From contig CDMY01000580.1 of the NCBI GenBank assembly GCA_001179505.1, forward strand, positions 1 through 48,023: a stretch of 48,023 nucleotides of DNA, given 5' to 3'. Origin of the DNA: Vitrella brassicaformis CCMP3155 (taxonomy: Eukaryota; Protista; Chromerida). The notes under the pieces were generated by a model, which saw only the letters and a list, made by a program, of their open reading frames with translations, did no database searches and was not told where the DNA came from. This document shows, piece after piece, positions 1 through 48,023 of this stretch. The position numbers and the translations under genes are program-made. How positions within the stretch are numbered: the stretch's first letter is position 1; the number at the start of each line of letters is the position of its first letter.

Positions 1-2
1 GT

Positions 3-701
3 AAGACCGATGGACTGGCCAGTCAGTCAAAGTTGTTTCTGGCCATGTATGGCATCATGAAGGGTGGTCAACACAGATCTCACTTCGGTGATGGCTGATA
101 AGATCGTGTCTCCTCAGAATGCTTTCCTTGTCTTTCCTTGTCTTCACCTCTCTCTCTCCGTTACACAGCAATCTACCCTAGCTCACAAGCTCGCAATGGT
201 TCGTCTTGCCAAGCTGGCAATCCTGACACCTGTGACATATCAAAGATGGACGACATCTCTGTTACGACGCGCACGTCATCTGGTGCTCTGAGCAACCTCA
301 TAGCAGATCTAGAGCAGTGCAAGGCGCCGACAGCAGCGCAGCCCATCGGTGCAGCAGCAGATGAGCAGCCTGAGGGGGGCCTGAAACGCACTGGTGGGTG
401 TGTGGTGGGGATCGGCATGCGAGGCAGCGAAGATGAGGAAGACGTGACATCACAACAGCCGACACGCGTGTGTGGATCTACCAGGCTCGGACACTCGATT
501 CGACGCGACGCCGCACGACAGCGATTTCGTCACAGGCGTCAATGCGGGCATACACCCCATCAGGTCACCAAGATTGCACACGCCTTTTTCTTCCCTGTGA
601 TGTGCGCGTGTACGGTGCATGCAGCTCTGCTTTTCGATGACAGTGTCGGGGGGTTCACCATCGGCCTCCCCACAGCCGATATGGCTCTGCCCAACCCCCA
701 G
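3..701 (+). CDS. Upstream exons (partial, 5' end outside window), possibly the N-terminal extension of the aminotransferase
   Basis: Open frame from the window edge KTDGLASQSKLFLAMYGIMK G|gtggtc; phase-1 acceptor tacacag|169 gives AIYPSSQARNG...; that frame stays open to CCCCAG|gtgttg at 701, and an 82-nt intron to ctgcag|784 enters the ALT frame. Confidence 0.4.
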
Positions 702-783
702 GTGTTGCATGGAATTGCACTGTTTTGGGCTACGCTGCACGGTTGGTCGGTGTGTGGTGTGTGGATATTGGTCCTGGCTGCAG

Positions 784-3106
784 CCTGGTGAAGAGGTTGA
801 CACACTGGCCATGTGGGCGGCGGGAGAGGGTGGGGACGGCGAGGCCGACGACAAGGTCCTCACGCTGCGGTCGGTGCCTTTCAGGGTTGTCAGGACACAG
901 GTGGGCACGGCACAGGACATCTCTGTGCATGTGTGTATGTATGTGTGTGTGTGTGTGTGTGGTGGTTTAGTATGCTGTGAGGGGCTGTGTGGTGACCAAG
1001 AGTTGGGAGTTGAGGCGGCAACTAAAGGAACACCCAGGTTGGCCAATCGGGAGACGTACACGCATCGTGCACTCATTACGCAGCTATGGAGAATCTGTGA
1101 CCTGTGTGTGTGTGTGAAGGTTCTTTGCCGTTCGACGACATCGTGGCAGCCAATATCGGCAACCCACAGGCTATTGGACAGCCCCCCATGACATTCAACA
1201 GACAGGCAAGACACAAATGCCAACGACAACCACGGGACAATCTCACTACTCGTCCCTCTCTCTCTGTCTGTCTGTCTCTCTGTCTGTGTGTGCAGGTGTT
1301 GTCGTGTCTGGCCTACCCGCCGCTGATCGACATGAACCCCAGCGGCTACCAACCTGACGTCCTCGAGCGAGCCAGGAGATACCTCGCGGCCTTCCCCAAC
1401 GTGGGCGCCTACAGCCACAGCAAGGGGGTCGAGGTGTTCCGCAAAGACATCGCCAAGTGGTTCGAGCAGAGAGACGGCATCAAGACCGACCCAGAGCACC
1501 TGTTCCTGACGGACGGCGCGAGCATTGCTGTCCACAGTATCATGGAATTGCTCATCAGCAATGCTACCGATGGTACGAACGCACATGGACATAACGCACC
1601 TTTCCAATCGCGCCTTTCTCCGTGCAGGTGTGCTAATCCCAGTGCCGCAGTACCCCCTGTACTCGGCGACCATTGCTCGCCTCGGTGGGCAGGCTGTGGG
1701 GTACTTTTTGGACGAGGAGAGCGAGTGGGCTCTGCACGATGAGGAGCTCGAGAGGGCGTACCGCACTTACACACAACAGGGAGGTACGCAGTCCGGCCAC
1801 AGACACACAGGGGGAGGGAGGTGCTGCTATGTGTGACTCTATGCGTGTGTGTGTGTGTGGTCAGGTCGTATTCGTGCCCTGGTGGTGATCAACCCCGGCA
1901 ACCCCACGGGGAGCCTTCTCAGCCGAGACAAGATGAAAGAGGTGAGAGGGGAGATCAGGTTGCTCGGAGATAAGCAGACAGCGATACACAACCGTTGGCT
2001 GCACGAAGTGGTGTGAGTTTGTCGTCTGACGTGATGTGGTGTGATTGTGATGTGTGTCAGGTGGTCCGTTTCTGTGAGCGCCGACGGATCGTTTTGATTG
2101 CCGATGAGGTGTACCAGGACAACGTGTACACCGACGACCAGCAGTTCATCTCATTCAGAAAGGTATCCACGCACCACACAAACACCACACACACAAACCA
2201 CGTGCAGCTACACTGTGTGTGTGTCTGTGCCTGCAGGTGATCGCGTCCATGGGTTCGCATCTCGAGGTGTTCTCGATGCACTCGTCGTCCAAAGGCCTGA
2301 CAGGCGAGTGCGGTGTGCGGGGCGGCATCATCCTGGCGGACAACATCCAGCCGTCGGTGCTGGAGCAGCTGTACAAGCTCTTCTCCATCAGCCTGTGCGC
2401 CAACACACTGGGCCAGGCCATGATCGCATCCATCCTCACGCCGCCAAAACCGGAAGAGCCCTCGTACGACACCTACAAAGCCGAGAGGTATGTGCTCACA
2501 GACGCAACACACTCGTCCAGCCTGCATCGTGTCTGTGTGGGTGTGTGGTGGGTGTGTCACCTAGAGATGAGATCTACCTCTCTCTGCGTCGCCGGGCCTG
2601 TATGGCCTACGAGCGGCTCAACCAGATGGAGGGCGTCCGGTGCAACCCAGTCAAGGGCGCCATGTACGCCTTCCCCAAACTCACACTGCCATCGAAGGCC
2701 ATACAAGCCGCTAGGTAGGCAATCCAACCACACACACACATCGGCTGGATGGCTGGATGGCTCGGTGGTCTGTTCTGTCTGTCTCTCTGTGTGTGTGTGT
2801 GTCTGTCTTTGTGTGTGCAGGCAAGCCAACCAGCTGCCGGATCTGTTTTATTGCCTGCAGCTGCTCCAGCACACAGGTGGCCGGGTGGCCGGCGCACCGA
2901 CCAACCAGGTGTTTATTCGTCTTGGTGTGTTGTGTTGTGTTGTGTTGTGTCGTGTAGGTGTGATGGTGGTGCCCGGAAGTGGTTTTGGTCAGCTGCGTGG
3001 CAGCTACCACTTCCGCATCACCATCCTGCCAGAGGAGAACAGGCTGGCCAACGTCTTCGACCGCATTCAGGCCTTCCACACCGAATTCCTGGAGAGATAT
3101 ACATAG
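784..3106 (+). CDS. GPT: Alanine aminotransferase (class I/II PLP-dependent, GPT/AlaAT), about 12 exons
   Basis: Spliced exons give KVLTL..|[77 protein letters not shown] (PLP lysine), [25 protein letters not shown]. Junction phases checked by hand. In-frame ATG at 811; stop at 3106. Confidence 0.95.
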
Positions 3107-3792
3107 ACACCGACAAGTGGCTGTGTGGTGGGCGGTGCTGTGGGTGCGTTTTGATGTTCGTGTCCGTGTGGGTTTTGTGCTTTATCCACTGCCACTCAGT
3201 GAGTGCTGTCTGTCTCGCTGCCTCCATTAATTGGAGCCCCATCTCCCTGCCACGGCGTGTGTGTCTGCAATGAGAACAACAGGATTATTGCCATTTTTGC
3301 TGCGCGACCGCATTCCTTAGTTCCCCATCTCTTTGTGTCGACATGTCTGCGCGTGTCTGACTCTTTCTCTTCCTCTTTCCCTTCCTGCATCGAGTGACTC
3401 GGATGACTCAATTGATGGTGCAACGTCACCGTCGATGGATTCATCCAGGTGACAGAGGCAAAGCTTGGGAGCGGGGGGGACAAAGACAGGGCGCTTATTG
3501 ACACGCCTTTTGCATGAGTGTCTGCCTTGTAGATCTCTCAATGGCACTGGGCACTTCACCGAAATCGACAGGTCACTTATTGTGTTTTTTGACCACATCC
3601 CATGTCGTGTAAAAACGGGGCAATGCGGGCCAGGCACCCACAAAACGGCAATTTGACAGCACACCAAAGAGTTCAAAAAGCGGAGGAAAACTCGGCGAGA
3701 ATCCGAGACGCGACAGGCCGAGACTGATTTACGAATTTGACGCTCATTCAAAATCCGCAGATCCTTGATGGGTGCTTGTTTGGTGTCTTGTT

Positions 3793-5362
3793 CGGCCACA
3801 GATCCTCCGGTTCTTTTCCTTCTTTCCTGGTTATTGGCTTATCTGGTTTCCCCCGTCGCCCTCTACCCCTCCCAACTCGTCCGGATGTCACGCGCCAATT
3901 CCTTGAAGTTCCTTCCTCCGCCGCCGTGCCCCGGGCAAGACCTCGCCCGCTGTGCCCTGCCCTCTGCTGAGCGAATGCCGACTGCCGACTGGCTTCCATC
4001 AGGTCAGCACACGTGTGTGGCCTTGTGTGTCATGTCTTCTGGCTGTGGCCGGTGATGGTGTGGTGTGTAAATGGTGTGAACGGTCCATTTCACTGCCGTG
4101 TGTGTGCTCATGTGCCTTCCTTTGTCATCCTCAGGTGCCAGTGGACCGCCTCCTTTTTTTCTCTCCTCGCCGTCTCATTCTCTCGACGCATTTCTCAGAG
4201 GTTGGTGAGTGCCTCACGAAGTGGCAATGAACGTCAGTCACCGCATGCATACTCATGTGTCAGCAAGAACTCATAATGCACTCTGTCCTGTCAGACGCGC
4301 AAGAGGCGCACACGGCGTATCTTTGACGGTACGCTTTGCGTCAACGAAGTGACTGACGGCATACGCACACTCTCTGCCAGTGACCGTCAGCTCAAGAGAT
4401 AAGCGCATCCCCGCCGAGCGAGTGATGCCGGCGGTGGATGCACCACTTAGCATGTCCGAGAGGGACCTTCGTGCGGCGGTGAGGGACTACACACGGCTCA
4501 AACACGCAAACGCCGCACTGGAGCAAGAGATAAGGGAGATGAGGGCCAAGTACGCCGACCTCGAACAGAAATACAATGAAGTGGCCAGAGAGAGAGATGA
4601 GCTGCGGGCAAGGGTGGCGGAGGAGGTGCTCAGGGAGAGGGGCGGAATGGGTGGGTGGATCCACGAGAGGGGGGGCGTGGTGGACCATCAATATCTCATC
4701 AAAAGTGGGGCTAAGAGGGTAGGGGTGAAGCTGCATGAGGAGGAGGGCATACTTCATATCAGTCAAGCCCAAGTAGGTGGATTGCCTTTTCACTCACTCT
4801 TGCCATTGAGCACTTCTGTGTTTGTGTGTTTGTGTGTTTGTGTGTTTGTGTGTTTGTGCAGCTTGATGCCCACGGGTTTAGCATGATATCATAGCAGAAA
4901 CACTTGTATAGCTGCTTCGGCCAATACTTTGTGTCGCTATTCGACACGACACTCAACAAGCCGGGCACGCACGTGGTGGGTCTCACACAGCACATTGCTC
5001 ATTTGTGTGACGTCGCATGCATTCTCACATGTGTGTGTGTCGTGTGCACGTGTGTCAATGTGTGTGTGTGTCAGGAGGTGTGGGCGGATAGGACGGCAAC
5101 ACCCGACAGACACAAGCTGCTTAGCGAGGGCATCTACGAGCACATCACCAACCGCCGCCCCAACAAGTGGCGCCACCTCTACACCGCCAAAGAGGTACAA
5201 CACAACACAACACAACACGGCACACTGCTGACTGTCACTCACTGCTTGTTTCACTTCATGTGTCGTATCGGTGTGTCTTTCATTGTCAATGCACTATCTC
5301 AAGGCCACCGGCAAGGGACACAAGATGACCATCCGGTTCGCGGCGGGTGACAGCTGCCTCCA
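3793..5362 (+). repeat. Segmental duplication, copy 1 (paralogous to 16734-18329)
   Basis: Collinear high identity by eye across exons, introns and intergenic DNA, from cggccacagatcc to gggtgaca(g/a)ctgcctcca. Confidence 0.95.
4425..5362 (+). pseudogene. Hypothetical coiled-coil protein, copy 1, with a premature stop in exon 2
   Basis: MPAVDAPLSMSERDLRAAVRDYTRLKHANAALEQEIRE... After the CAA|gtaggt..gcag|4862 splice it reads LDAHGFSMIS-TAG (4892-4894), where copy 2 reads LDAHGFKYDIIAKHQKHLYS. The net 9-nt loss behaves as a -1 plus a -8 deletion. Confidence 0.65.
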
Positions 5363-5459
5363 AGGGCCGAAAAGGATTTGGGGGCAGGAGGGACGGCGAT
5401 CCATCGCTGCCTTCATTTTATATCTGTCTGAACCTTTTCCTTCGATCCCACGATCATGT

Positions 5460-6270
5460 CAGTAAGGACATCAGACCCTGCTCAAAGGTACGCTTATACG
5501 CACGCACGAACGAACAAGGCATTAGTCGCTGTGGTTTCAGATTGCACGATCGCGGCATACCCCGAGAGCCTGCAGCTGCTGACTGTAAAGCCGGGCAATA
5601 CTGTGGCGCCACACATCGCATTCCTCCCTTTGTTGCGCGCAGAGTGTCGGCTTTGTTAAGAGAGACGGCACCTGGACCATCAGCAAGGCGGACTGCAAGA
5701 CAGCCCTCGTCAACACGTAAGGAAAGGCGCCAGCCAACCACCACTCGAGCTCAGCTCACAGCTCTCTCTCTTCTCTGTGTTGTAGAGTATTGGATCAGCT
5801 GCGCAGTGCCATCCCTCTGGCGAGCGAGCCAAAGACCCCTGAGCGCCGCCCTCCCGCCATGGCCAGCGACCTGCAGCAGCAGCGGGACGAGCACCTGGCC
5901 AAGTCGCAGCACAAGTACTAGAACCAGGGACACAGCGGCAACACAGGGGGCCCAAAGTGAGCATTCACACCCACACAAGGGCCTAATGAATGAATCGTTT
6001 ACGAGGGGGCTGAGTGATGTTCGTGTCATGGCTGCAGGTGCGTGACACCAGCGGCCGCTGGCACCCGTATGCGCCTCCCGACGGTGGCGCTGCTTCCGCC
6101 CGCAGACCTGTCGGCACTCTGGCAAGGGGCAGTGGAGCTGAACAGACGGTCAGTCAGTCAGCCGGCCGTTGCACACACCACAAACAATCTCCTACTCGGT
6201 GTATGCCATTGCTGGTGGCTTCCCTTGTTGCAGGCTACCGACAGTGTGGGCCGCCGTGCTCTGGAGTTGA
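5460..6270 (+). CDS. Hypothetical multi-exon coding region
   Basis: Canonical splice sites flank exon-like blocks (DCTIAAYPESLQLLTVK; RDGTWTISKADCKTALVN|gtaagg; VLDQLRSAIPLASEPKTPERRPPAMASDLQQQRDEHLAKSQHK). The 3' end is ambiguous and no family was recognised. Confidence 0.4.
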
Positions 6271-7592
6271 CCAACGAAAGCCGACTCGCGAGCGGCCGGC
6301 CTCGCTTGCAGTGGTCCCAGGTCAATCAGCCGGCAACTATCGGCCGGCATCCACGTACGAATGTGTGCTTCGTGTCGTCCGTGTTGGATTGTTTGCAGGA
6401 ACTCGCAACCAAGGCCGCACACCACCTGGTGGCGGTGGCCTCCACCACCACCACTTTCACCACCACCACCACCACCTGCCGATGAGGGGCTGTCCACGCC
6501 CGTCATGGGAGACTGGGACAATGAGCCCCCCCTGCCGTGGCACACCGAGGATCAGCACAACACCAACGCCACAGCCTTAAGATGGACACCACCGCTGCCG
6601 CTGCCGCTGCCGCTGCCGCTGCTGCTGCTGGGGGTGGGGGTGGGGGTGCGCTGCCGGGACGATGGGAGGGAGGAAGGGTGGGGGCGTGAGTGGGTGGGTG
6701 TTTAGTGGTGGGGTATGGCATGGTGGTTTGGTTTTTGGTCACGCGTGTCCGTGTGTCTGTGTGTGTCAAATTTGTGTGGTTCATTTCTTTTCTTTTCTTT
6801 TTTTTTCGAGTCAGTCGCGTGTCAGTGGCAGACGAACGAGGGAGGGAACAGACAGGGGAGGGAGGGAGACTCCAAGTGTGTACCTTACGTCCGTATCCAT
6901 CCATCCATGCCGTGGACGGAGCTCGGCGATGGTGCGGCAGCCCAAGGGGAAGGGGAGTGTATCGATGGGGTGTGCACATGGGTTGCCGTCTCGTTACTTA
7001 CGAGAGAGGGAGGGAGGGAGGGAGGGAGAGAGAGGTGTCTGGTTATCGCTACCTACATTTTATATCCGACAGGACGTGCAGGGCCATTTTCATGCTTGCT
7101 CATGTCTCCACGGAGCAATTCAGTTACGTCGAGGCATTGCAACCCTTTGGGCGTCTTGCTTCATCGCTGCCCACATTTTATAATGGAGGGGTTGAGCTGC
7201 CTATATTACAGCAGAGAGAGACCTATGTACGTCGAGTGGAGGACTTCAATGCTTGTGTCTCCACGTTAGTCCACCCACCGCATACCAAGCTCCTCAACGC
7301 ATCCCATTGAAAGCAGAGAGCGCTCACGCGTCCTTCATGTCATTGAGTGCTGTCCACCCAGTTACAATCGTAAAAGGACCCCGCATGTAGAGTCGATAGG
7401 AGCACCATTTACGACGGCAGACCACACACACACCGAAGAGCAGCGTCTGGTCGAGATGGACGACACACAAACAGATCACACCCGGCTCTTGCTTCCTCAC
7501 TACTGACTGGCGCACCAATCCATCCCATCCATCTCACTCGACATTTCATGCTACAGTGCAGACGCATTACTCCACACCACTGATCGATCCAG

Positions 7593-8600
7593 CTAACTTT
7601 GCACAACATGGTCAGCCACACGGGCACCACCACCAGCGGCAACTGGGGCGCCGCTCTCTGTCTCTTGGGCTGCAGCTGGGGCCGGCATGGCGGCCTGCAG
7701 CCCATAGAACTGATTCCACGGCGGCTGAGAGCACAACTTGCGATGCTCCTCCACAAACCTACCGCACAGACATCCGATGTGACACACACACATAGATGGA
7801 TGGATTGCACCTCCTGCCGATGGCTCACGTTTGTTTGTCCTTGGCGAATCGTGCGGCCGGCTGCAGTGCGTCTGCGAGGAAGGTGAAGTGAAGGTGAGAG
7901 CGATATGTCCACACCAGCGGGATGACTCCTCCTCTGTTTGGACGCCTGGTGGGCGCCTTCCTCGGCAGCGGTCCGTGTGGTGCCGTCGGTGCGCCAGTCG
8001 TAGCCGTGACTGAGCGAGAAGCGCCACAGCCCCCTCAGCGTCTCAGACCACTCATCTGAACCACACAGACATGACAGATCAACACAGAGAGCGAGAGTGG
8101 GCATCGATCTCGGCTGCTCCCCAAGGCCGGTGGCCTGTAAGTGAGGCATTTGTTGAGCAGCCGCAGCAGAGATGGCGCCTCGTAAATCACACTGTCCAAC
8201 ACGCAATACCTCTGCACCACACACATCTACACCACAGAGAGAGAGAGAGACCACATACTACCCAACCAGTGGTGAAGGAGGCAAGCAGGCACCCATGAGT
8301 GAGTCAATCGGTCAGTGGTCGATTGTAGTGTGTTGGTCCTTCTCGTCAGTTTGGCGACCGGTGATCCAGAGGTCCGATAGAGAAGGTAATGAGTCCCCGC
8401 TGCTGCAGCTCCTCAATGGGAATCGGCTGCACCACTCGGCACGACGCCGTCCAAACCACTGCAAACACACAAACACACACAAGCAAACACACTCACATGA
8501 GTCCAGCGGTGTCTTCCCGCTCTGTGCTTGTCTGTTTGACTCACTCAGACACCTCTTCGCCTCTCCACAGCCACTCGCAAGACAGCCTGCAGCTTCATTC
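7593..8600 (-). CDS. Mediator subunit MED6-like protein (5' exons unresolved)
   Basis: Minus-strand exons RYCVLDSVIYEAPSLLRLLNKCL and DEWSETLRGLWRFSLSHGYDWRT follow the order and pattern of the MED6 motifs YYII.GVIYQAPDL.SVINSR and RYHPSKGYWW. The last three exons splice in phase to the stop at 7593. One internal junction and the start are not resolved. Confidence 0.5.
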
Positions 8601-8748
8601 ATTCATTCATTCACTCACTCACTGCTTGCGTGTGCGTTTGTCATTGTCCTGGATGCGCTGCCGCCTCACAAGAGCAGCTGCCCTTTTCCCAGCTCACCAC
8701 CTTATCTGCGAGCTAGGGGAGCAGGAGCGACCGAAGTGACAAAGCGAA

Positions 8749-11700
8749 ATGAGAGGGGGATCTCGTGAACCGCCGCCGCTGAGTCAGAGCGACATCGATG
8801 CTGCCGTCGCAGATCTGCTTTCGTCATCGGACGAGGCCTTCACAGCGGCAGCGCGGACATTGGTTCGTGCGTGCATCAATCGACGCACCACCACAGAGCA
8901 GGCCCGAGGTGTGACCGCCCGGCTTCTCGAAGACAAAGATGGGCTGCGCCGCATACTCACCTGGCTGGTGGATGACGGCAGCAAAGAGACCCAGCTGGCT
9001 GCTGCAGATCTGCTCGTAGTTCTTTGTGCGGTAATCAAGCCCGCCCTGGCAGCATTGCAGCCATTTCAGATGGTGGATGTGGCTCGTGTTGTTGTGGATC
9101 TGGCGACATGGAGGCACATATCAGCAGATGGCAGCAGCCGCTACTATGGGCCCGACGAGAGCCTGGTCGTCAAGCACATCGTCGAAGCTGATGCTGCAGT
9201 GGATATCGTGACTTATGTGCGGTTGATGCTTCTTGCCTCGGTGCTTGAGGCTCTGCGCGAGGCTGCACCGCAGGAGGGCGCTCGACTTCGCGACTCACTC
9301 CTGGCTGACCACCTGACGACCATCAAGCAGTGCCTCACCGTCATGCTCACCGACACACACAGTCCTGTTTCGAGGACGGCGTCTTGTGCTTTCCAACAGC
9401 TTCTGCCGCTGCCATCTTCACCCGATGCGGAGGATCCCGCCCCCGTCCCCTTCCAGCTCTCCCTCCCCTTTTTTACACTCCTGGTCGACCATGTGGTGGA
9501 GCTGGCGAAAGGGGCGACGCACATGGACGCACAGGGGTGGCTGATCGTCGTTTGTTTATCTCATCGGGTCGGAAAGACAGCCTCACAGCCGCACCAGGAC
9601 GGATGTAAGATGCACAAGTGCGGGTGGGTGGGTGAGAGAGTGAGTAGCTGGCCGACCACTCAATGCTGCTGTCGTCTTCTGTGTGTGTGTGCCATGCGTC
9701 CATCAGCGCTACGGGCGAAGGACGTGAAGCGGCTGGTCGAAGAACACCTGTATGCACACATGGAGACGCTCGTGTGCCTCATCACCTCGAGAGAAGGAGA
9801 GATCTTGGCTATGGCGGCGGCCACACTGGGTGCCATCATGATGGCACTCAAAGTCATCGAGCAGTGGCACTCTCTCCCCCCTTTCCCCCCCTCGTCGTGC
9901 CGGCCGCTGGTTGACAACCCCTCGCTGATCACCAGAGCCCTTAAAGCGGCCAACGCCCTTCCTGACCACGACACCGAGCTGCCGCCAGCCGTCTACCCCA
10001 TAATGCTTACCTGTTTGACGATGCCGGCAAGATTAGCTATAGGTCAGACAGAATGGCCACGGAGAGAGAGAGAGAGAGAGAAATGCAGGAAGGGGCACAA
10101 AGTGACATGTAAAGACGGAGCTGGGTGTGTGCTGTGCTGTGCTCCTCTGCACAGCTTCGGGAGACATCGACGCAGGTCATCGATTGGTGGGAGCTGTCTG
10201 TCAGCTACTAGCCGAGCCTGCGGGGCTGCCATTCGTCGTGTGCATCGTGGACCTCCTGCAGTGGATGATCAAGTGGGCGGAGAGGGACGGGGGGGGCTCC
10301 TTGGAATAATTGACGTAGTGGCTGCCACATGCTGCATGCATGTGAATCTGTCATGGGCTGCCGTGCAGGCGTGGTGATGAGTTGGTCACTGAGGGCAAGT
10401 TCACAAGCAACCCATTCGTCGACCAGGTCGTTCAGGTGAGCACCGAGCAGAGGAGATGGATCATATAGCCACAGGTGGATCGTGACGTGTCCGTCTTCGT
10501 GTCTGTCCGTCTGCTTTATTGCCAGTGTGAGGCCGTCCAGCAGCTGAGAGGCCGCCCCGACCTTCCAATAGAGGTGAGCGACGCAACCAACGAAACCACA
10601 CGACCGAACAAGATGAGTCGATGGGTGCACAGATGCCTCTCTGATTCCCTCCGGCCTGTTTGTATAGGTGACGTCGTTCATCCAATCGCTCCCAAAGACG
10701 GTCAAAGTGTGCAGCAGCTCAGCCGCGACGGACCGATCGCACCGCCCAACCAAGCACAAGACAGCCTCGCACACCCATCCGGCGTCGGGGCCTCCTCCGC
10801 CGCCCCTCTCCCCCTCGCCGCAGCCCTCATCACCCCTCGACACCGATGCGCTGGTGGACGGCCTGCTATCTGACGACATTGAGACGTTCACCTCGGCAGC
10901 CAAAACCAGCGCTGACCAGGTGACGACTGCATTCGTCAAGCGGCTGGCCGTGCGGTTCGGAAAAGAGGGGGATCTTTTCCGTCGCGTCCTGATGCGTCTG
11001 GTGGATAGCGGAAACGACAAATGTCAGCTGGCGACCGCTGACCTGCTGGTCGGCCACTCTCATGACCTCCTGGACTACATGCACCCGTCGGATTGTCTGT
11101 CGGCCATCCGGCACATCTTCGATATCGTGACGTGGAGGGATCTTGAGGAGGTGGCTGAGGGTGGAGCGGAGGTGGCGTGCAAGGAGCTGTCGGAGGGAGG
11201 GGCGGAGGGGGGCAACAGCTCGATTGCGGAAGCTATCGTCAAGGCATCGTCAGGCGACGAGCCGCTGCCCCGCCCCGTCGACGTCGTGACATATGCGAGA
11301 CTTCGACTGATCCAATGCGCTCTTCACGCGGCCATCACACTCGAGGCGACGGGAGGGCCCCGGCTTCGCGCGAGTGTCCTCCAGACCCATCAAAAGACCC
11401 TCCGGCAGGCGATGGATGTCATTCGGGAGTTCAGACACGCGAATGTCGCTAAGGAGGCTGCCGTGATGCTGACGGCGCTGTTCACGCCCAGCCCTGTCGG
11501 CCCATCAATTCAACTCGTGCTCGAGTTCTTCTCCATTTTCGTCGAGGGCCTGAAGCAGCTGGGCGATGACGAGACAGAGGGGACGAGCCACTTCATATCG
11601 CCGCTGGTGTATGCCACATACTATCTATTGAACTCGCCACGCGAAGGTCAGAAAAGTGCACGTGGATGCGTTCTCTGGACGAGGCTGCTGTCCTTTGTCT

Positions 11701-14700
11701 TGGCAGGCATTGTGGAGGAGTGGCCAGTCATCAAAGCGGCTCTCAACACACACATCTACGCTCACATAGACACGCTGCAGGCCTTCATCGCGGCATCCAA
11801 TCCTTCCTCTCCCCTGTGCTTCGCGGCAAGCTCCACCGTGGGAATTCTCCTCCTGGCCGCCATCTTCCTCTGCGTCCGAAAGAGGAAAGGTAGGCAACGA
11901 AAGGGATGGCGCGGGAGCGCCCGTCATGCACCTGGACTGCGTGTGTGTCCACAGGTGGAGGTCCTGTTGCGCCTGATCGATTCGTCCTCGTCGATGCGAT
12001 CGCACAAAACGGTGTGGGCAAGATCACGGCCGCTGCCCCTCTGCCGATGCAGTCGCTTCGTCGTCTCCCTCTGGATGCCACCATGGGAGATCGGGTGGCC
12101 AACGCGTTGGACATGGACTACAGAGCGTGCAAGGATCCAACGGGCTCCTTGGCGGATTTCATCACTACTGCTCTGGTCACCCCAGCCATGGCCATGATAG
12201 GTCGGTCCGTGTCAGTCAGTCAGTCAGCCAGTCGGTGCACCTCCCGGGATTCTTCAACCATGCGTGTGTGTGTGTGTGTGTGTGCAGATGGTGGGGACGC
12301 TGGCGCTTTGATCGAGTCGAGGTTCGTGTCTTGTCTGACCCTCTTCTTTGAGAGGGCCGAGAGGATCGGGAGGCCTGATTTGTTTCTCTGCATGACCTGT
12401 TTGAAGGCCCTCAGTGAGAAGCATCGGAAGGTCAGCAGAGGAAGGTCACGGACCTCCCATCCCATCTCATTTGGAGGAGAGTGCTGTGGTGGTGCGTTTG
12501 TTTATGTAGGTGTTGGGGACCGATGGACTCGCAGAGGCGATGTGTGACATGCTGCTCAAGGACGCACAGGGACAGCTAGATGGCCTCCGTGACAGTGACC
12601 GCAAGACAGCTGTCGACATTCTCAGGAGCATCGTCAGGTCAGCCATGAGCTGCAGACAGGGAAGTCCGACGCATCATTGAGCGTGTCTGTTTGTCGCTGT
12701 GTCATGTGTGTCAGCTATGGCAAGTCGCTGGTCAGCAAGGTCGCACCGAACCCCATCGTCGGACAAATACTGCAGGTAGCTACGCCGAGGGTCGTGTGTG
12801 CTTTGCCTTTCTGACTGTCTGTGTGCCGCCGTGTCAGTTCGAGTCGGTTAAGGCGATCCGGAGCCGCACAAGTGGCATCGAGGTCTCACGACAGGTGAGC
12901 AACGCTCCTGCACAGCACGAGGCTCTCCTCTTCACCTCTCTCTGCCACATCAGGTGTCGGATTTCTTCAATGCCCTCGCCCAACAGCACCAGAAGGACAC
13001 CAAGGCCCAACCCAAGACCGCCGCACAGCCCACCGTGTCGGCCGCCCAGTTGGCGGCCCAGGACGCCAAAGCGAAGCGCATGGAGAAGGCCCTTCTCGAG
13101 CAAGAGCGACGCGAGAAGGAGGTCAAAGCGAGAAAGGACCAGAAGGCCAACAAAGGCAAGGGCAAGACCAAGAGAGGCAAGGCCACAAAGGGCGGCAAGG
13201 GACAGCAGCAGGAGGCTGCAGGTGGGGACGAGGCGAGCCCCTTTGATCCGATCATGGAGCCTTCGGTGCCCTCCACCGCCGCATCCACTAGGTAGGGAAG
13301 CCATCCACTCACTATGGTGCATGGTGCGTGGCTGAAGGGAGTGTTTGCCTCGTGTGTCTGTGTCGGTGGATGTGCAGTCGGGCTGCTGCCGATGAGGTTG
13401 AGGCGAGTCAGCCGGAGCCCACTTCCTCCATCAGCGACACGTAAGCAATCCATCCACTTGACGAGATACCCTTACACGTTTGATTCCTCTGTGTGTCTGT
13501 CGATCCCTGTCTTTGCAGGTCTGGTGCGCCTCATGTGCCGTCCGTGTCAGCGGCTGCGGGCAGCGACCTGCCTGGTGATGGTGGCGATTCAGCAAATTCG
13601 GCGGCTGTCGGAAGTGATGATGATGAGGACGGCGACGCGATGCTGATCAACTCGGCGTTCGCACAGCACGCACGGCAACAGAGGAACGAGGGCAAGACGA
13701 AAAAGACAGAAAACAAACACAACACCAGGCCCACCCCGACGTCCACATCTCAGCCGAGCCAGCCGTCCCGCCCCTCACTCCAACCCGCACTCAGAACCAA
13801 CCAAACGGGGCAGATTGGGCGCCCTCCACCTGCCGCCAATGAGGATCGTTATCGCGGCGGCACAGCACCCATTCGGATGCCCGCCCCCACCCCCCTCTCA
13901 AGCGCCCAGTTCCCCAAGGGTCGCTTCAAGTCGTCACCTGGCAATGGGTGGCTGGCCCCTCCTCTGCCGAGGAGTCCGGCTGCCATCCCGCTGCTGTCTG
14001 ACGATGACAGTCCGTCTGGCTGGGCGTCGCCTTCCCCCCGGCCAATGGGAGGTCGTGGGGCGGGGAGGGGCCTCATGACGATGTTTGCCCACCAGCCGTC
14101 CCCCTTGCCCTCCATCCCCTACCCCCGACGCCCATCGGCCGAGGAGCTGCGCAACAGACCGTCACTGCAGCCGAGTGGACAAGACCACCAACAGCAGCCG
14201 ACACAGGATGAGGGGCCGAGGTGAGATCCGTCGTCACAGCCATGCGTTCGCTTGCACACGCCAGATGTCCCTTGTTCCTCTATGTGTCCTGCAGTTCTTC
14301 TACGGATTCTCATTCGATGAGTTTATTCGCCCACGTGCCGGCCTTTCCACCACCACCTGCGTCACACTCACCGATCGATCCGAGGTGACACACGCCTGAC
14401 ACGGACATCAGTGACGCTTTTACCGATGAGTGCTTGCTCCATGCCTGTCATGCTGTGCAGTGCTTTCCATCCGATGAGTCCTTCACTCCCTGTCAGCTAC
14501 AATGGCGGCCCACGACATCCGTTCAATTTCCCTTATCCCTTCCCGTCCAGCCCAACGCCAGCTGCTGCGGCTGCTAATGCTGCTGCGGCTGCTAATGGTG
14601 GTGGTGGTGCTAGTGGCTCTGGTGGTGGTGGTCTGTCGGCTGACGCGTTCTATGACGACGGCAATGGTGCTGACATGTACTGTGTGCCGCCCCCGCCGGC

Positions 14701-15993
14701 CTTTCCACCGCCACCCCCACCACACCCACCCATCGACCCAAGGTAACACGGACATGATGTCTGTCTATCTGTCTGTCTGTCAGCAACGCTTCTATGAACT
14801 TCTCCTTTCATGCTGCTCCGTTGTGCAGTGGTTTCCATCCTATCGGTCCCCCTCTCCCTGTCAGCTACAGTGGCGGCCCACAGGCGTCCGGCTTCCCGCC
14901 TCACCCACTCGGTATCCATCAGCCCTTCCCGTCTAGCCCAACCCCAGCTGCTGCGGCTGCTAATGGTGGTGGTGGTGCCAGTGGCTCTGGTGGTGGTGGT
15001 CTGTCGGCTGACCCCTTCTATGGCTACGACAGTGGTGATGATGACGATATGTATGTGCCGCCCCCGCCGCCCATATTTGAGTATGAAGAAGAGGAAGGGT
15101 ACCAGCCGCCCTCATCGAGCAGCGCAGCTGACCCCCTCGCCGCGGCCCAGGCGGCCGGGACGATGCAGAACGGCAATGGCGGGCCATCCACAGGGTACGC
15201 AAATGCAGGCAGAGAGGAAACGGACAGCACGTATCACTCTTTTCCTTCGCCGCTGCGTGTTTGTGTGAAGGTCTGGGGGTATGATGGGTGGCGGTGCGTC
15301 TGGGAGTGAGGAGCTCTTTGATCAGCTCTGCCGCCAGCTCGAGCACACTCAGGAAGAGGCCAAACGAAGGGCTCGGGAGGCACAAGAGGCCAGGCGGAGC
15401 GAGGAGGCACTGATACGCCAGCTGCAGGAGGCCCAGTGGACGTAAGGAAAGGAGGCACAGACTCGCCAAAAGAGTGCATTCAGCTCACTGTATGGTCTTC
15501 TGCGCTTAGGATCGCCAAAATGACCGTGCAGCAATCATCTCACCACCAGCACCACCAGCCACCTTCGTGCAGCAGCTCATCGGCCGCCCCTCCCCCGTCA
15601 TCATCATTCGCCCAGCCACACCCATCCACACCCCCCAACACGACGGACCACCAGCAGCATCATGGTGATGGAGATGACGTTCCGGCCTGCGTCATCTGTT
15701 TCGGCGAGCACGGCCCTGCGTCCGTCATGTACATCCCCTGCCGCCACATGCACATCTGCACCAAGTGCTATGCCGACCGCCAGAGGGCCTGGCGGCAGAA
15801 CCTCCCCCGAGTGAGGGCCGAGAATGCGCGGCGCGGCGAGGTCAACAAGGAGCTCATCAAGGAGGACAAGGAGCCCATGGCCATGCTGCCAGAGGCCTAC
15901 CTGTGCGAGCAGTGCCAGACTGAGGTCGCCTTTGCCGGGTCGATGGAGGAAGTGAGCCGCTGGATGCGGCCATTTGTGACCGGCGCACCCTGA
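8749..15993 (+). CDS. Very large protein: two tandem ARM/HEAT-like helical units, a K/E-rich segment, a Pro/Gly-rich low-complexity region, a coiled coil and a C-terminal RING-HC finger (putative E3 ligase)
   Basis: ATG at 8749. In-phase GT-AG junctions link unit 1 to unit 2 (..DQVVQ|CEAVQQLRGRPDLPIE|VTSFIQ..) and unit 2 to the tail. Ends with CVIC..CRHMHICTKC..CEQC and a stop at 15993. The junction at ~15306 needs a GAG acceptor, and some unit-1 junctions were not resolved. Confidence 0.7.
14461..15075 (+). repeat. Tandem exon duplication (14461-14742 and 14829-~15075)
   Basis: Both copies start tgtgcag|tg(c/g)tttccatcc and share ccctgtcagctaca, cccttcccgtc, GGGGASGSGGGGLSAD(A/P)FY and DMY..PPPP. 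Confidence 0.9.
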
Positions 15994-16684
15994 CTGACAT
16001 CTCAGTGAGTCGAGTCGAAGGAGGGCAGGTCATGGAGCGGGTGGAGGGCAAGAGGCCATGTTTGTCTGTCGATTTAAGCGATATGCCAGCCGGTGGGTGA
16101 GTGCCCTTTACGGTCAAGTCTGTCTGTCGCGTGTGAGTCAGTGCCTTATGTGTTTGTCCGTTTTTGTCCTCACCAGCCATCCCACCTGCATGATGCCAGC
16201 GGGTGTTTATACTACCATCTGTATGCCCATCGATATACATATGTGTGTATGTATGTGCTGCATGTGCGTCCACACACTGCTCGCTGCATGTCGTGTGCAT
16301 GTGCATGCCCGCGTATTTATCTATTTATCCAGATAGACAGACCAACACATTGGTGCGTGAGGACCTCTAGTGCGATGCCATGAATGCCCTGATCATGAGG
16401 TCAATATTCATATCTGACCTGCGCGCATGTGCCAATGAAACGAGGCTGAGAGACACCGTCAGCAGTCGTCCCGACCCCATTGAAAGCAGAGAGTGAATGA
16501 ATGGATACCCATATTCAGGCGCACACAGACGCAGACCAAAGAAAGAGAGCATTTGCTTTGTCGTGTTTGCCTTAATTCACCACAGCCCCTTTGTCGTGGA
16601 CTAAGCGGGGGAAGAGTAAAGACAAAAAACGACGACGAGAATGGAGACGGGACAAACCCCACAAACCCTGATTTTCGAACTAAC

Positions 16685-17233
16685 ATGACAATTTTCCAAA
16701 TCACGACCGCTTTCGTGGTCTTCAGCAGTTTTCCGGCCACAGATCCGTTTGTTCTTTTCATTTTGTCCTGGTTGTTGGCTTATGTGGTCTTCCACGTCGC
16801 CTCTACCCCTCCGGATGTCATCCGCCAATTCCTTGAAGTTGCTTCCTCCGCCGCGGTGCCCCGGGCAAGACCTCGCCCGGAGGTGCCCTGCCCTCTGCTG
16901 AGCGAATGCCGACTGCCGACTGCCTTCCATCAGGTGAGCACACGTGTGTGGCCTTGAGTGTCATGTCTTCTGGCTGTGGCCGGTGATGGTGTGGGTGCAG
17001 CGATGAATGGAACGGTCCATTTCACTGCCGTGTGTGTGCTCATGTGCATCCCCTGGGTCATCCTCAGGTGCCAACGGACCGCCTCCTGCTTTTCTTTCGC
17101 CGTCTCATTTTCTCGACGCATTTCTCAGAGGTTGGTGAGTGCCCTCACTAAGTGGCAATGAATGTCAGTCACCGCATGCATACTCATGTGTCAGCAAGAA
17201 CTCATAATGCACTCTGTCCTGTCAGACGCGTAA
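16685..17233 (+). CDS. Small spliced hydrophobic ORF (3 exons) upstream of the coiled-coil gene; could instead be 5' UTR exons
   Basis: MTIFQITTAFVVFSSFPATDPFVLFILSWLLAYVVFHV...AFHQ|VPTDRLLLFFRRLIFSTHFSE|QELIMHSVLSDA-stop. Splice sites are conserved in copy 1, which has an 11-nt frameshifting insertion. Confidence 0.35.
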
Positions 17234-18329
17234 GAGGCGCACACGGCGTATCGTTGACGGTACGCTTTGCGTCAACGAAGTGACTGACGGCATACGCACA
17301 CTCTCTGCCAGTGACCGTCAGCTCAACTGATAAGTGCATCCCCGCCGAGCGAGAGATGTCGGCGGCGGATCCACCAGTTATCATGTCCGACAGCTAGGGA
17401 CCTTCGTGCGGCGGTGAGGGACTACACACGGCTCAAACACGCAAACGCCGCACTGGAGCAGCAGCTAAGGGAGGAGAGGGCCAAATACGCCGACCTCGAA
17501 CATAAATACAATGAAGTGGCCAGAGAGAGAGATGAGCTGCGGGCAAGGGTGGTGGAGGAGGTGCCAAGGGAGAGGGGCGGAATGGGTGGGTGGATCCACG
17601 AGAGGGGGGGCGTGGTGGACCATCAATATATCGTCAAAAGTGGGGCTAAGAGGGTAGGGGTAATGTTGCATGAGGAGGAGGGCATATTTCATATCAGTCA
17701 AGCCCAAGTAGGTGGATTGCCTTTTCACTCACTCTTGCCATTGAGCACTTCTGTGTTTGTGTGTTTGTGTGTTTGTGTGTTTGTGTGTTTGTGTGTTTGT
17801 GTGTTGTGCAGCTGGATGCCCACGGGTTTAAGTACGACATCATCGCAAAACACCAAAAGCACTTGTATAGCGGCTTCGGCGAGTACTTTGTGTCACTATT
17901 CGACACGACACTCAACAAGCCGGGCACACTCGTGGTGGGTCTCACACAGCACATTGCCACTCATGTGTGTGACGTCGCATGCATTGTCACAGTGTGTGTG
18001 TGTGTGTGTGTGTCAATGCGTGTGTGTCAGGAAGTATGGGCGGACAGGACGGCACCACCCAACCGCCACAAGCTGCTTAGCGAGGGCAATTACGAATACG
18101 TCACCAACCGCCGCCCCAACAAGTGGCGCCACGCCTTCACCGCCAAACAGGTACATCACAACACAACACAACACAACACGGCACACTGTCGACTGTCACT
18201 CACTGTTTGTTTCACTTCATGTGTCGTATCGGTGTGTGTGGTTCTTTCATTGTCAATGCAGTATCTCGAGGCCACCAACACCGCCCACAAGATGACCATC
18301 CGATTCGCAGCGGGTGACAACTGCCTCCA
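16734..18329 (+). repeat. Segmental duplication, copy 2 (paralogous to 3793-5362)
   Basis: Collinear similarity to copy 1. Confidence 0.95.
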
Positions 18330-18369
18330 GGCGGTCTCGACGGCTCTCCTCCGCCTACCAGGAGGCTGA
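17356..18369 (+). pseudogene. Hypothetical coiled-coil protein, copy 2, with the start region disrupted
   Basis: A 4-nt insertion relative to copy 1 gives MSAADPPVIMSDS-TAG (17395-17397). The downstream exons are open (LDAHGFKYDIIAKHQKHLYSGFGEY..., EVWADRTAPPNRHK..., YLEATNTAHKMTIRF). Confidence 0.55.
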
Positions 18370-19259
18370 GTCGCGAGCCGTCCGGGACGCTGTCAAACCG
18401 ATCATCACCATCGAGACCTGCGACGGATGGATGTGAGCTCAATCTGCACATACATCAGTGCGTGTCGCCCACGTGTGACCCTTGCGTGTGTCCTTGCAGC
18501 ATCATCATAATACTAGTCATATGGTGGATCAAGACGATCAAGGAGAGGAAATGCATAGCGTGCCCCGAACTCGAGGGCATCGACCACATACAGGTGCAAA
18601 AAAAGTGGCAGACTCGCTGTCTGGTTGATCACATTGCCCACACCTCTCTGTCTGTCTGGCTGTCTTCGTTGGTGCAGGTGGCGACACAGCCAGTGAGTAG
18701 CGGTGAGCGAGACATCACGGACCCCGTCAAGGTACAACCATGTCCACACACAACAAACACCCTCCTCCATCACACACAACACACATCCCTCTCCCTCTCT
18801 GTGTCTGTGTGTGACACCTTTTCTGTCAGTTGGTGAAGCTTATCCAGCAGCAGCACCCCAACCTGACTCTCCGTAAGCACGCCCGCCACGAGTCGGTGTT
18901 CGCATTTCGATGTTCTGTTGCTTTGCAGGCGGGATGGTGGCTGGCTTCCTACTCAACGGAGGCAGCCACTTCCCGCGGGTGGTCAGCAGTCTCCCCGAGG
19001 CCTTCACGCTGCTCGAAACGCACAATAACATACAGGAGGTGAACATCACTCACACAACATGCCACTCACCCTGCACACGACATTTGCCCACCTCTTGTGT
19101 GTCTCTCCATTTGTCTGTCAGGTGGTTGAGGTGGTGAGTAGCAGGCGGCTGGCCGAGGGCAAGCCCATGCCTAGCTACGCCACGCAGCTGATCTATGATA
19201 TCACGCTGGCCGCCATGCACGGCCCGGTGCTGGCCAACATATCCGACCGTAATGACGAG
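18362..19259 (+). CDS. Hypothetical membrane protein, partial (runs into gap)
   Basis: In-phase exons IIIILVIWWIKTIKERKCIACPELEGIDHIQ|VATQPVSSGERDITDPVK|LVKLIQQQHPNLTL|GMVAGFLLNGGSHFPRVV...|VVEVVSSRRLAEGKP... with canonical splice sites. Confidence 0.55.
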
Positions 19260-19337
19260 GCACGTGAGCGATCACTGCACACACCACACACACAAGTGGC
19301 AATCATCACTCGTGTGTGGTGTATTGACTGTCTGTGT

Positions 19338-19637
19338 NNNNNNNNNNNNNNNNNNNNNNNNNNNNNNNNNNNNNNNNNNNNNNNNNNNNNNNNNNNNNNN
19401 NNNNNNNNNNNNNNNNNNNNNNNNNNNNNNNNNNNNNNNNNNNNNNNNNNNNNNNNNNNNNNNNNNNNNNNNNNNNNNNNNNNNNNNNNNNNNNNNNNNN
19501 NNNNNNNNNNNNNNNNNNNNNNNNNNNNNNNNNNNNNNNNNNNNNNNNNNNNNNNNNNNNNNNNNNNNNNNNNNNNNNNNNNNNNNNNNNNNNNNNNNNN
19601 NNNNNNNNNNNNNNNNNNNNNNNNNNNNNNNNNNNNN
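19338..19637. other. Assembly gap (300 N)
   Basis: Run of N. Confidence 1.
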
Positions 19638-19982
19638 CGTCAACGTCTTGTTGCTCCTGTCTCATTCTCTTCATCTGACGCTGCACCTCCCCCTCGTCCA
19701 GCCCCTCGGTGCCCAGGTTGTGGCCGTACAAACTGGTCTTCTGCAACGCCATCATGTCGCCCTTGCGCCCCTCCCCCTCGTCGCCCTCGCCCCTCTGTTT
19801 TCTCTTCCGGCGCCGCTCCTTCTTGTCCGTCGTGGCGCCGCTCAGCAGCCCACCACCACCACCACCAGCACCAGCAGCACCGGCCTTGCCAGCCCTGTCC
19901 CTGCGCTTGGCTGGCCGCCTCCCTCTCTTTTCCTCCTCTGAGTCGCGACTAGTCCCCGCTGCAGTAGCAGCACCTCGCCCCG
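19638..19982 (-). CDS. SLU7-like C-terminal fragment, running into the gap
   Basis: K/R-rich ..DKKERRRKRKQRGEG.. followed by TSLYGHNLGTEGLDEGEVQRQMKRMRQEQQDVD. This resembles the Slu7 segment preceding the RKRKYN motif (similarity judged by eye). Confidence 0.4.
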
Positions 19983-20947
19983 CCGTCCACTCGCCGCCGC
20001 CTCATAACACACAGACAGGCAGGCGTGTGAAAAGCTGTCGGTCGCTTGGTGCCATCCATCCATCCATCAATCAATCAGCCAATCCGGCAGTGAACGAGCC
20101 ATCTTAGCGATGTCTGTCCAGCTCGCCGCGCGACGTGGCCAACGTCAGCAGCCAGAGCGGAACCAATCTGACCGACACACACATGCGTGCAGCAAGCACA
20201 CAACAAACACACAGATGAGGTGAATGGGAGAGCACATGTCGATCGCTTGGTGTTGTCGCTCACTCACTCGCTCACCGGATCTCATGGCCGCATCGCTGAA
20301 CGCATCAAATGCTGTCCAGCGGGAGTACGATTGCTTGGCGGCCACACAGACCCTCTTTCACCCTCGGCCGAGGCGTCATCCTCCCTCACATCAGAGTCCA
20401 GTCCGCCGGCCAACGACCCGGGCTGCCAGCCAACTGAAACAAACGAAGCACATGACAAAATGAACACCAACTGGTCATCCATATGCTACAGACGTGCGTG
20501 TGGCGCTGTCTGTGTACCTCTCACCTCATCAGAATGGCCTGCAGGAACGCACGGCACGGCTGTCTGTGCCTCCTCCTTGCCTGCCTTTCAGCTCAATCGA
20601 CAACACAATTAACAGTCAGTGGATCTATACATGGTGATCGAGGATGTGGCCAGGCACCATCAAACGCTAAACGCTTCTGCGAGCTTTGCGACAAAAGCGG
20701 CTCCAGATTGGTAAGTGTTCTTGGTGGACTGCGACAGCACGGCACCTGCCAGATTTGCAGGCTGTCCTTCCAATCTGAGGAGCTATGGACCCTGCCCTCA
20801 AAACGAAGCGGAAGAGCCGACCCCCGTTTATTGCGGGCCGTGTTTTCTATGTTGGGACAGACCGACAGAGGACTTGGCCGTCAGGCCGCCTGTTAGTAGG
20901 GTGCTCCCTGAAGCCGCTGCTGCCGGCGGGCAGCCCTCCGGCTCACC

Positions 20948-21033
20948 AGCCCACCACCACCACCAGCACCGGTCTTGGCAGCCTTGTCCCTGCGCTTGGC
21001 TGGCCGCCTCCCTCTCTTGGCCCCCTCTGAGTC
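20948..21033 (-). repeat. Local diverged duplicate of 19846-19944
   Basis: Both carry cagcccaccaccaccacca..gcaccgg..ctgtccctgcgcttggctggccgcctccctctctt..ctctgagtc. Confidence 0.9.
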
Positions 21034-21116
21034 AGAGGAAGACTCTTCGTCCCCACTGCTCGTTAGGCCGCCCATTGCGTGGTCCGATTGTAAACTACTG
21101 AACGCTCAGACCTGAC

Positions 21117-22154
21117 ATGCCGCGATTGGGGGCTGCGGTATCGCCCTTTGGAGTCCTCATTCTCGCACTCGCCTCCTGGGTAAGCCGGAAGGAAAAAAAA
21201 CTGAAGGCAGGCCAAGCAACCCTGTAACGGCCGGCTTCTCCTTGTCTGTCAGGCGCCACTCGAGCTCGAGGCCGGCAGCACACGACCATCACGTGGTGTG
21301 GCCTCCCACCATGGCACACACAGTGTCTGCAGCTTTGTCGTCTCGTCTGTCTGTCTGCAGGTTGGCCGCCAGCTCTGCGGTCTCTGCAAGACGGGGGCAG
21401 GACCAAAGGGCCTATGTGCAGCAGTGAGTGCCTCAAGCACTTTGCGGGTGACCACAGCTGCGACGAGCAATGCGACACGGAGGAGTGCGACTGGGACGGG
21501 CTCGACTGCCACGTCGCCGTGGCGGCGCCGGGCGATCATGGTGGTGATGGCGACGGTGACAAGAAGCCCATTACCGCGGATGGAGGCATCCTTCCAAGAC
21601 GTCCGTAGGCAGACAGACAGGCAGGCAGGAAGGATTCATTTAGCAAGCACTGCGGAAGCGCACGCGTCTGTGCGTGGCTGGTGTGGTGTGTGTCTTTCGT
21701 CCAGCGGTTGTGCATCCGCCGAGCGCTGCGTTCGAGAATGTGGGAGCGAGCGGCGAGGGCAGCTGCAGCAACGAGGAATATACTGTCTTCCCCGCGTCAT
21801 CGTACAAGATACTCTACGACACCGACATGGAGAAATGCGCCTTCGAGTGCCTCAACAGATTCCAAGAGCCATTCATCTGCTGGTCAGTCAGTGTGCCCCT
21901 CCCCTCCCCTCTCCCTCTCCCTCCGTCCCTCTCTCTCTCTCCCTCCCTCCCTCCCTCGTCGCTTGGTCGTTAGTCACGCTCTCTGCGCCTTTTTCTTTCG
22001 CAGGAGTTTCGAGCACCACGTCGACACGGACAAGTGCGTGCTGCACTCGATGAAGGCCACCAAGACACTCTCCGTCGCCAACACCAAAGTGATCTGCATG
22101 AGGTACCCTGATGGAGAGGATGCCGACGACACTGTCACTGGCCAGTCCACATAA
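21117..22154 (+). CDS. Secreted protein, 223 aa: signal peptide + LNR (Lin-12/Notch) repeat + PAN/apple domain
   Basis: Exons 21117-21179, 21253-21292, 21361-21600, 21705-21882 and 22004-22154, all in phase. Signal MPRLGAAVSPFGVLILALASW; LNR CSSECLKHFAGDHSCDEQCDTEECDWDGLDC; PAN CSNEE..KCAFEC..FICWSFEHHVDTDKCVLHS..C. Confidence 0.8.
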
Positions 22155-23193
22155 TATGATTGCTGACGGGAGAGGGAGTGAGGGGGACAGCACGCGACAG
22201 GCGTGAATTCAGGAGTATGATGCCGTCCGTATTTTTCGGCTCACTCAGCAGCAGTCGACTCCGATGGGTGGGCGTGGTGAGGGTGGGGGGGTCGTGTGTC
22301 AGTTTTTTGGTGGGGTGAGGGTGGGAAGAGGGAGCCAAGACACATGGACGTACATTGATATCGTGTACATAGCGTGTTTCCATTCCATGCCGTCGTCCGG
22401 TTGATACGTCCATCCATCCATCCATTCACACACACTCTGTCCTTTATCTACAAAGGCTACCGGCCTGTGTGTTCGTCGGGTGGGGGGTTGGGAATGACTG
22501 ACTGCTCTGTGCAGCACTCGACTCACATGCGCCAGATGCCACATCGACTCACTGCCTCTCTAGTATGTGTGTCTGTGTTTATGTCGCCTTGTGCGTCTGT
22601 GTTCAGTGCATCGAATTTTTCTCACTTGTTGGTGTGCATGTGTCGTGTGTGTTCAACTTGTGCACTGGGGGCTATGTGGGGGGAGTCGGCAGGATTCTTC
22701 ACCTGACTTACGCACACTAACTGCAAATCTCATTCATTCACGCACGGAAACACGGCGGCAAAGGGGTCTTGTCTTGCACACACAGGTGTGTAGAAAAGGC
22801 GGCAGGTATGTCATCCATCCATCCATCCCTCCCCTGCCTGCGCACTTAAACTACACACCCAGCTAGCTACACAGACGGCCTACGCAGCGACAGACCTGCC
22901 TACAACTGATCTGTACACACACAACACACACGCACGGGCCGGTCAGTGAATGTAGATAGACACATTAACATTAAGAGAAACAGACATACGGCTCTCTCTC
23001 CCTATCTGCTGCACTCGACACCTAGTGTCACCCCGACAGAGGTCTGGATCGCACGCACAGGCCGCACGGTCAATCTGCTCCTCTCATGGAGCAACACTAA
23101 GTGTCAGGGGAGCCGACTCCGTCCGCTAGACACACGCCATGTGAAGCCTTCTCGCCGTGAATGAGATGGATGCGATGTGGACATCTCATCTCT

Positions 23194-23542
23194 CTATACG
23201 GCCCGCTTCTCAGTGCCCGGCGGCTTCGCAAATGCAGCAGAGGATGCGTGGGCGGCCGGCTCCACGCCGGCAGCGACGCCCTGCCGCACCTTCTTCTCCT
23301 CGCCGCCAGGGGACACCCTGATGCGATGCGCACACACACAAGGAGGCGATGGACGGGTGGATATCTGTGTGGAGGCAGGGCTGTGTGTGTGTGGTCACTA
23401 CTTTCGTTGCTTCTTGAGGTCTCGGAGGAAAAGGAAGAACCAGAAGGCGAAGGCGACTGCGTGGATGAGCACCAGCACCTGCACCACTATCATCAGCTCG
23501 TGAGGCACCGACTGCACACACACACACACACACACAGACACA

Positions 23543-23583
<41 letters not shown>

Positions 23584-23661
23584 GACACCACACACAACAC
23601 ATCCACAGAGGATGATGCATGGTGTGCTGTGGTGAGCTGCGCTGACCTCGAGGACGCTCAT
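23194..23661 (-). CDS. Small single-pass membrane protein, 82 aa, 3 exons
   Basis: Exons 23661-23647, 23511-23402 and 23317-23194 with GT-AG sites in phase: MSVLE|SVPHELMIVVQVLVLIHAVAFAFWFFLFLRDLKKQRK|VSPGGEEKK..KRAV-stop. Confidence 0.7.
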
Positions 23662-24144
23662 TTTGACGGACCAGAGGAATGACAGCACGGCACCGCTCTC
23701 GCTAGGCCGCTGGGATGACGTGGCTGAGCGGATGAACGGACGCGCCTGTGGCAGCTCAGACCCGCTCATCGGGAGACGACGCACACATGCTCATCAGCCG
23801 ACCTGACCTGAGGACGGCAAGATGCACAGCACAAAGATGCCAACCATATTCTTGCCCTGCCCTTGCCTGGCATCCGCCGCTCCTTTGCAAGCAGCGGTTT
23901 CAGGGAGCACCCTAGCTGGCCTGGCCTGCTCCTTTGCAAGTGCGTGCGAGCTTAGAAACGGCGAGCTTTGAATGAAATAGGATTCCTGAAGCAGTGCAAC
24001 GCTCAACACACTACTAGATCCAAGTCCAGGAGCTGCTTTCAACCGTCTTGTTTTTGCTGCGAGCGGTTTTGCCTTTTTCATCTTCCTCCTCATCCCTCTC
24101 CCTCCAGCTCCGTCTGGTTTTTGCCTGTCCGCCGCGCCGCCACC

Positions 24145-24898
24145 ATGACGGAGTCGACGGCGACGTCGCTGTCCCCGACTGACAGCGACTACAACTCGTT
24201 TCCCCAGATCCCCACCAAGAGGGTGCTCGTTACGGGCGGCGCCGGCTTTATCGGCTCACACCTCATCGACATTCTCATGCAGAACGTAAGCCTGAAAAAG
24301 AGAGCAAAACAGCACAGCGAGGGAGACCAACACGGGCAGAAAACACACACACCAACTGGGGAAAGGCGTGACTGTCTCGGTTTTTGTCTGGTCGGGGTGT
24401 GGTGTGTGGTTGTGTTGACCCAGGGCAACGACGTGATATGTGCTGACAGTTACTTCAGCGGCTCCAAGGAGAACGTGGCCAAGTGGATCGGGCACCCCAA
24501 GTTCGAGCTGATGCGGCACGACGTCACGCAGCCCCTCCTGGTGGAGGTCGACCAGATATACCACCTCGCTTGCCCCGCCTCGCCAGTGCACTACCAACAC
24601 AACGCCATCAAGACCCTCAAAACAAACGTACGTACGCCTGCCACACAGACGCAACACATTGAGGAGGGAGGGAGGGAGGAAGGGGGAGACGTTGATGGGC
24701 TCGTTCTCTGTTGTTCTGGTGTTGGGTATGTGTGTGTGGTCCTGGTGTGTTCAGGTGTTGGGTACGTTGAACGTGTTGGGTTTGGCCAAGCGGACGGGCG
24801 CCCGGCTGCTGCTGTCCTCCACGTCAGAGGTCTACGGCGACCCCGAAGTCCACCCACAGGTACACAACGCAACACACACATCGACAGAGAGAGAGACG

Positions 24899-24935
<37 letters not shown>

Positions 24936-26279
24936 ATGGAAGCCTTTCTACCCGCCTGTCTGCCTGTGTGTTGTGTGTCGTGTTTGTGGTGTTAGGTGGA
25001 GGAGTACAACGGCAATGTCAACTGTGTGGGTCGGCGGTCGTGCTACGACGAGGGCAAGCGGTGCGCCGAGGCGCTCTGCATGGACTACCACAGACAGCAC
25101 CACGTCGACATCCGCATCGCGCGCATCTTCAACACCTACGGCCCAAGGATGTTCTTCCACGTACCCCACCAACACACACTCAATGAATGACACGCGGACC
25201 TTTGTGGTGGTGTGTGTGTGTGTGTGAGTGTAGGACGGTCGTGTGGTGTCCAACTTCATCGTCCAGGCCCTCAGGGTAGGGTAGCCCACCACCGGCCGCA
25301 CAGGGCACCACACAAACGCAAAACGCACTGACTACCGTGTTGTGTTGTGTGTGTCATCAGGGCGAGTCTCTGCCGATCTACGGCGACGGTCTGCAGACGC
25401 GCAGCTTCTGCTACGTCGAGGACCTTGCCAGGGGACTCCTGCTGCTCATGAACTGTACGCGACCCACACACACATACCATGACACCACACGGTTCGTCTG
25501 TGGTGTGGTGGTGTGTGTGTGTGTGTGTGCAGGCGACTACATCGGCCCCATCAACATCGGCAACCCTGTGGAGTTCACCATCAAGGAGCTGGCCGAAAAG
25601 GTGCGCGCCAAGGTCAACCCAAAACTCAAAATCGAATACAGACAGTAAGCCACCGCCCGTCCGTCCATCCATCCGACCGCCGTCGTGCATCTGTCTGATG
25701 TGTGAATTTGTGTGTGTGTCGGCGTCCTCAGGATGCCCAAGGACGACCCGAAGCGCCGCCAGCCAGAGATCACCAAGGTGAGTGGCCAAGGCACATGTGT
25801 GTGGTTGTGTGGCTTCATGAGTTGGTTGACGCCTGGGATGCAGGCGCGCAAGATCCTGGGTTGGGAGCCGCGTGTGCACCTGGACGAGGGCCTCCAGCGC
25901 ACCGTCGATGACTTCAAGAGCCGCGCACAGGCAAACCCAAAGGTTAGTAGCTCACCCCCATCCAGGTCACGACACCACACACGACACTCATATTCTCCCT
26001 GTCTCTATATGTGTGTGTGTGTGTGTGTTGACGAGCAGAATCTGTTTATCATGCACCAGACCGAGGCCAAGCCGGTCGACGACGACGACGAGGCAGAGCA
26101 GCAGCCGCCCGCCAGCAAAACCATGGTGGGTGGGCGACTGACTGAGTTGTTTGAGCGAGAGGGGCAAAGAAAGCGACCTGATAGATACCCCTCCTCTCCT
26201 CTCCTCTCCTCTCTCTCTTCAGGATGGCAGTTATGGGGCTGGCGAGGGCGGCCCCAGCGTCGTGGAGGCGGGCGCGTAG
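24145..26279 (+). CDS. UXS1: UDP-glucuronate decarboxylase / UDP-xylose synthase (extended SDR), 11 exons
   Basis: gccgccaccATG start; [108 protein letters not shown]. Junction phases checked. Confidence 0.97.
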
Positions 26280-27191
26280 AGGGCCGCGTGACACCCACAC
26301 CGACAGACACCCATACACACGGCGGACAATCGAACCACCCTTTTGTGGATGGAAGAGTGCGTGTGTCGGGGGGCTGTGGAGTGTGTGGGAAGTGTTGTCG
26401 GCCGATGGATGATGGATGGATGGATGGATGGACGGTTGGGGGGGCTGGTGCCGGGCAAAGGAGGGATAGCTAGACGGCGGACAGGCAGATCATCGACTCT
26501 CTCTGACGTAATTAGCTTGGTCTTCTTGGCGCGAACGAGGTGGGGAGACGGAGAACTGATTATTGCTGGTATGGTGGCATATTGCACACGTACGCACGCA
26601 GAGAGAGAGAGGTGGGTCTGAGATGAGATGCGCGCAGAGGAGGGAGGGAGGGAGGGAGCGGTGTATATCGTTCGTATTGATAGCTATCAATATGTGTAGT
26701 CAGTCGGGTGTGAGGGTGGGTGTGTCGAGAGAGGTCCGTAGTCGATGAGTGTGCTCTGTGTGTGTTCAATCTATCTATCTGTCTATCTAATCTGTGTCGA
26801 TTCGATTCACCCATCAGCCGACCCGATCCTCCCCCCAGTCCTACCTACCCTACTTGCTTGCCATATTTTCCCCCGGCCTTCTCTCTGCCGCTCTGAAAAA
26901 GGAGGTCAAGAGAGCATTTGTATCTATCATTCAGGACACTGACCGACAGCCAGCCAGCCAGCCAGCCAGACACACAGACCGACAGATGGATGTGGGGAGT
27001 GGTGGGTGGGGGCCCGGGCCGCTGTGTAGAAGTGACGACTGTCTGTGTAGCCTTCCTTCATCTCATCCTCTTGTCGCTGGATACGATACGTATTGTCATG
27101 CGGCGCCGCCCACTCAGGGAGTGCCACGGCGTGCGGTTCGTGAGTCCGTTCGTGAGTCCGTGCGGGGATGCCCCTCTCTCCCCCCCCCCCC

Positions 27192-27491
27192 NNNNNNNNN
27201 NNNNNNNNNNNNNNNNNNNNNNNNNNNNNNNNNNNNNNNNNNNNNNNNNNNNNNNNNNNNNNNNNNNNNNNNNNNNNNNNNNNNNNNNNNNNNNNNNNNN
27301 NNNNNNNNNNNNNNNNNNNNNNNNNNNNNNNNNNNNNNNNNNNNNNNNNNNNNNNNNNNNNNNNNNNNNNNNNNNNNNNNNNNNNNNNNNNNNNNNNNNN
27401 NNNNNNNNNNNNNNNNNNNNNNNNNNNNNNNNNNNNNNNNNNNNNNNNNNNNNNNNNNNNNNNNNNNNNNNNNNNNNNNNNNNNNNNNNNN
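27192..27491. other. Assembly gap (300 N)
   Basis: Run of N. Confidence 1.
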
Positions 27492-29501
27492 CTCTCCCGT
27501 ATTCGGCGTAGGCCTCTGTCTGTGAGAAGAGCAGCTCCTTGGGCGGGTTGAGGTGGTCCTCGCCGCCATACTTGCCCAGCAGCTCCTGCTTCTTCTCCTC
27601 TTGCAACGCCTGCAGTGCACACCACACACGACAAACGCGTCACGTCCACAACGACCCAAACCCCCCTCGCCCCACTCCCCCCCACCGCCCCTCTCTCTCT
27701 CTGGTGAGTGAGTGACGTACGTACGTACCTTCTTTTTGTCGAGGTGCTGCTTGTACATGTACTCGAGCTGTGTGGGCTGGGCCTGGAAATGCACCTTGGA
27801 ACCGTGCTTATACGACTCCCACGCAAACGCCTCGCTCGTCGCCATCCCCAGGGCGTCGGCAGACATCCGCACGTAGTTGTCGCCGCGGAAGACGCCCTGA
27901 TCGTCCTCGTTCAGGTGCTTCAGAGGGTTGTCACGCATCGACCTGGCACACACACAGACGGCACAGCACGGCACACGTGTGTGGGGATGGGATGGCTTGT
28001 GGGGGCGGGGGAGGGGGGAGGGGGTGAAGGATACCTTACCTGCTCTTGGGGTCGTAGAAGGCCGATCCGAGTTCCAGGTTGTAGAGGTACTTGGCTGTGT
28101 CCTCGCGGATGCGAAGGTTGCGTGAGGTGGTGCGGGTGCGGTCGTCCTTGGTCGCCACGGGGGCGTTCTGCTCGTCGAAGTCGCGCACCTTGACGTCATC
28201 GTCCGACGCGCCGCCGTCAGAACCCTCGCTGTCGCTGCACGCCAACACGCACACACACACACATCAGACCCCTGTGCTGATTGCTTCCACTTTGCGGGCC
28301 GTTCTGTGTCTGTGAGGCTTCGTTCACATACGTGTCAGTCTCGCTGTCGGTGTCGGTGTCGTGTCCGTCGGTGCCGTCGTCATCATCGCCCTTCTTGTTA
28401 TCGTGGTTGCTGGCGGCCTCTCCCTGGTTGTTGGCCGTTGTGGAAGAGGCGCCCATCCTGCTGTCCAGCTTCTCCAACTTCTTGCGAATCTTGCGCTTCT
28501 TGCGGCGGTCCGTCGCGGCACTCAACTGCTCCCTGATTAGAACAAGGGTGGCACGTGTGTGTGGAGGGGTTCTGGTTTAAAAGGGGGGGGAGGTGAGGTG
28601 GCACCTGAGTTTCTGGTTGAGCTCCTGCGCCTTTCGTCTCTTGCGCTCCATGTCGGCCCGCTCGTACTCGTCGATGACGTCCTTCTTGTAGGTCGACGGG
28701 TCGTAGTTCATCCAACGGTCACGCTTGCCTGAAGACACACACCGCACAGAAGACCATAGACCATTGCCGCATCCACACATCAATCAGGGTCTGTCTAGTT
28801 CAGTAAGCAACGTACCCTCAAAGCCGAGTTCTTGGATCTGTTTCTGGTCGTCCTCGTCTGGCAGTCGCTCGTCGGGTCTGATGTTGCTGCCCGTCCACTT
28901 GGCGCCCTTCCTCCGGGGACGCTCCACACAGTCCTTTGTCGCGTGAGTGATGGCACCGCAGTTCTCACACGCACCTGACACACACCACCACACCAAACCA
29001 CTCCACACACGCGCCATGGACACACACATCTCCACGTGTGACATTTGCCGCGCCAGCGCACCTTTCCTGTACTTGGACGCGGCTTCCTTCTTGAGTCCCT
29101 TTCGCCATGAGAGGTCGAGAGGAATGCGGCTGCCGTCGGGTTTGAGCCGCTGGTGCTTGAGGGAGGGGCCGCTCTGGCTGAGGTACCAAGGAGCCTTAGA
29201 GATGTACTGGGGAATGTGCGGATTGATGTCCTGATGTACACACAGACATTCACAGACAGACAGACAGGGAGCAGGGACAGAGACAAGCAATCAGTGAGCA
29301 CCATGCATGGCGTCGTGTACGTGTGGACAGCGTGAACCGTCCCTTCCTCCCTCCCGCTGTCTGTCTGTCTGTCCCTCCCTCTGTTCGCGTACGTACCCGC
29401 CCCTCTTCGTCCTTCTCGGCGGGAGCAGTGCCCGCCTTGCGCATCTCCTCCAGCTCCTTGGCCTTCTTGATCTCATCGCGACTCAGAAACTGATCCGCCA
29501 T
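27492..29501 (-). CDS. SLU7: Pre-mRNA second-step splicing factor Slu7 (3' part lost in or after the gap)
   Basis: [49 protein letters not shown], zinc knuckle [78 protein letters not shown]. Confidence 0.96.
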
Positions 29502-29610
29502 TCTCGCTACGATGAGCTACAGCAGCTCTCCGGCCACAACTAGGCTTGGGACAGGCAAGCCTTGACAGACGATGAGGCTCAGGCAGAAGTGTCGCTCTTT
29601 GCCGAAATCA

Positions 29611-29648
29611 GCAGCGGCGCTGCTTATGCAGCGGCGCTGCTTATGCAG
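29611..29648. promoter_or_regulatory. Tandem 17-bp direct repeat of a quasi-palindrome in the divergent intergenic region
   Basis: gcagcggcgctgcttat x2 + gcag; the core gcagcg-g-cgctgc is an inverted repeat. Confidence 0.45.
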
Positions 29649-30001
29649 AGGTGTGTCTCATAACTATGGGCAATTCCACACGAACGCGTCCTACTTGCGA
29701 GCTTGGAGAAGATCTGCGAGCTAAGCTTGCGAGTGGGTGGTGATCTACGTTCGCGTTATGAAGGAGTCTCTGGGAGTCGTCAGATGCCCGTGTGCTCACC
29801 GCCACCTTTTGGCGCTGCATCGTCACGGGTTTCGGTCAGGCGAGAAGCAGTGAGGCGTACTACATCGCCCATCTATCGCAGCGCATCCCCGCGGCCTGCC
29901 GCCAGATGCACCTGATGGCCATGCAGCCGCTGCACAGCCCAGCGGAACAATGCATCCTTCATCGTGCGCCCCGACCCCCCAACCTCATCAGCGCGACGAT
30001 C

Positions 30002-33000
30002 ATGCTCGTGCTTCTCCTTATCAGCAGTATGGTGGCTCTATCAATCGCCCAGGCGCCTCTCACGTGCGAGGCGGGGTGCCCCGCAGTGGCTGCTACATCG
30101 GCCAACGACAGCAGCAGCAGCAGCAGCAGTAGCGGTAGCCGCTCCTCTGACTTTTATGTGGTGCGTCGGGAGTGGCTGTCGCACCATATCGCGTCGTCCC
30201 TCTATGCAGCGGTGGTCAGCCAGCACCTCAACCTGACTGTGGGGTGCGTCGGCCGCTCGTGGGAGGCCAGCCACAGCAATGACGACGTGGGCGACATGCG
30301 GAAGGGGTGCTACCAGGTGGATGTGGAGGTGTGGCCGCAGCACGAGCATGAGAGCGAGGATGGCGACGCCGTCGGCACGCTGGACGGCGGGCAGGTCAGC
30401 TACCGCGGCACACGCGGGCTCTTCTTCCCCCGGGCACTCGCAAACCGTTTCCCAGAGCAGCACCTTGAGTACTGGCGGATGCACGCCACCGCCAACAGTT
30501 CCTCTGCGGCACTTGGATACTTCCAGACCACCACTGACCCGTCGTGCTGCGTCAGCAGCAGCAACGGCGGCAACGGGACTTCGGACAGCGATGAGGGGGA
30601 GGTGATGAGGGCTGAGTGTGAGTGCCAGGTGGTGTATGCGTCGCCATTCCTTGACCGTGGCGGCGAGCTGGGCCGCATGCTGCGCGAGCTGGGGATCCCT
30701 GCCTTTGTCGAGTATGTGGGTGGCGGGGGCGGCAACGGGACGACCTTTGAGGAGGAGATGGAGAGGCTACTGCTGGGGTGGGAGGAGGCATTCAACCAGA
30801 CAGCAGGTAAGGTACCTACTTACTGTCCAGAGAGAAGCAGCCACAGGCATTCTTCCTTTCTCGCTGATTTGGTTCGTTTGCTCCTCCCGCTTAGATGCCG
30901 GGGACACTCTTCCCGCGGCCCCGCTGTTCGAGTACGTGTGGCCGGACCCCCTGACAGACCCTCTCACATCCCCCCTACCGCTGCAGGAGCTGCTCCTCCC
31001 GCCCCCACCACCATCATGCGCAGACAAACTGGACCACCACCACCACCGACACGAGTTCCAATCACGCGACGACGACCAGCAGGGAGAGGGAGAGGGAGAG
31101 GGAGGGAAGGGCGCCAACCCTCTCTGCTCATACCAGGTGCGTCACACGAGAGAGAGAGAGGGAGAGCGCTAGCTGGAAGCGACCGCGTGGTTGTCTACAT
31201 CTGTGTCTGTGTCTGTGTCTGCGTGTCAGGTTCGCGTGTTGCGCAAGGAGGCTAGCGAGATGCTGCTCCGGGAGTTCCCTGAGGCCAACTTTGTGTTGAA
31301 CAAGATGGCCCTCACGGCGGCAGACATGCAGCTCCTCATGAAGCGAGTCCACGGCCTCATGGCGGCAGACGTCGATGTCGATCGCGACACGGCCGTCGAC
31401 AGAAGCGTCAAGGAATGGGTGGATGCCCACCCGACGTAAGCATGCACCACCTCCATACCCACACAGGCGCCGTGCCCGATATCTCTCTATCCCTCTCTCA
31501 TGTCAGGTTGGTGAGGTCGTGGCTGCCGTCGTCATGCTCGTCGCAGGGGCTGGTGTTCAGCCCCCTGGACGCCTCTTGTCGCGCCGGCTGCCCTCTCGGC
31601 ACGCAGCCATGGGGCCTCCTGGAGTGCCGCGCCTGCCCGCCAGGCACTTACCGAGACGACATCGAGCTGGCTGCATGCCTGCCATGCCCACCTGGTAACA
31701 CTAACACACACACACACACACCGCTCACACCGCTCACACCCCTCACACCCCACACACCATACCATGCAACACCTGATCCATTATGTGTTGTCTCAACAAC
31801 AGGTACGTACCACAATGCGTCGCTGTCCGAGCCGGCGTGTGCGCAGTGTCCGTTGGGGACGTTCAGCGTCGGCGAAGGGCAGGGCACCTGTGTGCAGTGC
31901 CGAGGCGGCCAGGGGCTCGCCTGCAACGAGATGGCCGTCGGAGTCAGACCAGGATATCGTTTGCTGGAGCCGATTCGCACACGGACGGGTGGCGAGGTGG
32001 CTCTGGTGGTGGCCCCCTGCCCCGTTAAGGAGGCGTGCCTGGCCTCGCAGTGGTGCGACGCAGACAGCATCGACCAGGGCATTTGCACCCCTTCTAAGGA
32101 CCAGCTCCAGGCCACACATGGCCATGGGACGGAGCACAGGATGGTGGATGTACCCAAGCTGGACGACCAGTTCCAAGCGTAAGAACACACACACACACAC
32201 ACACGCACATGGATCGACCAGGTCAGGCCAAGTGCGCCTGAATGTGTGTGTGTTGTGGGTCGATACGTGTCTGTCAGGTGTGCTGAGCATTACAGGGGCA
32301 ATCTGTGCAGCTCCTGCTCGGATGGCTCCACCCGTCTGCTGCAGGGGCAGTGCGTGGCGTGCGCAGAGCTGCTCGGGAGGTGGGACCACGTTCTCATATC
32401 GGTCAGACCGACTCACCCAGACAGACCGACAGACAGCCCGCCGCAATGCCTTCGCAAGTGTGGGCTTCTTCCTTCCATGTGTGTGCAGGTGAGTGTGGTG
32501 ATCTTTCTGGTGCTGTGTCTGTGCTTCGTCTTCATCAACCTACGCAAGAACCGCGGCAACCAAATCAACGGGGCCCTGGGAAAGGTGTGTGTGCATGTAT
32601 GTGCACAGTGACCTCACTCGCCCACAAAACGTCAATTCCTGTGTGTGTGTGTGTGTGTGTGCGTGTGTGTGTGTGTTGCGTCACCTGTCAGATCTTCCTC
32701 AACTACCTGCACCTGGTGAGCTTGGCGTTCTCTGCAGCTGCCTTCGACTTCGGTGCGCTCTTCCCTTCCTACGTGGACGCGGCTCGCATCGCCGGCAACG
32801 CCACACTACAGCCGGACAGAATGCTCTACCTCGGTACGGCCACCCCTCCACACACCCCCACACCCCCACCCACACCCACACACCCACACACACAGAGCAC
32901 TCTCTCTTGTTCTCTGTTTCCTCTGTGTGTTGGCCAGGGTGTCTGTTTCAGTACCTGGGCTACGAGCCACAGGTTCTGCCGCAGATCAACCTGGTCATCG

Positions 33001-36000
33001 CCTTCGTGGCGCCGTTCGTCATTACGGGTGTGGCCAACGTCGTGGCCTACTGCTGCCCGGGCGATGACGCTGACGAGGACGACGCCGCCGGCCACAAGAA
33101 GGAGGACTACAGGCAGCCGATGACGCCGCCCGGTGTCGTGCCGCCCAAGGACGACTCGTTCCACCAGCCGTCGACCTCCCTGACCAATGTCAACACCAGC
33201 CACGGCTCGTCCGTCAACAACCCGCCATCGACCAACCGCAATCCGGACGACGTCCCGACCAGCCAGGAGGACGGCAACCTCACACACACCAAAGACGTAC
33301 GTTAGTGAGAAGGAATATTTCTCACCCACACAGCACAGCCCCAATCACCTCTCTCTGTGTCCTTCATTCTTTCCTTGGGTCATGCAGACTGAGGCCCAGC
33401 CCGCCCTAGCCCCGCCAGCAGCCCCGGTGCGTGCGCCCCGTGGCGGTTTCCGCAAGTTCTCCCTGCAGGCCGTGCAGGCCCTCCAGGCCGTTGCCAGTCC
33501 CCCTGCCAAAGTAGGCTCCCCCGGGTCGCCCCCGATGTCGCCCGGGGGTGGGGAGAACCCCGACCAGCCGGCGCACGTGCGGCGGGGCGGTCGGAAGGCA
33601 AGCGTGAGGGGGTGGCAGGGCGAGAACCTCTTCAGGCCGGGGATCGAGGTCGACTCGGTCATGACCAACGCCACTGATGTGGTGAGCGACAGAGAAGAAG
33701 GCATGGCGGGGCGGGATGTGTGTGTGGTGTTGTGTGTCTGTGTTGTTCAGGCGTCTGTTGGTCTGGAGGTGGGGTATGCGTCTCAGATGATGGCTGACCT
33801 GGACTTCGACGGGCTGCGTTCGTCGCTGGTGAGCTCCTCCCGGCCCAACTACGACAGCAACACATTCGTCGACTCCACGCCACTCGGATTTCCTGCCAAG
33901 CCCAAGGTGCGGTGCCCTTCACACCTTCACACGCACACACGTGTGTGTGCATCGTCTCATGCGAATCTCACCCATCAGGAGGAAGACTCCCCCCCTCCCT
34001 CTCCCCCTCCCTCTCCCCCAAGCCAACAGGGCGGTGTGGACCTCGCGAAGCTCCGAAGAGCCATTGAGACCCGCAAGACCCGGCAGCAGCTGGAGGTGCA
34101 GACGTCTGAGGAGCATGACGCCACCACCATCGTCACCAGCGGCGGTGATCCCGCTTCCACCCCGGGGGGGCAGGAGAGAGACAGCCTTCAGGACGTTACC
34201 TCATCCAAACAGTCGGCAGCGGCGACGGCAGCCACTGGAACCACTACCCCCACCGGTAGGTAGACAAACACACCACCCACCCAACATCCACACCCACCAA
34301 TGGTCGATGGACATCCGTCCGTCATTTTGTGTGCGATCGATGTTGCCTGCTGAAACAGGGAGTGCCAGCCATTCTTATGGCTTCGGCTCGAGCGACAGCG
34401 TGTCTCGGAAGCCGCCTCCCCGTATAGTGGAGGAGGTGGGTGAGCACATGGCCGAGATGCCCCCGCAGGAGCGCAGCTGGATCAAGCGCGTGGGCGACCA
34501 GAACAAGATGTTCCTCGAGAAGTCGCACGAAAACGCAGCCATGATGGCCAAGGCGCTGAAGAAGGGAATCGGTGAGTGAGAAACAGACAGAGGGAAGGAG
34601 AGAGAGAGGGAGGGAGCTGGCATCTCCGTCTGTGTATGTTATCGATGTCAGTGTGGTCGATCGGTTTGAGTATCCGAGTGACGATGCGGCTGATAGCCCT
34701 GACGACACTAGATCTGTTCGCCAACCGCATCGCCATGATTCTCATGCTCATCTTCCACCCCGTCATCATCAAAACGTCCGCAGCCCTCCCCCAAACCCCA
34801 ACTCACACCCCTTCTCCGCTTATCCATTCTCTCTCTCTGTGTGTGTGCGTGTGTCGGTGGTGGGACAGGTATCTGGACAGCATCAGCTGTGTGGAGCTGC
34901 TGCCCGAGGGCACGGCGAGCCTCGCCCCCGACGCCAACCGGTGGTTCATGAAGACCAACCTCGACAGAATCTGCCCCATGGCATCTGGGGTAAGCCGAGA
35001 GAGGGACGATATCCACCACGCAGCACGCGACACGGAGGGATCCATGCGTGTGGGTGGGTGTGCAGGTGTTTGAGTGGGACTTTTGGCTGGCGAGTGCTGG
35101 TCTGCTGATATGGGGCATCCTGTTCCCCCTGTTTGGCTTTATTCTCATCGGCGTCAGGCAGGAGGCAATCCTCATTCACGCGGAAGGTGCGTCAGCCCAT
35201 CCATCCATCCATCCGCCATTCGCCCCCCTGAACCAACACACACACACCCGCCACCCCACCTGCTGTGTGTGTGGTTGTGTCAGAGCGAGCCCGGTTCGGC
35301 TTTATGATCAACGGTTATCGAGAGGACTTTTATCACTGGGAGTGTGTCCAGCTGCTCAGGAAAGTCATACTACTCGTCTGCCTCGGTGAGGGGGTGGGTG
35401 GGTCTGTCTGGCGTGCACTGGCTGCACGCAGGACGCAAGACGGGCTGGGCTGGGCTGGGCTGGCTCGTTTGACTGACTCCGATCTGCGGGTGTGGTGTGT
35501 ATGTGTTGTGTGTTCTGTGTTTGCCGCCTCTGTGTCTGTCTGCTATTTCAGCCTTGCCGTATGGCAATGAGTTTCGGGCTTTTTGGATGCTCGTGTTTGG
35601 AGTGGTCTTCCTCTCGTTTCAGCTCGTCTTCCAGCCATATGGTCAGTCCCCTCCCTCCCTCCCTCTCGCCATCACACAAAGAGACGGATGGCACGCTCAC
35701 TCGTCTGTATGTGCGGTGTGTGTGTGTGTGTGTGTCTGTGTGTGTATTGTAGATGACCGGCACCACAACATGTTTAACCGTCTGGAGCAGTGGTCTCTCG
35801 TCAACTTTGTGGTCACCCTCTTCGCCGCCATCTTCTGGAGCCTCCGGGCCTTCAGCGACACCTACGACGCCGACGCGCTCAACCAGGGGGTCAGCCACAC
35901 CACACCAGCCATGGAGCCGCAATGGCTCACGCGGAGTGCATGATCCACGTGTGTGTGTGTGTGTGTGTTGGTTGGTGTGTGATAACTGTCAGTTTGAAGC

Positions 36001-39000
36001 CTTGGGTGGCGGCGCCACTCCGTCATCGACGATAGCTGCGCAGATCATCCTGGCGCTGGTGACGTTTCTGCAGACCTTTTTCATGGCCTTCTTCGCGTGG
36101 GCCTTCCTCAGAACCAATATCACACCGCTCAGGTAGGTTAGCTACCTGGTCTGGTATCCTGTCAGCCCTTTCCCCCCTACACACACACACACAACCCTCT
36201 CTCTCTCTCTGTGTGGGTCTCAGGGAGTGGCGCTCGCTGGGCGGTCGGCTGTGCCACAAGATGGAGATGACTGAGGAAGGCTTCTTGAAGATCCAGGACC
36301 TCAAGCTCTGGGAGAAGAGACAATTCGCAAAGGCCATCGCCAACGCCGTCGTGCAGGTACCCTCACCCTCTCCCTCTCCCTCTCCCTCTCCCTCTCCCTC
36401 CCCCTCATATGCGCGTCTCTTTGTTGCCGTGACGTATGGGTGTCTGTGTTGATGCAGTTGGTGGGCCATCCGAAGATAGTGTGGTTCGACCCTGCCGACC
36501 TCCGGGACACCTTAAAGAGCGCCTTCCGCCGCCACCAGGAGTTTCCCCACGAGAGGCACGCCACAGGGCTGGGCAAACTGCTCGACAGGGTGCTCAACGC
36601 CAGAAACGAACGCTACGAGAGGTGGGTGCTCCTCGGCTCGGCACACACACGTGCCACACGCGTCGATATATGGCGTCGTGTGTGGTGTGCATCTCTCTCC
36701 CTCTGTGTGTGGTGTGTGTGGTGTGTTTGTGTGTTCAGCCGTCTCCGTTTTGTGGAGCAAGTTCGCAAGAAGTTTTCTTCCGCGAGTTTGCCGACGAGCA
36801 GCGCGTCCTCTTGGGGCGGCTGCTGGGGCTCCTGCGCCACTCGGTGGCGGCTGTGTTGGCAGGGGGCACTCAAATGCATCACCTGCAAGACCTATGGCAA
36901 GGACCGAGCCGGCAGCAACGGTGAGGGAGGGAGGGCGAGAGGGATACCATGGCTGGCCGCACTGTGTGGTCTGTGTGGTTGTTGCCAGCAGATTCCCCCC
37001 ACCACTTGACGAACAGCCAGACCCTCAAGAGCCTCTACAAGTCCTACGTGTCGGGCCGCTCCGACACCTCCCTGCCGCAGGACCTCGCCGTGCAAATCGA
37101 GACCGACCCCGAGGACGACCCACACAGGCCAATCCTCAGACACCTCTTCATGTGTGACCGGTGCGTCTGCAGGCCTCTGCCTCCGCCCTCCCTCGCAGCA
37201 CACCTGCCTTTGCACCCTCGTGTGTGTGTGTGTGTTTGTGTGTGTGCAGATGTCGGACGATCCGCCGAGGAATCAGCTTTGTGTGCAGCATGCCCGACTG
37301 CGGCTACCGTGTGTGCCGCACCTGCATGCCCACCCTGTGGAGCGACTGGACCGACAAACGCACCGACAGCAACGACACTGTGGGAGGGGACTTCCCGCGG
37401 GAGCTCGACGGCCGCGAGCCACACGTCCACATCACGCAGAACCACCACCCCACCATGTACGTCTGTCTGTGTCCAGTGCGGCGCGGTGCGGTGGGGTGCG
37501 TTCAATTTAAGCTGATTGGTGTCTGTCTGTGCATGTGCCACAGGTTGGTGTTGGAGCGTCAGTCTGAGCTTGGCATGACTGTCGAGGAGCTGCAGAGACG
37601 ACTGTGGGAGGTCCCAACCAGAAAGAAAAAACTCAAGGTGGGTAGGGGACGTCCCACCGACCCATCCACCTATGCATGGCTCTCTCCCTGTGAGGGTGTT
37701 TCTGACGTGCAGAACCAGCAGGAGGCCGAGCCTCGTTTCCGTCGGATCAGCCGCACCCGCACAGCTGACCTGACCGAGGCCGGGCTGAGGTACCAGTACA
37801 CTGTCACGCCTTTGCCCCCGCCCATCCCCCGCGAAGAGCGGCATCAGCAGCAAGCCACCAGCACCAACCTCAAGCACAAGACCACCAAACTCACCACCCA
37901 CAGAGCGGCGTCCATCCGGCACAAGCCGACACGTCAGGCCAGCGACGAGACGGTGGACCACCATTCCACCGCCCACAACGGTCACGCCGCGGGGGGGCCG
38001 CCGACGATAACCATCTCCCAGGTCAACAACGCCATCAGCAACATCACCAATAACAATAATGACAGCACCAACGGCAACAACCTATATGTGGCGAGCCTGA
38101 CGCGCCCGGCCAACAACCACCAGCCCAACAGTCAGGTCAACATCTTCTCTCACCCCAACATGTTCTCCCAGCCGCTGACCACCAAGGCCGGCCGCCCGGT
38201 GCCCGTGCCAGCCTCCATCTGGCGGGAACAGCTGCGTGACCTTGATGAAACCATCCGGCAGGGCCTCCCTTTGTCACAACCCCCTCCCATGTCGCTGGAC
38301 TTGACCGCCGCCCCTCGCGGCAACGTCAACTCGCTCAAGAACCTCCTGGCCCCGCCGATGCGCGAGAGGCCCGACAGACTCATGGCCCGCAGAACCGAGA
38401 GGTGGGAGAGGGAGAGGGAGAGGGAGGTGCCCTCCCCCCGGCCCCTTCAGCTGGCCCTTGCAAGTGGCCCCACACCTGCACCGTCTTTGCTGCCCGGTGG
38501 TGGTGAGGAGCCTTCGTCTTCTATCGACCCTCGGATGGCCGACATGTTTGCGCAGATCCAGATCCAGCACCACAGCCACGTCTCCCGGGACAGCGTCGAC
38601 AGCCGCCGGTCGTCGCACCGCTCGACGCACAGGACGTCCAGCAAGGGCCCCGGGGAGAACTCCAACCTCTCCCAGCCGTCGTCCATTCCCTCACGGCCGC
38701 CGTCCCCCTCGGCCAGCAGCCGGGGCGGCCCCCCGAGTGACATTGACAACGACACGACCGACAGGGACATCAAGTCGACGCCCGAGCCGTCGATCCCCAC
38801 CTCGTCGATGGTCATGGCCGGCCAGCTCCGGCCACACACCGGCGGCAAGTACAAGGTGCGCGCCGACGTCAGGAGGGAGCGGGAGGCCCTGCCGCCGGCC
38901 TTCCGCTTCACAGCCGAGGGGCCGCTTGGCGGGACGCCGTCAGCACCGCCGGCGCCCATCCCCCCACACATCCCCTCTGGCACCATCGGCCCGCCTGCCA

Positions 39001-39736
39001 CCAGCAGTGAGGGGCTGCCTACGCCCGACCCGCACGAGCGTCCGTCGGCCCCCGCCCACCGGCAGCACCGAAGGCAACCGCACTCCGGGAGGAGGAACCG
39101 TGGCTATGTGCTGGACATTCAGGAGGCCTATGCCCTGCGCATGGGGGCGGTGGAAGACGTCCACGGTGGCCCAGCTGAGGGTGGCGACGGTGGGGATGGC
39201 GCTGACGACATGAATATGGCGGATGTGATGGAGAGAGGTGTGGGTGTGGGTGAGGGTGAGGGCGGTGGGGCGTCCTCGGCAGACGGCGGTCTTGGGCTGG
39301 GTGCGGGTGTGATGGCTGCGCACCACATGGCGACCCCCGAGCTCATAATGCGCCATTCCCAGCAGCGAGGTGAAAGGGGATAGCTGAGCTGAGAGGCAAC
39401 ACCATGCAATGCACACCACCAGACAGTGAGTGGGCCTGCCTACCCAACAGCATTTAGTCGACAGACACACAGAGAGACACTACACCCACTTGACGACTGC
39501 ACTCAACTCTCGCCGTGACGCACCTGTCATCTCTCTCTCCGCTCTCCCTCTCTCTGTCTGTCTGTTGTGTGTGTGCAGGAGGTATATGGTGCATGCCGTG
39601 TGTGCATTGGCAGGAGATGATGCGCCAGGCCGCCCTGCGACAAGCCGATGACGGCCAGGACAGCGACGAGGAGTCCCAGTGGCTCAAGTCAGTCCCCGTC
39701 TGCGAGGCCTGCATGCGCTCCCGCGCAATGTCTTGA
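30002..39736 (+). CDS. Receptor/channel-like protein: signal peptide, OpuAC/ProX-like periplasmic-binding domain, ephrin-receptor-like/GCC2-3 Cys repeats, Flc/Pkd2 TRP-like multi-TM domain, Cys-rich zinc fingers and a long disordered tail; about 28 exons
   Basis: About 27 GT-AG junctions checked by hand keep one frame to the stop at 39736. Motifs: EWLSHHIASSL..GCYQVDVEVWP..GQVSYRGTRGLFFP; EWVDAHPTLVRSWLP; CPPGTY repeats; CAEHYRGNLCSSC; KIFLNYLHLVS; RFGFMINGY..WECVQLLRK; QPY..NRLEQWSL. Alternative start at 29906. Confidence 0.8.
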
Positions 39737-41174
39737 TTGATTGACCTAACACCACCAGCCAGCCACCCTCCGTGTGTGGGACATGTGTGTGTGTGCATGT
39801 CTGTCTGAGTGTGTGTGGGCTTTATAAAGGAGCGGGTGGTAGAGGGCGGGGGGTAAAATGGATAAGTGGCGGGCGGCGCGTTGTGTTGTGTCCACTGATC
39901 TGTGCTGCGGTGGGGGGCGATTGGGAGATTGGGTGGAAAGTTGGTGTTTTGACGCTGATGCCTTACTGGGTGGCACCTTGTCTTGATCTCTATGTGGTAT
40001 GGTGTTCTGTCTGTCTGTCTGTCTGTTGGCGTGAGTGATGCAGCCCTTTTTTGAATGCATGCAGGAGCGCATCCGTCTATCTATATGTGTGTGTGTCTGT
40101 GCGCGCGTCATGGCTTGTGGGGGGATGGTGTGCGTACCTTTCCATCGCAGCGATGGACGGATGGACGTCTGTGCAATCTATTCGCTTTTTGCGACCGACA
40201 CAGACAGAGAGAGACAGAGAGAGAGATCCGGTTGTCTTTTTGCTTGCGTGCTGCTCGTCTGTCTGTCTATCTGTTTCTTCGGCAGGCAGGGCTTCTTGAT
40301 TGTTCTGTTGGTTCCTTTATCCATCTCCCTGTCTGGCGGCCGTGCCGTGCCGCTCGATTTAACCTTGTCCTTGATCGGTGTGGTGCCTGTCCGGCCGCTG
40401 TGTGTGCTGGATTGGATCAGCCTGGCTGGCTGGCTGGCTGGCTGGGTGTGTGCACACCGAATGTCTGTCAGCGAATGAGTTGAGTGGGACAGATAGACAG
40501 ACAGACAGACCAATGGCTGGAAGCTCGAGGGAGGAGGGGGGAGAGGGGAGTGTCGTGGGTGGTGCGGTTGGTGCATTGACCGCATCCTCCATGTGTGTAT
40601 GTGCTTTTTTCCGCAGACTGACTTGGTGTGCTGGTGGGTGGGTGGACGGTGGATGACTGTGTGAGAGTGTGAGTGTGCGTGTGTGCGTGGACCCAAGTGA
40701 ACCGCGCTTCTGGGCAGCTGCACTGTGCTATGCTATGCTGCTGCGTGTCGGTGTCTGTCTGATGTGGTGTGTGGATGTCTGGAGGGAACTGCGTGTGTGT
40801 GTGTGTGGGGTGGGCTTCTCTTCTGTCTCTGGCTGGCTGGCTGGCTGGCTGGCTGAGGGCGTTTGGTCATGTCATAGTAGGTGGGTGCGCACACACGGAC
40901 ACTGCCATGATTGATGACATACACACACATCCGCAATGGACACACACATGCGTGTGCTGCCCTCCCCTCCCTCCATCCTTCCCGTGCGTGGCTAACTAAG
41001 TACTTAAGCGAACAACTACTTGCCTGCCTGTAAGCCTGCCTCTCCATCTAGCTGCCTGTGTGTCGGTGTCTGTGTGTGTGTGTTTGCGGTGGGGCGAACA
41101 CAGTGACCGAATCAGTGACGTCAATGACAGTCCGTCATTATCGTGCACACACACTGGATGGCGTACTCACACAC

Positions 41175-41634
41175 ACAAACCAAGCAATGAACGTCCATTG
41201 GTCATCCCCTCTGGTACCCTCGTTCGTCAGTCACCGGCCCTCCCCTTCTCTCCATCAGTGTGGCAATTTCAAGCCGCCCCGCCTCGCGCGCAACATCCGC
41301 GGCCGTCCGCCCCTGATTGCACAAACACATCCATCCATCCATCCATCCAAACCAGAGAGCAGCAAAACACACACGTCCGCTCCCGCACTCACGTGTGCGT
41401 CTTTGAGGCCGACGAAGTCTTTGTCAGCACGACACACGTGCTGTAGCAGCACGGCCACCACCTCCTTGTGGCCCCTGGCCGCGGCCACATGGGAGGGCCG
41501 TCTGCCCCTCCCGCACAGTGCTCTTGTGCAGCAGGGTGGCAGTGGCCTCGTCCAGCAGCAGGAGGCTCACCACAGCGGCGTGGCCGGCGTGGGCAGCCAG
41601 ATGCAGCGCTGAAAGGCCCTCCTGGTTTTTGTCG

Positions 41635-41666
<32 letters not shown>

Positions 41667-43935
41667 AGACACATCGTGTCTCTTTCTCTCTGTGTGTCTC
41701 TCCCCTTTGTGTGTGAGTGTGTTACGTCTGTGGTGCTTTCAAGGAGGTGGGGAATGGTGTGTTTGACGATGGTGTCGACCATCGCAGCGTCGCCCTTGTA
41801 ACACGCCTCATGGAAGGGCAGCCACCACCTCTGATTTCACACAGATTTGTATTGTGCATCCTTCTCTCTCTCTCTGTGTGTCTGTGTGGGTGTGGATGCG
41901 ACCTTAGTTTTGGTCTGCAGGAGGCGAATGTCGTTGAGGTCGATGAGCGAAGCCATGAGGGCGACACTGCCGCTCTCCGCCGCACAGTGACCGCACGTAC
42001 GCCCATACTGCAGGCACACACACACACACACACACACACAGAAACACACAGAAACACAAGGGCAGCAGATGGCTGTCTCCCTACGTGTATGTGTTTGTGC
42101 AGGGCGATTGGCTGACCGCATCCATGAGCTGGAAGGCCTCCCTGCCGACGCACTGCAGCAGGTCGGCGACGCACTTTGTGTGGCCGCGCAGACACGCCAG
42201 GTGCAGAGGGGTCACCTGGCGAGACTGCACACACACATACACACACAGGGACACCCATTAAGCTGATGGATGGATGGATGAATGGATGGATGTGTGTGCG
42301 CGTCTTTCGCCTGTGTCACTTGCCTGTGGCTCGGTCTGCTTCCTGGCGAGGTGTGCAGGGTCGGGGCTGACCTGCAGGATGATCCTCACTGTATTGCGGT
42401 GGCCGTTGGCCGCCGCAAAGTGCAGCGCCGTGAAGCCCTCGGCATCGGCACATTCGAGGATGTCCACACCGTTCTGCTCGACGAGGGTGTACACCTCCTC
42501 GAAGTCGCCCTTGGCTGCTGCACGACACAAACTCTGTGTTGTGTGGACGGACGTCAACACACAGAGGGAGAGAGAGAGAGACACAGAGAGTACAGAATAG
42601 AATGAGACCCAGCTGCTGCCTTTCTGCGTACTTTGAAGGCTTCCTGCCGCTTCAGCTGCTCTGCACAAGAGCCGAGAGCATACAAATAGTAGGAGAGGTC
42701 AAGCAGGCTTTTTCTCCTGCCTTCCTGTGTACCTTCAAAGGAGACACCATTGACCTGAGGCGAGACGAACGTCCACATCTGCTCGTCGCCCCCATGAGCT
42801 GCTCTCCTCTGTGCTGCTGGCAGTCCATCCGGCTGCGGGGCGTGCTCACCCAGCCCCACACACCACCCTCTCTCCCCTGATTCACCAGCATCATCGGCTC
42901 AGCGAACGTCACATTGGTCGCCCGCCGATCGGTGCTGCTGCTGGCCTTCTTGTTCGCCTTGGTCGGCTGGCAGCAGGGCGCACACATTGAGGACCAGTCA
43001 CAGAGGCTGACGGTCACACTAGAGCTGTCGATGAGCGAGGAGTGGCGAAGACGCCAGTGCTGATACGCTGCCAAAGGGCGAGACACCGGGGCGAGGGACA
43101 GAGAACACGCTGGGCTGCCGTTTTCCTCGCACTCATCGTGTGCCACCAGGGTCAGAGTGTAGTCGGGGTACCCACACGGAACCAACGGAAGACCTCCTCG
43201 CCAAACTTCAGCTGATGGTCGCACACCTTCCGCCACTGCTGCCGGCTCTTCCCATCCTCCGGCGGCTCCATGACCAAGCCAGTCGCCCCCCCGGCCGCCG
43301 TCACGTCTTGACAGGCGAGGACGCGGCCGTCGACGGCGCTTTGGATGAGGAAGGGCATCTCTGCAGCGAAGGGATGGTTGATGTCGTATTCCAGCACGTC
43401 TGACGATTTGAACGGGGTGGGCTCCTTGACAACTGAGATGCCCTCGGGGTAGTGCAGCACCTCAATCGGCTCGGCAATGACCCCGTGGCTGCCTGCAGTA
43501 CATGAAGGGAGGAATGGCGGGAAGCACCTGATCGAATGAAGGGAGAAGTGCGTCTTTTGCTCACTGTTCTCAATGACGATGGACAGCAGGGCTTCTGGAG
43601 TTGGACTCGTCACCTCCTCTCCCTGCCCGGGGAGCAGCTTGACCCACCCGTCTCTCTCAAACTACGTACCCATGTCACACAAAGCCACAGCAGAGAGACG
43701 GCGTCCACCATGCAATGGTGTGATGGATGCCTACCTGAGAGTAGTCCATCCGCAGTCCCACCGCCCCTTTGTCATCCTGAATGGCTTCTCTCTTATTGTA
43801 CGCCAGGCGGCCTTCATCAAAGCTGGCGTGGGCCTCCGTCGCCGCATCTTCCGTCGCCTCGGTCAGCCGGGCATAGCATATGCAGCCCGAGGCGTTTTCT
43901 ATCGATAGGCTGTGGTGAGCGTTCCGACGACGCAT
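41175..43935 (-). CDS. Ricin-B-like (QxW) domain + ankyrin-repeat protein; apparent frameshift at 41491-41493 and possibly ~43175
   Basis: Ankyrin motifs GFTALHFAAANGH, VTPLHLACLRGH, YGRTCGHCAAESG, LPFHEACYKG, GLSALHLAAHAGH, GRTAADVA. Upstream QxW motifs SRQQWR, AYQHWR, DEQMWTF. Start and end are approximate. Confidence 0.75.
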
Positions 43936-44044
43936 CTTGCAGGCGGCAGCAGCAGGAGCAAGCGGAACCCTCAGATCGGATAACGAAATTTGCGCGCCAT
44001 ATATCACCGCTAAGCCCGCATTCATCCCCTGCCAGAGAGGTGAA
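43936..44044. promoter_or_regulatory. Short putative bidirectional promoter between the ankyrin gene and the TraB-like gene
   Basis: About 110 bp between the inferred divergent ATGs; lacks microsatellites; contains gaaatttgcgcgccat. Confidence 0.35.
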
Positions 44045-46117
44045 ATGCAGTCGGCAACGCGTCGCGCCATCTCAGTAGGTCGAAGTGGCAGCTGTGCAGC
44101 CGTCACGAGGCCAGATCTGCCGCCTCCCTTCCGCGTACAGGCGCATCTCGTTCGCCACAGCACGTCCCCAGCCGACAGCGCAGCTGACAAGGCAGCGCCA
44201 GGGTCATCCGAAGGCGGATCTGTCGGATGTGGCGGATCGGATCCGTCCGCAGCGTTATTGCCACGTGTTGATCCATGGATGCTCAAGGCGTCGCGGTACC
44301 TGGAGAGGGTGTCGGGGATGTCCTTCCCTCGAGAGCTCATGGAGTTCCACTACTCATGGGTGAGCGAGTCAGCGAGTCAGTGAGTGGATGAGTGGAAAAG
44401 ACGGAAGCGATGGAAGAGCTTATTTGCGTGTGTGCGCAGGTTAAGCTGCAGCGTACCCCGACCGAGTTGGACAAGGAGAGGGGGGACATGATCAGCCCTG
44501 CCAGGCAGGCAGGCATGGTGCTGGTTCTGCGCGAGGCAGAGACCTACCCGCCACGGTCAATCCATCTCGTAGGTGTCCCGCCGGGCATGGAACGGAGGTC
44601 AGGCCGACCAGCCACACACACAGACAGACAGACAGACAGACACTCCTGTTCATCCGTCATTCCATCAGTAGCGAGCTGGTTCGTGAGGTGATTGGCGAGG
44701 TGCGGCCTGGTGCCGTGATGGTGGCGTGTGACGAGTCGAGATCGCATATGCTCAACCCCAATAGGACCATTACACAGGTGAGCTCGAGTGCCATCAACAC
44801 ATGAGAGGATTGGCCAATCTTTGACAATGTTTGTGCAGCGTGCCTCTGCGTCCCTCAAAGACCGCGTCAACTCGTTCAGGGTGACGATAAATCGATGGCT
44901 GCATGGCGCATACACTGATGTCTGTGCTGTCCTGTCCTGTGCTGTCCTGTGCTGTGCTGTCCTGTGCTGTGCTGTGCTGTGGTTGTGTGGTTGTTGAATT
45001 TGCAGCGGCAGTTTCGCAGGGAGAGCACCTTGGAAGACGTCAAAGACAACCAAACATGGATGGACGCCAGGGGTACGCTACGCGGGGGCAGCCAGGCCAC
45101 ACACCTTACACACCTTACACACCATCTGCCATCTTTCTGAGCTGATGTGCAGGTCTGCATGTGGGTCAGGAGATGGTGGATGCCGTGTCGTCCGCCAAGG
45201 AGTGCGGGGCCACCATTCTGCTCGGCGACCAGCCACTTGAACAAACAGCAAAGTACTTAGGCGGGCGGGCGGGAGGGCGGGAAGGACACCTTGTCGATCG
45301 CTGGTTGGCTCTTGTCTTGTCTCGTCTCGTCTCGTTTTGTCCGCCAGGCGTTTGTTGGAGGCCGAGCAGGACATGGGCAGGTATCGGCTGCTCAAGTGGG
45401 TCAACTACATGGTGCACTACAACACTGACGTACGTACGCAGGGAGGGACGCACTCGTTGCACCGCACCCCGGCCCACGCCACACAGGGGAGACAGACAGA
45501 CAGACAGACAGGGGGGATGTGTGTCTGGGATGCGTGTGTTGCGTTCGTTGTTCAGACGACATTCAGACAGTACTTCAAAGAGCAGGATGACGACAGAAAG
45601 ACGCTGTACAGCGACAGCACACACACATCAGTCGCTTCCTGCCCTTGTCTGCCCTTCACGGCTGTATGTGCTGTGCTGTGCTGTGATGTGGTGCAGCTTG
45701 TGTCTGGAGGTGGTGGACACCCTCAGCCAAATGATGAGAAGCCAAGCCAGACCGGTAAGTCCGCTGCACCCAGAGAGAACCAGTGTCCCTCTTCTCTTCT
45801 CTCGTGTGTCATGCGCTTGTATCGGCGCATGAGTGAGTGCAGCTGTTTGATGCCCTGGTGAGCGAGAGGGGCGTGCACATGGCAGACGTCATCCGACAGT
45901 CAACCGAGACCAAGTCAGTCAGTCAGTCAGTACTCGCAAGGCACACCGATGAAGCACCAACACCCATTATCCATCCCTTCTCTTGACCACTGCCTTTCTG
46001 TTTTCATCAATCAGGGTGGTTGCGGCGATGGATTTGCTGCACGTGTCGGGTGTGGCGGCCAGCCTGGGCACGAGATACGACAAGACCTCTTGCACACTCG
46101 TCCGCTTGCGTCTTTGA
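44045..46117 (+). CDS. TraB/PrgY/GumN (TRABD-like) family protein with degenerate motifs and a possible mitochondrial presequence
   Basis: IHLVGVP..SSELVREVIGEVRPGAVMVACDESR; GQEMVDAVSSAKECGATILLGDQPLEQT; LFDALVSERGVHMA; VVAAMDLLHVSGV. The N-terminus MQSATRRAISVGRSGS is R/S/A-rich. In-frame alternative ATG at 44279. Confidence 0.75.
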
Positions 46118-46617
46118 CTGACTGGCGTGACCTGACCCCTGGATGTGTGTCAAAGTGGCTCGCGTCGTGAGAGAAAGATGCTGCCTGTTGTGTAGATGGG
46201 ATGGATGGATGGACGGATGGATGACCAAACGGACGGTCAGCAGTTCAGATGTGGGATATTTGTGGATGACTTGAAGGTGGGCATGAAAGTCCTGAGTCCG
46301 TCCGGACGCTCCAGGGCCAGTATGCGAGTCTCACCGAGTAAGCAAGCAAATCTGAGCGGGTTGCATCAGATTTATCACACACACACACAGACAGGCAGAC
46401 ACAGAGGTAGGTAAGGCAGTCAGTCCCGCCCCCACCTCCCCCCCCTCCCCTCCCGCCAACTAAGGGCATGGCATGCATTTGTTCAGCACAACAAATGGAA
46501 AAGCAACACACCCTCACCCCCAGGGTACCCCTTCCCCCCTCCCTCCCTGTAGATCATATAGAGATAGAGAGACAGACAGACAGACGATGCACAGCACACG
46601 CCAGATCTCCGTTCGTG

Positions 46618-47446
46618 TCATGGTCTCGTCAGCTCCGACTTGATCTGCTCCATCAAGGCCTGGAGGGCCGCCGGTGCGTCCTCCTTGACCGCGGCAATGG
46701 CATCACGCGGACCGCTGGACGACTTGACCTCAACCTGCACCCAGCCAGACACACACACCCAGATCTCCATTTGGATGGTCTCTCTCTGCGTGTGTGCAAT
46801 GCTTGCCTGGCAGTCTGGGTCATGGTCAGTGAGCTCCTTGACGACGAGAGTCCCGCTGACGGGGTCGCCCCTCCACGTTCCTGTGAGCTCGACATCGATG
46901 TGCAAGTCGTAGCCCAGCCTGATCCTGCCGCGAACCATGCAGAGAGTCGACTGCAGACAGGACAGAGCACCGCACCCACACACACAGAAGAAAGGACGAA
47001 GCCATTGCATCGCCGCACAGACAACACGCACAGACGTCCACCAATCATCATCGCGTGGCACTGCTTACATCTCCACTGCAAGTGGCTTTGGTGGTCGTGA
47101 CCCGCCCCTCCGGCCGGTCCATCAGACAGTGCCCCCCGCGAAAACACCCCTCCAGCCGCTTGTTGACTCTCGTGGAAACGTTCTTCTCCTCCCAAGTGCC
47201 CGCCTGGTTCCAGACGCTCGGCGCAGAGACGCTTCTCTGCCCGACGTCGTGTGGCGGCTGCAGGGGCGCGTCGAGGCGCTGAGGGGCGGTGGGGGGGAGC
47301 AGGTGGGCGTCGGGGATGTCACGCTTCCTGCGTGACACACACGAGGGATCCTTGCTCTCGCTGACGGTTTGCGTAGTCACTCACTCACCAGTATGTGTAG
47401 CCTCCGAATCCTTTGCTCCCTTTGGTTTCCGTTTCGGCGGCGCCAT
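46618..47446 (-). CDS. Activator of Hsp90 ATPase, N-terminal domain only (Aha1_N / Hch1-like), 4 exons
   Basis: SVWNQAGTWEEKNVS; STLCMVRGRIRLGYDLHI; VSGTLVVKELTDHD; stop at 46618 with no SRPBCC C-domain. The last intron is GC-AG. Confidence 0.8.
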
Positions 47447-48023
47447 TGACTTCGCCTGAGGTGTCGTCCGCCATCCACGGTGTCCAGAGATCTGCAGAGC
47501 TCTTTCAAGCTCGCAAACCATCGGTGGATAGTACTATAGACAATTGAAGACCTGCGCATAGCGTGTGGATGAGTTCGCAAGTCATGCAGGCGTGAGCACC
47601 CGTCTGCCTCTCTGCAGAGCATGCCGCCATTGCAGGCAGCACACGAGCGCAGGGGAATAGTGATAAAGCCACCTATCACGCCACCCACCCATGTCATCCA
47701 GCCACTCATCCAATGGCATCCATCCATCCATCCGTCGTGCGTTGGGTGCAATATCGACGAGAAAGGACTTACTCAGCCAGGGAGTGACTGAGTGAGTTGA
47801 GTGCAAATAGACAACATGCAGTGAGTGATAGACACACACACACGCCACACGCATGATTTAGATAGATAGATAGCTACATACACACATACATACATACATA
47901 CATACAAAGGGGCGCAACTGTGCCTGCCTGTCTGCCTGTCTGTCTGTCTGTCTGCATGTGCACGCCCCTCACGCATCAACATGAATGCCATCCATGAGTC
48001 AGTGGGGAGGGAGGAAGGGGGGG

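Follow-up and report, generated by a model that had tools for sequence, protein, structure and literature searches.

A predicted Vitrella gene joining an OpuAC/ProX-type flytrap, a Cys-rich stalk and a nine-helix membrane body

Extracellular domains of the periplasmic-binding fold control a membrane module in several animal receptors, including the iGluRs, the mGluR/GABA-B receptors and the ANF/guanylate cyclase receptors, with flytraps of the LIVBP or LAOBP type and, in mGluR, a Cys-rich linker between flytrap and membrane. Class II flytraps of another kind are found in bacterial TmoX (TMAO; PDB 4xz6), DmpX (DMSP; 7yle), OpuAC (2b4l) and ProX-type proteins (PF04069), which serve ABC importers as soluble or lipid-anchored substrate-binding proteins. 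Among membrane proteins, the Pfam ‘TRP-like’ family corresponds to the fungal Flc/Pkd2 nine-helix family and not to the canonical six-helix TRP channels. The original description of Flc proteins was as flavin carriers, the evidence for channel activity of the Flc/Pkd2 fold comes from a few fungal studies, and SadA is a substrate adhesion protein of Dictyostelium. In Pkd2 an extracellular N-domain is followed by nine transmembrane (TM) helices and by a tail that is disordered (bioRxiv 10.1101/2022.08.11.503631), and the reconstituted S. pombe protein passes Ca2+ under membrane stretch (PMC9727806). In alveolates, the CRMPs (cysteine repeat modular proteins) of apicomplexans and ciliates are proposed sensors with large modular ectodomains, EGF/ephrin-receptor-like Cys repeats and, in Toxoplasma and Plasmodium, nine TM helices, the N-terminus being outside and the C-terminus inside (PMC9815656, PMC9670195). 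Their ectodomains carry Kringle, MAR or lectin modules and detect host contact, and the proteins work in a complex at the rhoptry secretion site.

Vitrella is an alga and a free-living relative of the malaria parasites. In a window of 48,023 nt from V. brassicaformis CCMP3155 (the whole stretch of DNA analysed here; contig CDMY01000580.1), we rebuilt by hand and checked by script a predicted gene at 30002-39736 (+) whose 28 exons encode 2,358 aa. The predicted model is one gene that combines flytrap, stalk, nine-helix body and tail, in the order signal peptide, OpuAC/ProX-type domain, Ephrin_rec_like/DUF7630 Cys repeats, nine TM helices and long disordered tail. It follows the same logic as the animal flytrap receptors, whereas its flytrap is of the cluster-F OpuAC type and their membrane folds are unrelated to its nine-helix body. 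The flytrap is homologous to the bacterial class II proteins but is placed as the N-terminal ectodomain of a multi-pass eukaryotic protein; unlike the fungal Flc/Pkd2 proteins, in which the N-domain is ML-like or lipid-binding, the Vitrella protein has a flytrap and a Cys-rich stalk in front of the membrane. Its likeness to CRMPs, compared by published descriptions, is one of layout only (an alveolate protein with Cys repeats ahead of nine TM helices), and no CRMP occurs among the top 30 AlphaFold cluster hits. As judged from the predicted protein, the gene is an uncharacterised variation on the flytrap-receptor theme with two unusual features: a cytosolic insert of ~400 aa between TM3 and TM4, and an Arg in place of the ligand-contacting Glu of TmoX and DmpX.

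Binding domain, putative pocket and stalk

The predicted protein starts with a hydrophobic N-terminus, MLVLLLISSMVALSIAQA, read by inspection as a signal peptide of aa 1-17 (or 18; 30002-30052, +), and continues into an OpuAC/ProX/TmoX-type class II solute-binding domain at aa ~50-426, assigned by homology and encoded by exons 1-4 (30149-31531, +). A phmmer search with exon 1 against 1.84 billion proteins returned only P0001 (E 8.8e-9) and P0002 (5.4e-5), each of which has a pair of OpuAC domains significant in Pfam, then Ephrin_rec_like repeats and a multi-TM body. The matches sit on those OpuAC domains, whose scores are 46 and 54 bits. A local family HMM matched the model over aa 51-178 (38 bits, 4e-14) and aa 345-426 (12 bits, 3.6e-6), and by MAFFT alignment the domain is collinear with its homologues over the full length, with two inserts relative to them, one of which is rich in His, Asp and Gly. 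The exact E1/E2 boundary is uncertain and falls within an insert relative to the homologues. With each domain divided among many exons, direct Pfam scans are an unfair test here: exon 1 alone, an exon-sized piece, gave no match to Pfam OpuAC (PF04069), and exon 3 alone gave a weak one (14.5 bits, E 0.028, profile positions 209-242; cut-off 21.2). Atlas feature hits were OpuAC clusters in 98 of 100 cases.

An alignment of 13 such domains (A2), of which eight pass Pfam OpuAC at E<=0.01, was used as a profile against the PDB and matched 4xz6, 7yle, 2b4l, 3tmg, 3l6g and 7ahc, with TmoX (4xz6, E 1.2e-15) and DmpX (7yle, 2.6e-11) as the closest solved relatives. By sequence comparison, the binding domain is a homologue of domains in dinoflagellates that themselves pass Pfam OpuAC, and the dinoflagellate family profile best matches these two marine TMAO/DMSP-binding proteins. 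An OpuAC/ProX-type domain had been claimed in an earlier note on this DNA, and the claim holds by way of the intermediate homologues P0001 and P0002 and the PDB profile matches. An AF2 model of exon 1 alone was poor (pLDDT 46), with the first ~60 residues confident and arranged beta-alpha-beta-alpha. Foldseek with this confident part returned mostly PBP-II folds, but at E >= 0.17; TmoX had the highest probability (0.96; rmsd 1.9 Å over 64 columns), with an E of only 0.3.

The domain shares with TmoX, DmpX, OpuAC and ProX the W...S start, D.E.W, the Gly-rich hinge, the C-terminal W..WxP and two tryptophans at cage positions, and a TmoX-like FP..GC...C Cys loop is shared with TmoX and DmpX. It differs from the bacterial domains in the Arg replacing the Glu, in one shifted cage position and in the two inserts. 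Using pocket residues of TmoX and DmpX from the literature (PMC8918994, PMC10030565), we found in the profile-to-PDB alignments that W58 (30173-30175, +) and W111 (30332-30334, +) align with TmoX Trp55/Trp102 and DmpX Trp35/Trp84 as putative aromatic-cage residues; W111 is invariant in A2 and W58 nearly so. A family-conserved Ser, as read from the alignments, aligns with DmpX Thr64. Y282-V283-W284 in ‘FEYVWPDP’ (30933-30941, +) would be the counterpart of the family ‘F-Y-W-W-x-P’ and of TmoX F220/W222, in a register uncertain by one residue: strict alignment places V283 on the cage Trp (W222/W202), with W284 adjacent. A counterpart of the cage Trp W177/W152 had no placement in the alignment; only two of the four cage tryptophans are securely conserved, and a third is off by one residue. 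TmoX Glu131 and DmpX Glu113 contact the polar end of the ligand (PMC8918994, PMC10030565). In the printed DmpX alignment and by MAFFT, Arg141 (30422-30424, +) occupies the column of DmpX Glu113, and its equivalence to TmoX Glu131, which lies in an unaligned stretch, is by analogy; the position is variable across the family (E/S/A/R/V/Q).

The Cys-rich stalk follows at aa 428-634 (31535-32362, +), where Pfam identifies Ephrin_rec_like repeats and a DUF7630-like module before TM1. Ephrin_rec_like (PF07699) matches in two stretches at 43.7 bits and E 2.4e-11, above the cut-off of 23.1, and DUF7630 matches at 0.001 on exon 6 and 0.019 on exon 5, adjoining TM1; a faint match to NCD3G (0.052) was also seen. 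The family HMM aligns at the end of the stalk and the beginning of the core (aa 607-672), and the ectodomain as a whole contains 31 Cys and seven N-glycosylation sequons. Both the signal peptide and the extracellular, ephrin-like Cys repeats of the earlier note are recovered, the former as the hydrophobic N-terminus and the latter by the direct Pfam match, and its quoted motifs (REWLSHH, VDVEVW, GGQVSYRGTRGLFFP, EWVDAHPTLVRSWLP, RFGFMINGYREDFYHWECVQLLRK and QPYDDRHHNMFNRLEQ) were all found.

Membrane core and dinoflagellate relatives

Hydropathy counts nine helices, where roughly eight to nine had been noted before, in two groups: TM1-TM3 (aa 645-667, 683-705 and 743-765; 32393-33053, +) and TM4-TM9 (1176-1199, 1250-1273, 1303-1320, 1325-1346, 1358-1380 and 1405-1430; 34699-36109, +). 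The second group contains an RFGF...Y.W...LRK motif (35292-35363, +) and a QPY...N motif (35638-35787, +). The predicted topology, by hydropathy only, has the N-terminus outside and the C-terminus inside, because Cys and sequons fall in predicted outer loops, including Cys in the extracellular TM4-5 loop, and basic residues follow TM9. With the intervening loop excised, the core (E6-E9 plus E14-E19) was aligned by hhalign in one piece with the dinoflagellate family alignment A3 (93%, E 3e-7, 312 columns), and the family HMM matches it at its N-terminal edge, as above, and again at aa 1178-1373. Residues conserved in A3 (C189, P193, C207, F260, R264, F265, Y270, R279, P317 and N324) have matching residues in the core by reading of the alignment.

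Seven of the 20 members of A3 match Pfam TRP (PF06011), the best at 1e-8; among the full-length proteins scanned, P0018 reaches 31.3 bits (cut-off 28.5), and P0003, P0005 and P0019 stay below it with 25-27 bits. In Vitrella 11 exons of 30-120 aa encode the core, and the seven of them scanned singly as exon-sized pieces (E14-E20) gave no PF06011 match. The fold evidence comes from P0002, which is ~18% identical to the Vitrella core: an AF2 model of P0002:1000-1400 (pLDDT 84, pTM 0.83) matched, by Foldseek against predicted models, Flc3, Flc1, Flc2, YOR365C, Pkd2, SPCC1322.03, SPCC663.14c and SadA (E 1.8e-6 to 4.5e-4; TM 0.53-0.59 by query). A further match was to a Dictyostelium LRR protein (9.6e-12, TM 0.71). 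As judged from such models, the same nine-helix membrane fold is shared with fungal Flc1-3, YOR365C and S. pombe Pkd2, Trp663 and Trp1322, and with Dictyostelium SadA and TmcB/C, at sequence identities to the Flc/Pkd2/SadA group of about 10-12%. By transitivity and by the modelled fold of the dinoflagellate homologue, a Flc/Pkd2-type membrane core is supported.

No solved structure of the nine-helix fold was found by PDB profile search, Foldseek or VIA: the profile search of PDB sequences with the membrane core was blank, no TRP/polycystin chain was among the best 50 Foldseek matches to the PDB (best E 0.11, TM <= 0.27), and none was among the best 50 VIA-wide structure matches (best Z 9.1 over 120 residues). 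We rejected a canonical six-TM TRP/polycystin channel, as no such fold was among the listed PDB matches, and likewise a class C GPCR or iGluR membrane module, which had no match in the PDB or AlphaFold Swiss-Prot. The PF06011 ‘TRP-like’ assignment made earlier stands through the relatives and their fold, in the sense of Flc/Pkd2 homology and not of a canonical TRP channel.

The earlier note had proposed an architecture search and had left room for a catalogued hypothetical family, and the same layout was indeed found in dinoflagellates, on complete but uncharacterised ORFs. Proteins with OpuAC-like domain(s), Ephrin_rec_like repeats and a 9-TM body include P0001 (a complete ORF on a single MMETSP transcript), P0002, P0004, P0022, P0003, P0015, P0018 and P0021, and the Amphidinium carterae fragments P0023, P0024 and P0025 are further members. 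They have the same module order as the Vitrella protein, with homologous binding domain, stalk and membrane core at about 18-28% identity. In contrast to the single binding domain of Vitrella, P0001, P0002 and P0022 have tandem double domains; the dinoflagellate core is compact, without the TM3-TM4 insert; and some of the tails carry TIR_2 (P0002 and P0004) or DUF6829 (P0001), whereas that of Vitrella is long and disordered with Cys motifs. The stalk and 9-TM body are also fused to ANF_receptor, NMT1+CUB, Bmp, LRR, FN3, Sushi and EGF ectodomains. On these comparisons the flytrap fusion is not unique to the Vitrella gene; it is one case among many in which this body has exchanged its ectodomain. 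To our knowledge, none of these protist proteins has been the subject of a study.

Candidate signalling function and alternative readings

We consider it fairly probable that the gene encodes a surface receptor in which an osmolyte flytrap signals through the stalk and the nine-helix body. The overall design resembles that of a sensor of small, charged osmolytes, the ligand, the gating and the output all being inferred. The extracellular OpuAC/ProX/TmoX-type flytrap would capture a small quaternary-ammonium or sulfonium solute (betaine/TMAO/choline/DMSP class), and its closure would be passed on by a rigid, disulfide-rich Ephrin_rec_like/DUF7630 stalk acting on the nine-helix body with the fungal Flc/Pkd2 and Dictyostelium SadA fold. 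The output could be cation (Ca2+) passage, as reported for reconstituted S. pombe Pkd2, or signalling via the large cytosolic loop and the tail, where dinoflagellate relatives have TIR or DUF6829. Signalling rather than transport is suggested because the same body carries many receptor-type ectodomains and TIR tails. Several observations weigh against the receptor reading: the exon-wise Pfam scans of flytrap and core stay below threshold, the model of exon 1 is poor, the cage is incomplete, the ligand-contacting Glu is Arg, the flytrap has two inserts, the case for Flc/Pkd2 channels draws on a few fungal studies, and the fold was modelled on a homologue of ~18% identity.

Alternatively, the flytrap could be degenerate, with no osmolyte binding, and serve as a protein or glycan interaction module in a contact or adhesion sensor like SadA or the CRMPs, which we regard as unlikely. 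Apicomplexan CRMPs act in contact sensing before rhoptry discharge (PMC9815656, PMC9670195). This reading draws on the presence of SadA among the fold matches of the P0002 model, the CRMP layout, in which Cys-rich repeats are joined to nine TM helices and the N-terminus faces outward, the adhesion-type ectodomains of many relatives, and the incompletely conserved cage, the Glu-to-Arg change and the two inserts in the domain itself. However, conservation of W58 and W111, of the motif in the Gly-rich hinge and of those in the C-terminal helix extends over 13 domains of distant alveolates, as selection for a working pocket would give, and the eight domains noted above still pass Pfam OpuAC.

The more specific proposal that the nine-helix body is a ligand-gated cation (Ca2+) pathway, opened when a small osmolyte of marine origin, of the betaine, TMAO, DMSP or choline class, binds the flytrap of the putative receptor, is in our estimate unlikely to be correct. 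If true, it would mean that a flytrap-gated channel was invented independently of, and unrelated to, the iGluRs, and it would offer a chemically tractable model for the similar-looking CRMP sensors by which Toxoplasma and Plasmodium turn an outside signal into rhoptry discharge.

An uptake system or transceptor, in which solute caught by the flytrap would pass to the nine-helix body and be moved across the membrane, by analogy with binding domains fused to ABC permeases such as OpuA, appears quite improbable. It would suit the first account of Flc proteins as flavin carriers, Swiss-Prot names Flc1-3 ‘flavin carrier proteins’, and among the PDB matches is 7ahc, where a binding domain is fused to an OpuA permease, but this body also occurs with ectodomains of the LRR, CUB, FN3, Sushi, EGF and ANF-receptor kinds, which bind macromolecules or belong to receptors, and with TIR signalling tails. 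Similarity to solved transporters did not go further than generic helix bundles (Foldseek E >= 0.1; VIA Z <= 9.1 over ~120 residues), and the predicted protein has no ATPase or other energy-coupling module.

Gene model, cytosolic loop and tail

The coding sequence is 7,077 nt (2,358 codons) with a terminal stop only, and its 27 introns, 69-209 nt long, are all GT...AG with every junction in phase. Coding potential was scored by codon usage, leave-one-out, in three frames per exon. All 28 exons were positive in the model frame and at or below zero in the other two, while the introns (27/27) scored near or below zero. Exon 23 had the smallest margin (11.8 versus -0.2), its second frame scoring +3.0 under a smaller training set, under which exon 12 was also weak; the frame of exon 23 is less certain than the rest of the model. 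About 28 exons splicing in frame into one very long protein had been proposed before, and the stop-free GT-AG model with its in-frame coding scores agrees with this. Several splice junctions are backed by homology: the binding-domain profile crosses E2/E3/E4, and the one-piece hhalign match of the loop-excised core covers E6-E9 and E14-E19. An opposite-strand SLU7 gene, starting at 29501, sets the 5' limit of the receptor gene.

A predicted cytosolic loop of ~410 aa, rich in Pro/Ser/Ala/Gly, separates TM3 from TM4 (aa 766-1175; 33054-34698, +) and, by its composition, is probably disordered. Its exons (9-13) score as coding in frame; the family HMM skips it, and it is absent from the dinoflagellate homologues. 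The predicted cytosolic tail of ~930 aa (36110-39736, +; coding to 39733, stop 39734-39736) is mostly low-complexity with a positive coding score throughout. It contains three Cys-rich, zinc-finger-like motifs (36821-36886, 37156-37328 and 39593-39715, +), the second of which extends across E24/E25, with a C-x2-C motif straddling the junction. Pfam scans by exon gave sub-threshold RING-like matches only in exon 25 (TRAF3_RING 0.0043) and no domain in the rest of the tail.

That the ORF is partly an artefact, being two or more genes (flytrap, stalk and TM1-3; TM4-9 and tail) or including unexpressed loop and tail ‘exons’, is very improbable. In its favour, homologues are lacking for the loop and for most of the tail, long ORFs arise by chance in G+C-rich DNA, and exons 12 and 23 have the scores given above. 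Against it, every homologue has the nine-helix core as a single domain, whose two halves flank the loop here in order, the junctions are canonical and in phase, loop and tail exons but not introns score as coding, in the predicted frame only, the longest intron (209 nt) is too short for a promoter or terminator, and the C-x2-C motif spans E24/E25. At exon 5, an alternative donor is present at 32049/50.

Gene model and predicted product

By reading splice sites against open frames, with a script check, we rebuilt a predicted gene of 28 exons on the + strand at 30002-39736, in exact agreement with the earlier note, which had claimed about 28 exons at these coordinates. The predicted introns all have GT...AG borders and are 69-209 nt long, and the predicted CDS of 7,077 nt encodes 2,358 aa with zero internal stops. 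The window is eukaryotic DNA with a G+C content of about 0.58-0.60, and its short introns carry abundant (TG)n runs. On reading the sequence at 30002-39736, (TG)n/(CA)n dinucleotide runs were seen in many introns, and many acceptors read TGTGTG...CAG.

Coding potential was scored as codon-usage log-odds, with each exon scored after training on all others. All 28 exons were positive in the model frame and <=0 in both alternative frames, and introns were near or below zero. The long loop and tail exons, which have no homologues, were likewise positive in the model frame only. Exon 23 (36739-36920) had the smallest frame margin of all exons; its second frame, which reads FFREFADEQRVLLGRLLGLLRHSVAAVL, scored -0.2 versus +3.0 under a smaller training set, and was dropped, a canonical splice path to exons 22 and 24 being absent. 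Exon 5 contains an alternative in-phase donor (CA|GTGGTG) at 32049/50, use of which would lose 42-43 aa (32049-32178) and render the DUF7630-like module contiguous and homologue-like. We retained the long form of this exon since the skipped segment scores as coding; use of the other donor may represent alternative splicing. The protein annotated in the genome itself was absent both from the phmmer matches of exon 1 among 1.84 billion representative proteins and from a word search seeded with the exon 1-containing alignment.

The 5' limit of the receptor gene is set by a divergently oriented homologue of the pre-mRNA splicing factor SLU7 (27114-29501, minus strand; Pfam Slu7 3.7e-19 on the ORF at 27114-28262), whose first coding exon apparently begins at 29501, some 500 bp away from the receptor ATG and with opposite transcription. 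An ORF at 23968-25227 on the + strand, with an N-terminal Rossmann motif and Pfam matches to NAD-dependent epimerase (6.2e-7) and GDP-mannose 4,6-dehydratase (2.1e-6), is probably a single exon of a sugar-nucleotide enzyme gene. In 1-kb bins, G+C falls to about 0.43 at 19001-20000 and 27001-28000, versus 0.53-0.67 in the remaining bins.

The predicted protein begins with a signal peptide (aa 1-17) and an ectodomain (31 Cys, 7 N-glycosylation sequons) that ends near aa 644, followed by nine transmembrane (TM) helices (aa 645-667, 683-705, 743-765, 1176-1199, 1250-1273, 1303-1320, 1325-1346, 1358-1380 and 1405-1430). The signal peptide, extracellular Cys repeats and 8-9 hydrophobic helices previously claimed are present, the helices numbering nine by hydropathy. 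The loop between TM3 and TM4 (about 410 aa) is rich in Pro/Ser/Ala/Gly, and the tail (about 930 aa) is mostly low-complexity with three Cys-rich motifs, one of them a C-x2-C motif straddling the junction of exons 24 and 25. A topology with the N-terminus outside places the Cys-containing TM2-3 and TM4-5 loops outside and the long loop and tail inside. Exon-by-exon Pfam scans of seven TM-core and three tail exons gave zero matches. The observation of a 28-exon predicted gene with the modules described is confirmed, and its predicted product is an N-out nine-helix surface protein with a predicted OpuAC/TmoX-type flytrap, i.e. a class II solute-binding domain, on a Cys-rich stalk.

The flytrap domain, its putative pocket and the stalk

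The earlier note had assigned the N-terminal domain to the OpuAC/ProX type. Exon by exon, Pfam gave a sole, sub-threshold OpuAC match in exon 3 (14.5 bits, C-terminal part of the profile), and searches of exon 1 against Pfam and PDB sequences did not match OpuAC, returning nothing but chance matches to ATP-grasp within a Gly-rich stretch. The assignment is carried instead by relatives. A phmmer search with exon 1 against the 1.84 billion representative proteins had exactly two matches, P0001 (2,004 aa; E 8.8e-9) and P0002 (1,758 aa; 5.4e-5). Both contain a tandem pair of Pfam-significant OpuAC domains (46 and 54 bits), then Ephrin_rec_like repeats, a multi-pass region and, in the cytosol, DUF6829 or TIR_2. 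P0001 is the complete ORF of an MMETSP transcript, so that elsewhere the same architecture is carried by one mRNA. A local HMM of 15 flytrap domains matched the gene model at aa 51-178 (38 bits, 4e-14) and also at aa 345-426, a match that crosses the junctions of exons 2, 3 and 4, and a MAFFT L-INS-i alignment showed the window flytrap to be collinear with the family throughout its length, the window protein carrying two inserts.

Searched against PDB sequences, the family profile including exon 1 retrieved betaine-type binding proteins only, with 4xz6 (1.2e-15) and 7yle (2.6e-11) the best, then OpuAC 2b4l and others. According to the literature, 4xz6 is TmoX of Ruegeria pomeroyi, which binds TMAO, and 7yle is DmpX, which binds DMSP. 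OpuAC clusters made up 98 of 100 matches in an ESM Atlas feature search. An AF2 model of exon 1 alone (13-row alignment) was poor (pLDDT 46); its confident N-terminal beta-alpha-beta-alpha piece matched mostly class II periplasmic-binding folds, TmoX having the highest probability among them, with non-significant E-values throughout. Homology of the window flytrap to the OpuAC/TmoX family is thus well supported.

Pocket residues published for TmoX and DmpX (PMC8918994, PMC10030565) were transferred through the printed alignments. W58 and W111 are the counterparts of TmoX W55/W102 and DmpX W35/W84, W111 being invariant and W58 nearly invariant in the flytrap alignment; DmpX Thr64 aligns with a conserved Ser, and the FP..GC...C loop of TmoX is common to the eukaryotic flytrap domains. 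At the position of TmoX W222/DmpX W202, where the register is uncertain, the window protein has V283 with W284 adjoining, and no counterpart of the fourth pocket Trp could be placed in these alignments. Arg141 is the counterpart of DmpX Glu113 and, by analogy, would also be that of TmoX Glu131, which falls in an unaligned stretch. It is plausible, though unproven, that the ligand pocket is intact, and the incomplete cage together with the replacement of a Glu by Arg makes any ligand assignment tentative; as speculation, an anionic ligand group (carboxylate, sulfonate or phosphate) would suit Arg141.

The claimed ephrin-like Cys repeats of the stalk were recovered by a direct significant Pfam match to Ephrin_rec_like (2.4e-11), and DUF7630-like pieces lie directly before TM1, the same placement as in homologues.

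The nine-helix membrane body

Using the TM region of P0002, a word-indexed search brought up 20 proteins, which come from dinoflagellates (Polarella glacialis and Effrenium voratum among them) or from transcriptome/metagenome assemblies. All 20 share the same roughly 400-aa core C-terminal to Ephrin_rec_like repeats; the ectodomains vary (OpuAC-like, ANF_receptor, NMT1+CUB, Bmp, FG-GAP/VCBS, desulfoferrodoxin-like) and several have TIR_2 tails. The window protein belongs to this modular family with exchangeable ectodomains. In several dinoflagellate relatives (P0002, P0004, P0012, P0019) TIR_2 directly follows TM9, with a conserved F-L-C-H-H-K motif at the junction in the alignment of the 20 cores; the window gene is without this motif. 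Three relatives that share this body and are each about 2,670 aa long (P0008-P0010; Polarella glacialis and transcriptomes) have precomputed matches to PF01880, a desulfoferrodoxin-type domain that is unexpected in such proteins.

Pfam TRP (PF06011) was matched by 7 of the 20 cores at E<=0.01 (best 1e-8). In full-length scans P0018 exceeded the gathering score (31.3 versus 28.5 bits), with P0003, P0005 and P0019 slightly below, and Pfam scans of the relatives' cores and proteins matched no other membrane family. The family HMM matched the window core at aa 607-672 and 1178-1373, and hhalign aligned 312 collinear columns of the loop-excised core with a probability of 93% (E 3e-7). Read by eye against the conserved positions of the 20-core alignment, these columns take in the conserved outer-loop cysteines and the R-F-x-F...Y...R and P-(W/Y)...N motifs. 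Since the loop-excised core aligns collinearly, conserved motifs included, we read it as one domain split by the long loop and as a divergent family member by sequence; apart from RNA, nothing argues more strongly than this that both halves belong to one gene.

A confident AF2 model of P0002:1000-1400 (pLDDT 84, pTM 0.83) matched, in AlphaFold Swiss-Prot, a Dictyostelium LRR protein (9.6e-12, TM 0.71), yeast Flc3, Flc1, Flc2 and YOR365C, S. pombe Pkd2 and paralogues, Cryptococcus Flc1, and Dictyostelium SadA and TmcB/C. AlphaFold clusters and the ESM Atlas added many protist proteins, with automatic names including 'TRP C-terminal domain-containing' and 'ephrin receptor-like domain-containing' and ectodomains including LRR, FN3, Sushi and EGF. 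A profile search of the core against PDB sequences had zero matches; among the matches listed to solved structures, Foldseek gave a best E of 0.11, i.e. no match, and VIA-wide a best Z of 9.1, covering about 120 of the 401 residues and within the noise expected of helical bundles. A canonical TRP, GPCR or iGluR membrane fold was dropped, no such solved structure being among these matches. The 'TRP-like' PF06011 call is thus right at the family level, by the relatives' matches, hhalign and the fold; the name does not denote a canonical TRP channel or a GPCR. Whether Flc/Pkd2-type bodies act as channel or carrier is disputed in fungi.

Relatives, proposed mechanism and significance

Among characterised proteins, the closest counterparts of the separate modules are bacterial TmoX/DmpX/OpuAC and fungal Flc/Pkd2 with Dictyostelium SadA. 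Nearest by layout are the cysteine repeat modular proteins (CRMPs) of alveolates, sensors that apicomplexan parasites require for invasion, with Cys repeats, nine TM helices and the N-terminus outside. A role in sensing the host for rhoptry discharge has been proposed for CRMPs (PMC9815656, PMC9670195). Particular to the copy in the window are a single flytrap in contrast to the two tandem OpuAC domains of P0001/P0002, a roughly 400-aa insert splitting the core, Arg141, and tail Cys motifs in place of TIR or DUF6829. The literature searched had no work describing an OpuAC-type flytrap on such a nine-helix body, and none linking OpuAC to these protists or to ephrin-like repeats. That the architecture may be catalogued was borne out by unnamed dinoflagellate data, and its uniqueness fell with the same layout in P0001/P0002. 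The gene is a divergent member of a catalogued, uncharacterised family and a variant of the flytrap-receptor theme rather than a new category. With the 'TRP' naming and uniqueness corrected, the earlier interpretation is supported.

In the mechanism we propose, the flytrap would bind a small cationic osmolyte, its closure would pass via the stalk to the nine-helix body, and the output would be cation flux or signalling via the cytosolic loop and tail. Reconstituted S. pombe Pkd2, whose outside domain, nine helices and disordered tail follow the same plan (bioRxiv 10.1101/2022.08.11.503631), lets Ca2+ through on membrane stretch (PMC9727806), a precedent for cation flux; the tail-signalling route has a precedent in the TIR domains of relatives. 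The varied ectodomains and signalling-type tails favour a receptor over a carrier.

With an ectodomain that probably binds a defined small molecule, this family member would offer an experimental handle on the action of the nine-helix body; the orphan adhesion-type domains of most relatives provide no comparable handle. Receptors joining a bacterial-type flytrap to a membrane module (iGluR, mGluR, GABA-B) are central to animal neurobiology, and alveolates would have built the same logic from other parts, an OpuAC/TmoX-type osmolyte binder and an Flc/Pkd2-type body. Betaine, TMAO and DMSP are major currencies among marine algae, bacteria and corals, and a eukaryotic surface sensor for them, if real, would be relevant to chemotaxis and symbiosis. 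Since the flytrap's closest solved relatives come from marine bacteria, the question of a horizontal origin arises. The value of the find is tempered by an architecture already in public dinoflagellate data, if unnamed, and by the inferred nature of its function; it would rise with proof of a ligand-gated flux of ions or of a connection to CRMP signalling. The ESM Atlas also contains a cluster of haptophyte proteins, about 868 aa long, in which OpuAC (PF04069) occurs together with Bestrophin (PF01062), which would be another osmolyte flytrap joined to a channel family.
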